From a virus (Duplodnaviria > Heunggongvirae > Uroviricota > Caudoviricetes): a DNA stretch of 64,000 nt. The notes beneath the pieces are model-generated. The model did not search any database and was not told the origin of the DNA. It saw only the letters and a list, made by a program, of their open reading frames with translations. The DNA lies in IMG/VR virus record IMGVR_UViG_3300049044_000033, positions 1-64,000 of that record; one strand, given 5' to 3'. Below are positions 1-64,000 of the stretch, piece after piece (position 1 is the stretch's first letter; every line of letters begins with the position of its first letter). A program made the position numbers and the translations under genes.

Positions 1-28
1 ACGACCCGAAGATTTCTCCTCGGATCGT
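1..28 (-). terminator. Probable intrinsic terminator downstream of phoH
   Basis: Minus strand ACGATCCGAGGA-GAAA-TCTTCGGGTCGT stem with GNRA loop; U-tract would lie outside the window. Confidence 0.55.
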
Positions 29-50
29 CTTTGAATTTAAAGGATTGCTC

Positions 51-851
51 TTAGATTCCCTTATTGTCTCCGTAGATACCAAGTAGTTCCTTCACAACTG
101 GGTGACGCTCAACATCCTGACGAGCAAACTTGATAACATCAATGTGCTTCGAAGACTCGAAGCGATTGAGGAAGTCAGCTAAGCCGTTGTCTGCACCACG
201 GTCGCTCTGTGCCAAGTCACCGGTAACTACCATCTGCGAGCCTTCGCCAATACGAGTAAGGATCGACAGTAGGGAGTTTGGAGTAGTGCCCTGGGCTTCG
301 TCAACTAGAATGTAGGAATTCTTAAAGGTTCGACCGCGGATAAAAGCGATTGGGACCATCTCAATGATATTTTCTTCCAGCATAGTCTGGATTTCAATTT
401 GGGTATAGAACTCAGCAAAGACGTCAAGAACTGGCATCATCCAAGGAGTCATCTTCTTAAGAATGTCACCTGGCAAGTAGCCAATGTCTTTGTCGTCAAC
501 TGCGACGTTTGGTCGGGTGATAACAATCTTCTCTACTAGACCTGCTTTGAAGCACTTGATTGCGTGTAGGGTTGCGAGAAGAGTCTTACCGGTGCCTGCT
601 GGGCCAACAGCAAATGTCACATACTTGCTGGGGTCTTCTAGACTAGCTAGGAGATTTTCCTGAGTCAGATTGCGTGGAACAATGTCAACGCGCTGCTTCT
701 TTGGCTTTTGAGGGAAGTTTAGCTCAATAACATTAGATGTGCGATCCTGCTGCTGGTATCGTCCGCCACGGGCACCTGCTGGGGCACCAATGTTACGGTC
801 TGCACGAGGATTGGCGCGGTTGGCGCCCTTTGCACGAGTCTGTTTAGCCAC
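51..851 (-). CDS. phoH: PhoH-like ATPase
   Basis: GPAGTGKT Walker A, IVITRP, GYLPG, RGRTF, DEAQ, GDxxQxD; likely GTG start at 851 after GGAGG. Confidence 0.95.
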   Translation of the reverse strand: MAKQTRAKGANRANPRADRNIGAPAGARGGRYQQQDRTSNVIELNFPQKPKKQRVDIVPRNLTQENLLASLEDPSKYVTFAVGPAGTGKTLLATLHAIKCFKAGLVEKIVITRPNVAVDDKDIGYLPGDILKKMTPWMMPVLDVFAEFYTQIEIQTMLEENIIEMVPIAFIRGRTFKNSYILVDEAQGTTPNSLLSILTRIGEGSQMVVTGDLAQSDRGADNGLADFLNRFESSKHIDVIKFARQDVERHPVVKELLGIYGDNKGI

Positions 852-897
852 TTTCGACCTCCACAAATGAGGGTTGTTATTGCGGACTGCTCGAAAG

Positions 898-904
898 TAT
901 TTAA
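898..904 (-). promoter_or_regulatory. T4-type late promoter-like motif (TTAAATA)
   Basis: TAAATA about 45 nt upstream of phoH. Confidence 0.45.
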
Positions 905-979
905 CTAATCAGATTACTCAAAAGTGTGTGCTTTAAGTCATGGGAATGGGCCACTAAATAGCGGCCCATTCTAGAGTTA

Positions 980-1588
980 TTAGATGAGGATGGGTCCACC
1001 ATCTAAGAGTTTGATACGCTGGTAGATTTCATCCCAGCCACTAACCCTGACTACTCGGTCATCAACATAGCGTTCGTTGTGCTTATAGTTGATCAAGAAG
1101 CTAGTGTGACCCACGTCAGCACCTGCGCTGGCATGCTTCATCTTATCCTCAACCCAGTAGGTTGGCTTATAGCGAGCTAAGTGAAGTGCTTTGCTCTCAG
1201 CCAATCCCACGCAATGAAGCGTATCGAAGACGCCAAAGCCAAACACCTCATTGAGGTTGTGCCAGCGACCCACATAGGTTTCTTCATCAGTTGCGCACGC
1301 CGTGATAGCTACGAAGCGATAATCCTCGTCATGTAGTTTTTGGACGTTTTCGACCACGCCAGGTAAAGGCTTGAAGTTCTTCCAGAACTCAGGATCGCCA
1401 TTGAAGATACGGATCATGTCACGTGATTCTTCGAGGCTTGTTCCTAGCCAATGCTCTACATGCCAGAAGTCTTGTAACTTGCCAGGAGCATCACGGTGCT
1501 CTGGATAAGTCTGCCTGACCCAATCCTCGAAAGGATTGGCCCAGTCAAAAAGTACCTCGTCGCAATCAGTCAGGATTACTTTGGTCAC
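980..1588 (-). CDS. HAD-superfamily 5'-nucleotidase-like protein
   Basis: ILTDCDEVL (DxD motif I), AIT motif II, WVEDK motif IV. Confidence 0.75.
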   Translation of the reverse strand: MTKVILTDCDEVLFDWANPFEDWVRQTYPEHRDAPGKLQDFWHVEHWLGTSLEESRDMIRIFNGDPEFWKNFKPLPGVVENVQKLHDEDYRFVAITACATDEETYVGRWHNLNEVFGFGVFDTLHCVGLAESKALHLARYKPTYWVEDKMKHASAGADVGHTSFLINYKHNERYVDDRVVRVSGWDEIYQRIKLLDGGPILI

Positions 1589-1859
1589 TTAGTTCTCCAA
1601 TAGGTTCAGGCTTCAACGTGATCTCATAGTTGTTGAATTCTTCAGCACCTGTTTCACGAATCCTAACATCAACCCAAAGTTCACCGGCTGCGATGCGCTC
1701 TGGGGTATTGTTGTGTTCGTTACAACGGACTGCAAATTCCTTAACCTGAATGTTACCGTTCAGGGCTTCATACAGGGCATCAACCACTTTGTCACGAGTT
1801 TCCTCGTCGTTGTCCTGAAACTTGAACTCATTGAGGACTTCAAAGATTTTATTCTGCAT
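1566..1859 (-). CDS. Stand-alone tail-sheath C-terminal-like domain protein
   Basis: FQDNDEETR...EFAVRCNEHNNTPERIAAGELWVDV...AEEF matches the sheath C-terminal signature. Confidence 0.7.
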   Translation of the reverse strand: MQNKIFEVLNEFKFQDNDEETRDKVVDALYEALNGNIQVKEFAVRCNEHNNTPERIAAGELWVDVRIRETGAEEFNNYEITLKPEPIGELSDQSNPD

Positions 1860-2262
1860 CGGTGGTCTCCTCCGTAGCGTCTACAACTTCTTCGGTCTTG
1901 GCCGAAAAGCGGTCAATAAATTCCTGAACCTTCTTGAGGTTCATTGGATCCTTCTGAATCCAAGTTGTGAGTGCTGCCTTGACGTCATCGAAATAACGCG
2001 ACACAAACATGTTGAGAAGCTTCTCTTGCTCAGCCGCAACATCAATACCGCGAGCCTTGAGAACCTTGTTTTCGAAAAGGTCAATGACCATTTCGGCAGA
2101 GGCCATCTGCTTAGTGGAGACACGATCAACAATGACCATGTTTTCAATAGGCTCCCACTCGGCATTCTCACCAAAGTTCTTGGCACGGCTATCCTGGCCA
2201 CCAGCAAGGACATAAGTGTAGGAAATCACCATGAAGGGGCGATTGCGAAGATAGTTAGACAT
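1849..2262 (-). CDS. Hypothetical protein
   Basis: 137 aa ORF coupled within the minus-strand operon. Confidence 0.7.
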   Translation of the reverse strand: MSNYLRNRPFMVISYTYVLAGGQDSRAKNFGENAEWEPIENMVIVDRVSTKQMASAEMVIDLFENKVLKARGIDVAAEQEKLLNMFVSRYFDDVKAALTTWIQKDPMNLKKVQEFIDRFSAKTEEVVDATEETTDAE

Positions 2263-2764
2263 TCTTTACCTCAAAATTCTCGTAGGGGATTTCAACCACC
2301 TCTACGCCTGCTTCAATGAAACGCCGCTTGCTATCCTCGAGGATTGCTGCCCATCGTTCTTGTTTATCTGGTGGACAACTCGGAGCGACCACCCTCGTTA
2401 TACCTGCTTGGATCATGTGAACCGCACAACGATCACAAGAGAAGAATGGCCAAGTGTAGAGCGTATTACCACGAACCTGATCATGAGCACTCAATACGGC
2501 ATTCATCTCACAATGGATGATGTAGCTGTATTTGGTCTCTCGGTCTTCATACCGCTCAGGAGTATCCTCAATACCACGAGGAAAGCCATTATACCCAATG
2601 CTTGCCACACTGTTATCAGGTCGCACAATAACCGCACCAGTCTGAGTGCTAGGGTCCTTGGACCAGCTCGCAACTATGCGAGCCAGTTCAATATAACGGA
2701 TATCCCACTTCACAGTGCCATTCATTAGATCAATGGAGTTTTGTAGATCACTATTACTGATCAT
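2255..2764 (-). CDS. dCMP deaminase
   Basis: SKDPSTQTGAVIV, GYNGFPRG, HCEMNA, CDRC zinc ligands. Confidence 0.93.
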   Translation of the reverse strand: MISNSDLQNSIDLMNGTVKWDIRYIELARIVASWSKDPSTQTGAVIVRPDNSVASIGYNGFPRGIEDTPERYEDRETKYSYIIHCEMNAVLSAHDQVRGNTLYTWPFFSCDRCAVHMIQAGITRVVAPSCPPDKQERWAAILEDSKRRFIEAGVEVVEIPYENFEVKNV

Positions 2765-3699
2765 AGCTGGCTCAATTCTACCAAGCAGGCTGCTAGGTTG
2801 ATTTCAGCATCAGCTGAGATTGCGTGATTCCTCAGACCACTTGCGATCACGATGATCGCAGCACTCTGTGTCATTTCATCTTCACCAAAGAGCTGAAGAT
2901 TGCGATACAGGAAGCGGTAGATTTCCTCATAGTCATTCACATCAGCTTTGCTGACGATGAGCTTACGAGCATCAGTGAAGCGACGAGCCTTAAACAAGTC
3001 GACCGCTTGCTCCATGTAGTCGAGTGAGCTCGCACTGCCTTCCTCAAGTGGATGAAGAACCCCATTGCGAGAATGCTGATCAAGCAAGTTGATACATTTA
3101 CGCAGATCAGGGAAGGTATTGTTGAAGAACGCATCTAAGTGATCTGGATCAAACTGAACGTTCTCAGTTGCGAGAATTTCCATAACGCGCAGGAGGAAGC
3201 TTTCAGCGTCTAATGCGTCAAAGTGGAATCCCTGCATCCTCGAATGAAGAGCACCAATAATCTTGTGTGGATAGTTACAGGTAAGAATGAACCTCACACT
3301 ATCGGCAAAGCGTTCAAGCTCAGCGCGCAAACATGCCTGAGCTGCTTGCGAGAGATAGTCAGCTTCGTCAATCAGAACAACCTTGAAGTCGCCATTTGGA
3401 AAAGTGGAACAGAATCCGATAACCTTTTCACGAATCGCATCAACTGATGTTTCACGCGAACCATTGAGTTCGAGAATGTCATACCTGTTGACGCCCAGCT
3501 CATTTAGGAGAGCCTTAGCCAAAGTTGTCTTACCTACACCCGGTGAGCCACTAAGCAGCAAGTGTGGGAAGGGAATTGTTTTCTGCTCTGGATTATCAAT
3601 CCATTCTTGGACTTGCTGACGAACTTGATCGTTCTTGAACACATATCCTTCAATGCCTTTGGGGCGATACTTTTCAACCCATAGGTCCGGTGTGGCCAT
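2761..3699 (-). CDS. Clamp loader AAA+ subunit (T4 gp44 / RFC small subunit-like)
   Basis: LWVEKYRP, GSPGVGKT, LNGS, DEAD, FILTCN, PDLRKCIN. Confidence 0.95.
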   Translation of the reverse strand: MATPDLWVEKYRPKGIEGYVFKNDQVRQQVQEWIDNPEQKTIPFPHLLLSGSPGVGKTTLAKALLNELGVNRYDILELNGSRETSVDAIREKVIGFCSTFPNGDFKVVLIDEADYLSQAAQACLRAELERFADSVRFILTCNYPHKIIGALHSRMQGFHFDALDAESFLLRVMEILATENVQFDPDHLDAFFNNTFPDLRKCINLLDQHSRNGVLHPLEEGSASSLDYMEQAVDLFKARRFTDARKLIVSKADVNDYEEIYRFLYRNLQLFGEDEMTQSAAIIVIASGLRNHAISADAEINLAACLVELSQL

Positions 3700-3870
3700 T
3701 TGTGGCTTCTCCTATCATTAGTTAACCTAACAATAGGTGAAAACACCCCTAAACGTCAATTTATCTTTGAGCTAAATGGAAGCCCGCACAAACCCTGGAA
3801 GAGCCTATGCGGGCGTAGAAGCTAGGAGTTAATCTGGGCGTTTATAGATAGCCGCAGGGCAATCTAGAAG

Positions 3871-4146
3871 CTATTCGCCACCCCAAGCAAGTTTGAAAGG
3901 CAGTATGTCTTTTGAGTTCTTGAAATAAAACGTATAACCACCATATTTGTAGTGGTATGAGAACCGGCCGTGAATAAGTGGACCCTTAGCCCACTCACAC
4001 GCTTCTTTGGCTCGCCGACCCATAGCTGACCAATCGGCAACTTTGTAGGAGGTATGACCGTTGCCATAGTCAGCCTGAATAACTGCCATGGTAAAAGTAT
4101 GCCATGAACCTTCCATCAATGGGTTGTATTCTCTATAGATTCCCAT
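3871..4146 (-). CDS. FKLxWGG family small protein
   Basis: Ends FYFKNSKDILPFKLAWGGE. Confidence 0.75.
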   Translation of the reverse strand: MGIYREYNPLMEGSWHTFTMAVIQADYGNGHTSYKVADWSAMGRRAKEACEWAKGPLIHGRFSYHYKYGGYTFYFKNSKDILPFKLAWGGE

Positions 4147-4456
4147 CTGACCAACGAAGCCGGTAAGCTTCTACTCCTTGCGTTGTCTTAAACTCAAGTT
4201 GTAGCCTATATGACCTTGGTTGGTCATCTGTCAAATTGTCTAGGTAATCATAAGAAATCTTATAGGGGATCTTAGATTCTTTGAGCCATTCGATTCGGTC
4301 TTTGGCCATGTTGTGAAACTTTTCATCCTCCCAGATAAAATTGTTCAAATCATGCCAACTGCAAGGAGTAAAGATCTGCGCTATCGCGAAGGGATAGAAT
4401 AGCCTATCCAGCCACCCTCTTTCTCGGGTGTCTTCCAGCATCTCATCTATTTTCAT
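4133..4456 (-). CDS. FKLxWGG family small protein (divergent)
   Basis: IEWLKE helix; ends LEFKTTQGVEAYRLRW. Confidence 0.65.
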   Translation of the reverse strand: MKIDEMLEDTRERGWLDRLFYPFAIAQIFTPCSWHDLNNFIWEDEKFHNMAKDRIEWLKESKIPYKISYDYLDNLTDDQPRSYRLQLEFKTTQGVEAYRLRWSDGNL

Positions 4457-4460
4457 GGGG

Positions 4461-4673
4461 TCAGCCGTATTTCAGCTTGAATAAGAGGGCTTCGGTCTTA
4501 TCGTGAAATTCGATAGACAAGTGACTATCGACGGGGTCACCTACGAAGCCATGATACCAAGTATAGTCTTTAATCAAATGTCGACTAAAGGCCACAAAGT
4601 CATTCATGGCTTCGAAGTGAGCATGGTCACGGATATAGACTAGAATCCGTAACGGATTAGAAGGGGCATTCAT
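4461..4673 (-). CDS. FKLxWGG family small protein
   Basis: Ends IEFHDKTEALLFKLKYG. Confidence 0.7.
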   Translation of the reverse strand: MNAPSNPLRILVYIRDHAHFEAMNDFVAFSRHLIKDYTWYHGFVGDPVDSHLSIEFHDKTEALLFKLKYG

Positions 4674-5001
4674 CCTGAACACCTAGGATGCCACTGACAT
4701 CTACACGTTGAACGTAGAATGCCTGGTCATCTCCACCTTCGGGAATAGCAGTCTCGATACCATATGTCCAACGACCATGTTCGACGAGAATCCACTGGCC
4801 TGGTTCGAGGTCGGTATTTTCATGACCAACCTTCCACACTTGGCACCAACGAGGGCGAATACCACGATCCTTACCGTTATCATCAAGAATGATGATACCA
4901 GCCTCAGTAACCTTCTCGCCTTGTTCCATATTGACAACAAGGACATGGTCCTTAATAGGACGAAGATCACCACTAATCTTATTGTAAACTGTGCTTGGCA
5001 T
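4657..5001 (-). CDS. groES: Co-chaperonin GroES (Cpn10)
   Basis: LRPIKDHVLV, T.AGIIIL mobile loop, KVG, GQWILV. Confidence 0.85.
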   Translation of the reverse strand: MPSTVYNKISGDLRPIKDHVLVVNMEQGEKVTEAGIIILDDNGKDRGIRPRWCQVWKVGHENTDLEPGQWILVEHGRWTYGIETAIPEGGDDQAFYVQRVDVSGILGVQDECPF

Positions 5002-5028
5002 ATTATCTCCGGTTCTTAGCCGAAGTCC

Positions 5029-5403
5029 TTAGTCATCACTATCTTTGATTAGCCTACGACCCTTCTTCGACGCCAGTTCACTTGGCATATCCGTTTCCGC
5101 TTGCGCAGCAACATTAGCAGGGGCAGTAAGCCTTGCCATTGCCTGATCTGGAGTTTCGAAGACATCAGGCATAGCTGGCTTCAAGGAAACCTGTTGTGCT
5201 GAACCTGGGTTACGGTTGTAGTAATCACGAGCAATCTGCTCTCTACGGACTTCGATCTGGCCATTGCGACCCAAGACATCCCCGCGAGCATTCATCTTCG
5301 CATTTCCAAGCGCTCTCATCTCTTCATTAGCTGAACGCATGGCATCCATATCAATAACTTTGCCGCGCATCGAAACGGTTGGCTTTCTAAAGTTGCGAGC
5401 CAT
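5029..5403 (-). CDS. Conserved jumbo-phage hypothetical protein
   Basis: SMRGKVIDM...GNAKMNARGD motif; GGAGGAG SD and CATAAATA upstream. Confidence 0.75.
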   Translation of the reverse strand: MARNFRKPTVSMRGKVIDMDAMRSANEEMRALGNAKMNARGDVLGRNGQIEVRREQIARDYYNRNPGSAQQVSLKPAMPDVFETPDQAMARLTAPANVAAQAETDMPSELASKKGRRLIKDSDD

Positions 5404-5432
5404 TTGTGCTCCTCCAAATACGACCTATGCTC

Positions 5433-5440
5433 TATTTATG
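5433..5440 (-). promoter_or_regulatory. Late promoter-like motif CATAAATA
   Basis: 30 nt upstream of ATG 5403. Confidence 0.55.
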
Positions 5441-5455
5441 CGTAGTTTTCTATGC

Positions 5456-5992
5456 TTACTTTAGGAACTCATGAACATCTAAGTTGAAAGCCAAGCTGTC
5501 AATCTTATGAACGCCTATCAGATATAGGATGTAGGAAGCCACACTAGAACCACGACCTACTCCCCAAACAATGCCACGCTCTCTGAAGTTATCAACCAAA
5601 TAGATCAATAGACGAAGAACCTGAGTCATACCACGTTCTTCGAAGAGCGCCCACTCTTCGGCAACTCTCTTTAGAGCTTCATCGGTTGGACAACGCCCAG
5701 TGAGCCATTCCAAGACATCGAGATCTTGGTACTTTTCAGGAATGAACCATTCGCTCTGGAAAGCCGTATCCCATTCTTCAACGGAAACGCTTGGTTCCTG
5801 ATAGATGGGAAGCTGATCCTCTGGATGATCCCATTCCCTGCAGAGTTTGTTGAATTTATGGATATCAGAGTTGTCAATCGTCTGAAGATCATTTGACAAC
5901 TCCGAACCCTGCATCAACAGATCAATAAGGCCATCCTTGTCAAAGACAACATTCCCCCAGCTATCAATTAGTCGGCCTTTTAGTTCTTTCAT
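5456..5992 (-). CDS. DNA polymerase III alpha (DnaE)-like fragment
   Basis: GIVWGVGRGSSVASYILYLIGVHKID...EFLK matches the DnaE GRGS region; only 178 aa. Confidence 0.85.
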   Translation of the reverse strand: MKELKGRLIDSWGNVVFDKDGLIDLLMQGSELSNDLQTIDNSDIHKFNKLCREWDHPEDQLPIYQEPSVSVEEWDTAFQSEWFIPEKYQDLDVLEWLTGRCPTDEALKRVAEEWALFEERGMTQVLRLLIYLVDNFRERGIVWGVGRGSSVASYILYLIGVHKIDSLAFNLDVHEFLK

Positions 5993-6696
5993 TCCTGTTT
6001 GCCTCCGTCAATGACCTTTGGACGAAACTCAGGCCTGACTACTACATTCGAGGGAATGGAAGATGAGGGAGCAGCAAGCTCTTCCGCGATGAAGCCGAGG
6101 CTGTAAGCCCACTGTGGAGGTGTGTTGATATCATCCTCTTCGTCAGGCAGGACATCTAAGGTTGAGGCATCATCACGGTGCCACCAAGGCTTACTGAAGT
6201 AATTGCGCTCAGTAAGCCATTCTTCATTTGAGGGGAAGGACTCACCTGGGCTACCGCCAACGAACATAAAGGACAAACCCCTACTGTCTGTTGACTCAAC
6301 TTCAGCACTATGGAATTCAAACGTGCCGCCTGCTAGTGCTTTGATCTTACATAGAAGCAATTCACAAAGTAGTGCATCAGTTGGTGGTTCAGGGGTTAAG
6401 ATAACCATATTGGATGTGCGAGGCTGATCGCCTTCAATGAACGAGTCAACTGCCCAATCATTATTACCGTCAAAGATGACAGAATCACTGACTACCTTGT
6501 TGAACCAATGTTCGATTTTTGCCAAAGCAATTTCCATCTTGGTCGAATAGTCATCCGAATCATCATCCAAGGTGCTTACATCAACTTTGACCTTAATCTT
6601 AGTTGGAGAAAGCCTATGGCCGATAACTCGCGTAGCCTGGAATTCATGACGCAAGCTAACAAACAAGTGATTTGGCAGAATATCTTCGTCGTCCAT
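5989..6696 (-). CDS. Conserved acidic hypothetical protein
   Basis: Likely start at ATG 6696 (MDDEDIL); ATGA-coupled to the DnaE fragment. Confidence 0.7.
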   Translation of the reverse strand: MDDEDILPNHLFVSLRHEFQATRVIGHRLSPTKIKVKVDVSTLDDDSDDYSTKMEIALAKIEHWFNKVVSDSVIFDGNNDWAVDSFIEGDQPRTSNMVILTPEPPTDALLCELLLCKIKALAGGTFEFHSAEVESTDSRGLSFMFVGGSPGESFPSNEEWLTERNYFSKPWWHRDDASTLDVLPDEEDDINTPPQWAYSLGFIAEELAAPSSSIPSNVVVRPEFRPKVIDGGKQE

Positions 6697-6901
6697 TTTA
6701 ATCCCTATGGGACATAGGACTCTAGCCGCAAGAAGTGCGGAATATAGGAATTGCTGGGCCCAGCAACACAACTACAAGATTTGAGCAGCCCTGTTGAGCA
6801 TCCTGTTGTCGTTCGTTGTATTTAGTAGGGCCTAGTCCAAACCTAGCTAGCAACCTATGTCAAAATCAATGTATCTTAACAAATAGGTCACCTGGTAGTC
6901 A

Positions 6902-8164
6902 TTATGTGAATAACCAAGGTTTATAAAGGTTTAGGTCCATGAGGCTTATCTCACTGGCGTGAGTTTCTGACCTAGCATCATCTATGGTTACTCTGTCGAG
7001 GGTTGTAGCCCATACCGCATTACCAAAAGTAGGAGACCAAGTTCCCTCTGGTCTCACGAAGGCTTCAGGGTTGATAGAATCCCAAATGTCCTCAACCCTA
7101 GTCTCTGATCGAGAAGGATCAGGATTAATAGCATCTCGGGTTTCTTCGCCTGCAAGCCCAATCCTATCGGCCCTAGTTGAGCTTCGGGCTCGTATAGGAG
7201 AAACTTCATGTCTTGCATCTAATGAAATGACATCAGCAAAAGTCTTAGATCGAGCATCAGAGGGGTAGATGATGCTCGGGCCATGGAACTTAATAGAACC
7301 TTCATCAAATACCATAGGTGAGATAGCCTTGGTAATCTTTATATCACCTTCCCTCTTAATAACAGGAGAGTCGGATTTCGTTTGACTACGTGAAGATTTT
7401 ATTCTAGGCTTGGCTACGCCGTCTATAAGTGGAGAGTCTGCTTTAGTCTTTGATAAGTTGGTACTGTGGCGAAAACCCTGGATTACTGATTCGTCAATAT
7501 AAGCAACACCTGCTTGGTAGTTGTCAGCGAAGTTAAACAGACCAGTAGAATCCATTCTACCAATACCTGTTCTATTACTAATCAACAAATTAGGTGTGAT
7601 GTTCTTGTTAATAAAAACACCGAACTTGCCACCTACTTCACTGAAGCGAGTTTGAGGACGATAACCAACCGGACCGTAGAAGGCATAAACCCAATCAGCG
7701 CGAGCTTCGATTCTAAGACGGATAGGTAAGCTGAAACGAGATTTACTCACGTAGGCCAATAGAGTATCGGACCCTGCGTATCTTGATATAAGACGTAGAT
7801 CTGAATTTGTAGCCGTGATACCAATAAAATGCTCAGGCGACCATGCCCTCATAATGATAGGAAAATCTCCAGGGTAGGGAAATTTAAGTAGGTCGCACTC
7901 AATGTGGTGGTTTAAACCACCGGTAGGCTTCACCCAAATCGCAGATGAATAAACACTGCTTTTAAACGATAGAGCATGTTGGTTTCCCACAATAGCAACA
8001 GATGAGTCTCCATCTGGTTCAGTTGTTTCAAAGAAGAAACCAGCTTCTGTAATTGGCGTATCTATATAATACCCATTGAAGTTTTCAACCCATATGATAT
8101 CAACGGCCGGTACTTCATCGGCCGTTGTATCGCTTCTAGCATCAATAGGAAAGATATCTACCAT
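6902..8164 (-). CDS. Putative virion protein with lectin-like domain and IxPxxARSxTxAD repeats
   Basis: Beta-rich N-terminal half and about 7 degenerate repeats; lies in the late operon. Confidence 0.55.
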   Translation of the reverse strand: MVDIFPIDARSDTTADEVPAVDIIWVENFNGYYIDTPITEAGFFFETTEPDGDSSVAIVGNQHALSFKSSVYSSAIWVKPTGGLNHHIECDLLKFPYPGDFPIIMRAWSPEHFIGITATNSDLRLISRYAGSDTLLAYVSKSRFSLPIRLRIEARADWVYAFYGPVGYRPQTRFSEVGGKFGVFINKNITPNLLISNRTGIGRMDSTGLFNFADNYQAGVAYIDESVIQGFRHSTNLSKTKADSPLIDGVAKPRIKSSRSQTKSDSPVIKREGDIKITKAISPMVFDEGSIKFHGPSIIYPSDARSKTFADVISLDARHEVSPIRARSSTRADRIGLAGEETRDAINPDPSRSETRVEDIWDSINPEAFVRPEGTWSPTFGNAVWATTLDRVTIDDARSETHASEISLMDLNLYKPWLFT

Positions 8165-8173
8165 TTTACAACC

Positions 8174-8542
8174 TTATAGCGGATTGCCAACTTCCCACAC
8201 ATCGAAGGAATTAATAGTAACCTGACCACCGGAAGCTACTGGGGTAGAAGTAATGTTGCTGATAAAGTGAATAGTAGACGTCGCTTTGTTGACGATAACA
8301 GCACGAGTTACAGAACCCTGGGCTGTCGCGATACCAGTATTACCTAGATAGCGCAACTTGCGGCCGTTAGCATCACCGGGTAGTATTTCGAAGTCACTAA
8401 GCTGGACTGGAACAGCAACTAACTTGCTAGTATTCGCTGCGGCGTAAGAAGCCGGTTCGGTTGGACAAAGCCAAATTTCCTGAAGTTGCTCGCGAAGCGA
8501 AACAAGAGCAGCATCCTGGTGCGAAGCATGAACAAAAGGCAT
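8174..8542 (-). CDS. Putative small virion/fiber subunit
   Basis: LCxTEPASYAAA, DFxxxxGDxxGRK, SGGQVTINSFD resemble small phage structural proteins. Confidence 0.55.
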   Translation of the reverse strand: MPFVHASHQDAALVSLREQLQEIWLCPTEPASYAAANTSKLVAVPVQLSDFEILPGDANGRKLRYLGNTGIATAQGSVTRAVIVNKATSTIHFISNITSTPVASGGQVTINSFDVWEVGNPL

Positions 8543-8554
8543 TTAGAATCTCCC

Positions 8555-9613
8555 TTAAAATCTTTTCCCAGTTAGGGTAAATGAAACATTTTGAACAGTT
8601 GGATCTGTCCTTGTGACTTTGAACATTAGGATTTCACCTTTGCTTATAGTCAAAGAAGATGAGGTGAATACCTTGTTAAAGGTCACTAAGCCGGTATTGT
8701 TAACACTGATAGTTCCCACTACATTCCCTAGTCGATTCAATACTGAAATCTCAAATCTAATATTTGGATTAGAAGTCACAAATCCAACAGCCTGCATATC
8801 GGCAGGGAAATTAACATCTACACCTGCGGTCCAGATTAGAACTGAATTGAGTGGAGGGTTTAGTGGGAAGAAACATGATACAGTTTCTTTTTCAGCGTAG
8901 ACCGGAAGGCTAACTTGGATCTTACCAGGTTCGATCTCTTCGACAATAAGATCGGGGTGGAAGACAATTTCATCAACAGTTGAATCACCGATGGTAATTG
9001 ATCCACTACCTGGTTCACCCTTAGGTCCTTCAGGACCAGCATCACCTTTAGGACCGGTAGGTCCGGCCGGGCCAGTAATACCAGCCGGGCCAGTAGGTCC
9101 TGGTGGACCTTGAATACCTTGAATCCCTTGCGGGCCTTCTGGACCGACAGGACCTGCAGGACCAACGGGACCTTGTGGTCCAGTGAATCCTCGTGGACCC
9201 ATAGGACCGGGCTCGCCCATAGGTCCCATTGGACCTATTGGACCCTCGTCGCCAGTATAACCACGTGGTCCGGCCGGTCCCTGTGGACCCATTGGACCCA
9301 TTGGTCCGATAGGACCTTCATTACCCGAATAACCTCTTGGCCCAGTAGGACCTGGAGGACCCATTGGACCTTCTGGACCTATTGGTCCTTCATCGCCCGA
9401 GTAGCCGCGTGGTCCAACAGGACCGGATGGACCTTCTGGTCCTTGTGGTCCAACTAAACCTGCCCTACTGGCTTCAAACTTTGTTAGTTCGGCATCTTCT
9501 TGAGAGATGGTCTTGTGAGTGAAATCACCAGTGCCTGGTTCAATGTAGACACCATCAGTGCCGCCAATACCTTCAGAACGTCCGTCTTGATTTCCAATAT
9601 CGTTAGTAGACAC
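8555..9613 (-). CDS. Collagen-like fiber protein
   Basis: About 50 consecutive Gly-X-Y triplets and a C-terminal beta domain; TATAAATA upstream. Confidence 0.9.
9011..9460 (-). repeat. Gly-X-Y collagen coding repeat with four 72-bp higher-order units
   Basis: GPxGPRGY(S/T)G(D/N)EGPIGPxGPMGxx three times plus a degenerate fourth. Confidence 0.9.
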
Positions 9614-9658
9614 GAAAAACCCCTCTAAAATACGTGAGTATTTATAGAAGGGGTTTCG
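9613..9658 (-). promoter_or_regulatory. Late promoter TATAAATA (9639-9646) inside an SD-sequestering hairpin
   Basis: Minus strand CGAAACCCCTTCTATAAATAC-TCAC-GTATTTTAGAGGGGTTTTTCG abutting the GTG start. Confidence 0.75.
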
Positions 9659-9660
9659 TC

Positions 9661-10032
9661 TTACTTTTTGTCTTTGGGAGAGATGTATTCCTTATGGAAT
9701 GTAGGGGCAGGCAAAGACATATTCTTCTTGGCAACAGCTGGCTTAACAACCTTAGTGTTAGAATCGTCCATTTCGCTCTTGTTCTTCACAAAGTCAGGAT
9801 CCGACTCGGTGGTTTCAGGAAACATAGCTTGAACCATTTCAAACTGTTGCTTCTTGAGCCTCTCGCCTTTTTCTTCTTCAATCATTTCCAGCATCCAATA
9901 TAGCTGATCAATGATCTCCTGACTAGAACCCCACATATGAGCTTTTGCTAACTTCTTATGTAGGTCAGACGTTTTATCGAGGAGTTCCTCCTCGCTTAGT
10001 TGCTTGAAAGAGAGAAATGGATGATCAATCAA
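9661..10032 (-). CDS. Hypothetical helical protein
   Basis: 123 aa ORF coupled to the MazG gene. Confidence 0.7.
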
Positions 10033-10433
10033 AGGTCACCGGCCTTTCGGTTTTCCGAGCGAGAAATCTCAAACTTACCACCCGGGTAACGAGCTTCTAG
10101 CTTGCGGACGTTTTCTTCAATAATGTCGTATGGGTTGAGGTTCAGAGCCATACAAGCATTTGCCCAATACCACATGACGTCGCCGAGTTCGCGCTTCATG
10201 TGGAAAATGTTGTCAGCGTCGTAGGGCTTGCCTTGGAATGTGATCTTCTTCACAATTTCCATGAACTCACCAGCTTCGGCCGAAAGACCGTCTGCGGCAG
10301 TATGAAGACGTTCTACGTTGCAACCCTGATCATACAGCTCTTCGATACGAGCCAAGAAAGCAGCCTTGTCCTTAGAGGGCTGGCTGGTCACGCCGTCAAC
10401 GAAGGTCAGGTATTGCTCGAGAAAGTTTTCCAT
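10029..10433 (-). CDS. mazG: MazG-like NTP pyrophosphohydrolase
   Basis: EAGEFMEIVKK...RELGDVMWY...NVRKLEARYP. Confidence 0.9.
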   Translation of the reverse strand: MENFLEQYLTFVDGVTSQPSKDKAAFLARIEELYDQGCNVERLHTAADGLSAEAGEFMEIVKKITFQGKPYDADNIFHMKRELGDVMWYWANACMALNLNPYDIIEENVRKLEARYPGGKFEISRSENRKAGDL

Positions 10434-10499
10434 TAGGATCTCCTATTTTCTATTTAGGAGTATCATAGCAAACCTGGTTTCCAATGTCATTATTGGCTA

Positions 10500-11480
10500 T
10501 CAGATCAACTCGCCCATAAAACTGATAAGCAGATTCTCGATAGATAGATCCACAGAGTCTGGACCAATTAATCTAACTTCCTGACCTGCTAGAATTTTAA
10601 TAGGTCCTTCGACCAAGCATTCGAGAGTGGATTTCCCAGATGGTTCGATAGTCCAACGACCTACTTGAATACCTGCCACAAATAGCCTGCATACAAAATC
10701 CTGCAATGGGTTAACATCGCAGGAAAATAAGCAGCCTGAGAAGTTGTCATTCAGCTTATGTGATCTTGGAGAACGCCAACGGTATAGAGTTGCACCAGCC
10801 GAGGGTTTGCCCTCGAAATAATGACCGTAGTCATATGCCTTAAGGCTAGAATAAGCCAAATCAGAGAATGCAACCTGATCCTCTTTGACTACGAGAAGTC
10901 TATCGTCTGACCCTACGAAAGTATTCGGAGTATCAACAAGTGACAAGAAGTCTTGAACACCGGGGGCATCGACAAATTCAATACATTCCTGGGCTGCATT
11001 TACTTTTAGGAATTTGCCATCTTGACCGAAAAAGCTCTCAGGTGTATCTGACATATCTAAGAAGCTATGGTCTGTAATGTCATCAAATACCAAACGACTA
11101 TTAAGCTCATCAACAACCAAAGCCTTGCCATGTTGCCCAGTTAAGTTCGATGGCACATCCAACAAGTTGATAAAGCGTGTGACGCTCTGAGGAGCAGAGA
11201 TCAAGATGGTATCGTGTTGTTCTAAGACGCTAATACCCTCGCCGCCGAGAATGCGACGGAAACTGAAGGTTTGACCATTTGGCTCTTTGCGAACAAATGG
11301 ACCTGCACCTAAGCCAATGTTCTGCATCCTAACATCGACGCTCAAGGATATCTGACTAGGATTATTAGTAGAACCTGATGGGGTCAGGGGTTCATTCGTG
11401 TTGATTTGAACCCTAGCAAGGTCAGACTTGTTCACACCTGGTGCATTACCATCTAGGTTGCCTATATTTCGTCTTGACAT
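10500..11480 (-). CDS. Fiber-associated virion protein
   Basis: Three FxxLxDxPxxFxGxxG(K/R)xLxV repeats; C-terminal domain like that of the collagen protein; ATG 11480 after GGAGG. Confidence 0.7.
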   Translation of the reverse strand: MSRRNIGNLDGNAPGVNKSDLARVQINTNEPLTPSGSTNNPSQISLSVDVRMQNIGLGAGPFVRKEPNGQTFSFRRILGGEGISVLEQHDTILISAPQSVTRFINLLDVPSNLTGQHGKALVVDELNSRLVFDDITDHSFLDMSDTPESFFGQDGKFLKVNAAQECIEFVDAPGVQDFLSLVDTPNTFVGSDDRLLVVKEDQVAFSDLAYSSLKAYDYGHYFEGKPSAGATLYRWRSPRSHKLNDNFSGCLFSCDVNPLQDFVCRLFVAGIQVGRWTIEPSGKSTLECLVEGPIKILAGQEVRLIGPDSVDLSIENLLISFMGELI

Positions 11481-11482
11481 CA

Positions 11483-11520
11483 AACCCTCCAAATCAACTT
11501 GAATATTTATTGGAAGGGTT
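11483..11520 (-). promoter_or_regulatory. Late promoter AATAAATA inside an SD-sequestering hairpin
   Basis: AACCCTTCCAA...TTGGAGGGTT inverted repeat flanking TAAATA. Confidence 0.65.
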
Positions 11521-12541
11521 ACTCCGACTTAGCATCAAGCTGAATGTTAACTGGTTCACCGGGTGCAGGCATTGCCAAATCGGAACTATTGCTAGTGTAC
11601 CAATTAACAGTTGTGGAGGAGTTCACAACGTTGATCGTGAATGTGCCAAACAAGGTTAACTTAGTTCGGTCAGTGACCTTGACTGTGAAAGTGTAGACAG
11701 TATCTTGTGTTACTGGTGAGATTGTTCCCGAGATTACGCCTGTTGACTTGTTTAGACTCAAACCGCCTGGTAGGGCACCACTAGTGATCTCGTATTTCTG
11801 AACATTGTTTTCACTATCGAAGACCTGGAGTGGTAGACTAATAGTAGAGTTCTCAATGTAGGTACCGATGTTGCCTGTCTGCATTGCCCAAGTAGGTGCG
11901 TTGAAGGCTTCATTTGTAATAGCTGTCAGTGAGATGTTACGAAGACGACCTACAAACCTACGAGCCAATGAACCAGCTGGGCTACTAGAGTTGACATAGG
12001 CCCAATCGGCCCCAAAACTCAAACCGTTGGACGTATCATATGGGGGATCACATTCTAGGTCAAAAACCTTAATACCATTGACTAAACCCTGGCAACGGTA
12101 TTGTCCTGAGTCTTGATAGAACCTGATCTTAATCCTATACCAACGTTTGGTCATATAGTTAGGTATTAGGACTTGGCTAAACTGGTATTGAGTATTATCA
12201 CCTGAACTGTAGAACATCACTGAAGTGTCTTCTTGTTCAATCGTCCACTCGCCGAGAGCTCCGCCAAAGCTTTCGCCGTTTGTAGCAATTACCTTATTGC
12301 TTCCAGCTTCCAAATAAACATCAAGCTCAATAGTGTAGGGTGCCATGACTTGGAAGGCATCTTGATGAGCATAACGAATGGTCTTTGTGCCATCAAACAC
12401 CATATAGTCAGACACAGTAGAGGGGGCAATTGTGCTAGAATCAGCAGTTAGGGAATTAGCACTGTTGCTAGAATTGTTAACCATACGGAGTTGAGTGTTA
12501 GACGTATCTACCACATCGTATGGAACAAAATTAACAATCAT
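11519..12541 (-). CDS. LamG/ConA-like lectin domain + He_PIG Ig domain + Ig N-terminal stub
   Basis: FDGT...YTIELDVY...WYRI...FVGRLRNI; GALPGGLSLNKSTGVISGT; YTFTVKVTD. Confidence 0.8.
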   Translation of the reverse strand: MIVNFVPYDVVDTSNTQLRMVNNSSNSANSLTADSSTIAPSTVSDYMVFDGTKTIRYAHQDAFQVMAPYTIELDVYLEAGSNKVIATNGESFGGALGEWTIEQEDTSVMFYSSGDNTQYQFSQVLIPNYMTKRWYRIKIRFYQDSGQYRCQGLVNGIKVFDLECDPPYDTSNGLSFGADWAYVNSSSPAGSLARRFVGRLRNISLTAITNEAFNAPTWAMQTGNIGTYIENSTISLPLQVFDSENNVQKYEITSGALPGGLSLNKSTGVISGTISPVTQDTVYTFTVKVTDRTKLTLFGTFTINVVNSSTTVNWYTSNSSDLAMPAPGEPVNIQLDAKSE

Positions 12542-13180
12542 TTACTCTTCTCCGCCCTCTTCCTCTTCTACTGGAGGATTAGGGTCACTAACTGTAATGT
12601 AGACACATTTTGGTTCAGCGATCTGACCTCTATCAGAAAGGACCGTATAGCTGAATGTATCCTGGCCGACAAAGTTATAGTTAGGAACATACACAACGGA
12701 CTTTCTATCATCAGTCAGTCGAGCAAAACCATTGTAGGGCTGGGTTAGAACTACTGGCTCACAAAAGTAAGAAGCCAAATAATTGCCCGGCACTGTGTTC
12801 TTAGTCTTAGCACCTTGTGAGTTCGACACTCTAATGTAATTATCTTCAGGAAAATCATACCTGAAGAAGCGGTCGTTGATCACTTGAACTAAGCCATCGA
12901 CTGGTCCCGAGAAAGAGATTACCTTATTCGAAATTGTAAAGGCGTTCCTCGTTTCTCCAAAGTTGTATGAAGCATTTACCATACGAAAGCCGTCAACATA
13001 TACCTCTACCCAATTTGGGTTACTGGGAGTCCAAGGCAAAGTCAGAGTAGATGAGGTTATGGTTTCAGAGTAGACTTGGGCTCCTCTTGTAACTGTTGGG
13101 TCATCATTTCTCAATACAGTGATATACTGGACATCAACGAACGGTTGAACAAAACGAGCATTAAGCTGAGACGCCTGCAT
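12542..13180 (-). CDS. Virion protein with C-terminal Big_9/cadherin-like Ig domain
   Basis: QPYNG...YVPNYNFVGQDTFSYTV; start at TAATG overlap 13180. Confidence 0.75.
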   Translation of the reverse strand: MQASQLNARFVQPFVDVQYITVLRNDDPTVTRGAQVYSETITSSTLTLPWTPSNPNWVEVYVDGFRMVNASYNFGETRNAFTISNKVISFSGPVDGLVQVINDRFFRYDFPEDNYIRVSNSQGAKTKNTVPGNYLASYFCEPVVLTQPYNGFARLTDDRKSVVYVPNYNFVGQDTFSYTVLSDRGQIAEPKCVYITVSDPNPPVEEEEGGEE

Positions 13181-16100
13181 TAACCACCTCCTATCAACCA
13201 AGCAACGACTGTAAATCCAGAGTTCTTAACTTCACAAACAAGACCTGTATCTCGTTTAACAATGAAGCTAAATGTGCCTTCTGGCTGCTGATAAACTTCA
13301 GTTTCCAGCTTTGACGTATAGGCAGCGGCTGCTTCCTCAGCTTGGGCATGAGTAGAATATCCACCTGCCTTTGCGGTATTGTTGCTAGCCGAGTATAATT
13401 CTGGAGCTGTCTTACCCTTTATAGTATGACTCGATGTGCTCGCTGAGGCATACACGACACTTGGGCTGTAGACAGCCGCAGCACTAGCCTGGATCGCAGG
13501 CTTTGCTTTAAGTTGATCCCTACCTTCATTAGAACGAACCTCAGTATCAAAGATTAGATCACGCTTGGCGATATTTCCAATTTCTCTCGTCCAATGAGTT
13601 TGTGCGCCTACGTTCTGGGCTCCAATAGGAACAAGCCAGCTTACTAGAGCAGTAGTCCAGGATGATCGAGTTTGTACCTCAAATTCCATATCGCGTTCTG
13701 AAGTGTTCTCATACTCAAATACAAACCAGTTAGGCCAGAATTCACGATCACTAGGATCATTGTTGAATACAAAGAACGGCATAGCAGACACTGGTACGGC
13801 TGATGCTTCATAGTCGAACGCAGGGATAAAGGTTTGGAAGTTAGCTGACCTACCAAACGACATTTCATGATCCTTCTGGAGAGGGACATAAGTGTCAGTC
13901 TTATCCAAACCCATCATTTCAGTTTGTGGTCTATAACCCTTAAAGGTAGGCTTCGCTGGGCTATCGAATACAAGCGTCTCTGACTTTGCTGCGGTTGTTG
14001 GAACCATCATAGGTCTGACCAGTGCGCCACTTCTAGCAATCGTAGAGTTGGCAATTGTCTCGCGAAGTAATTGGGCAGCTAAATCAGTAGTTGAAGTAAA
14101 TCGAGCACCGCGTTCGACCAAAGCCGTAGCGGCTGTTTCAGTATTATACTTGCCCAACGGAGCCGCACTAGAAAGCTGCTTACGAGCTGTTAGGTGTGGT
14201 ACACTCGCCTTAGTTGGCTTCATAGTCTGAGTATCAAACGAACCCACACTTGCAGGTACTAAACCTTGGTTGATCTTAGTTATCTGAGGTAGAGATGTTG
14301 AGATACCTTCTGGATGCTCTTGTAGGAACTTCCAGTTAGTTTCATGACCATCAAAAGCAGACCGAGGTGCTAAGGTTTGACCAAGAGCTGGATCAATGTG
14401 TAGGAAACCGAACTCGTAAACAGTCTCACCATCTGATAGCAAGGTCTTTGCTGCTTGAATATCAAACAAGTTCTGAACTGTGTAGACAGCTCTGAGTTTA
14501 TCTCCATTCTTGACTAGAGGGCGAGACTGAGGTGCGCTGCCATTGACTCTGAACTTCATGTGATCAGCATAAATTTCAATTGAATAACCGCTTGATAGTC
14601 CTGCGATACTTGGCTCTAAGTCACCCTCAAAATCAAAATCTGGAATACCCATATGGATAGTACCAAAGTTGATATTCTCAGGCATGTCGTTCACCTTCGA
14701 TCGACTCTGAACCACATAATTTCGACTTGGTCCAATCAATACAGTGTCACGTAAATCCAACCACATGGAAGAAACTTTCACATGACGAATGTGAAGTTTA
14801 TCACCTATCTCTAGTTCAGTTGGGAATGAAAGTTCAACATTTGAGATGATGCCTTCTTCGTCTTCAACTTCCTTATAGACCTTGACATTAGTATAGTTGG
14901 GAAGATCATAACTACCTGCCTCATCGACCACTAAAGTCGACATAGTAGTCAGGTTACCATAAGCCTGATATCTTTGAAGATCCTTAATGGTCTTATCAGA
15001 GGTGTTGACCACTAAAGCGTATTGGGCATCAGCAAAGCTCAACATACTGTAATAGTAGTCCTGATTGTCAGGAGAATGTAAGGTAATAGTTAGAGTATCA
15101 CCTGATTTGACCTTAGATACACCATTGTGAATTGTTCCATTCACAGACAGTAAGCCATGGGATAAGGCAATAGGAGAGTTCACTACTTCTTCAGGAACCA
15201 CGAGGTTGAATGTTACCGACGGAGCATAAGCCTTGGCAGGGACTTCGAGATATCGACTCATGTATTCAGTAGCATCGCCGTTGACCTTAAAGTCAAAGGC
15301 AAAATAACCGACAACCAAGACACCATTGGCCTTAGAATTGTTAGAACGTAGGATAGCAGACACAATGCTACCTGTGTTCACTACTCCCGATTCAACTTGG
15401 GTTCGATCTAGCAATACCTTGGTATTAGGGGAACCGTAGAATGGCATCTCTATACCTTCAGTTGAAAGCACATACTCGCCTGATCCTACATCAACATTTG
15501 CTGGAGCAAGTTTCTCTGGAATGTTGATGTTGATAGTTGGGATCGCGGGAGCAAGCATCTCATAGGCACTCAAGTGTGTCGTCGCAAAGGTATTTGTTGC
15601 CGCATAAGTTGCGAATGTGATGTATTTGGAAAAGGTCTTGATCTGAGGCTCTAACGTCATGTCACTGTAGATCGCTACATCATAGGACGACGCATGAGTG
15701 ACAGTTAGAGCTGACCTGCTAGTTTTGGCAAACAGAGGAATACGTTCACCGGTATCGATGACATCAATTAGATTGAAGTCCTGATCATAGATCCTTAGTG
15801 CCCACTCAGTAGGCACGGGAACAATATACTGGTTATTAAAAGCTGCCGGCTTACCGATCATTTTGCTTTGGTATAGAAGCTCTAAGCCGGAACCTGTGAG
15901 CTTGTAAAGCTTACCCTTGTTAGTTGACACAATTGCCCCAAAGCCAAGAGCAGCACCTCCGTAAACTGTCTCATCAGTCAGAGTAAAAGTCTGACCAATG
16001 GTATTCATGTCTGAGAGAACATGAAGATAGTTTAGACCACCTACAAACAAGGAAACAGTGTCACTGAAGATTGTCTTAGCATTAGAGTAAACTGCGGTGC

Positions 16101-16725
16101 TATAAGAGGAGGCATAGTTCTGAGGGACTTTGTAGATCTTCCCGCTAGCTAGGAGGTAGTATTGATCCCAAGATCTGGATCCATTGTCAAATACATTAGT
16201 GGCGTCAACACCGGCAGAGTTGGGGAAATCCCTAGTCAGCTGTGTGCCATTGGTTCGATACCAAGCGATGTAAGGAACATCATTTGGGTTGGGACCACCC
16301 ATGAAGGCAATTCGGTCTTGAGGTGTTCCGTCGCCCCCGCCTGTATTGAAAACAGTCGATTCTACATTAGCAGAGCTGAGGCGTAGATTTAACCTCTGAC
16401 CGGTAACTGGGAGGTCAGAGGGAATGAAACCAATATACTCATTCTTCAGAGTGACCTTAGTGGAACCGCCAAAGGAGATAACGCCAAAATAGCATTCATT
16501 GCCATTATAGGTATAAGGAACAAACAAATGTTCCTCACTATCGGGAGCCAGCACATCTACCTGAATTGTATTACCGGATACCAAGTTAATGGGGCGAGTA
16601 GTAACTGGTAAGTTGTTAACCCTAACAGGCAGGTCAGTCGAGATATCAATGACACATGATTCTGTTGCGACGAATGAAGAAGTCGCAATCACATTGGGTG
16701 TAGCTAGTGAAATGGAGTTGAACAT
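13180..16725 (-). CDS. Large virion structural protein (1181 aa)
   Basis: Long beta-rich ORF in the structural operon. Confidence 0.7.
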   Translation of the reverse strand: MFNSISLATPNVIATSSFVATESCVIDISTDLPVRVNNLPVTTRPINLVSGNTIQVDVLAPDSEEHLFVPYTYNGNECYFGVISFGGSTKVTLKNEYIGFIPSDLPVTGQRLNLRLSSANVESTVFNTGGGDGTPQDRIAFMGGPNPNDVPYIAWYRTNGTQLTRDFPNSAGVDATNVFDNGSRSWDQYYLLASGKIYKVPQNYASSYSTAVYSNAKTIFSDTVSLFVGGLNYLHVLSDMNTIGQTFTLTDETVYGGAALGFGAIVSTNKGKLYKLTGSGLELLYQSKMIGKPAAFNNQYIVPVPTEWALRIYDQDFNLIDVIDTGERIPLFAKTSRSALTVTHASSYDVAIYSDMTLEPQIKTFSKYITFATYAATNTFATTHLSAYEMLAPAIPTININIPEKLAPANVDVGSGEYVLSTEGIEMPFYGSPNTKVLLDRTQVESGVVNTGSIVSAILRSNNSKANGVLVVGYFAFDFKVNGDATEYMSRYLEVPAKAYAPSVTFNLVVPEEVVNSPIALSHGLLSVNGTIHNGVSKVKSGDTLTITLHSPDNQDYYYSMLSFADAQYALVVNTSDKTIKDLQRYQAYGNLTTMSTLVVDEAGSYDLPNYTNVKVYKEVEDEEGIISNVELSFPTELEIGDKLHIRHVKVSSMWLDLRDTVLIGPSRNYVVQSRSKVNDMPENINFGTIHMGIPDFDFEGDLEPSIAGLSSGYSIEIYADHMKFRVNGSAPQSRPLVKNGDKLRAVYTVQNLFDIQAAKTLLSDGETVYEFGFLHIDPALGQTLAPRSAFDGHETNWKFLQEHPEGISTSLPQITKINQGLVPASVGSFDTQTMKPTKASVPHLTARKQLSSAAPLGKYNTETAATALVERGARFTSTTDLAAQLLRETIANSTIARSGALVRPMMVPTTAAKSETLVFDSPAKPTFKGYRPQTEMMGLDKTDTYVPLQKDHEMSFGRSANFQTFIPAFDYEASAVPVSAMPFFVFNNDPSDREFWPNWFVFEYENTSERDMEFEVQTRSSWTTALVSWLVPIGAQNVGAQTHWTREIGNIAKRDLIFDTEVRSNEGRDQLKAKPAIQASAAAVYSPSVVYASASTSSHTIKGKTAPELYSASNNTAKAGGYSTHAQAEEAAAAYTSKLETEVYQQPEGTFSFIVKRDTGLVCEVKNSGFTVVAWLIGGG

Positions 16726-16736
16726 CTATGTCACCC

Positions 16737-16773
16737 AAAGAAAGAATTTGGGGAGGAATTAACCTCCCCAAAT
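16737..16773 (-). terminator. Intrinsic terminator
   Basis: ATTTGGGGAGG-TTAATT-CCTCCCCAAAT followed by TCTTTCTTT. Confidence 0.8.
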
Positions 16774-16783
16774 ACTTAGCAGA

Positions 16784-18085
16784 TCAGCTGATGCTGCCGC
16801 CCTTGGATAGGACCATGAGACGCATACCAGTGTTGGCTGGACCGTTTGCGTGTAGGGCCTTATACTTGCGAGCAGTTGATTCGCCATATACAGTGATATC
16901 AACATCAGTATTCTGAGACACAACGTCAGCCGAAGTGCTGGCAATCATATCTAGTTCATGTGGATAACGATAACGCGATGTATTCAGACGCGATGGGAAA
17001 GTAATAATATACTTGCCATCCTCAGATAGTGAAACCTGGTTAGCAGAGTTTAGGATTGCTTCTGAGTCTTCAGTATCAAGATCTGCTTGGATACGAGCCG
17101 ATGGACGCATGATATCCATCTCACGAACCACAAACTTCCAGAACTTACCACCTACAGCGTTAACACAGAATACAGGTGCCTTACCATCTACAACAGTAGC
17201 ACCAGTAACGCGATCAACTGGACGCTGAACTAGAACCCAATTGAAATACCTAGAACCTTCCTGGGTGGTTGCTTCTTCCCAAATACCTAGCCATACGCCA
17301 CGATTTGAGATAACCAAACGGTAAGTCATTGGGAAGGCTTCTGGATTAGAAGTGCCAATGCGCTTAATGCGGTTAATAAAGCCCTTAGTAGTGTCGTCAT
17401 TTGAGTTAGTCTGATCAACGCTACCTGTAACGGTACCTGATGGGTTAACAGACCAACGTAGATTCTCGTTATCTAAAAACCAAGGAGAAGTGGTATTGAA
17501 AGCGTTGTAATCAGGATTTTTATCACCATCAGTCATCATAGCTGGAATCAGCATAGAAGGTGAATAGATACCGGTGTTGCTCAGGGTCTCATTCTTAACA
17601 TATCCGTTAACTTCAATTTTGTTATGTAGGCTTGGATCAGGACGAGCTGTATAGTCATAAACCTCAGATGGGGCACCCAAAGCCTTTGTCTTAGTAACCG
17701 TGAGCTTATCGCCGGTGGTTCCCACAATATCAGTTGGCTGCCAACCTGCACCTTGGGTGCTATTTCCCAACAATAGTTCCTTAGTTACAGGAAGTTTATC
17801 CACAGTAGACAAAGTGGTAGGTGACCCAGTGTGAACTAGGACTAACTGATCTTCCTGCACGTCAACAGCAATACGCCAAGGCTGAGATGCTGCTAAGGGG
17901 TCAACCGCTACAGTAGCTTCCAGGATAACACAGAATTTATTACCTGCAGTAGCCTTATTGAAAGAAGGCTCACCACTTGTTTGATTAATAAGTTCGAAAC
18001 CATTGGCCAACATATCAACGATAACGTCAGCCGCTAGAGCGGCACCAGTAGCATAACCGTGTCGCTCAACTACAAAACCTGCCAT
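16784..18085 (-). CDS. Virion structural protein, paralog of 18106-19107 with a ~100 aa insertion
   Basis: Shared MAGFV.ER.GY, NWVLVQRPVDRVTG, FPSRLNTSRYRYPHELD. Confidence 0.75.
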   Translation of the reverse strand: MAGFVVERHGYATGAALAADVIVDMLANGFELINQTSGEPSFNKATAGNKFCVILEATVAVDPLAASQPWRIAVDVQEDQLVLVHTGSPTTLSTVDKLPVTKELLLGNSTQGAGWQPTDIVGTTGDKLTVTKTKALGAPSEVYDYTARPDPSLHNKIEVNGYVKNETLSNTGIYSPSMLIPAMMTDGDKNPDYNAFNTTSPWFLDNENLRWSVNPSGTVTGSVDQTNSNDDTTKGFINRIKRIGTSNPEAFPMTYRLVISNRGVWLGIWEEATTQEGSRYFNWVLVQRPVDRVTGATVVDGKAPVFCVNAVGGKFWKFVVREMDIMRPSARIQADLDTEDSEAILNSANQVSLSEDGKYIITFPSRLNTSRYRYPHELDMIASTSADVVSQNTDVDITVYGESTARKYKALHANGPANTGMRLMVLSKGGSIS

Positions 18086-18105
18086 TTTATTCTCCTATTG
18101 AGCTA

Positions 18106-19107
18106 TTAGCTGATGCCGCCGCCGGTCTTGAGGATGAGAACCCTCATGCCAACGTTGTTACCGCCGTTTGCGTGAAGCGCAGTGTAGACGCGATCCGAGC
18201 CTTCGCCATAAAAGCGCAGTGGAACATCGCTATACTGGGCTACCACGTCTGCTGAAGTTACGCCCATGATATCAAGTTCATGTGGGTAACGGTAGCGCGA
18301 AGTGTTGAGTCGTGATGGGAAGGTAACAATGTATTTGCCATCTTCCGAAAGCGAAACCTGATTCTTAGTATTAATGACCTGTTCAGAGTCATTAGTATTT
18401 GAGTCAGCAATACGACGCTTACCAGGGCGAGTGATATCCGATTCGCGAACCGTAAACTGCCAATACTTGCCGCCCACAGCGTTAACGCAGAACACCGGGG
18501 CCTTGCCAGTTGTAAGAACAACGCCAGTTACGCGATCAACTGGGCGCTGAACTAGAACCCAGTTAAAGTTCGAGGCCGATTCAGCCGAAATAGCTTCTTC
18601 CCAAACGCCAAGCCAGAAACCACGAGGAGTGATTACAAGCCTATAGGAAAGAGGATAGCTGGCGCCCTTGTTACCTACTCGAGTAACGCGATTAATGAAG
18701 CCCTTAGTACCATCATCTGCCGCTGGGGTGTAGACACCTTCTGCGGTCAAAGCAGTTGAACCGAGAGCATCGCCTACACTGCCAATGATATCAGTTGCTG
18801 TAACAGCATCCACACCTAGCTCAGTAGCTACCTTACCGTCATCGGTTAGCTGAGTTGGTGTAGCGACATAGAGCATAAGACGCTGGGCATCTAAGACATC
18901 GAAGCAAACGCGCCAAGGCTGAGTCTCGGTAAGTGGATCCACAGTTGCGTCTGGTTCCAAAGTAGCACGAAACGCAGTAGCGTTAGCGTCAATTGGACCA
19001 GTAGGGTATTTCAAAACAAAGCCATGGGCAATCATATCAGTAATAACCGCCCTGGCAAGAGCGGCGGCGGTTGTATAACCGTAGCGCTCAATTACAAAAC
19101 CTGCCAT
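18106..19107 (-). CDS. Virion structural protein (probable abundant fiber subunit)
   Basis: AAGGAG SD, GTAAATA upstream, tandem paralog downstream. Confidence 0.75.
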   Translation of the reverse strand: MAGFVIERYGYTTAAALARAVITDMIAHGFVLKYPTGPIDANATAFRATLEPDATVDPLTETQPWRVCFDVLDAQRLMLYVATPTQLTDDGKVATELGVDAVTATDIIGSVGDALGSTALTAEGVYTPAADDGTKGFINRVTRVGNKGASYPLSYRLVITPRGFWLGVWEEAISAESASNFNWVLVQRPVDRVTGVVLTTGKAPVFCVNAVGGKYWQFTVRESDITRPGKRRIADSNTNDSEQVINTKNQVSLSEDGKYIVTFPSRLNTSRYRYPHELDIMGVTSADVVAQYSDVPLRFYGEGSDRVYTALHANGGNNVGMRVLILKTGGGIS

Positions 19108-19134
19108 CTCTTTCTCCTTAAGAGTTTCTTAGCC

Positions 19135-19141
19135 TATTTAC
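19135..19141 (-). promoter_or_regulatory. Late promoter-like motif GTAAATA
   Basis: 28 nt upstream of ATG 19107. Confidence 0.55.
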
Positions 19142-19150
19142 CTATTGGCA

Positions 19151-19834
19151 TTATTCAGCGGCTGCTTCCAGAGGAACATAGGTAATAGTCAGAGTCACCG
19201 GACCTTCTGCTTCACCCACGTTGTCTATGGTAAAATAGATATCGTTCTTCGCAGGTTCTTCGAAGTTAGCCAAAATCGAATAATTGCGAGTTCGGAAGAT
19301 TGTCCCGTCAGAGAGCTTCTGACTACCGTCATCGGTCAAATGATCATCGGTAGCAAGGAATTCATAAGGGTTGCTCTCATCCTTCAGTGGAGTGCTATAA
19401 GCCCTAACCCTTACTGCCCTGCTAACTGTGAGCTTGAGAATAATCGCCGAGGTGCCTAGTTCTAAGGAGAACTCTTCTGAACTATCCACGGTCAAATTGT
19501 CTATGGTGTGGATAACAACAGCTCGCCTCTGAACTTCGCCTGGATCAACTTCTTCGTCATCAGGGGTGCCACCAAGTAGTAATTCCTCCCAAGTAACGCT
19601 CTCTTGAACGTTAGAATCCTGTGGGGTCTTTTGGACTAGAGTCTTGACCTTCCAAATCTTGCCTGTATCTACAGTCAAGACTAGAGCACCTAGCTTTAAG
19701 TTTGCAATTGCGATCGAATCTCGATCTGTGATATTATCTCGCACTTGGAGTCCGCCTTTGAGGTAGACATCCTCCATCATGTAATAGGTCTGGCCATTTT
19801 TTGGCGCAATGTTACTGGCTAATTGAACTGCCAT
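19151..19834 (-). CDS. Putative virion structural protein
   Basis: EDVYLKGGLQV...RDSI...LKLGALV fiber-type N-terminal motif; structural operon. Confidence 0.6.
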   Translation of the reverse strand: MAVQLASNIAPKNGQTYYMMEDVYLKGGLQVRDNITDRDSIAIANLKLGALVLTVDTGKIWKVKTLVQKTPQDSNVQESVTWEELLLGGTPDDEEVDPGEVQRRAVVIHTIDNLTVDSSEEFSLELGTSAIILKLTVSRAVRVRAYSTPLKDESNPYEFLATDDHLTDDGSQKLSDGTIFRTRNYSILANFEEPAKNDIYFTIDNVGEAEGPVTLTITYVPLEAAAE

Positions 19835-19845
19835 TAGAACGCTCC

Positions 19846-21141
19846 TTAGTTAATCTGCCAGTGTGTTGAACCAAGACTGTTATAGTCTGTCCTAAACAAA
19901 TAGTAGGGGTGAGATACGCCATTGATCGTTAGTGTGACATTGCGAGGAACTGATCCAGTAAAAGCACCGTTGTTTTCCCACATGGCACCGCCCCAGCCTC
20001 CGCCGAGTAAGCCACTGTCTCGATCCAGGAATTGCTGGTCGCTAGTGATACCAAAGCTTACAGGAACTGCATACCAACCATATTGTCCATTTGCAACATT
20101 AACATCAAACTGGGTGGCCTTAGTGGTAGAACCTGGAGTTAAGCTGAGAACAAAGTTAGCCCAATTGATTGCACCATAGAATCCGCCGGGAATAGCTGCC
20201 GAACCATAATAGGCTTTGAGTGGTGGAGCAGTAACAGTTACTGGACGAGTTCCCGTAACTGTGGTGCCCCTATAAGTGTAACTGGCAGCTATAACACCAT
20301 TCACGTTAAGTCCCACAGCAGGTGCGGTTAAAACATTACCGGCCAGGGTTCCGATGCTACCACTCTGGATTGAGAAAGTAGAGGAGGACGTAACCACTTG
20401 GGACGAGCCATCGTTGAACGTAGCTGTGGCCGTAAAAGTACCAGTTCCACTACTCGCAATCGAAGAAGGACCGCCAACTGCTAGGCTGACAACCTTGAGG
20501 GCGCGAATCTGGACGTCAGTTGAAGCTGTAAAACTCTTACCCTGGGAATCAGTATAGTTGGCTGTAACTGTGACGGTCTGATCATTCCAAACATCGTTTG
20601 CAGTCAAGAGACCAGCGTTGGTAATTGTACCAACACCGAATACACCCAAGGTATAATTGGCATTCACAACTGTTGAAGCCTGACGAATAACGTCAATGTA
20701 TTGAACAGGTAAACTTACCGACCTAGTACCATAAACAAATGTTGGGGTAGGTTCGACAAATTTGAAATCCTTTAGGTTGAGGTATTCCTCGATCATTGCT
20801 CGGATGAGATCATAATCCACGACACCCTCAGGGCCCTGTGGGCCTATTGGACCCTGTGGACCTGGAGGGCCTTGTTCACCCCTTGGACCTTGAGCTCCTA
20901 ATACAGTAGGAACTTCCTTTACAATGGTAGCAGCAGGAACATTGGAAGCTTTTTCATCAGTTCCAGTATAAACCTTGCCGTCAGGGCCTATTGCCATCTC
21001 ATTCGAGGTGGTTGCTGCTTCACTCTGTGAGGTGTTCTTTACCTTGGCCTTGACGGTATTTCCCTTATCCTGATTAGAAGGATCGCTGAAATATTCCATG
21101 CCTGGCACAGGCACATAAGGTTTTGGTGTGTCTTCAGCCAT
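19846..21141 (-). CDS. Fiber protein with short collagen segment and Ig-like (BIG2-like) domains
   Basis: GAQGPRGEQGPPGPQGPIGPQGPEG; TATATFNDGSSQVVT; TVTVTANY. Confidence 0.75.
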   Translation of the reverse strand: MAEDTPKPYVPVPGMEYFSDPSNQDKGNTVKAKVKNTSQSEAATTSNEMAIGPDGKVYTGTDEKASNVPAATIVKEVPTVLGAQGPRGEQGPPGPQGPIGPQGPEGVVDYDLIRAMIEEYLNLKDFKFVEPTPTFVYGTRSVSLPVQYIDVIRQASTVVNANYTLGVFGVGTITNAGLLTANDVWNDQTVTVTANYTDSQGKSFTASTDVQIRALKVVSLAVGGPSSIASSGTGTFTATATFNDGSSQVVTSSSTFSIQSGSIGTLAGNVLTAPAVGLNVNGVIAASYTYRGTTVTGTRPVTVTAPPLKAYYGSAAIPGGFYGAINWANFVLSLTPGSTTKATQFDVNVANGQYGWYAVPVSFGITSDQQFLDRDSGLLGGGWGGAMWENNGAFTGSVPRNVTLTINGVSHPYYLFRTDYNSLGSTHWQIN

Positions 21142-21180
21142 ATCGATCTCGCAGTTGGGGATTTCTGATATTTAGCTGAC

Positions 21181-21441
21181 TTACTTCTTGGGAGGAATAG
21201 TAGAAAAGGCTGGATTTGTGACTCTATGGAGGGCCCCGCATTTGGCGCAATAGAAGTCAACTTGTCGGAATATCATGTTTTCCGATTCGAAGGATGTCTT
21301 GGTTTGGCACTTCTGACAGGTAAAAACCCAAGGACCCAAAAACATTTGAGGATTATCCTTGACGGTTGTGACTGCGGGCTTCATAGCCATGTCGCCTCTT
21401 GATGCCACAGCATTAGGAAAATGGATGATATTGTCTTCCAT
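21181..21441 (-). CDS. Zinc-ribbon protein
   Basis: CQKC...CAKC; CTAAATA at 21480-21486. Confidence 0.7.
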   Translation of the reverse strand: MEDNIIHFPNAVASRGDMAMKPAVTTVKDNPQMFLGPWVFTCQKCQTKTSFESENMIFRQVDFYCAKCGALHRVTNPAFSTIPPKK

Positions 21442-21591
21442 GCCTAACTCACTTTAACTCCTAATAAGCTGCTCAAAGATATTTAGTGGGCAAACCGCCT
21501 TAGATCTCCGCGCACTTTTACCTGACATTTTGGTAATAAGATTATTGCGATTGGTTAGATGTCAATGCTATACAAGTCCAAGAGGTGATAA

Positions 21592-21837
21592 ATGAACGCA
21601 TTGGTTAAGGTTTTGGTTCTAGGCTCAGGAGCAATGTCTGCTCTGCTTGTCTTGCTTATGTGCCTTTGCGTTCTTGCCACTGTGGTAAGTCAGTATATTG
21701 TCTGGAAGGATCGGGTTTCTTCTCTAAAGGCAAAATCAGCTATATCCTTTGCTTTGATGCTAACGACCCTTTGGGGTAGCTACCTCACGTACCAAGTCTC
21801 GCTTATATCTTGGGAACTCATCCAATACCTCAGGTGA
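21592..21837 (+). CDS. Small membrane protein
   Basis: Two hydrophobic segments; GAGGTG SD. Confidence 0.6.
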   Translation: MNALVKVLVLGSGAMSALLVLLMCLCVLATVVSQYIVWKDRVSSLKAKSAISFALMLTTLWGSYLTYQVSLISWELIQYLR

Positions 21838-21844
21838 ATCCTAC

Positions 21845-21872
21845 TTGACAATAGGACAATAGGCACTATGTT
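21845..21872 (+). promoter_or_regulatory. Sigma70-type promoter
   Basis: TTGACA-N16-TATGTT upstream of the 406-aa ORF and the plus-strand array. Confidence 0.6.
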
Positions 21873-21903
21873 GGGTCTGACACTCTAATGTGGAAGATCG
21901 AAC

Positions 21904-23124
21904 GTGGACCTTTTGAATCTTGTTTGGCAAGATGTGAATAATCCGCGCATTTGGAAGAATGCGCCTGATCTTGCTCAGGAAGCCTATAGGCACCATTATA
22001 CCAATTACCGACATATTCTCCATAGAGTTCATCCCTTTAAACTAGATCCTAAGGCTCTTCGTGTTGCGATTGAGCTATCTATGGAAGGGCCGGAGAAAAT
22101 GGCAGATCGACTTGAATTAGCTCGTCTGCCATTCCCAGAAGTGTGGATCGAATTTGATCTCCATGAAAAGCTTTATATTGGCAATCAGCTAGGTATTAGT
22201 CCTCTTCCTGCTGAAGATACTCCTTCTAGGATTGGCTATCTCTTACAAGAGGATCCAGGCGATCCTCTTCGTTGGACCGTGATAACTTGGGTGAGTGTAG
22301 ATAGTATTCGTCAGCCCGTTCATAAGCCACATCGCGATGAAATGTTGACCAGTGTGTCTATGAACGCATGGATGATAGATACGGCCAAACGTGCTATTCC
22401 TGAGCGTATAGGTATGGTCAACGGCGTTCAACGCGAGATGCTCGAAAACGCTATCACATTCAATGTCAAAGGCGGTGATTATACTAGTGAAGATACGTGG
22501 CGTTCGTTTGCTCACTTAGGGTGGGGTTATGGATCCTCATTAGAAGACGCAGAAGACAAAGCTGACATTGATCCTATGAGGGTCTTAGGACAGTTCCCTA
22601 TGTTGAGGAACTCTATCAATGTTGGCTGGGAGCCTCTGAGCTATCAAATACGTCCGGTTGCCGCTAGTAAAATTGACAGGCAGTTTACTAATTCGTGTGT
22701 TGAAAGTCGAGGCGATGTTAGGACCATCGTGTCTATATTGGCATTGATCAACGAAGTTCCTATTATCGAAACTCCCACGGAGCAAAAAGGAAGCTTCAGA
22801 GGACCCGGTGGAGTAATTAGGAAATACTTGACCAACAAGACCGTTACTATCAATATACCTGCTAAGAAGCCTATAAATCAAGTTAGGAGGATCCTAGCCA
22901 AGGCTTCGAAGAGCCACAAGGCAAGACATGAGGTAAGAGGTCATTGGAGAACAATCGTTCACAAGAGTGACCACTGGCGTAAAAAGGAAAATCCCGATGG
23001 TACTATCGTGGATGAGTTCATTGCCGCAGGACAACTTGAGAGAGTCTGGGTTACAAGTCACGAGCGCGGCGATGCTGCTTATGGCTATGTGAAGCATGAC
23101 TACAAGGTGGAGAAGAGGAAATGA
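21904..23124 (+). CDS. Hypothetical protein (406 aa) heading the plus-strand array
   Basis: Basic C-terminal RHEVRGHWR...VWVxxHERGD...GYV motif; RLPFPEVWIEF. Confidence 0.75.
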   Translation: MDLLNLVWQDVNNPRIWKNAPDLAQEAYRHHYTNYRHILHRVHPFKLDPKALRVAIELSMEGPEKMADRLELARLPFPEVWIEFDLHEKLYIGNQLGISPLPAEDTPSRIGYLLQEDPGDPLRWTVITWVSVDSIRQPVHKPHRDEMLTSVSMNAWMIDTAKRAIPERIGMVNGVQREMLENAITFNVKGGDYTSEDTWRSFAHLGWGYGSSLEDAEDKADIDPMRVLGQFPMLRNSINVGWEPLSYQIRPVAASKIDRQFTNSCVESRGDVRTIVSILALINEVPIIETPTEQKGSFRGPGGVIRKYLTNKTVTINIPAKKPINQVRRILAKASKSHKARHEVRGHWRTIVHKSDHWRKKENPDGTIVDEFIAAGQLERVWVTSHERGDAAYGYVKHDYKVEKRK

Positions 23125-23339
23125 GTTCTTTGGAGTTCGGGACATTCTCCTCTAATTGGCCCCATATTGTTAAAGCCAAGCCTGGCAAGGAAAATGAGAA
23201 TGCTGCTTGGCTTTGGATTAATCAGTATTGTTGGGATAATGATCTAGACGGATCAGAGATCTATACCACATTCAGTTACAGTGAGTTTGGTTTTAAAGAT
23301 CCAAAGCTCGCTATGGAATTCAAGCTTCGTTTTGGCTAA
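23121..23339 (+). CDS. FKLxWGG family small protein
   Basis: Ends FGFKDPKLAMEFKLRFG. Confidence 0.8.
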   Translation: MSSLEFGTFSSNWPHIVKAKPGKENENAAWLWINQYCWDNDLDGSEIYTTFSYSEFGFKDPKLAMEFKLRFG

Positions 23340-23360
23340 ATACCTCTACAGGAGGTGTTT
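23336..23360 (+). promoter_or_regulatory. Late promoter CTAAATA overlapping an SD-sequestering hairpin
   Basis: AAATACCTCT-ACA-GGAGGTGTTT directly before ATG 23361. Confidence 0.7.
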
Positions 23361-23633
23361 ATGTCAGAACAGCTTAACCTAAAGAAGCAGCTAATCGACC
23401 AGGGTTCTCACGCTGGTGCAGCTATCTTAATCCTTACCCCACTTATTTCATGTCCCTCAATGCTAACTGCGGCAATCGCAGGTTTTGGTTGTGGTCTCGT
23501 TCGTGAAGTCACTTCGCGAGGTACTCCAACGAAGTTGAGCAATTTCACTGATATTGTGAAATCACCTTGGTCACTTCTCGATATTTCGTTTTGGACCGCT
23601 GGTGCTGTTTTGGCTTGGAAATTCTTTGGGTAA
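23361..23633 (+). CDS. Small membrane protein, holin candidate
   Basis: 2-3 hydrophobic segments; late-type control; not an array paralog; holin role is inference. Confidence 0.5.
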   Translation: MSEQLNLKKQLIDQGSHAGAAILILTPLISCPSMLTAAIAGFGCGLVREVTSRGTPTKLSNFTDIVKSPWSLLDISFWTAGAVLAWKFFG

Positions 23634-23636
23634 AAA

Positions 23637-23951
23637 GTGGATCGTCACGTTCGCCACTTAGAGAGTTACTACCTGCAGAAGCAGGAATTGCTTCTGCAGT
23701 ATCCCTTAGTGCTCACCTTGGAGCATGTTGACAGCATCATAGATATTCGTGATTGGATTTCTGATAGTCATCTTGATTGTAAATGGCATGCCTTCCTTTT
23801 TAGGAATTTCGGCTTTGAAATCGGATACGACTTTTTCTTCAGACAATCAGGTGACGCGGCAATGTTTAAGCTTGCTTGGGGCGGCCTCAAAGAAAATAGA
23901 CTCGCTCCATTGAGGTTTGGATTTTTCCTCGGAGAGCAATGGATTCCTTGA
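23637..23951 (+). CDS. FKLxWGG family small protein
   Basis: IRDWI; FFFRQSGDAAMFKLAWGG plus extension. Confidence 0.8.
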   Translation: MDRHVRHLESYYLQKQELLLQYPLVLTLEHVDSIIDIRDWISDSHLDCKWHAFLFRNFGFEIGYDFFFRQSGDAAMFKLAWGGLKENRLAPLRFGFFLGEQWIP

Positions 23952-23975
23952 CAACTGGTTAATTTGTGTTAGACC
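23948..23975 (+). promoter_or_regulatory. Sigma70-type promoter, predicted leaderless start
   Basis: TTGACA-N16-TAGACC-N6-ATG(23982). Confidence 0.6.
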
Positions 23976-23981
23976 AGTGGC

Positions 23982-24248
23982 ATGAAGCAGGTCGCATCAG
24001 CTTTTAACTATTTTCCTCATGCCTTAGCTGTGCCTAGCCTTCCTAGCGAACTTCACAAAAGCCGTGGACGCGCTATCAACGAATGGCTGGTTGATCTATC
24101 TCTTCGGTATAATGTTCATTATGTCTGCTTTGAACATCGCGATCAACCTCAACAGTTGGACGATGTGGTGTGCTGGGCATTCAAAGACAAATGGATGGCT
24201 CTCCAATTCAAACTGAAGTTTAGTGCATGGTCGGATACAAATTTATAA
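23982..24248 (+). CDS. FKLxWGG family small protein
   Basis: INEWL; WAFKDKWMALQFKLKF. Confidence 0.8.
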   Translation: MKQVASAFNYFPHALAVPSLPSELHKSRGRAINEWLVDLSLRYNVHYVCFEHRDQPQQLDDVVCWAFKDKWMALQFKLKFSAWSDTNL

Positions 24249-24718
24249 TAGACGGTCGCCCTTACGCAACATTCAGCTGGTTCGATAGTAATGTGAAGAT
24301 GAAGTCAGATCTACAAGACTGGCTCCACAAGCATCGCTGTTGGGACGGAGCAGATCGAGGATGGAATGGCTGGACTGACCTTATGGATCTTCGTCCCCTC
24401 TGTAACTATGGGCAGATCGATAAAACCTGGTTGATGTTTGACTGGAACCACATACACTTGGGCAAGGCTTTTCGTGAACGCTTTTCTACGTGGAAGCAAA
24501 CGATGGTTTTTGATGTTCGGGTCCATGTCCCTGATAATAAAGCAGGCGAAGCAGTATTGGAGCACCATGAGAACTGGCTAAAAGCCTTTAACTATCAAGA
24601 AGGTAACGACTGGGCTCGTTCTCCATGTGCAGAAACATTTGTGGATTCCGACAACTGGCTATATAGTTTCTCGTCGAAGAAAGCCGCAGCGGCTTTCAAG
24701 CTAGTTTTTGGGGTATAG
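24227..24718 (+). CDS. FKLxWGG family protein, two tandem domains
   Basis: QDWL...LGKAFRERF and ENWL...YSFSSKKAAAAFKLVFGV. Confidence 0.75.
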   Translation: MVGYKFIIDGRPYATFSWFDSNVKMKSDLQDWLHKHRCWDGADRGWNGWTDLMDLRPLCNYGQIDKTWLMFDWNHIHLGKAFRERFSTWKQTMVFDVRVHVPDNKAGEAVLEHHENWLKAFNYQEGNDWARSPCAETFVDSDNWLYSFSSKKAAAAFKLVFGV

Positions 24719-25012
24719 ATGTTTAGTTCGCTCAAAAGTTTCAGCGACGAGCAAAAACTTCAAATGGGAAAGGAAGTCATCCTTTTACCTGCTACCTACC
24801 TAGCGATTGCCGAACGTGAAGATATTGGTCAAACTCCGTTTGCTGATACACCTATACTGATTCGAGACTTTCTAGTAGACTGGTGTTCCAAAAACATCAA
24901 GGGTCGTTGGAAGCACTCACTAATAACGGTTGATCAGCGTCTAGCCTTTCAGTTTACCTTTCAGAAGAAGAGCGAAGCCGTTCGCTTTAAATTAGTCTGG
25001 GGCGGGAAATGA
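24719..25012 (+). CDS. FKLxWGG family small protein
   Basis: VDWC; FTFQKKSEAVRFKLVWGGK. Confidence 0.8.
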   Translation: MFSSLKSFSDEQKLQMGKEVILLPATYLAIAEREDIGQTPFADTPILIRDFLVDWCSKNIKGRWKHSLITVDQRLAFQFTFQKKSEAVRFKLVWGGK

Positions 25013-25230
25013 GAAAGAAGGATTGGCCTCACGACATAACGATCTATTACGAAACTGTTCGTGCCCGTGAGCTATTAACATGGCTTCGCACTCAGGGCCA
25101 CATCCTTCATGAGACTGTGAAATTTGGAAAGAACCACCAGAAATCAGGTTCTCCGTATATCAGCCAACAGGTTCTTTTCAAAGACGCTAATCAGGCTATG
25201 ATGTTCAAATTAGTTTGGGGTGGAAAGTGA
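25009..25230 (+). CDS. FKLxWGG family small protein
   Basis: LTWL; VLFKDANQAMMFKLVWGGK. Confidence 0.8.
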   Translation: MRKKDWPHDITIYYETVRARELLTWLRTQGHILHETVKFGKNHQKSGSPYISQQVLFKDANQAMMFKLVWGGK

Positions 25231-25436
25231 CCTTTGTATCCAATTTCCCTTATCTGGTTCAACTCTCAACCACTCAGACTGATTTTGGTCACAAGACAAT
25301 TGACTGGTTGAAGGAGCGAAAGAAGCGCCCTGATCGTGACTATGATATAGATATGCACGGAGGCCATGAACCCTATGTGAGCTTTTGGTTCAAAGATCGA
25401 AAACTGGCAATCTACACTAAAACGGTCTGGGGCTGA
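25227..25436 (+). CDS. FKLxWGG family small protein
   Basis: GTGA overlap start; FWFKDRKLAIYTKTVWG. Confidence 0.75.
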   Translation: MTFVSNFPYLVQLSTTQTDFGHKTIDWLKERKKRPDRDYDIDMHGGHEPYVSFWFKDRKLAIYTKTVWG

Positions 25437-25627
25437 TGTTTGATCACAAGGTGCTCGTAGTGAGTAATGACTTTAACCGAAAGCTTCTTAAACGGCAAGG
25501 GTTGAAGTTTGGAATAGACTACCGTTCCGAGTCTGGTGCTGTGGAAGCTGGCAGACAAAGTAGCCTATGTCTGAAATTCAAAGATCTCAATAAGGCAATG
25601 ATCTACAAGCTTCAAACTCGAACTTGA
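25436..25627 (+). CDS. FKLxWGG family small protein
   Basis: LKFKDLNKAMIYKL. Confidence 0.7.
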   Translation: MFDHKVLVVSNDFNRKLLKRQGLKFGIDYRSESGAVEAGRQSSLCLKFKDLNKAMIYKLQTRT

Positions 25628-25653
25628 GAATCACAGGTGCGATAAATTGATGT

Positions 25654-25884
25654 ATGGAAGACATCTTTGTTCGCACCCGCAAGCTGTCAATGCGTCAGCT
25701 CTTAGAAGTAGCAAGCTGGCTAAAAGAACACGCCACCGGTCGGGTTTCAATCAGACAGACTGATCCAACACTGTTTATTCAGCAATATTGCGCTGAAATG
25801 GACTCAGGGAAGAAGATTCATAGGCTAAAAGTGCGTTTCTTCAACGAGACAGACGCCCGACGTTTCCTCATGGTTTGGGGTTGA
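25654..25884 (+). CDS. FKLxWGG family small protein
   Basis: ASWL; VRFFNETDARRFLMVWG. Confidence 0.75.
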   Translation: MEDIFVRTRKLSMRQLLEVASWLKEHATGRVSIRQTDPTLFIQQYCAEMDSGKKIHRLKVRFFNETDARRFLMVWG

Positions 25885-25908
25885 CTTATCACCACTTTGT
25901 GCTAGAGT
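25881..25908 (+). promoter_or_regulatory. Sigma70-type promoter
   Basis: TTGACT-N16-TAGAGT, then GGAGGT SD and ATG 25930. Confidence 0.65.
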
Positions 25909-25929
25909 TGCCGCACAAAGGAGGTATTA

Positions 25930-26178
25930 ATGTCGCCATTACCGGATATTGAAGACTTGTTTCCCCATCTCGTTCGGGTGAAACACAACGGAGACGCCCC
26001 TGGCGTTACTCTGCGGATTATGAAGTGGCTCGAAGGTCGCAAGATCATGATCCACACAGACTTCTATCTGGATATGAGCGCTGATCCTGAACGGGTTCTG
26101 GTACACTTCAAGAAAAAGAAGCCGGCCAAACTTTTCAAAGAAAACAAGAAAGCAATTCGCGATGAAGCGGAAGCTTGA
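25930..26178 (+). CDS. FKLxWGG family small protein (divergent C-terminus)
   Basis: MKWL; VHFKKKKPAKLFK. Confidence 0.7.
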   Translation: MSPLPDIEDLFPHLVRVKHNGDAPGVTLRIMKWLEGRKIMIHTDFYLDMSADPERVLVHFKKKKPAKLFKENKKAIRDEAEA

Positions 26179-26458
26179 TCCTCTCAAGGAACATGGTAAG
26201 AAGGTCTTCATTTCATATGAGAATAAACGCGCCTTCGAGACTCGCACCCTGAAGTTCAAGGGAGGCAAATATAACGAGCGCACCTATTCCTATGAACGAG
26301 ATAATGTTCCATCGAAGGAACTCACCGACTGGCTTAACAAGCGCGCTGGTCCCCATAAAGTTCTCTGGCTTGCTGAAAAGATAACAGGCGGCTTCAACTT
26401 CTATTTTGCCCGACCTGACATTGCTATGATGTTCAAACTAGCTTGGGGCGGCTTGTGA
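26162..26458 (+). CDS. FKLxWGG family small protein
   Basis: TDWL; FYFARPDIAMMFKLAWGGL. Confidence 0.8.
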   Translation: MKRKLDPLKEHGKKVFISYENKRAFETRTLKFKGGKYNERTYSYERDNVPSKELTDWLNKRAGPHKVLWLAEKITGGFNFYFARPDIAMMFKLAWGGL

Positions 26459-26733
26459 TCAAAATAGACGTAGACCCTCTTGTTCCTTCTAAACAGTTTC
26501 CCGACGCTTCTAATGCCTATGTTCAAATGTTGGACTACTGGAAGGAATTTCTAGAGCAGTACCATTTGATCCACGTGAAAGGTGGTAGCGAAAGAATGTC
26601 GCTTGACCCTGGACAATGGTGTATTCAGAATTATTCTCGAACTGTAACTGAATGGAGGGGAATGAGAGTTTGCTTTCACCCCGATGATCGAATCATCGCG
26701 ATGCTATTCAAACTCACATGGGGTGGACAATGA
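26455..26733 (+). CDS. FKLxWGG family small protein
   Basis: VCFHPDDRIIAMLFKLTWGGQ. Confidence 0.8.
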   Translation: MIKIDVDPLVPSKQFPDASNAYVQMLDYWKEFLEQYHLIHVKGGSERMSLDPGQWCIQNYSRTVTEWRGMRVCFHPDDRIIAMLFKLTWGGQ

Positions 26734-26981
26734 CTGAGCAGCATAAAGCAATGGCCCAACTCCTTTATATGAGTTTGATGAAGTGGGCCGATACTACTAT
26801 CGAAACCTTAGAGCGTATCCGTGATACTGGTGTTCATGATGACACAATTGATGACTTAGTAGTAGAGGTCCACTCCTTGATCGACAGGAAGCTCGCAGAG
26901 TCTGTGGATTCTGATGTTGTGATAGACGAAATCGAAAAGATCAATGACCATATTGTGGCAATGAAGAAGCTCTACCTATGA
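26730..26981 (+). CDS. Acidic helical hypothetical protein inserted in the array
   Basis: ATGA-coupled on both sides; lacks the family motif. Confidence 0.65.
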   Translation: MTEQHKAMAQLLYMSLMKWADTTIETLERIRDTGVHDDTIDDLVVEVHSLIDRKLAESVDSDVVIDEIEKINDHIVAMKKLYL

Positions 26982-27304
26982 GTTATAATTGCCAGTGGGA
27001 AGAGGATTTCCTAGTAGTCAGCATTCATGACGCAGTGACAGGAAATCGCTACGCCTTGGGCCCTAAGCTAACAGAGGAAGAACGTCAAGCGGCTCGGGAC
27101 AAGCGTAACAGTCAAACGCCGCAGGAAAACCTACGGGATCTGATGAGAGGTCATTACCTTTCCCAATGGCAAGCTTCTGATCTCTATAGCTGGTTCGAGC
27201 AGCATTGCCCTGGTTACCAGTTCAAGGGACTGTTTCAGAAGACTGTTAAGATCAAATTTGCTGAGCTTGACCACGCAATGTTGTTTAAGCTTACCTGGAC
27301 ATGA
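26978..27304 (+). CDS. FKLxWGG family small protein
   Basis: YSWF; IKFAELDHAMLFKLTWT. Confidence 0.8.
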   Translation: MSYNCQWEEDFLVVSIHDAVTGNRYALGPKLTEEERQAARDKRNSQTPQENLRDLMRGHYLSQWQASDLYSWFEQHCPGYQFKGLFQKTVKIKFAELDHAMLFKLTWT

Positions 27305-27564
27305 TTCATTTCTCTCCTACTGAAATTGTCGTGATTGTAAAACATGACGACTTCTTCCACCCCAGAGAAGGTGAGGTGTTCTGGCACCTCAATGAAGATG
27401 TAGCGGAATGGCTGAAGGTTAATGTTGGTCTCCGAGCACCTATAAGTTGCGAACATGATAACGAGTGGAGGAGTCGTATCTGGTCCATTGACAAAGAGGT
27501 CCGACACGCCTTCTTTTTCAAATCAAGGAAGAAAGCTTTGTTGTTTGCTGCGAGGTGGTTATGA
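27301..27564 (+). CDS. FKLxWGG family small protein
   Basis: AEWL; FFFKSRKKALLFAARWL. Confidence 0.78.
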   Translation: MIHFSPTEIVVIVKHDDFFHPREGEVFWHLNEDVAEWLKVNVGLRAPISCEHDNEWRSRIWSIDKEVRHAFFFKSRKKALLFAARWL

Positions 27565-27794
27565 GGGATTTTGAGATCATTGTGCCGTTTGAGGTAGCAG
27601 CAACCTATAGTCGACAAAGAGTACCTATCGTCCAGCTTCGGACGAAGGTTCAGGATTGGGTAGATACAAGGGCTTTTAAGCCACGAGTAGACTTCTTATT
27701 CGGCGGCTCATATGAGAGCAACCATGAAAATTGGAAGATCAAATTCACCTTTGATTCTAAAGCAGATGCTATGATATTCAAATTGACTTTTTGA
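27561..27794 (+). CDS. FKLxWGG family small protein
   Basis: QDWV; FTFDSKADAMIFKLTF. Confidence 0.8.
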   Translation: MRDFEIIVPFEVAATYSRQRVPIVQLRTKVQDWVDTRAFKPRVDFLFGGSYESNHENWKIKFTFDSKADAMIFKLTF

Positions 27795-27818
27795 TCTCAG
27801 GTACGCGATAACACGGCT

Positions 27819-28238
27819 ATGAAGATAATCACACCTATTGATGTAGAGTTCAAAGGCACTGGCCGAGTTGATGGCACAGTAGAGATCTGGATTCAGAAGG
27901 ATTGCGGAGAACGGTTTTCTGTTCAGATACCCAATCGGGCTGAAATCCTTGAGCAGATCCAGTGGATAAGTGATAACGATCAGCTTAAAAACCTAAAGAA
28001 TATCACTCCTCAGCTGACTACCAACGAGGAAGAGATTAGCCTCATCAAACACCGAAACGCACTCAGAAAGGAAATGGACTTTAACCAGAGTAGCTACAAG
28101 GGTATCAGACACGATCCCTATTACTCTGTGATGCCGAAGTATGAAACGATTCCGGATCCAAAGTGGTCTGTTGTGTGGTCTTTCTGGGATAAAGATGCTG
28201 CCTTGATGTTTAAGCTTGCTATGGGCGGCAGCGTGTGA
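27819..28238 (+). CDS. FKLxWGG family protein with internal insertion
   Basis: IQWI; WSFWDKDAALMFKLAMGGSV. Confidence 0.78.
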   Translation: MKIITPIDVEFKGTGRVDGTVEIWIQKDCGERFSVQIPNRAEILEQIQWISDNDQLKNLKNITPQLTTNEEEISLIKHRNALRKEMDFNQSSYKGIRHDPYYSVMPKYETIPDPKWSVVWSFWDKDAALMFKLAMGGSV

Positions 28239-28603
28239 TCATCTACGAAAAGAATGACATATGGTGCCTTCGTGCCGAGGAGGTCGAGTCAATTTGGATG
28301 TATCAGGTCCTTGATCCTCGAAAGCCTACTCCCTTTCCTAAATTAAGACCATTCCTCACTGAATGGTTAAATCATTCCTTCAAAGGTAAGTGGTTTACAG
28401 CTAGGGATGATGGCAAAAAGATCATTGCGACTTCCGACAAATCAATCCTGTTATTATTCAAGCTCACATGGCAAGGCCACCCTGATATTACTCCTAGTGG
28501 CTTTATGGGAGATGCTGCGGCATTCTATGCCCCGTATGTTCCTCTAGTAGCCACTTCCACTATAAACAAGTCTGAAGATGACACCGAGCAGGATCCCCTG
28601 TAA
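28235..28603 (+). CDS. FKLxWGG family protein with capsid-like C-terminal peptide
   Basis: TEWL; LLLFKLTW followed by GDAAAFYAPYVPL. Confidence 0.75.
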   Translation: MIIYEKNDIWCLRAEEVESIWMYQVLDPRKPTPFPKLRPFLTEWLNHSFKGKWFTARDDGKKIIATSDKSILLLFKLTWQGHPDITPSGFMGDAAAFYAPYVPLVATSTINKSEDDTEQDPL

Positions 28604-28620
28604 AGCCCTAGTAAGCCCAG

Positions 28621-28648
28621 TTGACTTTTAGGGCTTCAGTGTTACAAA
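28621..28648 (+). promoter_or_regulatory. Sigma70-type promoter
   Basis: TTGACT-N16-TACAAA. Confidence 0.45.
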
Positions 28649-28706
28649 CAGGACTTTAAAGTGCTCGTTGGGCGCTATAGGGCATCTGAGGATACTGGTA
28701 AGTGTT

Positions 28707-28931
28707 ATGGCAATGGGTGACAAATTCTACAGCGTAACTCTTCCCCGAGACAACGTGATCGACATAGACGGGGACGAAGACGGTCCCTACTATAATCTCA
28801 AGGGTAAAGTTCAAGAATGGTCTAAAGAGTATAACCTCTACCTTGATTATTCCTTTGATGATCTCGGCGATGTATGGTTCGAATTCGATGACCGAGGTAT
28901 TGCGGCGATTTTCCTTTTAGCTTTTGCTTGA
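28707..28931 (+). CDS. FKLxWGG family small protein (acidic)
   Basis: QEWS; FEFDDRGIAAIFLLAFA. Confidence 0.72.
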   Translation: MAMGDKFYSVTLPRDNVIDIDGDEDGPYYNLKGKVQEWSKEYNLYLDYSFDDLGDVWFEFDDRGIAAIFLLAFA

Positions 28932-28955
28932 CAGATAGGACAATTCTAGTAGCCT
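28928..28955 (+). promoter_or_regulatory. Sigma70-type promoter, predicted leaderless start
   Basis: TTGACA-N16-TAGCCT-N6-ATG(28962). Confidence 0.65.
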
Positions 28956-28961
28956 GTGGAT

Positions 28962-29279
28962 ATGAAGACCGCAGGTTCATTCTTTGGATCACATTTGCTC
29001 ACTCCGGGACCGCTTGATTGGTCAGCGGCTACGAGCGCGGCAATAGATATCCAGTTCTATCAATGGCTTCTTGAGAATATAGGATCAGGAAGACCCTACC
29101 CCACTAGAGGATTAGGTAGTCACGAATGGTTCTGGCTCGATAATCGCAGAAATCATCTTGATACGAAGAAATGGCAGAAAGACGGCTTCGGGATCGTCTT
29201 TCGAGATTCACGCAAAGCCGTCTATGCTAAGATGGTTTGGGGTGGCCGAGACCACCCGTTTTCACTTGATGAGACCTGA
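28962..29279 (+). CDS. FKLxWGG family small protein
   Basis: YQWL; IVFRDSRKAVYAKMVWGG. Confidence 0.78.
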   Translation: MKTAGSFFGSHLLTPGPLDWSAATSAAIDIQFYQWLLENIGSGRPYPTRGLGSHEWFWLDNRRNHLDTKKWQKDGFGIVFRDSRKAVYAKMVWGGRDHPFSLDET

Positions 29280-29705
29280 CATATAACGACCACCCTGTGG
29301 TGGCAAGGTCAGAACCTGCTGGCGGTTAGAGATACCGCTCCTTAGCCCGAAACCAATGTGGACCCAACGGCGCTTCTCATGGATGAGCTGGTCAAACTTA
29401 ATACCGGCCTTGATCAGCTGGGCACAAACTTCATATGGTGTACCAAACGATGGGCACACGAAGTCAACCGCAAAGCCAAACGAGTGAGCCGAGGTAGTAA
29501 CACCACCGACAGCGCGGTTCACTGCATCGCTCCTGTAAGCAGAGTTAACCTGAATTGGCTTATTACCTAGAGCAGCCCTAACAAGTTCCATCTGCTGAGC
29601 AGTATAGGTTAGGTTCTTGAGCAACTGACCAGCCGGTACGTTTGGAATACCAGTAGAAGTTACAGTCATTTCAGACAAGCTGAAGTTCTTTGAAAGTTGT
29701 GTCAT
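29262..29705 (-). CDS. Peptidase M15A family endolysin
   Basis: LSKNFSLSEM, SAYRS..VNRAVGG..TSAH..G.AVDF, FDQLIHE, WVHIG. Confidence 0.9.
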   Translation of the reverse strand: MTQLSKNFSLSEMTVTSTGIPNVPAGQLLKNLTYTAQQMELVRAALGNKPIQVNSAYRSDAVNRAVGGVTTSAHSFGFAVDFVCPSFGTPYEVCAQLIKAGIKFDQLIHEKRRWVHIGFGLRSGISNRQQVLTLPPQGGRYMSGLIK

Positions 29706-29711
29706 AGCGAT

Positions 29712-29745
29712 CCTCCTTTACTCTACTTATCCAGTAAATAGGAGG
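29712..29745 (-). promoter_or_regulatory. SD-sequestering hairpin with late-promoter-like ATAAGTA in the loop (endolysin)
   Basis: Minus strand CCTCC-TA-TTTACT-GGATAAGTAG-AGTAAA-GGAGG-ATCGCT-ATG. Confidence 0.65.
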
Positions 29746-29984
29746 TGGAAAGTGACTTGTTTTCTCCTCTCTTTGACCCTAAACCCTATAGGGTGACCTT
29801 GCCACAGGTCATTCATGCGCACCAGCACTATGAGGTAAGACTCTACCTATTAGGTTTGAAATGGGAAGAATTTGAGGATTGGATGATCTGTCCCTACACC
29901 TACACGGTAGCAGGAGAATATGAGGTCTGGTTTAAAGACCTCAGCAAGGCAACATACTTCAAAATGTCTTTTATCTGCCCTTGA
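29745..29984 (+). CDS. FKLxWGG family small protein
   Basis: VWFKDLSKATYFKMSF; start uncertain. Confidence 0.7.
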   Translation: MESDLFSPLFDPKPYRVTLPQVIHAHQHYEVRLYLLGLKWEEFEDWMICPYTYTVAGEYEVWFKDLSKATYFKMSFICP

Positions 29985-30294
29985 GTTCGGCTCTACGCCT
30001 AAGTAGCCGCCAAGTTAATGAATCCATATACCGCACTGGGGTACCTTTGGCTTCTTCCATGTCGAGAGATTCATTCAATAGATCATCAAAGCAAATTGTG
30101 AAGTGAAGTGCGTAACGTTTTGGGATGACGATCAAATAGTTCTCTTCACCTGGACGTTCGCTTTGGCTAATATGAAAATCACATCCTTGCTCTAGACCAT
30201 AAAATCCAGTCAAGATGCGATCGATAAGAGGATGAGGGATTACTCCTCTCTTAGTGAATTTGATGAAGGATGAATGAACCTTCAGTCCAATCAC
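29971..30294 (-). CDS. FKLxWGG family protein (divergent)
   Basis: IVIPKRYALHFTICF; GTGA coupled. Confidence 0.55.
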   Translation of the reverse strand: MIGLKVHSSFIKFTKRGVIPHPLIDRILTGFYGLEQGCDFHISQSERPGEENYLIVIPKRYALHFTICFDDLLNESLDMEEAKGTPVRYMDSLTWRLLRRRAELKGR

Positions 30295-30584
30295 ATGCCA
30301 CCCCATAAAGTTTTAAAGTAGATCGCGTGACGTGGATCTTTGAACCACAAGATTACAAAATCCTGATCATTTTCTCCATCATGCCATAAAGTCCAACCCC
30401 AAGGGTCAGGCACATCTAAGAATTCCTTGACATTACTGTCATTGTCTTCGGTCCACCATCGGTAATCAGGTAGTTTGCCTGCGATGCTAGTAAGAATATC
30501 TTTAGCATCTTTCCTGAGCACGATAACCATATTGCGATTAGCTACAAGGTCTTCACGAACCTTAACTCTAAAGATCTCGTTCAT
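30291..30584 (-). CDS. FKLxWGG family small protein
   Basis: LWFKDPRHAIYFKTLWGGM. Confidence 0.8.
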   Translation of the reverse strand: MNEIFRVKVREDLVANRNMVIVLRKDAKDILTSIAGKLPDYRWWTEDNDSNVKEFLDVPDPWGWTLWHDGENDQDFVILWFKDPRHAIYFKTLWGGM

Positions 30585-30976
30585 AGACCCCAAACCAACT
30601 TAAAGATAACAGCATGGCGTCTGTTCAAAAAAGCAACACACCAATTCCTAGCTAACTCGGACCCGTTTTTGCCATTCCACTCCAGACTAAGAGCATAATC
30701 CCAGCCTTGTGCTTCGAGCCATTCTCGTTGAGGATCGTTTAAGCGGTAATAAGATGACCCTTGCTGATGATCAGGAATATCATCGCTCCGTAGCTGCTTA
30801 CTACCATCATCGGCCCAAGGAACCAATTGAATGGCCAACTCGGAATTAAATCCCCGGAGGTAGAACGCTATCCGGTGGGCAGTATCGTTATCAACTTCTA
30901 CCCAATAGAGCTTAGGGTGGCGAACACCTATACCCGCTTTAGTAATTGTAGTCACAGGTTTCGTGATATCTCTCAT
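30581..30976 (-). CDS. FKLxWGG family protein
   Basis: REWL; VAFLNRRHAVIFKLVWGL. Confidence 0.8.
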   Translation of the reverse strand: MRDITKPVTTITKAGIGVRHPKLYWVEVDNDTAHRIAFYLRGFNSELAIQLVPWADDGSKQLRSDDIPDHQQGSSYYRLNDPQREWLEAQGWDYALSLEWNGKNGSELARNWCVAFLNRRHAVIFKLVWGL

Positions 30977-30982
30977 GTGACC

Positions 30983-31010
30983 ACTATATAGGAGATTAGG
31001 CCCAAGTCAA
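30983..31010 (-). promoter_or_regulatory. Sigma70-type promoter with -35 inside the KLTW codons; leaderless
   Basis: TTGACT-N16-TATAGT-N6-ATG(30976). Confidence 0.7.
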
Positions 31011-31220
31011 CTTCAGCAGCAAAGCTTCATCTGGATCTTCGCATTCTACCGAAAGGCTTATCGGATCATCGACAAATTGACCATAATTTGGATAGGTAAT
31101 AGCAGGATGCTTCATATTGGCTTCCATCCAATCTAGAATGGAACCTACATTCAAGGGGCCTTTAATCACAACTAGATAATAGCCTGGGATTTCGGCCGGT
31201 TGCCACTGGTATGAGATCAT
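30996..31220 (-). CDS. FKLxWGG family small protein
   Basis: LDWM; VECEDPDEALLLKLTWA. Confidence 0.8.
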   Translation of the reverse strand: MISYQWQPAEIPGYYLVVIKGPLNVGSILDWMEANMKHPAITYPNYGQFVDDPISLSVECEDPDEALLLKLTWA

Positions 31221-31459
31221 CCGAAGGTCAACCTAAAGAGCATTGCGACATTTGGATCCCTGAAATAGAAGGTAGTGGTCTCAGAAGCAATCGGGACACT
31301 GTTGCGCCAATTACCATCAAGGTGACGAATGGTTTGCTTCTCCCCTGCCTTTTCGGCTAGCCAGTCTAATACTTCATCGGTGAGTTTGAATTCAGTGCGG
31401 TTTTCCCAAACTGCATTGGGGACATCAACGCAAGGCCAGTCTATTAGATCCCAATCCAT
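31217..31459 (-). CDS. FKLxWGG family small protein
   Basis: LDWL; FYFRDPNVAMLFRLTFG. Confidence 0.8.
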   Translation of the reverse strand: MDWDLIDWPCVDVPNAVWENRTEFKLTDEVLDWLAEKAGEKQTIRHLDGNWRNSVPIASETTTFYFRDPNVAMLFRLTFG

Positions 31460-31731
31460 TACTGTCCACCCCAGCGCAATTTGAACGCTACTGCATCACT
31501 GGCTTTCTCAAAATAAACCTTGATACCTGAAAGATCTTCACGTTGTAACCACTTTGGATTAGCAGTCTCCCAAAGGAGTTCACCCATGCGCCTGAATTGT
31601 TCAATTGAATGAACGCTACCGGCTTCGATGATCCACTGACACATAGAATCATTAGGAGCCCAGCCGCTTCCTTTTCGACCTATATAGCGATCAAGATGCC
31701 CGTCTTTGTGAAAGATCTCTACGCAATACAT
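31459..31731 (-). CDS. FKLxWGG family small protein
   Basis: CQWI; VYFEKASDAVAFKLRWGGQ. Confidence 0.8.
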   Translation of the reverse strand: MYCVEIFHKDGHLDRYIGRKGSGWAPNDSMCQWIIEAGSVHSIEQFRRMGELLWETANPKWLQREDLSGIKVYFEKASDAVAFKLRWGGQ

Positions 31732-31777
31732 CTTAGTATCGTAGCAACCCTCAGAGCGTCACGTCACTATTTTAGAG

Positions 31778-31978
31778 TTACTCTCCGCCCCATGTAAGCT
31801 TGAACAACATGGCAAGCTGTAGATCATCTATGTCAAAGAACCATTCCCAAGGATTATTCATCCAATTCCTATAAGGACGATCTCCAAACCATTCTTTGAC
31901 CTCAGATCGTAAACGACATCTTGGATCAGGATCATAGACTAGTTCCGCTACGTTATCGAAGGGAACGTGGAGTCTCAC
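31778..31978 (-). CDS. FKLxWGG family small protein
   Basis: KEWF; FDIDDLQLAMLFKLTWGGE. Confidence 0.8.
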   Translation of the reverse strand: MRLHVPFDNVAELVYDPDPRCRLRSEVKEWFGDRPYRNWMNNPWEWFFDIDDLQLAMLFKLTWGGE

Positions 31979-32244
31979 CCCCAAGCAACCTTAAACATCG
32001 TAGCATCCCGGAGTTCAGCAAAGACAAATAAGCCTACGGCATTTTCTTCAATGCCTTGCTCGTCATCCATTATAGCAGACTTAGAAAACTGCCTAACGCT
32101 ATCTAGGATTAGAATCTCATAGTCACCCTGAATGTTATCTTTGATCCATTCAATCAGTTCCAAGGAACCATCCTTGGTTAATGCTTGATGAAAACTCACG
32201 AGAGGCTTCATCACAATATGACCTGAAGGCATACTGAGTTTCAT
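31975..32244 (-). CDS. FKLxWGG family small protein
   Basis: IEWI; FVFAELRDATMFKVAWG. Confidence 0.8.
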   Translation of the reverse strand: MKLSMPSGHIVMKPLVSFHQALTKDGSLELIEWIKDNIQGDYEILILDSVRQFSKSAIMDDEQGIEENAVGLFVFAELRDATMFKVAWG

Positions 32245-32522
32245 CTATTGCCCCATACCATCTTAAACAAAATTGCTTCCCTGGGATCCTCAAAAATCCA
32301 AAGCCATTGCTCATAAGAGCGATCACCCTCAGCGTCGTTGTCTAACACCTTCTTTTCAGAAAGGTGCATCCCTTGACGCATAAACACGGTGTCAATTTTG
32401 CCATACACATTATCAGCCACCCATTGGCCAATATCTTCGAAGAACTGAATCCTGGCCGGTTGTTCCATTAAGTGCTCAACAGAGATCACTACAATGGAAC
32501 CATGATGCAAATCTAGTTTCAT
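32241..32522 (-). CDS. FKLxWGG family small protein
   Basis: GQWV; WIFEDPREAILFKMVWG; close paralog of 31975-32244. Confidence 0.8.
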   Translation of the reverse strand: MKLDLHHGSIVVISVEHLMEQPARIQFFEDIGQWVADNVYGKIDTVFMRQGMHLSEKKVLDNDAEGDRSYEQWLWIFEDPREAILFKMVWGNR

Positions 32523-32812
32523 GCCCAGGTCATCTTGAATAAGAGGAAAGTTTTAAGGTCCTTGAAAGCCACATAGTCGTGATTGTTATAGGGATTCCAA
32601 GATCGATAATGGTGGTAAGGGGCGCACCACTCGATCATATCAGTATTCTTGGATCCTATTGTGCCTAAGTTGAACCAGAGGCCATATGGATGACCCTGCT
32701 TGGCAGCATCTTCTTCAAGCGATTTAGCAAACCGAGCCGACGCCGCATCCCATTCGCGTTGATCTTCTTCCGCGAGTTCAGCACTAGGCTTCCAATGTTG
32801 GATTTGCTTCAT
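32519..32812 (-). CDS. FKLxWGG family small protein
   Basis: IEWC; VAFKDLKTFLLFKMTWA. Confidence 0.8.
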   Translation of the reverse strand: MKQIQHWKPSAELAEEDQREWDAASARFAKSLEEDAAKQGHPYGLWFNLGTIGSKNTDMIEWCAPYHHYRSWNPYNNHDYVAFKDLKTFLLFKMTWA

Positions 32813-33030
32813 TGGCCACCCCATCTGAGCTTAAACAACATCGCAGAATCAGAAGTTGGAAAGAAGAATAATACATCTGAGCCAATCTCTGTAAAAATCA
32901 AATCATTGAGGATTTCAGGATATGTGGATTTAACCCAGTCAATTACATCATCATCTAAGAAGCAAGTAGGACCATCGCTGTCCCATACTATATGGGCAAT
33001 GCCTTTCTTAGGGAGTCGAAGGCTTATCAC
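32809..33030 (-). CDS. FKLxWGG family small protein
   Basis: IDWV; FFFPTSDSAMLFKLRWGGQ. Confidence 0.8.
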   Translation of the reverse strand: MISLRLPKKGIAHIVWDSDGPTCFLDDDVIDWVKSTYPEILNDLIFTEIGSDVLFFFPTSDSAMLFKLRWGGQ

Positions 33031-33281
33031 TGGCCACCCCAAGTAAGCTTGAACAGAGCAGCATCAGCCTCAGTATCAAAGTAAGCCTTCATCACAGGAC
33101 GACTAATCATGCGATCACTTGAATACCATACTCGTTGGTAGGCATTTTCTTTACCATAGTGATCTACCATCCATTGATACAGATTATCGATGTCGCGGAT
33201 GGGATAGACGAACGTTAGGCAAAACGGACCAAATCCCTCGAATGTCTCCGGACATACCCTGCCCTCTCGCGTGAGTTTCAT
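33027..33281 (-). CDS. FKLxWGG family small protein
   Basis: YQWM; AYFDTEADAALFKLTWGGQ. Confidence 0.8.
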   Translation of the reverse strand: MKLTREGRVCPETFEGFGPFCLTFVYPIRDIDNLYQWMVDHYGKENAYQRVWYSSDRMISRPVMKAYFDTEADAALFKLTWGGQ

Positions 33282-33508
33282 TTGCCACCCCATACAAGTT
33301 TGAACAATAAAGCAACCTTGGGATCTTGAATCTCAACGATGCTATTTTGACCACAAGGAGAGAGGTCATGATCCCACCCAGTTGGTCCGGCGTGATCATC
33401 TAGCCATTGGAAGATCACTGAATTGAATACCTCAACAGTGCCCCAAGGAGACTCATGACATTTCTCCACAGACCAAGCCAAGCTACCAGGGATTTCAACT
33501 CTATACAT
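33278..33508 (-). CDS. FKLxWGG family small protein
   Basis: FQWL; VEIQDPKVALLFKLVWGGK. Confidence 0.8.
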   Translation of the reverse strand: MYRVEIPGSLAWSVEKCHESPWGTVEVFNSVIFQWLDDHAGPTGWDHDLSPCGQNSIVEIQDPKVALLFKLVWGGK

Positions 33509-33515
33509 CTACTCC

Positions 33516-33545
33516 GCTATAGCGGGTTCCTTATAGCCATGTCAA
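33516..33545 (-). promoter_or_regulatory. Sigma70-type promoter with -35 inside the KLTW codons
   Basis: TTGACA-N18-TATAGC-N7-ATG(33508). Confidence 0.55.
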
Positions 33546-33782
33546 TTTGAACAATAGAGCATCACGATGGCACTCGAACTCACATGACATGAAGATAACT
33601 TGACCTGGTAAGGATTCCTTAACCGCCCAACGGAATTCATAATCATACTGGAGGAAGTCGAGAGCCCAATTATAGAAGAACTCAGCAAAGCGATGGCGGT
33701 ACTGAATCTCTGGATATTCAGCAGCCAATTCATTAAGGCGGGTCGAATGAATCTCAAGCCGGTGAGGGTATTCTACATCCAT
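33531..33782 (-). CDS. FKLxWGG family small protein
   Basis: YNWA; CEFECHRDALLFKLTWL. Confidence 0.8.
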   Translation of the reverse strand: MDVEYPHRLEIHSTRLNELAAEYPEIQYRHRFAEFFYNWALDFLQYDYEFRWAVKESLPGQVIFMSCEFECHRDALLFKLTWL

Positions 33783-33964
33783 GTTAATTTGAACAGCACC
33801 GCATCGGCTGGATTCTGAAAGGCAAACACCATCTTGATGACGCCACTCTCCAACCTACAGAAACAATCCCAAGACTTATCTAAACCGGCTGATCCTAATC
33901 TTTCTTTCAGCCAGTCGATCATCTGAAAGCTAACTAGGTCATATATGGTAGTGAGTTCAATCAC
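33773..33964 (-). CDS. FKLxWGG family small protein
   Basis: IDWL; FAFQNPADAVLFKLTWM. Confidence 0.8.
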   Translation of the reverse strand: MIELTTIYDLVSFQMIDWLKERLGSAGLDKSWDCFCRLESGVIKMVFAFQNPADAVLFKLTWM

Positions 33965-34194
33965 CAGACTTCTACTTTAAACAATATGGCTTCGGAGAGC
34001 TTTTCAAACAACAAGACACAATACTCTGAGGTTGACTTCCCACTATTGTCAAACCACAAACCACCATGGCGTAGTCCCCTACGTCCAATCCATTCATTGA
34101 ACCGGTCTGATGTAGTGTAGCCATCGACACCATAAGGATGCTCTTTCCAGATATTCGAGTTACTGTAGGGAGCCACTACCTCGATCAGGCCCAT
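33961..34194 (-). CDS. FKLxWGG family small protein
   Basis: NEWI; LLFEKLSEAILFKVEVW. Confidence 0.75.
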   Translation of the reverse strand: MGLIEVVAPYSNSNIWKEHPYGVDGYTTSDRFNEWIGRRGLRHGGLWFDNSGKSTSEYCVLLFEKLSEAILFKVEVW

Positions 34195-34616
34195 GTCAAC
34201 TTGACCATCACTTGTTGATCAGCGGGAACCCAGAGGGTCATAGTCTCTATACCATAATGGATGAACTTGAATCCATCAACAATAGGGAAGTCGCGAGCTT
34301 TACACCATTGCCTGAACTCTTCAGACTTCTCCTGTGGGATCTTGATATTCATCTCCACATAGCCACGCTCAATTAGCTCTGCCTCGGTGACGATCTCCTC
34401 ATCGTCAGATTCATCCCACTTGACTACCGTGGCGTTAAACATCATCTTGAACTGGAGAGCATAACGCTTGTCAAACAACTCCACGTTGTAGATCAGATGA
34501 CCATTAGCATCTACGCGGTTGGCTCCTTTGTAATCACCATGGAGGTAATAGCGAAGTTGATGATCCATCTCAAACAGATCATTATGCTCCTCAGAGACAT
34601 CAAAGACGTAACTCAC
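34185..34616 (-). CDS. FKLxWGG family protein, two tandem domains
   Basis: VELFDKRYALQFKMMF and RQWC...VMVKLTWA. Confidence 0.78.
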   Translation of the reverse strand: MSYVFDVSEEHNDLFEMDHQLRYYLHGDYKGANRVDANGHLIYNVELFDKRYALQFKMMFNATVVKWDESDDEEIVTEAELIERGYVEMNIKIPQEKSEEFRQWCKARDFPIVDGFKFIHYGIETMTLWVPADQQVMVKLTWA

Positions 34617-34897
34617 AAACCACCCCACATTAGTTTAAACAACATTGCTTCCTTTTTAGTAAGGAAATGAACCAAGGAACGTCTACCAAATTGCGACCCC
34701 TTGAAAGTAGGCGTAGCATATGGATAAAGCCTAAGATCAACAATTTTCACCGTTACCCTAGGAACAACCGGCTGACAATTCTCTCGAACCCAAGTAAACA
34801 TATCCAGGCGCAATCTTGACATCTGGTCCACCAATTGATGAGTTGCTTCATACGCCAACTCAACTTGATACTTGCCCTTCGGGTGTAGTTCAGTCAT
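34613..34897 (-). CDS. FKLxWGG family small protein
   Basis: FTWV; VHFLTKKEAMLFKLMWGGL. Confidence 0.8.
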   Translation of the reverse strand: MTELHPKGKYQVELAYEATHQLVDQMSRLRLDMFTWVRENCQPVVPRVTVKIVDLRLYPYATPTFKGSQFGRRSLVHFLTKKEAMLFKLMWGGL

Positions 34898-35088
34898 CCC
34901 CAGGTCAACTTAAACAAAAGAGCATCCTTATAACAGGCAAACCTGAATTCTAAAAGAGCTTTTCCATCCTCATCATAGCTTACTCTGCCGTCCCAAGTCA
35001 AACTTCCAGGAAGACCAAACTGATCTTTAGCCCAGCGAAAAGGTTTTAAGGAATCATCACCTATGGGAATCTTAACAATGTGCTTCAT
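34894..35088 (-). CDS. FKLxWGG family small protein
   Basis: FRWA; FRFACYKDALLFKLTWG. Confidence 0.8.
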   Translation of the reverse strand: MKHIVKIPIGDDSLKPFRWAKDQFGLPGSLTWDGRVSYDEDGKALLEFRFACYKDALLFKLTWG

Positions 35089-35306
35089 CCCCAGGTCAAC
35101 TTGAAAAGCATAGCAGTCTTTTTGTCGGAGAAATTGTAGAATGTCCCACTGACTCTGCCATCAATACCAGAGAAGCCACACGAACCAAGCCATTTCTTCC
35201 CAGCATGAACTTTGAGCCATTCCTCAATTTCAGGACGAAGTGGCATACCAAAACCATCATAAACCCAAATCTCATGATGCAGGCCCTGCTCTACATACCG
35301 ACTCAT
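35085..35306 (-). CDS. FKLxWGG family small protein
   Basis: EEWL; YNFSDKKTAMLFKLTWG. Confidence 0.8.
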   Translation of the reverse strand: MSRYVEQGLHHEIWVYDGFGMPLRPEIEEWLKVHAGKKWLGSCGFSGIDGRVSGTFYNFSDKKTAMLFKLTWG

Positions 35307-35539
35307 ATCCATGCCAACTTTAAAAGAGTAGCCTTCCTAGGATCCTTGATGTAGAAACACAAAATCCAAGAAGCCCCTGAACGTTTCCGCCAAGCAGACC
35401 AACCGTCTCCATACCACTGCTTGTCGTGAAGACTGAAATCAGTCAAAGGTCCAATATTCCCTTCCAGCCATTCCACTAGACTACCGGGAAGATCCCCCTT
35501 CTCCAAATCAATAGGTAGATCCATAAGAACGAAACTCAT
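35303..35539 (-). CDS. FKLxWGG family small protein
   Basis: VEWL; FYIKDPRKATLLKLAWI. Confidence 0.8.
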   Translation of the reverse strand: MSFVLMDLPIDLEKGDLPGSLVEWLEGNIGPLTDFSLHDKQWYGDGWSAWRKRSGASWILCFYIKDPRKATLLKLAWI

Positions 35540-35739
35540 CTGCCACCCCAAGCTAACTTGAAATGAAAGGCTGATTCCAAATCAGCAAACCTAACAAGAC
35601 AGCTATTCGTAAAAAGACTAATCTCAAAGTCACAATTGGGATAATGGTCAACTATCCATTGCTTGAGCTCTTGAGCAAACTCATAACAGTCAACTGAACT
35701 AGGATAGCGAACTTCAATGCCAGATAACCAATTACTCAT
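35536..35739 (-). CDS. FKLxWGG family small protein
   Basis: KQWI; VRFADLESAFHFKLAWGGR. Confidence 0.8.
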   Translation of the reverse strand: MSNWLSGIEVRYPSSVDCYEFAQELKQWIVDHYPNCDFEISLFTNSCLVRFADLESAFHFKLAWGGR

Positions 35740-35992
35740 GCCACATCAACTTGAACAAAGTAGCCTGCGAAGCCTCTCCAAACTGGAATACCATACCATT
35801 GTCGCGAGCTTCCATTCCCCAATCATAGGTCATATTCTCAACTGCCCATGTCTCAAACTCAGGTTGAAGATCACGATGACTCCTACCAGAATTTTTCTCA
35901 CGAATCCTCAAAAGAATACCCATCGCACCTAATGCCGGAACCCATACCTTCTCATTGGAAAATGGAATGAAAACTTCGTAACTAGAACTCAT
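35732..35992 (-). CDS. FKLxWGG family small protein
   Basis: ETWA; FQFGEASQATLFKLMW. Confidence 0.8.
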   Translation of the reverse strand: MSSSYEVFIPFSNEKVWVPALGAMGILLRIREKNSGRSHRDLQPEFETWAVENMTYDWGMEARDNGMVFQFGEASQATLFKLMWHE

Positions 35993-36282
35993 ACGCCACC
36001 ATACGTCAACTTGAACAAAAGAGCCACAGTGGAATCATAGATCACTAGAGTGGCAATAGGATCCCTCTTTTCTCGTGGCTCGTCGATCGGAGGCCTTACG
36101 GATCTCTCCCCACAATAATACCAGCGAGTCCTAGCATCCAACCATTCTTCAACTTCTGGTCGAAGTCGTCGACCCCAAGCCTTGTAACCAGGCTGCTCGA
36201 ACATCAAAACAGCATTCGCCTTTGTAGGAGGCCGCTTGTAATCAACAGAAGCACTGGCCGGAATTTTGATCTTGGTAATCAT
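35989..36282 (-). CDS. FKLxWGG family small protein
   Basis: EEWL; LVIYDSTVALLFKLTYGGV. Confidence 0.8.
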   Translation of the reverse strand: MITKIKIPASASVDYKRPPTKANAVLMFEQPGYKAWGRRLRPEVEEWLDARTRWYYCGERSVRPPIDEPREKRDPIATLVIYDSTVALLFKLTYGGV

Positions 36283-36524
36283 ATACCACCCCAAGTCAAC
36301 TTGAACAACATAGCAACATCATAGTCATCAAACACAACTATGGCTTTCTGAGGGTTGTGACTATCTACCGTCCATAACCAAGAACAACCTGGTGAGTAGC
36401 CAGTGAACGCAGAACCTGATCCAATATGATCCAATAACCAATACAGAACATCTCCCCGCAACTTGTAACTAGGTGGCGACCTATGGAACTCTAGAAGGTC
36501 ATTGGATATAGATACCCCGATCAT
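36279..36524 (-). CDS. FKLxWGG family small protein
   Basis: LYWL; VVFDDYDVAMLFKLTWGGI. Confidence 0.8.
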   Translation of the reverse strand: MIGVSISNDLLEFHRSPPSYKLRGDVLYWLLDHIGSGSAFTGYSPGCSWLWTVDSHNPQKAIVVFDDYDVAMLFKLTWGGI

Positions 36525-36826
36525 ATACCACCCCAGGTCATCTTAAACAGAAGAGCGGTATCAGGATCCTCTATAGAGAAAACCGCAGGACCATACTCAA
36601 CTAACTGTGGCCCATCAATATGAATCATGTCACAATACATAAACCATACCTGAATCTCTGGAATATTATTCCAATGACGTCCGCCGCCCTCTAACTCCCA
36701 ATATGACCCACTGGCGTTGAGCCAATCTTCTACCTCTCTAAAGAGAAGATACTGAACATTCTGCCCACCATGAACACCCATGACGAACACGCGCTCATTA
36801 TGCGGGCTGATATCCACCTTAGTCAT
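36521..36826 (-). CDS. FKLxWGG family small protein (first of the minus-strand array)
   Basis: EDWL; FSIEDPDTALLFKMTWGGI. Confidence 0.8.
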   Translation of the reverse strand: MTKVDISPHNERVFVMGVHGGQNVQYLLFREVEDWLNASGSYWELEGGGRHWNNIPEIQVWFMYCDMIHIDGPQLVEYGPAVFSIEDPDTALLFKMTWGGI

Positions 36827-37672
36827 AAGACTCTCTATAGCGGAGACTCAAAAGGTTTGTCACTATAGAGCTACATCATACTCTATAGAGGCAAAACTAC
36901 CCGCTAACCCATCGTGGGTCATTAACCCATAGTCCTCACTATAGAGAGTAACTCTATCTGTTAGGGTTAACGGTTAAGCATACTGATAACCGGAGTTGAG
37001 GAAAGGTCTAAAAGAGGTGATATATTGGCTATTTTTCCACCTATTTTCTGGGTAAGAATAGGGCTTAAGGTTTCCATGTTTGCTGGACTTTGGAGAATGA
37101 CTGGAGGAGGCAATGGAGAAAATAATTCTCCTGATAGACGCCGTCTTTTTTGGTGGTTTTGACGCCTTTTATTCACACCAATATTTTCCTCTATAGAGGA
37201 CTCTGAGTACGGGAGAGTCTCTATAGTAGTCTATAGTGGGTTCTATAGGCTTTACTCTACTTCTACACTATAGTGGACAGACGAGTCTTTCTGAGTGATC
37301 TATAGAGACTTATTACTATAGCTGTCACTATAGTGGTTATCTGGGTCTATGCTAGTTCTGACAATGGCGATTGTTAGTCTAGCAGTAAAGTCTCCATGGG
37401 GGTGGTTCGGGGACTTGTGGCTTTATAGAGGAATGGCATATGTGTCCAGTCTGAAAAGCGCGCAAGCGCGCTATCATTCGTAGAGGAGGTGATTGCGGAG
37501 ATTTCTACATTCTCTGGCAGCTTTTGGGAAAATAGTGGGAGGAGGATTGTGGCGCGTTTTGTCAACTCTATAGTGGATTTTGAGAGTTCCACTGGCCGTT
37601 CTCACTATAGTTTATTTATGCTCAAACTATGTAGTTTTTGAGGGCTCTGAAAAATATTTTTCCACTATAGTT
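36827..37672. repeat. Non-coding region with 15 CTATAG palindromes (consensus CWCTATAGWG); origin candidate
   Basis: CTATAG at 36835, 36863, 36883, 36939, 37191, 37221, 37231, 37243, 37268, 37300, 37316, 37328, 37568, 37605, 37665. Confidence 0.8.
36834..36863 (-). promoter_or_regulatory. Possible promoter of the minus-strand array
   Basis: GTGACA-N18-TATAGA-N7-ATG(36826); no SD. Confidence 0.45.
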
Positions 37673-38014
37673 TTACTTGTGACCAGCTGCTAGGTCCACT
37701 ATAGAGACGTTCTGGGCGCGTTCTTCCTCTATTGCGTTTTCTCGGAGAGTTTGGCTCAACACCACAGTCTCGGCTCTATACTGGTCGATCACTTCTTTCA
37801 AACCTTTCAAGTAAATCTGTCCAAATGCTTCTGGGTTGTTCTCTAGATATTCTGCCACTTCAAAGAGTTCTCGGGCGCGTGGAGGGAAGAGGTTTGCCCA
37901 GTCGGCAAATCCTCGCTCTATAGTGTTGATGTAATGGAAAACTCTCTGGCGTGTGAGTCGTTCTTGCGTTTCTGCGTCTATTGCGGCTTCTGGGCCTTGG
38001 TAATAAGTGGTCAT
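37673..38014 (-). CDS. Hypothetical helical protein
   Basis: ATG 38014 after GGAGG; contains two more CTATAG copies. Confidence 0.6.
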   Translation of the reverse strand: MTTYYQGPEAAIDAETQERLTRQRVFHYINTIERGFADWANLFPPRARELFEVAEYLENNPEAFGQIYLKGLKEVIDQYRAETVVLSQTLRENAIEEERAQNVSIVDLAAGHK

Positions 38015-38086
38015 TCTTTCCTCCATCTGTCTAATTAGCAGACTGCGTCTGCCTCATTTGTGGAGGAGGGTTTCTCCATTCTAGTC

Positions 38087-38120
38087 AAAAGAAAACCCGA
38101 GGCTTTTTACTTCCTCGGGT
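38087..38120 (-). terminator. Intrinsic terminator after the tail fiber operon
   Basis: ACCCGAGG...CCTCGGGT followed by TTTCTTTT. Confidence 0.75.
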
Positions 38121-38142
38121 CATCTTTATTCTAGGGCGCGTC

Positions 38143-39549
38143 TTAGTTACGCAGGACCACTCGTGCTCTGCTAGGAGTAGTATCCACGCCTTGCTCGAAA
38201 TCTGGTGTAGAAAATACCAGATAGTCTCCAACAGTTAAACTTAGATCTGCGCTTACTGGGATATCAATAGTACCAGTAGTCGATCCCGACAAGAAAGTAA
38301 CAGTGCCAATAGTAACTCCATTCTTTTTAATAGGGAAGATAAGATCAATATCACCCGGTTCATCAGCTATTGCTATTGAATTAGCCAACACAATAGTAAA
38401 ATTGGAGATAGCCATATTAGTAACAGGTTCGACAATTAGGAATGTTTGAACCGCAAATACTTGTGGAGTTTCTGAGACTTCAACTGCATCAATGTTATCC
38501 TGAAGAGTATCAAGTGCCGTCTGCAAGCCAGTGATGTCGGCAATTGCGTGACCATGACCAGTTGGAGACTTACCGTCTAGTTCTCCCTGAAGACCATTCA
38601 CATCCTCAATCTCATGACTGTGAGTCTTTGCTGCGACCACATCAAGCAAGTCAGTAATGTCAGCGGCCACATGAGTATGAACAGTATTCGCTTTGGTCGC
38701 CAATCCAGTAGCCAAGTCATCACTTTCAAGCTTCAAGTCCAAGGCTGCTTGTAGGCCCTCAATATTCTCAACGCCAAATGCTCCGCCAACATTCATCTTG
38801 TTATCGAGTTCTGACTGAAGTCCAGTAACATCAGAGATCGCGTGGGTGTGAACTGTGGCTGCTTTGCCGTCAAGTGCTGCCTGGGTCAGAGTGCTAATTG
38901 GCTTATCTGCGTCAGCAGTATTATTGACGTTCGAGAGACCAATGACGCTCTTTACTTGGGTGGAGGTTAGTTCCTCTGCTGCACCACTTCCCGTTGTATT
39001 GCGACCCAATAGCCTCTGGGTTGCCATCTGAATGTCAGCTGGTACATGGGTGTGAGTGGTTGCTGCCTTACCATTTAGAGCAGTCTGTGTCGCGCTGCTA
39101 ATTGGCTTATCTGCGTCAGTGGTATTGTCCACATTAGCCAAGCCAACTGCTGCCTTGTTGAGTGTTGCCCAAGTCTTGTCACCCTTCCAATACTGTCCAG
39201 TCGTGCCGGCCGCGATGGTAGGCTCTTTGCTGTTCAGAGCCGTTTGGGCTGCGGTGCTAATTGGCTTGTCGGCATCCGCGGTGTTGTTTACCTGATCCAG
39301 TGCCAACATTGATTTAACCGAGGTGCTATTCAGAGCAGCCACTGCACCACTAGTGGATGCAGTGCGTCCAACCAGTGCCGGACCAGTCATTGTCAGACCC
39401 GAGGTAGTGATGCTACCCTGATCTACCTTAGTGTCAAGATCAGTATAGACTTCATCAAAGTTGCTGTTGGTTTTGATGAAAGCGTCACGTAGTCCTTCAC
39501 CGTCGCCAGCATTGGCGCTAGTGCCAACATTGATAGTTTGCTTTGCCAT
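38143..39549 (-). CDS. Tail fiber protein
   Basis: T4 gp9/gp10-like N-terminus (KQTINVG..AN.G.G..LRDAF.K.N.NF.E.Y); GLxNVxNTxDADKPIS and HxHxIxDxxGLQ repeats. Confidence 0.85.
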   Translation of the reverse strand: MAKQTINVGTSANAGDGEGLRDAFIKTNSNFDEVYTDLDTKVDQGSITTSGLTMTGPALVGRTASTSGAVAALNSTSVKSMLALDQVNNTADADKPISTAAQTALNSKEPTIAAGTTGQYWKGDKTWATLNKAAVGLANVDNTTDADKPISSATQTALNGKAATTHTHVPADIQMATQRLLGRNTTGSGAAEELTSTQVKSVIGLSNVNNTADADKPISTLTQAALDGKAATVHTHAISDVTGLQSELDNKMNVGGAFGVENIEGLQAALDLKLESDDLATGLATKANTVHTHVAADITDLLDVVAAKTHSHEIEDVNGLQGELDGKSPTGHGHAIADITGLQTALDTLQDNIDAVEVSETPQVFAVQTFLIVEPVTNMAISNFTIVLANSIAIADEPGDIDLIFPIKKNGVTIGTVTFLSGSTTGTIDIPVSADLSLTVGDYLVFSTPDFEQGVDTTPSRARVVLRN

Positions 39550-39574
39550 GTTGTTCTCCTTTGCTTATGGCGAC

Positions 39575-42500
39575 TTAGGTATTCTTACCAGTTGTATCCA
39601 CTGTATTGTCATCCACCTTGATCAAATTGGTGTCGCTGGTTAGTTCAGCTTCACTCAACTTTGTATCATCAAGGTCACCAAAGAGGTCCCAAGTATTTGC
39701 GGCCACCTTGGTCAATGTTGCTTGGCTGAATTGCTTGCGGAGGTATCGTCCCACTGGAGTATTGATCACCACACCAGCTGCTGGAACAATTTCCGTCTGC
39801 CCCGTTCCAATCTGAACCACTTTGATCTCTGTGCCAACCGCAAAGCCTACACTCGCGTTAGTGGGCACAACCACTTGATTGTTAGAGCTGTTGGAGCGAC
39901 GAATATAAGCACCGGCATCATTTGCAGTCAGGGTATAGGCCAGACCAGTCTGAGGTGTTACCTTCATCGTACCAGCGTCGGCCATCCTCTGGCCAACCCA
40001 CTTCCTCAAACGTGAGAAGTAACGGAAGAGGTAGAATGTCAAACCATTAGGGCTGCTGTTGACCGCAGTAGTGGTCAACCAAGTAATTCCCTGACTCAAG
40101 TCATCTTGGAAAGTAACGTTCCTGCCACCATTCACATCCTGCTTGATGATAATGAGCACTTCACTATACATCTCACCACTTGTAGGTAGAGGTCCAGGTG
40201 CGTAGGTAGTGGCAAGTGGTGTCTTGATCGTAATAGTGGAACTTCCAGTTAGAGTAACTTGGAAGGACTTACCCGAGTTGGGATCAATAACACCACCATC
40301 GACCACACTATTATCATCTTCATAACGAAGATTTGCACCGCTTGCGGTGTAGTGGGCAAGGAAGTGACCTTCATCTGGCTGAACATCATAAGCCATTCTT
40401 GGACCACTAATAAAGTCCTGATCAGAACGCCTCTTGACTCGATTAAATGACCACTCACAGTTGCCGCTCTTGTAAAGCTTAGAGAACACGCCCTCGTAAG
40501 AGAATATCACGTTGTTGAGTTCAAGACGACTTACACCACTATTGTTGTTAGCCGTGCTGTAAAGACCCACTGTGTAGTTCACTATAGTATCAGGTTGCTC
40601 TTCTCTAGCCTGAACGTAAATGGTCTTGAGGCTTTCTCCCGCATTATCAGGGTCATCAATAGTATTACCCTGAGGATCAAGGAGGAATACTTCAATGATG
40701 TTATCATCTTCATCCATATTAACCACTGGATCGTCATTCTGATCCAGTACGAATACAGGTTCACCATTCTCCCAAATAGGTAGGCTGGGATTATTGATGC
40801 TGATTGTATAAGACTCAGGAGCAATCGCACCGATATTCTCCATCTTGAGAATACCACCATTGTGACGAATACCCTTCATCAGAGGGGCACCACTTACCAA
40901 TGTGTCAGTTCCATTTGAAACTTCAAGACCCGTCCAGCCACCGCTTGGTAGGCCCGAGTTCTGGAATACTACTCGTCCACCATCATCGCTGAAAATTCGA
41001 TTAGAAATCTTACCCTGGACCATGCAATTAGTAAAGGTCACATCGCCAACAATTATACCATCTAAGTCGATAACTGGTAGATCTGATTTATCTCCACTTC
41101 CACGTAGGAAATCACAATCCTTGATTTCAGCTGAGCTTACACCATCGACAATCGAGAAAGTAGGTCGGAAATCATTAGTGTCCGCAAAACTTGTATCAAC
41201 TGAGATATTGTTCATCAGGAAACGTTCAACATTGAACATAACCTGCAGATAACCCTTTACTACTGACTTAGTGGAACCAAAGAAGCCCTCTAACGCAATA
41301 TTGGTCTTATCAACGATTTGAACATCTTCTTCATAGATGCCACCAAGTAACATAATGGTGTAGATATTATTGGTGCTATTATTAGGGATACTCTGAAGAG
41401 CCTTATTAATAGTCTGATAAGGATCGTTCAGTGAACCGTTTCCACTTGTATCATCACCTGCGCTACTGACAAACAAAGTGTTGGGAATGACTTGATAGAA
41501 CTGAGCAGGGCTACTCCAAATGAGAGTATTGGATGGTCCAACAGTGAGGTATTGCCCGGAAGTTCCTGAGCCTACTGGCCACTGAAGTCCATTGAACTCC
41601 ATAGAGGGTGCCGAGAGAACAATGGGCGCACCTGCGCTACCCTGTAACATGATTCCATCTTCCCTCACGCTGACGGTGCTCTTAGGGGCGCTATCGGCGC
41701 TCAAGAGGCGAACACCTCCACTGTTAGAGCTAGTGAGGTAGAAATTCTTTAGATCCAAGTTGCCGCCAAGCTCTGGATCAACATCGGCTGCTACCTTGAC
41801 AATCTTGCTCTGAAGGTTCGCAAAGGTCACCTTCTTGGGCAAGTGGTCAGATGAACCCTGCCAGATAAACAGGTCATCATTACCAATATTGGAACTCTCA
41901 GTTGCGTTGCTGAGGTCTAGCTTGACTGTTGGTGTAACTGGATCGGAATCAACAGCAATGCCCTCACCAGCAGTAATACCAGATACTGTGCCAGTGTTCG
42001 CTGTAACCCACTGGAAGGCGCCGCCTGTGAATACTAGGTTGTAGGAGCCATTACCCGTTGGTGCGCTGAGGGTGGTGCTCTTGTTGGAAGCGCCGCCGAT
42101 AAGAAGTCCACCAGTCTCAAGAGTCTGATTCAACAAGCCATATGAAATGGTTTGCTTGCCCGTAGCAGTGAGGCGTCCCAATGCGTTAAAGGTAAAGGTT
42201 GGGAGAACAAATGTTCCCGAACCCGATCCTAGTCCTGAGGTTTCACTCCCGATCTGTGATCCAGTTGCATGACCCGCCGCCCAAGTGATAACATGGTCAG
42301 ATAGTGTCGTGGCAACTACTCTACCTTTGTTGTCGAGGGTAATGCTAATGTCTTTGGTCGCACTATTGAGGATTAGTTCGCCATTGTAGATTGAAGCCAA
42401 AGACATCGTGACTTCAATGACCGGATCGGCTGATCCAACCACAACTGCGCTTCCAAGTGTAGGCGTGGTACCTAGGGCATCACCCAAGAACTTTACTTGG

Positions 42501-42652
42501 GTCTTTTGAATTTTATCCAGTTCATCACTGGCCTGGAACAATGCCTGCTGAGTTACGGCAGTGTTATCCCTAAATCCTTGCGAGCTGTTATTCACGCCGG
42601 CGATAGGAAAGTCGGGATTTAGATTATTTGCTCTATTGCGAACGTCGCTCAT
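39575..42652 (-). CDS. Tail fiber/spike protein with beta-helix (pectin lyase-like) region
   Basis: FPIAGVNNSSQGFRDN N-terminus; LFVSSAGDDTSGNGSLNDPYQTINKAL; C-terminal VPTNASV.F.VGT...WDLFGDL domain. Confidence 0.78.
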   Translation of the reverse strand: MSDVRNRANNLNPDFPIAGVNNSSQGFRDNTAVTQQALFQASDELDKIQKTQVKFLGDALGTTPTLGSAVVVGSADPVIEVTMSLASIYNGELILNSATKDISITLDNKGRVVATTLSDHVITWAAGHATGSQIGSETSGLGSGSGTFVLPTFTFNALGRLTATGKQTISYGLLNQTLETGGLLIGGASNKSTTLSAPTGNGSYNLVFTGGAFQWVTANTGTVSGITAGEGIAVDSDPVTPTVKLDLSNATESSNIGNDDLFIWQGSSDHLPKKVTFANLQSKIVKVAADVDPELGGNLDLKNFYLTSSNSGGVRLLSADSAPKSTVSVREDGIMLQGSAGAPIVLSAPSMEFNGLQWPVGSGTSGQYLTVGPSNTLIWSSPAQFYQVIPNTLFVSSAGDDTSGNGSLNDPYQTINKALQSIPNNSTNNIYTIMLLGGIYEEDVQIVDKTNIALEGFFGSTKSVVKGYLQVMFNVERFLMNNISVDTSFADTNDFRPTFSIVDGVSSAEIKDCDFLRGSGDKSDLPVIDLDGIIVGDVTFTNCMVQGKISNRIFSDDGGRVVFQNSGLPSGGWTGLEVSNGTDTLVSGAPLMKGIRHNGGILKMENIGAIAPESYTISINNPSLPIWENGEPVFVLDQNDDPVVNMDEDDNIIEVFLLDPQGNTIDDPDNAGESLKTIYVQAREEQPDTIVNYTVGLYSTANNNSGVSRLELNNVIFSYEGVFSKLYKSGNCEWSFNRVKRRSDQDFISGPRMAYDVQPDEGHFLAHYTASGANLRYEDDNSVVDGGVIDPNSGKSFQVTLTGSSTITIKTPLATTYAPGPLPTSGEMYSEVLIIIKQDVNGGRNVTFQDDLSQGITWLTTTAVNSSPNGLTFYLFRYFSRLRKWVGQRMADAGTMKVTPQTGLAYTLTANDAGAYIRRSNSSNNQVVVPTNASVGFAVGTEIKVVQIGTGQTEIVPAAGVVINTPVGRYLRKQFSQATLTKVAANTWDLFGDLDDTKLSEAELTSDTNLIKVDDNTVDTTGKNT

Positions 42653-42667
42653 TCGATCCTCTTCCTC

Positions 42668-44665
42668 TTAAATATCGCCAGGTGGAAATTTGTAGTATTT
42701 ACTCTCCGACTTCAAAGCGCGGTCAAAAGTCGTTGGCGTAGTCGTTGGGGTGTCTGGGTTTTCTGGACCGTCAAAAATGATAATATCTAGGAAGCTCAAT
42801 TCTTCTGAGTCATCGTCCTTGGCATCACCGTCCATATCATTGTAGAATGTGGTTGCTGAGAAGCCATCGCTCAATAGTAGGTATCTATCTACCTCAATTG
42901 TGCTACCCTGGAGGTCTTCATTCATACCAGCAGTCTCGAGGGCTTTGACTATTGCGGGACCACTTCCTGATCTCACGTAGGCAAGTTCAATAGCAGCCTG
43001 GTAGCCAAGAACCGTTGAGGGCTTTCCAAGTTCTTGCTCACACATCATCCAAAGTGGTAAACCTTCTCGGCCTAATATACCAAGACCTGCTTGACCGGCT
43101 AGGCGGTTTGCGGTATTGATAAGATCCAGACGCAAGTTCTTTATGCTGTTTGGATAGTATTGATTTTGATCAGCAGGGAGGTTCCATTGATTAATGGCAG
43201 TAGGGTTCTGACCCGCAACATATCTTGGTAGGTGTTCTTCCCTCTGGATAGAATTAAAACCACCTGCACCTTCCATAGGATCCACAATAGTCATGTAGAT
43301 GACATCGTAGATGTGAGTTCCTTCTGGAGAGCGAGCCTTTGCGCTCTTGATCTGTCCTACCCTCAAGGTTGTAGGATGGTGGTAATCCTTGAGGTAATCC
43401 AGCAAACCTCCACTATAGTTGAGACCATTAGTGAGTAGGATTTTGTAATCACGCTTTCTACCAAAGTAAACATCAGAACGCCTAAAGAGATTATCCCATC
43501 CCAATATAGTGAGTTTGTCCTGAGTTCTCAGTTCTGCTTGGTTACCCCAAACCCAACGAGCCAGTTTCTCTCTGATTAGTGGAGAGACATTAATCTGAAG
43601 ACTGGTAGTAGATTCGGAAATAAAGATGTTCCTGATCGTGATACTAAAGGTGCGTTCGCCCGCAATAGTCGACTGGCGGATAGCACCAGTTTCATTGTGA
43701 ACGAATACCACCCTTGCTTCAACGGTGAATTCAAATGTCTTGTTAATGGTCACGTAGGGACAGCGACCAATAATCAATCCTGACATTGGGTCGAGCAATA
43801 AACCATCGGGTAGTGGTTTGCTCTTTGGTGTAATGGTATATTGAATGGTCTGACTCTCTAGGGAGTTCAAGCCACTGACCTCATATTGAGGAACTGCTTT
43901 AACTGCAAAGTGACTTGGGTAGGTCTCGTAAGTCGACCCTAGACTTCCCGCAGGCGTCTCCCAACGCACCGCGTCAGACAAACGGGCATCCAACACTATC
44001 TCAGTGCCAATGGTGAGGCGATAGATCTTCTCAGAAGTCCTTGGCGAACCTTCTTCGCGTGGGTTGCTCAAGAGATCATCAGGATCTCGAGCATAAACCC
44101 TGAAGTAATAGTCTCCAGGCTTATTGCCTGTAATATTGGGTGATCCCACGATCCTACCCCTGGAGTCAATTTCAAGTCCTCCGGGTAGACCTTGGAAAGT
44201 ATTAGCCGGACCCACAAAGCCAACTGCTTTATAGACCAGCTTGTCTCGGTCAGGGTTCACAATATCGAGTTGAACCGTAACACCCGAACCTCTGTTGAAC
44301 GTTCCTAGGTATTGAATGCCAGTTGGACTTTCCCAGTGCTGTTCTTCATCAATAGGATTGACAATTAGCTTGAATGACCTGTCATAAGTCCTGGTAGAGT
44401 TCTGGAATGTTACTCGGAAGACTACAGGATATTCAGTTTTATCCTTAGGTAGTTCCTCAATGGTTCCCATGATCTTATTTGAACCGCCATTAAAGAATAG
44501 ACCCAAGGGCAAAGTGCCACCGATCATTGTAATGGCTTCAAAATCACTGAATAGAGGATGAGAAGTATCAAGTTCCAAGTTGACATTCACAACGTCAGCA
44601 CGGCGCCATGGTTCTCCGTCATTCAACAGATCACCGCTTTGTGGTGCTGACCAAATTGTTGCCAT
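42668..44665 (-). CDS. Baseplate wedge-like protein with three complete He_PIG Ig domains
   Basis: LPxGL...GxIxGx P repeats, IYDVIY, IEVDRY, KYYKFP; start ATG 44665 after AGGAGG and AATAAATA. Confidence 0.7.
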   Translation of the reverse strand: MATIWSAPQSGDLLNDGEPWRRADVVNVNLELDTSHPLFSDFEAITMIGGTLPLGLFFNGGSNKIMGTIEELPKDKTEYPVVFRVTFQNSTRTYDRSFKLIVNPIDEEQHWESPTGIQYLGTFNRGSGVTVQLDIVNPDRDKLVYKAVGFVGPANTFQGLPGGLEIDSRGRIVGSPNITGNKPGDYYFRVYARDPDDLLSNPREEGSPRTSEKIYRLTIGTEIVLDARLSDAVRWETPAGSLGSTYETYPSHFAVKAVPQYEVSGLNSLESQTIQYTITPKSKPLPDGLLLDPMSGLIIGRCPYVTINKTFEFTVEARVVFVHNETGAIRQSTIAGERTFSITIRNIFISESTTSLQINVSPLIREKLARWVWGNQAELRTQDKLTILGWDNLFRRSDVYFGRKRDYKILLTNGLNYSGGLLDYLKDYHHPTTLRVGQIKSAKARSPEGTHIYDVIYMTIVDPMEGAGGFNSIQREEHLPRYVAGQNPTAINQWNLPADQNQYYPNSIKNLRLDLINTANRLAGQAGLGILGREGLPLWMMCEQELGKPSTVLGYQAAIELAYVRSGSGPAIVKALETAGMNEDLQGSTIEVDRYLLLSDGFSATTFYNDMDGDAKDDDSEELSFLDIIIFDGPENPDTPTTTPTTFDRALKSESKYYKFPPGDI

Positions 44666-44670
44666 GGAAA

Positions 44671-44767
44671 TCCTCCTACTCCCTATATTTATTGGGTAGA
44701 GGAATGTCATTCTATAGCAGGAAATCTCCACTCTTTGTGTTTTTCTAATACTTCTAGGAGGTAAATA
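44671..44767. promoter_or_regulatory. Divergent late promoters
   Basis: AATAAATA on minus (44686-44693) within an imperfect SD hairpin; GTAAATA on plus (44761-44767). Confidence 0.6.
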
Positions 44768-44788
44768 GAAACGAATTAGGAGGACGAC

Positions 44789-46015
44789 ATGGGTATTAGA
44801 ATCAAAGGTCAATACAAGCCCGTGGGCATGATCAAGTTTAGACGCTCGCTCATCGCTCCAGTGTTTGCCGTCTTACCAAGCATTACCTACAATACTCTCT
44901 TAGTGGGTGATACTTTCACAGCAAATGACGGAACTGCTTCTCCTGCTAATGCGGTAGTAAGTCGTCGCTGGCTCTTGGATGGAGAACAGATCGGAACCGG
45001 CTCCTTTGTAGTCGTAGAAGTTCCTGGTTCGCTCGTCCTAGAGGTAACCTATACTAATGGCGCAGGATCGGTCACTGAAACAACTTCGGCAATTGATATC
45101 GACTATGCGGAACTAGTATTCAGCACTCTCCCAAGCATCAGTTATCCAGATCTATTTGTTGGTAGCACTTTTACGGCAGTGGACGGTGAATGGACTCCAC
45201 TAAATGCTGATATGGAACGCCGCTGGCTACTAGGTGGTGTTGAGATTGGTACTGATGAAACAGTTACACCAGAAGCAGGTGGTATTCTAACACTTGAAGT
45301 GACTATTAGCAATCCAGGTGGTTCGCTGACTAAGACTGCTTCAATCACTATTGCGGCACACCAGCCGGCCTTTACCGTTGATCCAAGCATCTCACCAAAT
45401 GGTGGTCCAATGGGAACTACCTTTACTGGTAATGATGGTACCTACCAGTATGGTACAGTGACTAGCAGGTCTTGGTTGTTTGATGGTCAAGTCATTAATG
45501 GCGCAACCACTGACACTTACATCTCGGATGGCATTGGTCAGGTTTCCTATCGCGTTACTATCACAGGCGCAGGTGGAACTTTAACTAAGACTTCAACTGC
45601 GGTTTCCTCTACTTCAGTTCCTGAAAAGCTCAACCCTCCAGTATGGGCAACACAGACTGGTAACTTGGGAACCTACGCAGAAGGCACTGCGATCAGCATT
45701 CCACTGTTGGTAACTGATCCTGAGAATAACGTTCAGAAGTATGAAATTACCAGTGGAGCACTGCCAAATGGTACCACGATTAACCTAACTACTGGTTTGA
45801 TCTCTGGTACCCTCGCAGAAGTTGTCACCGATACCGTTTACACCTTCACCGTTAAGGTAACTGACAGAACCAACCTGACACTGACTGGAACGTTCTCGAT
45901 TAACGTCGCTAACGTGAAGACCACTGTTGTTTGGGAAACAGATAATAGTTCTGACCTAGCACAGCCTGCTCCAGGTGAAACTATTACTGTGGCCTTGGGA
46001 GCAACGTCTAGCTAA
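44789..46015 (+). CDS. Multi-Ig virion protein ending in a complete He_PIG domain plus an Ig N-terminal stub
   Basis: Three P.IS...VG.TFT..DG...RRWLL.G repeats; C-terminal ~125 aa strongly similar to that of 11519-12541. Confidence 0.8.
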   Translation: MGIRIKGQYKPVGMIKFRRSLIAPVFAVLPSITYNTLLVGDTFTANDGTASPANAVVSRRWLLDGEQIGTGSFVVVEVPGSLVLEVTYTNGAGSVTETTSAIDIDYAELVFSTLPSISYPDLFVGSTFTAVDGEWTPLNADMERRWLLGGVEIGTDETVTPEAGGILTLEVTISNPGGSLTKTASITIAAHQPAFTVDPSISPNGGPMGTTFTGNDGTYQYGTVTSRSWLFDGQVINGATTDTYISDGIGQVSYRVTITGAGGTLTKTSTAVSSTSVPEKLNPPVWATQTGNLGTYAEGTAISIPLLVTDPENNVQKYEITSGALPNGTTINLTTGLISGTLAEVVTDTVYTFTVKVTDRTNLTLTGTFSINVANVKTTVVWETDNSSDLAQPAPGETITVALGATSS

Positions 46016-47163
46016 TGGCTAAGGTTCTATCTATCCGATATACTGTGGTCGACGGCGCGCTTCCTAATGGACTCGCGCTAAACCCTGAAACTGGGGCAAT
46101 CACAGGCAGTCCTGACTATAGTGCTTTGAACCAGGGACCAGTATGGCAAACCGCTTCTGGTAGTCTAGGTACCTATAACGAGAATGATGCTTTTACACCA
46201 GTAACTTTCTCTACCACGACAACACATAGCCCGGTTGTTTTTAGTCTTTCCACCTCTAACGATAAGTTACCTTGGGGGTTGGTTCTTAATCCAACCACTG
46301 GAACTATTTCGGGAACTGTTGCACCACTAAAGCAACGAGTTAAAGAAGCCGGTGTGACCTTCGATGGTCCTACTTGGAACACTCAGTTTGGTAAGCTGGC
46401 TAACTTTGATGAAGGTCAAGTCTCAGCTATCAACTTGTCTGCCACTCCCCTTGGTAGCAGGACGATTAAGGCTTACTCAGTTGTCGAAGGCGACCTTCCA
46501 TTTGGTCTAGTGTTGAACCTAAAGACTGGGGTGATTTCAGGAACTGTTGGACGATTGAAGAACCCTGGTCCATTCGTTGACGTTCCTAAACTACCAGTTC
46601 CTGTGTGGAACCAAGCAGCTGGTAATATTGCGACTATTCACGAGACTGAATCTCTCACTATGTCAATCGGAGCAACACCTGACTCTAGTCGCTCAATGTC
46701 CAAGTATATTATTCGTGAAGGCAACTTACCACTTGGTTTAAAACTCAACATCAATACTGGTGCAATTACTGGAACGGCGGCTTTCCTTCCTTATAAGGAA
46801 GCTGCCTACTATGATTCCACGATGGATCCAGTATTCAGTGACACAGTGACAATTGGCGGATCACCCTCAACCGTAGTGGATCAGGGTAGTTTGGGTTCTT
46901 ATTCAAAAGGTGCTTCAGTCTCGATAGCTCTGAGTGCTACTCCTGCTTCTGGTAGAACTATCAAGAACTATTCGATAACTAATGGAGCATTGCCCTTGGG
47001 CTTGAAGCTCAACGCAACCACTGGGGTAATCTCGGGAACTATTCTCAATAGTGCTTTTGTGGCACTAAAGACTTACAACTTTACAGTAGCGGTTGTCGAT
47101 AAGGATGGAAGTTTCTTCCTACAAAATAATAAGTCAAGAACCTACAAGATTGTAGTTCAGTAA
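46015..47163 (+). CDS. He_PIG repeat scaffold protein A
   Basis: Five LPxGLxLNxxTGxI(S/T)G cores. Confidence 0.85.
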   Translation: MAKVLSIRYTVVDGALPNGLALNPETGAITGSPDYSALNQGPVWQTASGSLGTYNENDAFTPVTFSTTTTHSPVVFSLSTSNDKLPWGLVLNPTTGTISGTVAPLKQRVKEAGVTFDGPTWNTQFGKLANFDEGQVSAINLSATPLGSRTIKAYSVVEGDLPFGLVLNLKTGVISGTVGRLKNPGPFVDVPKLPVPVWNQAAGNIATIHETESLTMSIGATPDSSRSMSKYIIREGNLPLGLKLNINTGAITGTAAFLPYKEAAYYDSTMDPVFSDTVTIGGSPSTVVDQGSLGSYSKGASVSIALSATPASGRTIKNYSITNGALPLGLKLNATTGVISGTILNSAFVALKTYNFTVAVVDKDGSFFLQNNKSRTYKIVVQ

Positions 47164-47175
47164 AGGAATTAAGTC

Positions 47176-48504
47176 ATGGCAGTATTCAACTTTACCGTTC
47201 GAGCCACTGATAGTGAAGGCTCCTATAGTGATCGCCAGTTCAATATCACCGTTCGTAATTCTCGAGTAGAACGCTTTATGGTTGTTGACTCGGCTGATGC
47301 CTGGACTTCACCTGATGGAACCACTTGGACACAAAGAGTCGGCCAGGGCGGTATTACTTGCGCATATGGTAATGGCTTCTGGCTAATTCTTAAGAGCACC
47401 GCTAATATGACGTGCTTGAAGTCGACTGATGGTGTAAACTTTGCCCAAATAACTAACACCAGTATGACTTTTACTGATGTTGATACTAGCACTACCCTAT
47501 CTGGACCTACAGGTCTTGACGCAAGGGTCAAGTTAAAGTTCTGGAATGGAACATTTTATTATTTGACCTGCCTGGGAACTAATGGAACCTATGCTCTGTA
47601 TTCAACAGTTGATGGTATTAACTGGAAGAGGAAGGTTCTCTTCCAGGAGGTAAATAGTAACAACGGTGTTGCCTTCATTCCATCAACTTCTCAGAATAGA
47701 ATAGAATTATACGACGATAATGGAACATTATTTGTTCCATTCGCTGCAGGTTGTGTTACTACGGTTACTATGAATCCTGGATCTGGATTTGTAAATTGTA
47801 TGGGATGGTCCACGACTGATGGTGTGACCTTTACACCAATACAGAATGCCTCTCAAACATCAAAGCTAACTTCTAAAGGTGCAGGTATAATTACTCGAAT
47901 CAACGGGGTGTATTTGGCCTTCAATACAACCCACAATAATACAACAATGGTCGGATCTGTTTCTATAGGACTTTCTAGTAACGCAAATCCCTCCTATTCT
48001 ACATTATGGGCAAATTACCTATATTCGACTGATGGTTTGAATTGGACAATCGGTACTAATACAGCTTTAGCTACTAGCAATTCTAACCAATCTCAAGGCT
48101 TAGATTGTCCAATAAGTGTAAACGGTCAAATCTACATGTTGCCAGCGGCAGTCAGTCCAAACAGCGAAGGTACTGATACAGTAACACAGATATCCTATAT
48201 TCTCTCCACTACAGATCTTTTAACGTGGACTTCGACTGCTATGAAAAATGATATCGCTTGGAGCACCACTGGTTTGGGTTCTCCCCGATTTAGGAAAGTG
48301 ATATTTAAGAACGGTGTCCTGCTTTATGTTCCATCCTCAACATCTGGAGTTGATACTAACGCGGGCACTAACAGAGGGGTCAACGGCTTTAGAGTTTCTG
48401 TCGATGGAGGAACAACTTGGACGGTAGTAAACACTTTAGGTAATTACCCTGCTGCTAGTAGCAGTGGCAATGCTAAGATCTATAACGACGTAGCAGCAAT
48501 GTAA
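47176..48504 (+). CDS. Asp-box (BNR) beta-propeller putative adhesin A
   Basis: Repeated S(T/P)DGxxW; N-terminal FNFTVRATD Ig hairpin. Confidence 0.8.
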   Translation: MAVFNFTVRATDSEGSYSDRQFNITVRNSRVERFMVVDSADAWTSPDGTTWTQRVGQGGITCAYGNGFWLILKSTANMTCLKSTDGVNFAQITNTSMTFTDVDTSTTLSGPTGLDARVKLKFWNGTFYYLTCLGTNGTYALYSTVDGINWKRKVLFQEVNSNNGVAFIPSTSQNRIELYDDNGTLFVPFAAGCVTTVTMNPGSGFVNCMGWSTTDGVTFTPIQNASQTSKLTSKGAGIITRINGVYLAFNTTHNNTTMVGSVSIGLSSNANPSYSTLWANYLYSTDGLNWTIGTNTALATSNSNQSQGLDCPISVNGQIYMLPAAVSPNSEGTDTVTQISYILSTTDLLTWTSTAMKNDIAWSTTGLGSPRFRKVIFKNGVLLYVPSSTSGVDTNAGTNRGVNGFRVSVDGGTTWTVVNTLGNYPAASSSGNAKIYNDVAAM

Positions 48505-48530
48505 TCTTTATTCAAGGAGGCGTCTAACTA

Positions 48531-49676
48531 ATGGCTAAGATTTTATCAATTCGCTACACACTAGTGGATGGATCGCTTCCAAATGGTATGAAGCTGAATC
48601 CTGATACTGGTGTGATCTCAGGCAGTCCTGGTTTTGACGCATTGGGACAGGGTCCAGCTTGGCAGACTACTGCGGGAAGTCTTGGAACCTACAATGAGAC
48701 TGATGTAATCACCCCAGTAACATTTTCGGCAACCACTACTCACAGTCCTGTAGTCTTCAGTCTCGCAACATCAAATGATAAGTTGCCTTGGGGCTTAGTC
48801 CTCAACCCAACCACTGGAGTTCTTTCTGGAACCATTGCAGCATTGAAGTTGAGGGTTAAGGAAGAAGGGGTGACCTTCGACGGTCCTACTTGGAATACCT
48901 CTTTCGGTAAGTTGGCAGGATTTGATGAAGATGCCGTGGCTAGTATAAACTTGTCTGCAACACCTCTAGGTAGCCGAACCATTGCTCGCTATACTGTGGT
49001 CGAGGGTGCTCTTCCTTGGGGTTTAAAGCTCAACCCGGCTACTGGTGTTATCACTGGCAGTGTAGCTCGCCTTAAGAACCCAGGTGCTTATGTTGACGTT
49101 CCAAAGCTTCCTGTGCCAGTCTGGTCCACAGCTTCAGCTCTCGGAACTCTAAACGAATATGAAACCGCTAATTTCACTCTAGCAGCAACACCTGATACTG
49201 GTCGATCCATGGCTAAGTATATCATTCGAGAAGGCGCTCTTCCTTGGGGTCTAAAGCTCAATAGCGTAACTGGTGCTATTACGGGAACGGCAGCTGATAT
49301 CTTGAAAAGGAATGAACCTGTTTATTATGATTCTGCCAATAACCCAGTATTCAGTGATACTGTAGTGATAAATGGCAGCAATACAACGGTAACTAATAAT
49401 GGTAGTATTGGTTCCTATACTAAGGGAACTGCGGTCTCGGCTACATTCTCTGCTACCCCAGTATCTGGTCGAACTGTAAAGAACTATTGGATGACTGGTG
49501 AATTGCCTTGGGGCTTGAAGTTCAACCCGACTACTGGTGTAGTTTCAGGAACTATCGTCAATAACGCAAGGGTAGTGAGTAAGACTTACACCTTTAATAT
49601 TTTCGTCACCGACAAGGACGCACCAAGTTATTTGGTAAATAGTTCAAGTCGAACCTTCACAATAACTGTTCAGTAA
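48531..49676 (+). CDS. He_PIG repeat scaffold protein B
   Basis: Colinear paralog of 46015-47163. Confidence 0.85.
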   Translation: MAKILSIRYTLVDGSLPNGMKLNPDTGVISGSPGFDALGQGPAWQTTAGSLGTYNETDVITPVTFSATTTHSPVVFSLATSNDKLPWGLVLNPTTGVLSGTIAALKLRVKEEGVTFDGPTWNTSFGKLAGFDEDAVASINLSATPLGSRTIARYTVVEGALPWGLKLNPATGVITGSVARLKNPGAYVDVPKLPVPVWSTASALGTLNEYETANFTLAATPDTGRSMAKYIIREGALPWGLKLNSVTGAITGTAADILKRNEPVYYDSANNPVFSDTVVINGSNTTVTNNGSIGSYTKGTAVSATFSATPVSGRTVKNYWMTGELPWGLKFNPTTGVVSGTIVNNARVVSKTYTFNIFVTDKDAPSYLVNSSSRTFTITVQ

Positions 49677-49688
49677 GAGGTAAAAACA

Positions 49689-50909
49689 ATGGCAGTATTT
49701 AATTTTACAGTAAGGGCGACTGACAGCGAAGGTTCTTATGCCGACCGTCAGTTCAATATCACTGTTCGTAACTCGCGCGTCGAGCGTTTCATGGCAGTCA
49801 CCTCTACCGATGCGTGGACTTCACCCGATGGTACTACTTGGACACAAAGAAACGGCCAGAGTGGATTTACTTGTGCGTATGGTAATGGTTTCTGGCTAAT
49901 CCTTAAATCTCAAGCGACTGGAACATCGGCTCTAAAGTCAACTGATGGTATTAACTATTCGGCCATTTTACCGGCAAACCAGACGTTTGTTGACGAAACT
50001 GGCACTGCAATCACCGGTCTTACCAATGGTCCAATCTTTACTGCGTTGTCACTTGCCCGTCTGCGTTTTTGGAATGGACGATTCTGGATTGTCACAACAA
50101 ATGGTAGTAATCAGTCTGGTACTTCTGCCACTATGTTTTATGACTTATGGTCCACTGCTGATGGTATCACTTGGAGAAGAAATAGACTTCTCACACTCTC
50201 ATCTGGTGCTTTAAATACTCCTCCTGTTCCATATTTGGTAACAATGTATGAAGACAATGGAACATTCTTTATTCCATTCTCCTGTAGTTATAACACTCCT
50301 GTTCCTGCAGCTGGAAATAACTGGTGCTATGGTTGGTCAACTACGGATGGTACAACCTTTACTCAGATCCGAGATACTACAGTAACGTCTTCAACTTCGT
50401 CGACCTTTTACGGAGCATCTATTCTTAACCGAATTAACGGTGTCTATTTCGTTATGCCTACCACTACTGGAGGCTCAACTAACTGGACACAGACAACATT
50501 TAGGTATTCAACTGATGGTCTGAACTGGACTACATCGACATTCAATGCTAATGCTGGAACCAACGCTCCATTGAATTTTGTTTATGCAAATGGCCAAGTT
50601 TATTCATTCACACAAAAACAATCATCAGGTGTTGGTTCTACTGCAAATTACTTTACGTCGTCGGACGGCGTGACCTGGAATATGACTGAATTCAAATCAT
50701 TTAATACCACTGCTGGTGTTATCCACCACTCGGTTTATAAGAACGGTGTGTTCTTAATGGCAGGGTCTGTTGCTACTGGCACAGACACTAACAACTCTAC
50801 GTTGTCTGTTCCTAATAATGGTTTGCGTGTCTCCGTTGATGGTTCGACTTGGACAAGCGTTAATGTTGGTTCTGGAACTATCAACTATGCAGACGTTGCT
50901 GCAATGTAA
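49689..50909 (+). CDS. Asp-box (BNR) beta-propeller putative adhesin B
   Basis: First ~70 aa nearly identical to 47176-48504, then divergent; both end DVAAM. Confidence 0.8.
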   Translation: MAVFNFTVRATDSEGSYADRQFNITVRNSRVERFMAVTSTDAWTSPDGTTWTQRNGQSGFTCAYGNGFWLILKSQATGTSALKSTDGINYSAILPANQTFVDETGTAITGLTNGPIFTALSLARLRFWNGRFWIVTTNGSNQSGTSATMFYDLWSTADGITWRRNRLLTLSSGALNTPPVPYLVTMYEDNGTFFIPFSCSYNTPVPAAGNNWCYGWSTTDGTTFTQIRDTTVTSSTSSTFYGASILNRINGVYFVMPTTTGGSTNWTQTTFRYSTDGLNWTTSTFNANAGTNAPLNFVYANGQVYSFTQKQSSGVGSTANYFTSSDGVTWNMTEFKSFNTTAGVIHHSVYKNGVFLMAGSVATGTDTNNSTLSVPNNGLRVSVDGSTWTSVNVGSGTINYADVAAM

Positions 50910-50919
50910 TTGATATGAT

Positions 50920-50946
50920 TATGGCCCGGACAATGTCCGGGCCATA
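50920..50946. terminator. Hairpin between convergent operons
   Basis: TATGGCCCGGACA-A-TGTCCGGGCCATA perfect inverted repeat. Confidence 0.7.
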
Positions 50947-51016
50947 TGGTTCCCTAAGTGGTTTTCTTAGAGCTAAATCAAACCCTCAGCAGCCCTGACA
51001 CCCTAGTGTCCCTACC

Positions 51017-51655
51017 TTACGCTGCTGGCTCCCTACGGGCTTCTTCCAATTCGCTAATGAGAACAATCCGCTCAGTAGACGAGAAGTCTGAGTTAGAGAG
51101 CTTAAACATCATCGCATCATTGGCGTTAAGGAAGAAGAACGATGCGTTCCAATCAGTGTTGGCCCGGTAATCACCTTCCCTACCCTCAAAATATTCCTGA
51201 CACCATAGATTCATCTTGTTGATGTGGGAGGAATCATACTGACCTCTTTGGGTCTTGAGCTTGGCTCGAACCGCAAAGCGGTATTTGTCATAGAAGAGTT
51301 TCTTCCTCGTGATGACCTTTTCCTTCTCCAACATCTCAGAATGTTGGCTATCGAGCGGCTTCTCATACTCAACGAGGTATTGCTCGCCTATCGTCGACTT
51401 TATGTGATCAAAGATCTCGGGATCAGAAAAGAATAAGGTATAATAGGTACGCTCGGCCGCCCAACGGTTAACCACCCACGCCCATTTGTCGCTCTCTGTG
51501 CCTCTGTAATCTGCCTTGTTGAACTTCTGAGCCAATACCCATTTGATCACATCAGGAGTGGGCTTCTTATCATCGTCCTTGGTAGATTGACAGTCTACTA
51601 CCAAGCGGTGATTGAACTTCTTGTAATAGATCTTACGGGTGACCAGTTCTTTCAT
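51017..51655 (-). CDS. FKLxWGG-related protein, two domains
   Basis: Repeated (R)K.(Y/F)Y.K(F/Y)..R; IKWV / NLWC; FFFLNANDAMMFKLS. Confidence 0.72.
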   Translation of the reverse strand: MKELVTRKIYYKKFNHRLVVDCQSTKDDDKKPTPDVIKWVLAQKFNKADYRGTESDKWAWVVNRWAAERTYYTLFFSDPEIFDHIKSTIGEQYLVEYEKPLDSQHSEMLEKEKVITRKKLFYDKYRFAVRAKLKTQRGQYDSSHINKMNLWCQEYFEGREGDYRANTDWNASFFFLNANDAMMFKLSNSDFSSTERIVLISELEEARREPAA

Positions 51656-51663
51656 TAACCCTC

Positions 51664-51930
51664 CTAGCAACTCAGCTTGATTGTCATTGCGTCTCGATCT
51701 GTTTTTGCGACGACAATCACCTGCAGCATGGAGGTGGTTACTTGATTTCCCTTTGTCTCGTAGGTTGGATACCAGACTACCTTGCCCTCAAACGACATGG
51801 AATCAAACCAAGCTTTGAAGGAGTCTAGGTCTTCGCCTTCCTCAAAATAGATGTAGAAGGTATGACCCGGCTGATCCTTAAGCCTTGGGTGATGATGACT
51901 CACAGGAGAGAAATGGAGGAAAATCTTCAT
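51664..51930 (-). CDS. FKLxWGG-related small protein
   Basis: KAWF; AKTDRDAMTIKLSC. Confidence 0.7.
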   Translation of the reverse strand: MKIFLHFSPVSHHHPRLKDQPGHTFYIYFEEGEDLDSFKAWFDSMSFEGKVVWYPTYETKGNQVTTSMLQVIVVAKTDRDAMTIKLSC

Positions 51931-51965
51931 GCGCCCACCATAATGGCAGGGCAGTCATGTTGTCA

Positions 51966-52205
51966 TTATTCGTGCGACAACCTACAGCGCATCGCGTCTT
52001 TTTTGTTGAGGAAATGATAAGAATTGGTCAGAGTGGTTTCATTCAAGAGGGCAGCGGCACCTACATTATAGGTTAGGTGTTCTAAATTATCTTTACACCA
52101 AACTACCACATTGGTAAGTTCTACCACACTCCCGTGATAGACGAGCACAAATGGCAAGGGATAGCTAGGATTGCCCGTAAAGTCGTGGAAATACTTGAGC
52201 TTCAC
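51966..52205 (-). CDS. FKLxWGG-related small protein
   Basis: VVWC; YHFLNKKDAMRCRLS. Confidence 0.72.
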   Translation of the reverse strand: MKLKYFHDFTGNPSYPLPFVLVYHGSVVELTNVVVWCKDNLEHLTYNVGAAALLNETTLTNSYHFLNKKDAMRCRLSHE

Positions 52206-52471
52206 AACATCACCAACTTGAAGCGCATCGCATCATTCTTGGACTTGAATCCAAACTTCTGAACCATCAAAGCGGTTCCATTCTTAATGGCTTTAATTTT
52301 GCTGCTGAATGTACCGTCGCCTGGGATTATCTCAGGATATTCAGCTTTGTTATAGATTACAAACATGGTTTTATTCTGATCTACCCACCGACAGCACTGG
52401 CCAAGTTCAGTCTCAGTGCCTTCGACGTAGAACCAAGTCAAGTCGGTTTGGATGGTGTTTGTGATCTTCAT
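52202..52471 (-). CDS. FKLxWGG-related small protein
   Basis: CRWV; FGFKSKNDAMRFKLV. Confidence 0.75.
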   Translation of the reverse strand: MKITNTIQTDLTWFYVEGTETELGQCCRWVDQNKTMFVIYNKAEYPEIIPGDGTFSSKIKAIKNGTALMVQKFGFKSKNDAMRFKLVML

Positions 52472-52719
52472 TCCACACTCAACTTAAACATGAGGGCATC
52501 CTGTTTATTGGAGAAGGTCAAGACGCAATAGTGAAGATCTCCGGTATTCTCTCCCAAGTCCCAACAGATGGGTCCCGGAGTCATACCTGTGGGAAAGCGA
52601 TCTCGCGCTTGGGAGACGATCATTCGAATAACAGAAGGAACACCTGATACCCACACGGAAGTCTGACCCTTATCAGGCCAGTCCTCCTTTGCTTTGAGGT
52701 GGTAATCTGCTAGTCGCAA
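52468..52719 (-). CDS. FKLxWGG-related small protein
   Basis: LTFSNKQDALMFKLS. Confidence 0.72.
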   Translation of the reverse strand: MRLADYHLKAKEDWPDKGQTSVWVSGVPSVIRMIVSQARDRFPTGMTPGPICWDLGENTGDLHYCVLTFSNKQDALMFKLSVE

Positions 52720-53021
52720 CCGCCGCCTCCACTATCTCCCCCGCTGCTTCCTCCATCACTAGAAGAACTCGAGTCACACGAGGAACTAGAATCGTAAGAG
52801 GAACTTGAATCAAATATCGAGGAATACCCTGAATCATAAGAAGGCGTCCAGCTGTCATTGCTGCGACTGTGGGAATAGCTTGAACGTTGTGAAACCCTCA
52901 GGGTATCGTTCATCACAATCTGTCGTGCCTTGGCACGATCCTCAGGTGAATGAACGGACTTCCTAGTCTCTTGGACTACGGGCTTGGACTTGCTAAAAAG
53001 GCGTTTAATCAGTTTAATCAT
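52710..53021 (-). CDS. Hypothetical protein with Ser/Asp/Gly-rich tail
   Basis: Ends SSSYDSSSSCDSSSSSDGGSSGGDSGGGGCD. Confidence 0.65.
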   Translation of the reverse strand: MIKLIKRLFSKSKPVVQETRKSVHSPEDRAKARQIVMNDTLRVSQRSSYSHSRSNDSWTPSYDSGYSSIFDSSSSYDSSSSCDSSSSSDGGSSGGDSGGGGCD

Positions 53022-53026
53022 ACCTA

Positions 53027-53055
53027 ATGCTAAAACGCCTTTTGCCCGATGTCAA
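53027..53055 (-). promoter_or_regulatory. Sigma70-type promoter, near-leaderless
   Basis: TTGACA-N17-TAGCAT-N5-ATG(53021). Confidence 0.65.
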
Positions 53056-53062
53056 CAAAAGG

Positions 53063-53461
53063 TTAGATCGAGTGGGGCAGTTCGTGGGTATAGATCACGA
53101 TACCTTCGCCGTAGGGCTCACCATCTTCCAAGATCTTAAACTTTGCGTGGGGCAAAGTTGTCTTGACAGTGAAGCCATCTTCGAAGTCAGTTTCGATGAA
53201 TGGAAGGTGCTTTGCGAGCTTGGCAAAATAGGGACAGTCTTGTCCCTCATGACAATCACTCTCAGGGATTCCAGTCTTAGTCAGACGAATTACCCCGTGA
53301 CCAGTCTCGTCACTGAAGGCTCCACGGAATTCAGTCAGATCATCCGAGTAACCAAAGATGGCGAGCAAGTTATTCTCTTTGAGAACCTTCTCAAAACCCT
53401 CCGGTAATTCGTCGCCATACTCGCGACCATTCAGTTCCTTAGCAGCTTCCTGAATAGTCAT
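53063..53461 (-). CDS. Conserved phage hypothetical protein
   Basis: MTIQEAAKELNGREYG...GYSDDLTEFRGA; likely start 53461. Confidence 0.7.
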   Translation of the reverse strand: MTIQEAAKELNGREYGDELPEGFEKVLKENNLLAIFGYSDDLTEFRGAFSDETGHGVIRLTKTGIPESDCHEGQDCPYFAKLAKHLPFIETDFEDGFTVKTTLPHAKFKILEDGEPYGEGIVIYTHELPHSI

Positions 53462-53546
53462 ACCAATTTCAATCATACATAATCCCTTAATGTCGAGAAC
53501 CCGCAAGGCACGCTCTCGAATATTTGCTTTCAGTTCTGCTGCCGTC

Positions 53547-53834
53547 TTAGACATTGAACATGAGTGCGAGCACACTCTGAGGCACAAAGTCCATAACCTT
53601 GAAGCCTGCGTTCTGACTCAACCAGATTGGCCATATCAATGAGATAAAGGCCATGCCGAACCAAGTTGTGGCCGAAAGCATGAACTTAAACGGCAAAGCG
53701 AGACCGAAGAAGCCAGTTGCCAAGTAGGAGAGTCCTGCGAGTTTAAACTGCTTAGTCACTAAGCCGAAGATCAAGAAGATCACTGCCAATACTGCGAGTG
53801 ACCAGCAGAGAATTAGGGTTGACCAAGTGAGCAT
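53547..53834 (-). CDS. Membrane protein
   Basis: Three hydrophobic segments. Confidence 0.65.
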   Translation of the reverse strand: MLTWSTLILCWSLAVLAVIFLIFGLVTKQFKLAGLSYLATGFFGLALPFKFMLSATTWFGMAFISLIWPIWLSQNAGFKVMDFVPQSVLALMFNV

Positions 53835-54040
53835 TAGTCTCTTCCAAATAGGCTAGCAAAGAAGCCGCGGTTTTCTAAGCGATCCTGCTTCATACGCCGG
53901 TCGTCAGCATAACAGTTGCAGGTCTGTGTGTTGTGGCTTAGCCATCCCATGCAGGGTGCGACAGGCTGTCTAAGGGGAAAGCCCATCTCTCCTACGCGAG
54001 GCTTGGAGGTCTTCTGACCGGGATATTCGTAACCAGGCAT
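53834..54040 (-). CDS. Hypothetical protein
   Basis: TAATG-coupled start MPGYEY. Confidence 0.55.
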   Translation of the reverse strand: MPGYEYPGQKTSKPRVGEMGFPLRQPVAPCMGWLSHNTQTCNCYADDRRMKQDRLENRGFFASLFGRD

Positions 54041-54246
54041 TATACCTTCACCCCTTTCTTCTTCATTATTCGTCCATTTGGGCAGATACACAAAGCCCTT
54101 CCGCCACATTCAAAGCCAGCCGGTGTAAAGACTTTCCCAATTGTGTCAATTACACCAGTATTACCGCAAATCATACAGTGACCTTTTGGCGTAAATTCCT
54201 CTACCCAGAGATCAGCCATTTGATTTTTAGTAATAGGACGAGGCAT
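54040..54246 (-). CDS. Small Cys-rich (zinc-binding-like) protein
   Basis: CMIC...C....CIC. Confidence 0.65.
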   Translation of the reverse strand: MPRPITKNQMADLWVEEFTPKGHCMICGNTGVIDTIGKVFTPAGFECGGRALCICPNGRIMKKKGVKV

Positions 54247-54605
54247 TACTTTGACCTCGCAATAGTAGCGGCTTCATTGGGGTGCCAACCCGTTGATGGA
54301 TTGAAGTTTGAGAATGTGACTGGGGGACCACTGTTAATCCTCCATTCAGTATCATATAGACCATCCGAAACCCTACCGTTCGGTCTAAGAGCACAATTCC
54401 GGTCAACATGATTGCCGAATTTCACATAAGGATCGCCCCAAGCATCATATAGAACCTCCCGTGTCTTGTAGATCACAGGGGTCTCGAGACGACGAATATC
54501 TACAATCGTCGTCTCGCGCTTTGCTGGCTTTATTGGTGCTGCCTGAACCAGTACCAAAGATTGTTCCTTACTCGGAAACAAACTACGAAGAAACTTAAAC
54601 ATCAT
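54246..54605 (-). CDS. Hypothetical protein
   Basis: Coupled ORF in the minus-strand operon. Confidence 0.6.
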   Translation of the reverse strand: MMFKFLRSLFPSKEQSLVLVQAAPIKPAKRETTIVDIRRLETPVIYKTREVLYDAWGDPYVKFGNHVDRNCALRPNGRVSDGLYDTEWRINSGPPVTFSNFNPSTGWHPNEAATIARSK

Positions 54606-54611
54606 AATCCT

Positions 54612-56669
54612 TTACTTGGCAGGAAGCCAGCCCTTGCTCTTCAGCAGAGGTTCGACTTCCTCCCAGAGGTTCTGACTCGAGTAACTGAAGCCTGTCTCCG
54701 GGTCAACACCTGACTTCTTGTTGATCATCTGAATGTTTTCATCGTCATTCCAGTCGCCACCCAAGTCTTGGAAGAGTTCATCAAAGACTGCGCCTGGAAT
54801 ATCAATATTCTGGATGATCTCGAACTTGTCATTCAAGTAACCCATCTGGACGAGAATACCGGTAAACTCTACACGGTAGAACTTGTAACCAAGTCCAATG
54901 ATTCGAGCGTGACGGGGACGGAAACGATCCGACCACTGGATTGCACCCGGTCCATGCTGCTGAAAGTGATCCCAAACCGCACCACAGAACTCAGGCCATT
55001 CCTCGCCCGAATCGTAGTGGATCCAGAATGAATCAGCAGGGACCTCGTCTTCATCCTTAGCAACGGTTCCGGACGTCACTGGTGCGAAACTTCCACTACC
55101 AGTAATCGGACTCTTCATCATCGGCCGAGGTGCGTTAGCGGGCTTCGCAGGGGCAGGAACCTTGCTGGTTTGAATGCTCGGCGGAATTACCTGAACGGGC
55201 GGAGGAGCATACTCAGGGACCTCCAAGTCGTAAGGAGTGGGATAATTGCTCTCATCCTCGTTGACTACGAAGCCACCCTCTTCCTCATCAAAGTCATCAA
55301 ATTTGCTAGATGCAATCTTGTTGAGCTCTTCAGCAACCCGAACGTCATCCATGCCGAAGAAGTTGGGGAAAGCCAAGCCTGAGCCGTTGTCATAGTGCTC
55401 ATAAAGCAACCACAAGCCATGGCTACGTTCCAACTCAATTTCGCCGTCATGTTGGAGAATGTAGAACTCGTTGTTCCACTTATCCTTGATCTCGTCCCAG
55501 TCTTCCCAGCGAGTATTCTCTTGTTCCAGACCGAGGACGCCACGTTGACGAGCCTTTTCTAGTGCTTCCTGAACCTCTAGCAACTGACCAGAGAGCTCTG
55601 GATAGGCAGAGTTAGCCGCACCAGCAGGGATGGGATTGTGTTGATGCTGGACCTGCACCGTTTGAGGATTCGCAATAGCGTCCATGTTTGCTTTGTGCTG
55701 CTCACGCGTCACATCATAAACGTCGTAGGAATCTTGGAAGAGATCCTTGTAGGGTTTGTAGTCGACTTGGAAGCCTGCATTCAAGAGGAACTCATAGGCT
55801 TCTACCATCCCAAGACCATTAGTTTCGTAGCTCTGTTCCGAGGTTTCGAACCAATCATTAGGGAGGAGATGATGGACCAAAGGAGCGACACACTGGTCAA
55901 AAGCCGTATCGGCACAGAACGCAAGGAAGGGCGTGATCTGAACCAAGATGTCACCGTCGTCATCGACCACACAAGCGAGGAAGTCATTGGCCTTCGCTGA
56001 ACCATCATCCTTCAGACCAGTGTCGTAGTAGCCGCCGAGGGAATGTGACGGCGTAATGGGCGCCTGAGGGGCTGACTGAGCTATCTGAGGTGCTGCGTTC
56101 CAATTAGGATCAAGTGCAGGGAAGGGCGGCAAAGGATTGGAGGCGACCAACTGCGACTTTCCCGACGACATTTGAGTTGTGATTGACCGATTGAGGAAAT
56201 CAGTCAGTGACGGATCGTGGAGGAAACCATGCTTCTTCAGAAGAATGTGGGTAGACAGTTCATCGTAGCCATCGACCACGAAAGCATTCTCCATCACTTC
56301 GTCCAAGACGCCGTCTGGAATGAGGAAGATAGTTTCGATGAGATTGGCTTGATGCTGGTCATAAATGTGACCGCAGCGATTCCACCGATCAAGCGGTTCA
56401 AAGACGACGCTCAATCCTTCAGGATGAGGTCCAGTATCGTCATCAGCTTTGTGGTAACCATAAACCCACTGACCGATTTCGCAAACTTCTGCGTCCTCGT
56501 CATCGCCGATCGTCAAGACAGAGCGATTGAGTTTGGCGTTGTGAAACTCTCGGATATTCTGCCCGTCGAGTTTGAACTTCCTAACTCGCTTCCAGTCCTT
56601 CTCAGTGGACTGAACGTTGGTGCAATCGAAATAATGAACGATTGTCTCTTTGATTTCATCGCTTGCCAT
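54612..56669 (-). CDS. Large acidic multidomain hypothetical protein (685 aa)
   Basis: Asp/Glu-rich domains separated by Pro/Ala/Gln linkers; AAGGAG SD. Confidence 0.8.
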   Translation of the reverse strand: MASDEIKETIVHYFDCTNVQSTEKDWKRVRKFKLDGQNIREFHNAKLNRSVLTIGDDEDAEVCEIGQWVYGYHKADDDTGPHPEGLSVVFEPLDRWNRCGHIYDQHQANLIETIFLIPDGVLDEVMENAFVVDGYDELSTHILLKKHGFLHDPSLTDFLNRSITTQMSSGKSQLVASNPLPPFPALDPNWNAAPQIAQSAPQAPITPSHSLGGYYDTGLKDDGSAKANDFLACVVDDDGDILVQITPFLAFCADTAFDQCVAPLVHHLLPNDWFETSEQSYETNGLGMVEAYEFLLNAGFQVDYKPYKDLFQDSYDVYDVTREQHKANMDAIANPQTVQVQHQHNPIPAGAANSAYPELSGQLLEVQEALEKARQRGVLGLEQENTRWEDWDEIKDKWNNEFYILQHDGEIELERSHGLWLLYEHYDNGSGLAFPNFFGMDDVRVAEELNKIASSKFDDFDEEEGGFVVNEDESNYPTPYDLEVPEYAPPPVQVIPPSIQTSKVPAPAKPANAPRPMMKSPITGSGSFAPVTSGTVAKDEDEVPADSFWIHYDSGEEWPEFCGAVWDHFQQHGPGAIQWSDRFRPRHARIIGLGYKFYRVEFTGILVQMGYLNDKFEIIQNIDIPGAVFDELFQDLGGDWNDDENIQMINKKSGVDPETGFSYSSQNLWEEVEPLLKSKGWLPAK

Positions 56670-56719
56670 ATAGACTCCTTTGCTCGACCACTAACATGGT
56701 TTAACAAAAGAGCAAGAGC

Positions 56720-56983
56720 TTAGGAGTAGATTAATTGTACCTGGATGGCTTCTTTCCGTTCAAGCCAAACAGTTAAGGCCCATTTAGTAAGACCCGAAGT
56801 GCTCCACTGAACTTCGCTCCATTGGCAGTACGACTGGGGAAATCGTCTTGACAGGTCTTGCTCTAGGAGCAAGATGTCTGCAAAGTCACCATGGAATATT
56901 GAGAAATAGGGCTTTTCAGCTTCTTCGAAGCCCCAATCCTCTGGATCAAACTTACCAACAACTATGAGGCTAACCTCAGTCAT
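56720..56983 (-). CDS. Hypothetical protein (possible very divergent FKLxWGG member)
   Basis: Ends VWLERKEAIQVQLIY. Confidence 0.55.
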   Translation of the reverse strand: MTEVSLIVVGKFDPEDWGFEEAEKPYFSIFHGDFADILLLEQDLSRRFPQSYCQWSEVQWSTSGLTKWALTVWLERKEAIQVQLIYS

Positions 56984-57786
56984 ACCTTGCTGTTCTTGCC
57001 TTGCTTCCTAAATGACCATTTGTCCATTCCATGCTTGGCTAGCTTGATCTTGTCATCAGTGATCTCAACCGTGTTGGGGCCTTTACTCGATAGAGTTCCA
57101 CCTACCCACATGGACAGTTCCTGAAAGGCAGTCACCGGGTCAACAGCAGACTGGAAACCAATCGACTTGAGACCATCGCAATTGATCCGCCAACCGGAGT
57201 CTAAGGCTTTGTAATCATCGGAATTGTAAGGGCCATTTGAATGAACTTCAGGCTCTTTCTTCCACGCGATTGCGATACCCATTTCGATATGGGTTTGAAT
57301 GCGAGAATCTGAGCCAATCTCACCTACCTTGAATAAATCCTCAAGAGTTTTATGTCCATATTGGCCCGGTGAAGCAATAAGATTCTTCTCTGCTGCCCAC
57401 TTCTCTAGACGACTTGCGGTCCAGAAGTTGACAACTTCCTTTTCTAGATAGTTTCGTCCGTCTCTGATCCTGACTGTGAAACCTTTGTAGACTTTGCCAC
57501 AGAACAGAACGGCATGACCCTCTATTGTGTATTCGTCGCCGTAGAGTTTATCGTTCTTGTCCCACATGGTTCGGTAACTGGAAACCGAGGGACAACGCCA
57601 TCCTTTTGGTGGATCTTGTGGCTTTTCGATATTCTCAGAAAGAGTAAGGATAGAAGCGCTCCAGGTCCCCATCTTCTCGGCGTCGCCTCGGGTTACAACG
57701 CGATTGTCCCGCACGAATGTGATACCTGGGTCAATACCGTAGGCGGATGCGCTGTCGTAGTAATCTTTGCCGCCAACGATTCTCAT
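56980..57786 (-). CDS. Conserved phage hypothetical protein
   Basis: MRIVGGKDYYD...FQELSM...KHGMDKWSFRK. Confidence 0.75.
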   Translation of the reverse strand: MRIVGGKDYYDSASAYGIDPGITFVRDNRVVTRGDAEKMGTWSASILTLSENIEKPQDPPKGWRCPSVSSYRTMWDKNDKLYGDEYTIEGHAVLFCGKVYKGFTVRIRDGRNYLEKEVVNFWTASRLEKWAAEKNLIASPGQYGHKTLEDLFKVGEIGSDSRIQTHIEMGIAIAWKKEPEVHSNGPYNSDDYKALDSGWRINCDGLKSIGFQSAVDPVTAFQELSMWVGGTLSSKGPNTVEITDDKIKLAKHGMDKWSFRKQGKNSKV

Positions 57787-58325
57787 AGACCCTCCGAGAG
57801 TTCCAAATACCTAGCCTCAGAAATACCTAAAGTATTGAGCCAATACTTGAAGTAGAAGTCCAGTTCAAGACTATTCGCATGAGTATCTTTGTGGTAGCGA
57901 AGGAAGTCTTTGCGGTTCTGGACCTTATCTGCGACCAACATTTCATTCACAGCCTTCAGTGGACTGAGCTTGATCATATGCGCGGGATAGATGTCCCAAC
58001 GTGGATTCCCTGAGGTACCACCTACTTGCTCCTTGACGATCTTTGGAGACAAGAAGCCATTCGCAATGTTGCGATATTCCATCGCGTAGAGGACGACCAA
58101 GGGATGGAGGTCATCACACTCAAAGAAGTTCCGCTCTAGATCAGGATTAGCTTGGAAGAGTGGATGAACCGCGTAAGCTTCCATGACCACTTCATCCGAG
58201 CCGTAACGACGCAGAATCTCAATACCCTGATCGATGTGATCGATCAAAAGAACTTGGGAACGTTCAGCACGACGATCACCGTAGAAACGCTTGATCTTCT
58301 GGTAGCCGAGAGTTTCAGTAATCAT
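57783..58325 (-). CDS. Conserved phage hypothetical protein (possibly HD-like)
   Basis: IDHIDQG...HPLFQ...ADKVQNRKDF; coupled to gltX. Confidence 0.65.
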   Translation of the reverse strand: MITETLGYQKIKRFYGDRRAERSQVLLIDHIDQGIEILRRYGSDEVVMEAYAVHPLFQANPDLERNFFECDDLHPLVVLYAMEYRNIANGFLSPKIVKEQVGGTSGNPRWDIYPAHMIKLSPLKAVNEMLVADKVQNRKDFLRYHKDTHANSLELDFYFKYWLNTLGISEARYLELSEGL

Positions 58326-59716
58326 GTGAGATCCTTTATGCGAGCGAGGCTTTCATCTTTCCCGAGAAGATTCAAGACATCATAGATGGGAGGGCTGACC
58401 GTGCTACCTGTGAGAGCAATCCGAAGAGGCTCAACAACTTTACCCATCTTGAGGTCAAACTTCTCCATTGTCTTTTCAATGATCCTATGCTGCTGATCAG
58501 ACTCCCAGACGATCTCGCCTAGTTCCTTGTGGAAGAAGCGGAGGATATCCAAGGAGTCAACAGTCAACCTTGCCTCTGCCTTTTCCTCTAAGGCAATAGG
58601 TCGAGAAGCCCAGAGGAACATTGTTCCATCCGCAAGAGCGTTAATGTCAGAAGATCGCTCCCGTAGGGCGGGCATCGCAGTCAACAGCTTGTCAGCGTCG
58701 AAGACTACATTCCAGCTTAGTAGTTTCTCACAAGCCAGCTCACAGAGCTTCTCAGGGGAAGACTGACGGATGTAATGACCATTGATGCTAGCAAGCTTCT
58801 TCGCATCCAATCGGGCAGGATTGCGTTTGACATCCTTAATGTCAAACCATTCAATGGCCTGATCGAGGGAGAAAATCTCGTCATCACCGTGACCCCAACC
58901 TAGGCGCGCCAAGTAGTTGATCATTGCCTCAGGCAAAATACCGAGGTCATCCCGATAATCCTCAACAGCAGCCGCTCCAGTTCGCTTGCTGAGCTTCTTC
59001 CCTTGCTCATCATGGATGAGAGGTATGTGGGCATAGGTAGGACGCTCCCAACCCATCCCATCATAGATCGGAATCTGTCGGAAGGCATTATTGAGGTGGT
59101 CGTCACCTCGGATCACATGAGTAACGCCCATGTCGAAATCGTCAACCACGACGGCCAGCATGTAGGTCGGGGTGCCATCGCTTCGGAGAAGGATCATGTC
59201 ATCCAGCTCTTTATTCTGAACGGTGACCTTACCCTGAACGAGATCCTCGATAGTCGTCTCACCCTGACGAGGAGCCTTCAGCCTAATTGTAAATGGACGC
59301 TCATCAGAAGGGAGGTCTAGTGGCTTACAATCTCGATAGGGGGAATCATATCGAAAAGGCCCCTTGTTACCGCTGACGCTCCAGTCCTTGCGATAGACTT
59401 CCATCTGGTCAGGAGTTGTGAAATCCATGTAGGCATGGCCCTTACCAAGCAAATACATCGCAACAGCAATATGTCGCTCTGCTCGCCAGCTTTGGATGTA
59501 GACTTCTCCGTCATGTTTCAGACCAAGCCAATCCAAGCCGTTGTAGATTGCCTGAACTGCTTCTGGAGTATTGCGCGCTTTGTCTGTATCCTCGATGCGA
59601 AGGAGGAACTCGCCTCCCATCTTCTTCGCATAAAGGTAGTTGAATAGAGCCGTGCGAGCCCCTCCAATGTGGAGGTAGCCAGTAGGCGATGGAGCAAAGC
59701 GAGTCCTAATAGTCAT
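58322..59716 (-). CDS. gltX: Glutamate--tRNA ligase
   Basis: RFAPSPTGYLHIGG, LRIEDTD, VIRGDDH, KLSKR, LRIALTG anticodon domain; full length 464 aa. Confidence 0.97.
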   Translation of the reverse strand: MTIRTRFAPSPTGYLHIGGARTALFNYLYAKKMGGEFLLRIEDTDKARNTPEAVQAIYNGLDWLGLKHDGEVYIQSWRAERHIAVAMYLLGKGHAYMDFTTPDQMEVYRKDWSVSGNKGPFRYDSPYRDCKPLDLPSDERPFTIRLKAPRQGETTIEDLVQGKVTVQNKELDDMILLRSDGTPTYMLAVVVDDFDMGVTHVIRGDDHLNNAFRQIPIYDGMGWERPTYAHIPLIHDEQGKKLSKRTGAAAVEDYRDDLGILPEAMINYLARLGWGHGDDEIFSLDQAIEWFDIKDVKRNPARLDAKKLASINGHYIRQSSPEKLCELACEKLLSWNVVFDADKLLTAMPALRERSSDINALADGTMFLWASRPIALEEKAEARLTVDSLDILRFFHKELGEIVWESDQQHRIIEKTMEKFDLKMGKVVEPLRIALTGSTVSPPIYDVLNLLGKDESLARIKDLT

Positions 59717-59758
59717 AGGACTGCTATGTAGCCTAATTGGTAGGAAGTCTAGCCCTTT

Positions 59759-60001
59759 TTAGACTGGGGCAGTGATGAATAGGCCAGCAAAGATTAAGAG
59801 GGCGATCCCGCCTATAATTATCGCTTGAACCCTATTCATAATAGAATCATGGGCCTTGTGAGTATATCGACTAGCCTTCGTCAGTTTAGCAACCTGACGA
59901 CGTTCATACCAAAGGCCAAACACGATTGGCAGGGAGAATATTACCATCATGAGCAATATTCCGCCGAAGTTTAGAGCTGCCCAAAGGAGTCTATCAAGCA
60001 T
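59759..60001 (-). CDS. Small membrane protein
   Basis: Two hydrophobic helices. Confidence 0.65.
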   Translation of the reverse strand: MLDRLLWAALNFGGILLMMVIFSLPIVFGLWYERRQVAKLTKASRYTHKAHDSIMNRVQAIIIGGIALLIFAGLFITAPV

Positions 60002-60162
60002 CAGTTATTCCCTACCAGGCGACGACATTTAGCTGAGCGATATTCAGGAGGAGTGGCTTTACACTTTGATCTGAATACCGTGGCCGCATTCACGACAGGA
60101 ACAGCCGACACTGGCAAAGGTGTAAAGCTCAGGATCAAGATAGGGATGATTGCTTTAGGCAT
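60001..60162 (-). CDS. Small possibly secreted peptide
   Basis: MPKAIIPILILSF signal-like segment; TGATG coupled to the next gene. Confidence 0.4.
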   Translation of the reverse strand: MPKAIIPILILSFTPLPVSAVPVVNAATVFRSKCKATPPEYRSAKCRRLVGNN

Positions 60163-60463
60163 ATTTCCACACAATCTGGCCACAATATTCACCTGTGCCA
60201 TCAGGGTTCAATTTTACCGAACCAGTCTCAGTGGCAGGATATCTCCAAGCGGTCAAAGTACCTAAGACTGGACTGACTAAAAGAGGTGACCTCCAAGTTT
60301 TGCCTCGGACTGCTGACGTCACACCTTCTATGACAACAATCTTTCGACCTAGAAGTCGCCATATAAAGGTGTTGAAGCCGTCGCAGGTTTTAAAGAAAAG
60401 CCAAAACAACAAACAAGCCACAAAGGTGGCATAAGCGAAGACGATAATTTCCTGAGGTCTCAT
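60155..60463 (-). CDS. Membrane-anchored hypothetical protein
   Basis: N-terminal hydrophobic helix; ATGA coupled. Confidence 0.65.
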   Translation of the reverse strand: MRPQEIIVFAYATFVACLLFWLFFKTCDGFNTFIWRLLGRKIVVIEGVTSAVRGKTWRSPLLVSPVLGTLTAWRYPATETGSVKLNPDGTGEYCGQIVWKYA

Positions 60464-60843
60464 CGTGGAAGCGCCTTAGGCTTCTTGTCGTCACCGATAT
60501 GGACGAAGATATACTGGGCTTCGCAGACCTTAGTGGCTTCGCCTGTGCAACCTGCTAGGGCGTAGGTGCAGACCATCACATTCATCGAGGAGGAACCTTC
60601 CTTCACAATGTCTGCGTAGATCACTACCTCATCGCCTACTCGGACAGGTGCAAGGAATTTGAATCCCTCAACAGCAACCGTCACGGTTCGACCTCCGGCT
60701 CGACGCTTAGTGACAGCGCCAGCCGCGAGATCCATATGAGACATCAACCAACCACCGAAGATGTCTCCATCGGGATTAGTGTCACTGGGCATTGCGGTGA
60801 GAATGCGAACGGGGCGGCGCCCCTCTTTGTCAGCCTGTTCCAT
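60460..60843 (-). CDS. Acyl-CoA thioesterase (hotdog fold, YciA-like)
   Basis: MPSDTNPDGDIFGGWLMSHMDLAAG, TVAV..FKFLAPVRVGD, GSSSM. Confidence 0.92.
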   Translation of the reverse strand: MEQADKEGRRPVRILTAMPSDTNPDGDIFGGWLMSHMDLAAGAVTKRRAGGRTVTVAVEGFKFLAPVRVGDEVVIYADIVKEGSSSMNVMVCTYALAGCTGEATKVCEAQYIFVHIGDDKKPKALPR

Positions 60844-60876
60844 GCCACTTTATGGCATGGAATCCTAGGACTGTCA

Positions 60877-61059
60877 TTATTCTTTTCGGCTTTTCAGGTT
60901 GTCGTTGATCTCAATCAAATAAGCCACAACGATCATCAGAAGACCCATAATGATTCGATGAGTTGCAACCTGAATATCAATAATATTGGCAATTACTGCG
61001 AGGGCCATTACAACAGCAATAAGCCCGCCAACAACCTTCAAGGGTAAAGAAAACATCAT
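60877..61059 (-). CDS. Small membrane protein
   Basis: Two hydrophobic helices. Confidence 0.6.
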   Translation of the reverse strand: MMFSLPLKVVGGLIAVVMALAVIANIIDIQVATHRIIMGLLMIVVAYLIEINDNLKSRKE

Positions 61060-61388
61060 TCCCCGTACTTCTTTTTCAGGGCTGCTAGTAGGGCTCGTTC
61101 CTTGGCTTCGATTTCCTTCGGTGTCTTCGCTGCTCTCTCACCAGTAATGCCGGTGAGGAACATCAACAACCACATGAATACTGCCACACACGGAATGCTA
61201 ATCTTCATGAAGTCGGTCATTGCCTGAATATCAGCCGCTTGCTTGACCGACATAGGTTCGAGAAAGATTAGCTTTGGCAGAAGGATAGCCATAGCGTAAG
61301 AAACTGGAATGATGAGGAGTAGGAAGCGATTCGTAAACCAGGATCGACGAGTGCTCTCCTTCCAGCTTGGAACGTCATCGGGTCTCAT
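61056..61388 (-). CDS. Membrane protein
   Basis: Two hydrophobic helices. Confidence 0.65.
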   Translation of the reverse strand: MRPDDVPSWKESTRRSWFTNRFLLLIIPVSYAMAILLPKLIFLEPMSVKQAADIQAMTDFMKISIPCVAVFMWLLMFLTGITGERAAKTPKEIEAKERALLAALKKKYGE

Positions 61389-61594
61389 ACGTCAAATCCC
61401 ATATCCTTTAGCATTGCGAGAGGATTCCTACAAGGGAACCAGTCAACGCTTTTGTGCCCGGCAGCAATCTCTACCGCGTTTCGACGAGCAGCTTCTGCCT
61501 TTGCTTCCTCTTCAGTCAAATCAACCGCGTTGGAATCAAATGAACGTTTGGCATTCGGCGCGGAAGCCGACATTACGATCCAGTCTTTACTCAT
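61385..61594 (-). CDS. Hypothetical protein
   Basis: Coupled ORF. Confidence 0.6.
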   Translation of the reverse strand: MSKDWIVMSASAPNAKRSFDSNAVDLTEEEAKAEAARRNAVEIAAGHKSVDWFPCRNPLAMLKDMGFDV

Positions 61595-61598
61595 CGGT

Positions 61599-61967
61599 TC
61601 ATCCTTGCTTGAGCAGGACGCGATCGGCCAACTTTGCGAACATGAGCTGCTTCTGGAAGCTCTTCACAAAGTTGGGATAGATCTTTTCGATTTCAGGGTA
61701 CTGGTCACCCTCGCGGGCGCAGGAAACCCGCGCATAGCCGCGGCTCTTGACCTTAGCGCGCGATTTATCGTCCAGTTCACCCTCGACCCAACGACCCTCA
61801 TGAAGCTGGAATGTAAGGAACTTCTTGTCGTCTGAGGTAGCGCGGCGACCCCAAAAACTATAGAGCCGGCCCTCGACTTCAGCCCAACCCCAGATCTTAT
61901 CTGAGCCCCGCTTACCAGCCTTTGAATCCTGGCACCACAGGTATCCACGAATAGTGAAATTTGCCAT
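61599..61967 (-). CDS. WGR-domain-like protein
   Basis: SDKIWG...YSFWGRR...KVKSRGY; ATG 61967 after AAGGAG. Confidence 0.65.
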   Translation of the reverse strand: MANFTIRGYLWCQDSKAGKRGSDKIWGWAEVEGRLYSFWGRRATSDDKKFLTFQLHEGRWVEGELDDKSRAKVKSRGYARVSCAREGDQYPEIEKIYPNFVKSFQKQLMFAKLADRVLLKQG

Positions 61968-62021
61968 AACGATCTCCTTTCGCACATAGTTTAGCACAAA
62001 AGGAGAACTTGTCTACCATTT

Positions 62022-62330
62022 TTAGGCAGATGCTGCTACTTCTGATCTAGCCCGACGGATTGCATCAGCGACCTCCATGCCCTCAGCCTTGTAGCGTTTG
62101 ATCAAGTCGATCATCTGACTATCAGCTTTGACCGTGTAGGGCACGAATTCCTTGTATTCTACTTTGTGCTCACTTGCCCAAATCTTGGCGTGCTCTTCAG
62201 CATAGAACAAGTTGGGGAAGCTCGCAAAGTAAGCTTCCCGGTCGCCAAACCCGTCGGTGGTCGGGAAATACATAGTGGGGAGAAAGCGGCCGCCGTTAAC
62301 AACTTCGACCTTAACAAATGCCTTGCTCAT
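62022..62330 (-). CDS. Hypothetical protein
   Basis: AGGAG SD. Confidence 0.65.
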   Translation of the reverse strand: MSKAFVKVEVVNGGRFLPTMYFPTTDGFGDREAYFASFPNLFYAEEHAKIWASEHKVEYKEFVPYTVKADSQMIDLIKRYKAEGMEVADAIRRARSEVAASA

Positions 62331-62380
62331 TTCGATCTCCTGCTTCTGTTAATCACTAGATAACAGGATAGGTGAATAAG

Positions 62381-62590
62381 TCAACCAGTTTCTTCAAGTT
62401 CCCAGACTTGATTGCCCTCTGGGGCTTTGACATTGATCCGCTGCTGCTCAGTGAAATTATCCGTCCAAGCCTTTGTGGTTCGTCCTCGGCGCAGTCCGCC
62501 AGTCTGTTGATCAGTGGGACGGTATTTGCGAGTTCCCTTGCGGATGAATAAGCCAGTGTCATCTTCCATTATGACCACAATATTACTCAT
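62381..62590 (-). CDS. Hypothetical protein
   Basis: ATGA coupled. Confidence 0.6.
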   Translation of the reverse strand: MSNIVVIMEDDTGLFIRKGTRKYRPTDQQTGGLRRGRTTKAWTDNFTEQQRINVKAPEGNQVWELEETG

Positions 62591-62931
62591 ACGGCAATCT
62601 GTCCACTTCTTTCTAAATGGTATTTGGCGGCTTCGTCGAGACTTGATAGTCCCTTTACGTCGCCGGCTGCAACCGCATGAGTAATCTCAGGATAGACATC
62701 AGGATCATGCGACCACAGCTTAACAAAATAAATGCCGGGTTGCGAGTCTTCCACTACACCGTAGCCAGCTTCACCCATTCCAAGATTGACGACCACGAAG
62801 TCATTGACCTCATAGACAGTTGGGCTCTTGTCTTTTACCGCCTCAAACATCTCAGTCAATACTTCAAAGGGTAAGTCATAGCCACGATCCCAAAGAAAGG
62901 TTCTTGCGGCTTGGGTTCTCTCGTCCCTCAT
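62587..62931 (-). CDS. Hypothetical protein
   Basis: ATGA coupled; SH3/Tudor-like YEVNDFVVV...GVVE segment. Confidence 0.6.
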   Translation of the reverse strand: MRDERTQAARTFLWDRGYDLPFEVLTEMFEAVKDKSPTVYEVNDFVVVNLGMGEAGYGVVEDSQPGIYFVKLWSHDPDVYPEITHAVAAGDVKGLSSLDEAAKYHLERSGQIAV

Positions 62932-63119
62932 TTCTTTTCCTTCCATGCGTCACCATAGATTGGATGCTCCCACCAAGGACCAGCGTGGTACCAGGACTGA
63001 GCTTGGCGGCTGCGGTCGAGAATCTGCCTAATTTCATGGGATTCTCGTGAGTTGCCGAGGGTTAGAATATCACCCAATGCGGTAAAGATACTTAGAAAGC
63101 CTTCAATCAAGGCCCTCAT
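62928..63119 (-). CDS. Hypothetical protein
   Basis: ATGA coupled. Confidence 0.55.
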   Translation of the reverse strand: MRALIEGFLSIFTALGDILTLGNSRESHEIRQILDRSRQAQSWYHAGPWWEHPIYGDAWKEKK

Positions 63120-63343
63120 CGAGTCAGCTCAATAGCCAACTGGTCAGCGGTCATACCGCTGTCGTAGTCCAACCCAAGCTGATGGAGGCCACGATTGTGA
63201 AGGCGCATTCCGGCATCATGTTCACTCAGGCCGGTAAGTTCTTGGATTCGATCGTAAGCGAGAACGCGCCATTTTGTAAAGGACGTCTGCGCCTTGCCTT
63301 GATGGGGAGATTCGGCGTTGTGGATTTCCCAAATGTTAGCCAT
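63116..63343 (-). CDS. Hypothetical protein
   Basis: ATG 63343 after GAGGGG. Confidence 0.6.
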   Translation of the reverse strand: MANIWEIHNAESPHQGKAQTSFTKWRVLAYDRIQELTGLSEHDAGMRLHNRGLHQLGLDYDSGMTADQLAIELTR

Positions 63344-63620
63344 ATTTGCCCCTCTTGGATTTCCCAAACATCTTGTCGAAAATACCATCTTTACCGAAGG
63401 TCGACTCCATCGTTTCGTCGAACGCATCCATGCTTTTTAAGTTGCGAATTTCCTCAGAAAGTTCTCGCACCCGCTGATTTGACCTAGCGAGCTCCTCTTT
63501 TGCCCGCTGGCCGTCAACGAGCATATCATACACGGCTTTAAGCCATGCGCGCTTGACCTCGACTTTCTTTTCCTGATCGCCGAACGTAGCAGCTTTCAGG
63601 GTCGAGAGATCAATCTTCAC
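63336..63620 (-). CDS. Hypothetical coiled-coil protein
   Basis: GTG 63620 after GAGGAG. Confidence 0.6.
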   Translation of the reverse strand: MKIDLSTLKAATFGDQEKKVEVKRAWLKAVYDMLVDGQRAKEELARSNQRVRELSEEIRNLKSMDAFDETMESTFGKDGIFDKMFGKSKRGKYG

Positions 63621-63903
63621 TAGGCATCTCCTCGAGGAAGCCATCAGGGCGGATGATCCACTCCTTCACGATGCCGTCCTTGTTTTTCAGCCGCAAGATT
63701 GCGTCATACTCGCCGGTCATTTCGGCCAAGTCAGCAACTACCGCAAGCTGGATACAAGGCGCGTTGTCGAGGTCAGAAGCACTGACCTCGGGTTCACCTT
63801 CGTCGCGTGTCTCATTTGCGCAGTGGACCGCAACATCGAGCGCAGTTCTATCCAGACCCATTGCTTGACGCAGGGCATACATGGGAGGGATCTTGTCTGT
63901 CAT
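63610..63903 (-). CDS. Hypothetical protein
   Basis: ATGA coupled to an upstream partial ORF. Confidence 0.6.
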   Translation of the reverse strand: MTDKIPPMYALRQAMGLDRTALDVAVHCANETRDEGEPEVSASDLDNAPCIQLAVVADLAEMTGEYDAILRLKNKDGIVKEWIIRPDGFLEEMPSED

Positions 63904-64000
63904 TCGCCATACTCTCCGCGCAAAGCTGCAATTAGGTCTTTGAGGACTTCCTCAACGTCGTCGGCTTCCATGCCAGCTTCCAACATCGTTTCAGCAGCTT
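63900..64000 (-). CDS. Partial ORF (3' end)
   Basis: Reads ...AAETMLEAGMEADDVEEVLKDLIAALRGEYGE*. Confidence 0.5.
   Translation of the reverse strand, partial: AAETMLEAGMEADDVEEVLKDLIAALRGEYGE

Follow-up and report, generated by a model that had tools for sequence, protein, structure and literature searches.

In a complete 462-kb jumbo phage genome, a putative adaptor (A), a scaffold (S) and a propeller protein (P) each carry a different part of one He_PIG domain. Judging from their sequences, the three chains probably rebuild a single cadherin-like Ig domain that would join a modular jumbo-phage virion appendage. Its most likely function would be that of a snap-together joint in a modular receptor-binding fibre.

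Organization of the locus

The window analysed here is a stretch of 64,000 nucleotides of this genome. The five genes of interest (44789-50909) follow one another on the plus strand in the order A, S1, P1, S2, P2 (Table 1), and the genes neighbouring the locus are tail-fibre-like. A and S1 overlap at the junction TAATG. An upstream stop codon lies one to four codons before the start of S1, S2, P1 and P2 (one codon for S1), so that none of these four proteins can have an N-terminal extension. Megablast found no counterpart of the locus among phage records, a PHROGs search with A, S and P returned nothing useful, and a promoter and terminator scan found sites no more numerous than in shuffled controls.

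Table 1. Genes and domain pieces of the putative split-domain system, in coordinates of the window.
Feature	Coordinates	Strand	Description
A (A1), putative stalk/adaptor	44789..46015	+	408 aa; N-terminal peptide, three Ig-like spacers, complete He_PIG, C-terminal A-B piece
A1 complete He_PIG domain	45650..45907	+	residues 288-373; HMM model 1-89, 90 bits; Pfam E=4.7e-11
A1 C-terminal A-B strand piece	45920..46012	+	last 31 aa, first third of the putative split domain; model ~3-30 (concatenation)
S1 scaffold	46015..47163	+	382 aa; CE piece, three repeats without F-G (ABCE), one complete domain
S1 N-terminal C-C'-E piece	46015..46119	+	residues 1-35, middle third; HMM model 31-58
S1 repeat 1, without strands F-G	46138..46329	+	HMM model 1-59
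S1 repeat 2, without strands F-G	46369..46554	+	HMM model 2-58
S1 repeat 3, without strands F-G	46600..46788	+	HMM model 3-59
S1 terminal complete He_PIG	46879..47160	+	HMM model 2-90, 114 bits; AF2 pLDDT >94
P1	47176..48504	+	442 aa; N-terminal F-G hairpin, then predicted beta-propeller with Asp-box-like motifs
P1 F-G hairpin	47176..47259	+	residues 1-28, last third; HMM model 66-89; AF2 strands 2-11, 17-26
S2 scaffold	48531..49676	+	381 aa; architecture as S1
P2	49689..50909	+	406 aa; hairpin residues 1-28 at 49689-49772; propeller divergent, 53% identical to P1
A2, second A-B donor	11519..12541	-	340 aa; long N-terminal region, complete He_PIG, C-terminal A-B piece 11522-11614

Three pieces that fit a single domain

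The Pfam He_PIG family (PF05345, gathering cut-off 24 bits) was matched above its cut-off by A (43.4 bits, E=4.7e-11), S1 (119.2 bits, E=1.1e-34) and S2 (120.6 bits, E=3.9e-35). We built a He_PIG HMM of 90 positions from 53 complete domains of the clade and scored all pieces on this model. The initial annotation had described ORF 44789 as ending with the first segment of the domain only, and on the model its C-terminus is indeed an A-B piece at approximately positions 3-30. Both scaffolds had been said to open with the middle segment and to continue with three repeats lacking the last segment and one complete domain. This was borne out, as the first model position covered by both S1 and S2 is 31: residues 8-35 of S1 correspond to positions 31-58, residues 46-105, 124-180 and 202-258 to positions 1-59, 2-58 and 3-59, and residues 289-382 to positions 2-90, a pattern that is repeated in S2. 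The linkers behind the truncated repeats gave no alignment to the F-G part of the HMM. That part was found where it had been proposed, at the beginning of the propeller ORFs 47176 and 49689, with residues 3-26 of both P1 and P2 matching positions 66-89.

The three ranges (A 3-30, S 31-58, P 66-89) jointly complete the model without overlap. When the last 30 amino acids of A, residues 2-33 of S and residues 2-30 of P were joined in silico, the product covered positions 3-89 in a single alignment of 57 bits. Within a single chain, a complete seven-strand He_PIG domain occurs only as the last S domain and as one A domain. At the level of sequence, the division of one He_PIG domain among three gene products, in pieces that fit exactly, is strongly supported.

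A second A-B donor

A1 opens with the conserved peptide MGIR..G.Y....(R/K)F.R, and each of its three Ig-like spacer repeats is about 95 aa long. Its C-terminal motif, T-V-x-W-x-T...P-G...L-x-A-x-S, is invariant or nearly so across 11 A homologues. A second protein ending in an A-B piece, A2, is encoded in a separate fibre operon of the same genome, far from A1, and has a syntenic orthologue in a related 465-kb genome. Since A2 exists, the apparent shortfall of A pieces for S2 disappears. The inventory of the genome comes to two A-B donors, two CE acceptors and two hairpins (2 A : 2 S : 2 P), and a genome search found no hairpin donors beyond P1 and P2. Proteins that bear an A-B piece include the small adaptor, A2 and, in a relative, a giant protein of >2300 aa. 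The N-terminal region of A2 appeared lectin- or LamG-like, as judged by eye without a family search.

Conservation of the split

According to the sequence comparisons, the three-way split is kept in >100 distant phage lineages and is retained at about 35% identity. The A-S-P layout is also present in two cultured phages whose hosts are non-clinical, Agrobacterium phage Atu_ph07 and Sinorhizobium phage Phosso (two loci), as well as in four IMG/VR jumbo contigs and one ENA contig, and the stop codon of A overlaps the start codon of S at nearly every locus. Gene counts (A:S:P) are 1:1:1 in Atu_ph07 and 2:2:2 in the related genome with the remote A2, while the Phosso counts are 2:2:3; at one ENA locus, a single S-P pair is adjoined by two A-B donors.

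At 50% identity, the propeller family falls into 163 clusters, with nearly all matches beginning at residue 1 of both proteins. The hairpin lies at the N-terminus of 172 of the 188 propeller relatives collected, and the HMM recovered the architecture CE-(ABCE)n-FULL in 46 of 56 S relatives; because the piece boundaries recur to this extent, the split is far beyond chance. Mean identity is 85% for the hairpin versus 33% for the propeller body. Over their first 36 codons, P1 and P2 differ by 20 synonymous changes and 2 non-synonymous (amino-acid) changes, which indicates purifying selection on the hairpin. Strong purifying selection on the split itself is likewise strongly supported by these comparisons. 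Gene conversion as the source of the near-identical P1 and P2 hairpins is ruled out by the 20 synonymous differences.

Other He_PIG proteins contained 117 complete domains versus one lacking F-G. As recognised by the model, repeats without F-G are essentially confined to the scaffold family that travels with free hairpins. Ordinary complete He_PIG domains in large proteins were likewise picked up by a degenerate DNA pattern written for the F strand.

Predicted fold of the propeller proteins

The AF2 monomer of P1 consists of a two-stranded N-terminal hairpin followed by a confident propeller (pTM 0.84). Foldseek comparison of the propeller returned sortilin Vps10p, kelch and YCF48 propellers with E down to 1e-8, and a profile search gave weak matches to sialidase and GH43. 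With Pfam BNR_2 (PF13088, gathering cut-off 31.4 bits), P2 scored 28.5 bits, below the cut-off, and P1 gave no match. P is predicted by these models to adopt a beta-propeller fold. A complex prediction of S1 residues 40-265, which hold the three internal repeats, with the P1 hairpin (residues 1-36) gave scores of 0.19 and 0.27, the mark being 0.32; it was run without controls and counts neither way.

Homologues of A, S and P in purified virions

Atu_ph07 gp239, gp240 and gp241, which are homologues of A, S and P, are all present in the ESI-MS/MS proteome of purified virions (PMC6102473 Table S5). Each has its maximum in another gel slice (11, 5 and 6, respectively; PMC6102473 Table S5), from which it follows that they are separate chains. 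This evidence comes from a distant homologue, in which peptide counts are not quantitative; a virion location for the homologues of A, S and P in this cultured phage is strongly supported.

A proposed three-chain joint

We infer the physical assembly, geometry and stoichiometry of the joint from these sequences. An A-type stalk or adaptor would give its C-terminal strands A-B, S its N-terminal strands C-C'-E and P its N-terminal F-G hairpin, and the rebuilt sandwich would consist of the sheets A-B-E and C'-C-F-G. The joint would be non-covalent and Y-shaped, with the stalk entering at one end and the Ig array of S and the propeller of P leaving at the other. The AF2 monomers are in keeping with this: in S1, the truncated repeats are without a paired C strand and the linkers are of low confidence, and in P1 the hairpin stands ahead of the propeller. 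The propeller, which evolves fast, would be the likely receptor- or glycan-binding head and would set specificity. Differing A-B-bearing proteins could recruit a common S-P cassette to different fibres.

The three internal repeats without F-G may also take the hairpin, although we put this at somewhat less than an even chance. With A-B in trans, the composite domain corresponds to the internal repeats, where A-B is in cis. There is consequently no reason in the sequence for the hairpin to be needed in the composite alone, and the internal repeats are either sockets as well or covered by the long linkers. The linker after the composite N-terminal domain is about 9-10 aa long, and those after the internal repeats are 16-20 aa and proline-rich, one of them being conserved; the internal linkers could act in cis as covers of the sockets, or as spacers between bulky propellers. 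Linker 2 has a mean identity of 0.46, on par with the domains, and its motif R-L-K..G..[VI].[VE]-P-K recurs in Phosso. This conservation hints at a structural role in cis.

If, as the initial annotation proposed with an expected ratio of about 4:1, every repeat lacking F-G were a socket for the P hairpin, the result would be a bottle-brush bearing up to four propellers per A·S and up to about nine in relatives with longer scaffolds. We regard this arrangement as doubtful, even though much of the sequence agrees with it. The internal repeats are without exactly the strands that the composite domain is missing, and F-G has been lost from all non-terminal repeats family-wide and almost nowhere else. 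The linkers contain no F-G-like sequence and are of low confidence in the AF2 monomer of S1. Linkers of 16-20 aa would make room for propellers, and in ordinary He_PIG tandems the domains follow one another without any linker. At some loci S is accompanied by two P genes, and P1 and P2 have hairpins so nearly identical that either could fit any socket. However, gene counts are mostly 1:1:1, and the conservation of linker 2 in distant phages fits a cis-covering role instead.

A more general form of the same arrangement, which we put forward only tentatively, is one of plugs and sockets: any fibre protein ending in A-B would capture S, and each repeat without F-G would capture a propeller via the near-universal 28-residue hairpin. 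If true, the appendages would be branched, multivalent and 'hairy', binding heads would be swappable by gene replacement, and the hairpin and socket would make a ready-made non-covalent protein-joining tag.

Alternatively, the S repeats could be completed by their own linkers or by swapping between S chains, which would leave the P hairpin and the A-B piece as a terminal joint or cap only. The conserved proline-rich linkers and the 1:1:1 gene parity are in keeping with this, as is the fact that phage fibres are commonly oligomers. However, the linkers have no confident position in the AF2 model, and five prolines per ~20 residues speak against a regular replacement of two strands; we consider self-completion unlikely.

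It is highly improbable that there is no reassembly at all, with the pieces being relics of an ancestral fused gene and the proteins independent. Partly fused forms do occur, namely P0307, at a contig edge, with C-E, F-G and the propeller in a single chain, and P0053 and P0056, with A-B and C-E in a single chain. Over 163 clusters, a useless leftover of 28 residues would nevertheless not be better conserved than the rest of the protein, nor would it show the 20:2 ratio of synonymous to non-synonymous changes. Isolated pieces of two or three strands are unable to fold by themselves, and gene order and stop/start overlaps are conserved.

Finally, a split that is only apparent, owing to a -1 frameshift at A/S or readthrough at S/P, was rejected as the least credible reading. 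Relative to A, S is read in the -1 frame, the two genes overlapping by 1 or 4 bases, and S and P share a frame within the window. However, overlap length and frame differ among loci (8 nt at one), S1 and P1 are separated by two in-frame stops, and at other loci S and P lie in differing frames with 1 nt in common. Each of the two begins at a conserved Met and has a ribosome-binding site of its own, the Atu_ph07 homologues peak in separate gel slices, and a hairpin joined behind a complete domain would be a surplus F-G anyway.

Relation to known systems

Strand donation is already known from bacterial and archaeal pili. A search of one collection of papers for strand donation as a phage-fibre joint and for He_PIG in phages found nothing relevant, and we know of no natural domain that is shared by three different proteins. 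If true, the three-chain joint would explain how the poorly understood whiskers and fibres of jumbo phages are built and diversified, with a constant docking peptide and a binding head free to evolve, and would offer protein engineers a natural assembly module of three parts. It would also call for a correction of annotations, as gene callers clip the diagnostic N-termini of P1 and Atu_ph07 gp240; for gp240, the start lies further upstream, at an ATG overlapping the stop of gp239.

In chaperone-usher pili (Pap, Fim, Caf1), an incomplete Ig-like fold is completed by a terminal extension of another chain, and this donor-strand complementation yields very stable non-covalent fibres. There, the fold lacks one strand (G), which an N-terminal extension contributes, and the head-to-tail polymer requires a periplasmic chaperone and an usher. 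Here, in contrast, two strands would come from the P N-terminus and two from the A C-terminus, giving three chains per domain; F-G is absent from the S modules, the first of which is also without A-B, the two donor proteins are unrelated, and the site of assembly would be the infected cell's cytoplasm. A PapD-like chaperone or usher (PF00345, PF00577) gave no match in the complete 462-kb genome, whereas controls matched. The analogy drawn in the initial annotation thus extends to the mechanism alone, there being neither PapD-like chaperone nor usher and two strands per donor rather than one.

In the engineered split Ig-like domains SpyLigase and SnoopLigase, which derive from CnaB2 or RrgA, and in tripartite split GFP, a three-piece sandwich or barrel reassembles and ties its fusion partners together. 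These are laboratory constructs that use an isopeptide bond or a chromophore, whereas the present system, if real, would be natural, widespread and non-covalent. Among phages, the CBA120 tailspikes, G7C gp63.1/gp66 and T4 gp9-gp12 are cases in which adaptors hold several interchangeable receptor-binding proteins at one virion site. These branched complexes share with our system conserved docking ends and fast-diverging binding heads, but CBA120, G7C and T4 dock through complete folded domains, whereas here the strands of one domain would be shared.

Inter-subunit strand donation also builds extracellular filaments in type V pili (Bacteroidota), TasA fibres (PMC9674648) and archaeal threads or bundling pili. 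All of these are homopolymers in which only one strand is donated, and none is known to divide a domain among three different proteins or to be viral. Classical cadherins and the cadherin-like modules of SraP (PDB 4m03) share the fold class of He_PIG. In cadherin EC1, the A strand is swapped between chains, symmetrically and between complete domains, and the SraP modules are complete.

Organization of the split-domain locus

The source record is complete, at 462,455 bp with direct terminal repeats (the window is its first 64 kb), which identifies the source virus as a jumbo phage. Positions 44789-50909 are filled by five co-directional genes encoding a stalk/adaptor protein (A, or A1), a scaffold (S1), a propeller (P1), a second scaffold (S2) and a second propeller (P2). 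The stop codon of A and the start codon of S1 overlap by one base (TAATG), and the remaining junctions are 12-27 nt long with ribosome-binding sites. Since every S and P start is preceded by a stop codon at a distance of 1-4 codons, N-terminal extension of these proteins is impossible. Pfam matched He_PIG, a cadherin-like Ig domain, in A, S1 and S2; on the P proteins it returned only a sub-threshold BNR_2 match, in P2. Upstream of the block, the opposite strand encodes a 1025-aa tail-fibre-like protein and a 714-aa He_PIG protein, the latter transcribed divergently from A.

Split-domain genes and neighbouring features (window positions unless a locus is named)
Feature	Position	Strand	Description
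A (A1)			408 aa
A, N-terminal peptide	44789-44870		MGIR..G.Y....(R/K)F.R, basic
A, repeats	44870-45640		three of ~95 aa
S1			382 aa
P1			442 aa
P1, region missed by stored gene call	47176-47463		includes the hairpin
S2			381 aa
P2			406 aa
A2	11519-12541	-	long N-terminal region, one complete He_PIG domain, terminal A-B piece
714-aa protein	42668-44812	-	three complete but divergent He_PIG domains, ~330-aa C-terminal part; likely start an internal ATG near 44665
352-aa protein	8555-9613	-	long collagen-like Gly-X-Y tract, then globular C-terminal domain; in the operon of A2
Small-gene run	51017-52719	-	products share a terminal D-A-(M/L)-x-F-K-L motif
>2300-aa protein	L048:1-3489		He_PIG, cadherin and Laminin_G_3 matches; complete domain and A-B piece at end

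The initial annotation had proposed that A ends with only the first segment of a He_PIG domain, that each S protein consists of the middle segment, three repeats lacking the last segment and one complete domain, and that P1 and P2 begin with exactly the missing last segment. All of this was borne out by a 90-position profile made from 53 complete He_PIG domains of the phage's clade. The S N-terminus (residues 8-35) aligned with model positions 31-58, the next three repeats with 1-59 and the final domain with 2-90, while P residues 3-26 aligned with 66-89. The F-G part of the model found no alignment in the linkers behind the truncated S repeats. When the last 30 residues of A were joined in silico to S 2-33 and P 2-30, they completed a chain that matched model positions 3-89 in a single alignment of 57 bits.

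Conservation of the split

The three-way split is no artefact, nor is it an accident of this locus. Agrobacterium phage Atu_ph07, two loci of Sinorhizobium phage Phosso, four IMG/VR jumbo contigs and one ENA contig all show A, S and P in this order, divided at the same piece boundaries and with the stop codon of A overlapping the start codon of S, at amino-acid identities down to ~35%. When P1 was used in an exhaustive search without a profile, relatives fell into 163 clusters at 50% identity; the alignments nearly always started at residue 1 in both proteins, and the search revealed no form in which the hairpin was preceded by a He_PIG array. Among 188 collected P relatives, 172 carry the hairpin at the N-terminus, and the other 16 are fragments, have wrongly called starts or are long propeller proteins that are unrelated. 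Likewise, HMM analysis assigned 46 of 56 scaffold relatives the order of a middle (C-C'-E) piece, two to seven F-G-less repeats (mostly three) and a complete domain, an order recognized by eye in most of the other 10. More distant He_PIG proteins contain 117 complete domains versus 1 without F-G, which ties F-G loss to the family that is accompanied by a free F-G hairpin. In some scaffold relatives (P0011, P0034 and P0054) the complete He_PIG domain is followed by a further C-terminal domain, Laminin_G_3 or F5/8 type C, and so a scaffold can bear a second binding head.

The pieces are also under selection. Mean identity over 51 propeller proteins is 85% in the hairpin versus 33% in the body, and 11 homologues share a separate invariant pattern in the A-B piece. 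Of the first 36 codons of P1 and P2, 14 are identical, 20 differ synonymously and 2 are replacements; the 20 synonymous differences rule out recent gene conversion, and their excess over replacements marks purifying selection. Automatic annotation hides these ends: the stored P1 gene call (P0121, 346 aa) begins only at residue 97, downstream of the hairpin, and Atu_ph07 gp240 as deposited uses an internal start codon and hence lacks the C-C'-E piece.

The Atu_ph07 homologues of A, S and P, gp239 (15.8 kDa), gp240 (36.3 kDa) and gp241 (43.7 kDa), were all detected in virions by ESI-MS/MS (PMC6102473 Table S5). Because they peaked in different gel slices (11, 5 and 6, respectively; PMC6102473), they are separate chains. 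The particle bears tail fibres and capsid-associated "hairy whiskers" (PMC6102473).

Donors and acceptors across the genome

Across the whole genome, P1 and P2 are the only hairpin donors and S1 and S2 the only two C-C'-E acceptors. There are two A-B donors, the second of which (A2) had been overlooked in the initial annotation. Its long N-terminal region is lectin/LamG-like by eye, and it lies in a separate fibre operon together with proteins of 1181 and 219 aa and a fibre-like protein of 330 aa. A related 465-kb genome, also arranged A-S-P-S-P, has a syntenic A2 in the same arrangement. Where a genome has two local triplets it also has two A's, and the ratio in Atu_ph07 is 1:1:1; parity is broken in Phosso (2 A, 2 S, 3 P) and at one ENA locus (L048), where a >2300-aa protein with a terminal A-B piece is encoded immediately upstream of a small A-S-P triplet. 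The occurrence of A-B pieces on such different carriers points to the S-P cassette as a shared plug-in tip.

Predicted structures and a proposed joint

The S1 monomer model (42-sequence alignment; mean pLDDT 85.6, pTM 0.41) has a cadherin-like fold. Its terminal domain contains all seven strands (pLDDT >94), and the truncated repeats have only three DSSP strands; linker pLDDT falls below 50 at residues 109-116 and to ~59 at 181-190. In the P1 model (51 sequences, pTM 0.84), hairpin strands 2-11 and 17-26 (pLDDT 76-85) are followed by a short linker and a confident propeller resembling sortilin Vps10p, kelch and YCF48 propellers, with Atu_ph07 gp241 as the top viral match. The propeller, fast-evolving and duplicated in this phage (P1 and P2 are 53% identical), is probably the binding head.

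As a conserved genetic architecture the split is well supported; as a physical assembly it is hypothetical. Completion of the He_PIG sandwich in trans is the simplest mechanism to fit all findings. The C-terminus of an A-type protein would give strands A-B, the S N-terminus C-C'-E and the P N-terminus F-G. The strand directions would place A at one end of the domain, with the S array and the propeller both leaving from the opposite end, in a Y-shaped joint. The A/S codon overlap would favour co-synthesis of these chains.

This first composite module equals an internal repeat in all but chain continuity, so there are two possibilities: hairpins fill all the F-G-less modules, or the internal modules are covered in cis. 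A hairpin in every module would agree with that symmetry, with linkers that hold no F-G remnant and are modelled at low confidence, with the room available for bulky heads, and with the two P genes per S at some loci. Cover in cis would account for a linker of ~9-10 aa behind the first module versus 16-20 aa behind internal ones, for a linker 2 that is as conserved as the domains and whose motif recurs in Phosso, and for the 1:1:1 gene counts in most cases.

The proposed joint follows the principle of donor-strand complementation known from chaperone-usher, type V, TasA and archaeal filaments, but the phage system is a member of none of these. Unlike them, it would take two strands apiece from two different donors and share one domain among three proteins, and the complete 462-kb genome holds no chaperone or usher gene. 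Our literature search found no description of such a strand-sharing joint in phages. Engineered tripartite split domains such as SpyLigase are the closest analogues in logic; branched phage receptor-binding complexes resemble the adaptor logic but dock by complete domains.

The A stalk

The N-terminal peptide of A is conserved at loci L003-L006 and L047, and the second Phosso triplet retains it too. It looks beta-hairpin-like and may serve as an anchor to the virion or a further socket. The ~95-aa repeats that follow in A1 are probably Ig-like and are matched by no Pfam model. Homologues have 0, 1 or 2 such repeats, and with A lengths of 151, 236, 324 and 408 aa the stalk looks modular in length.
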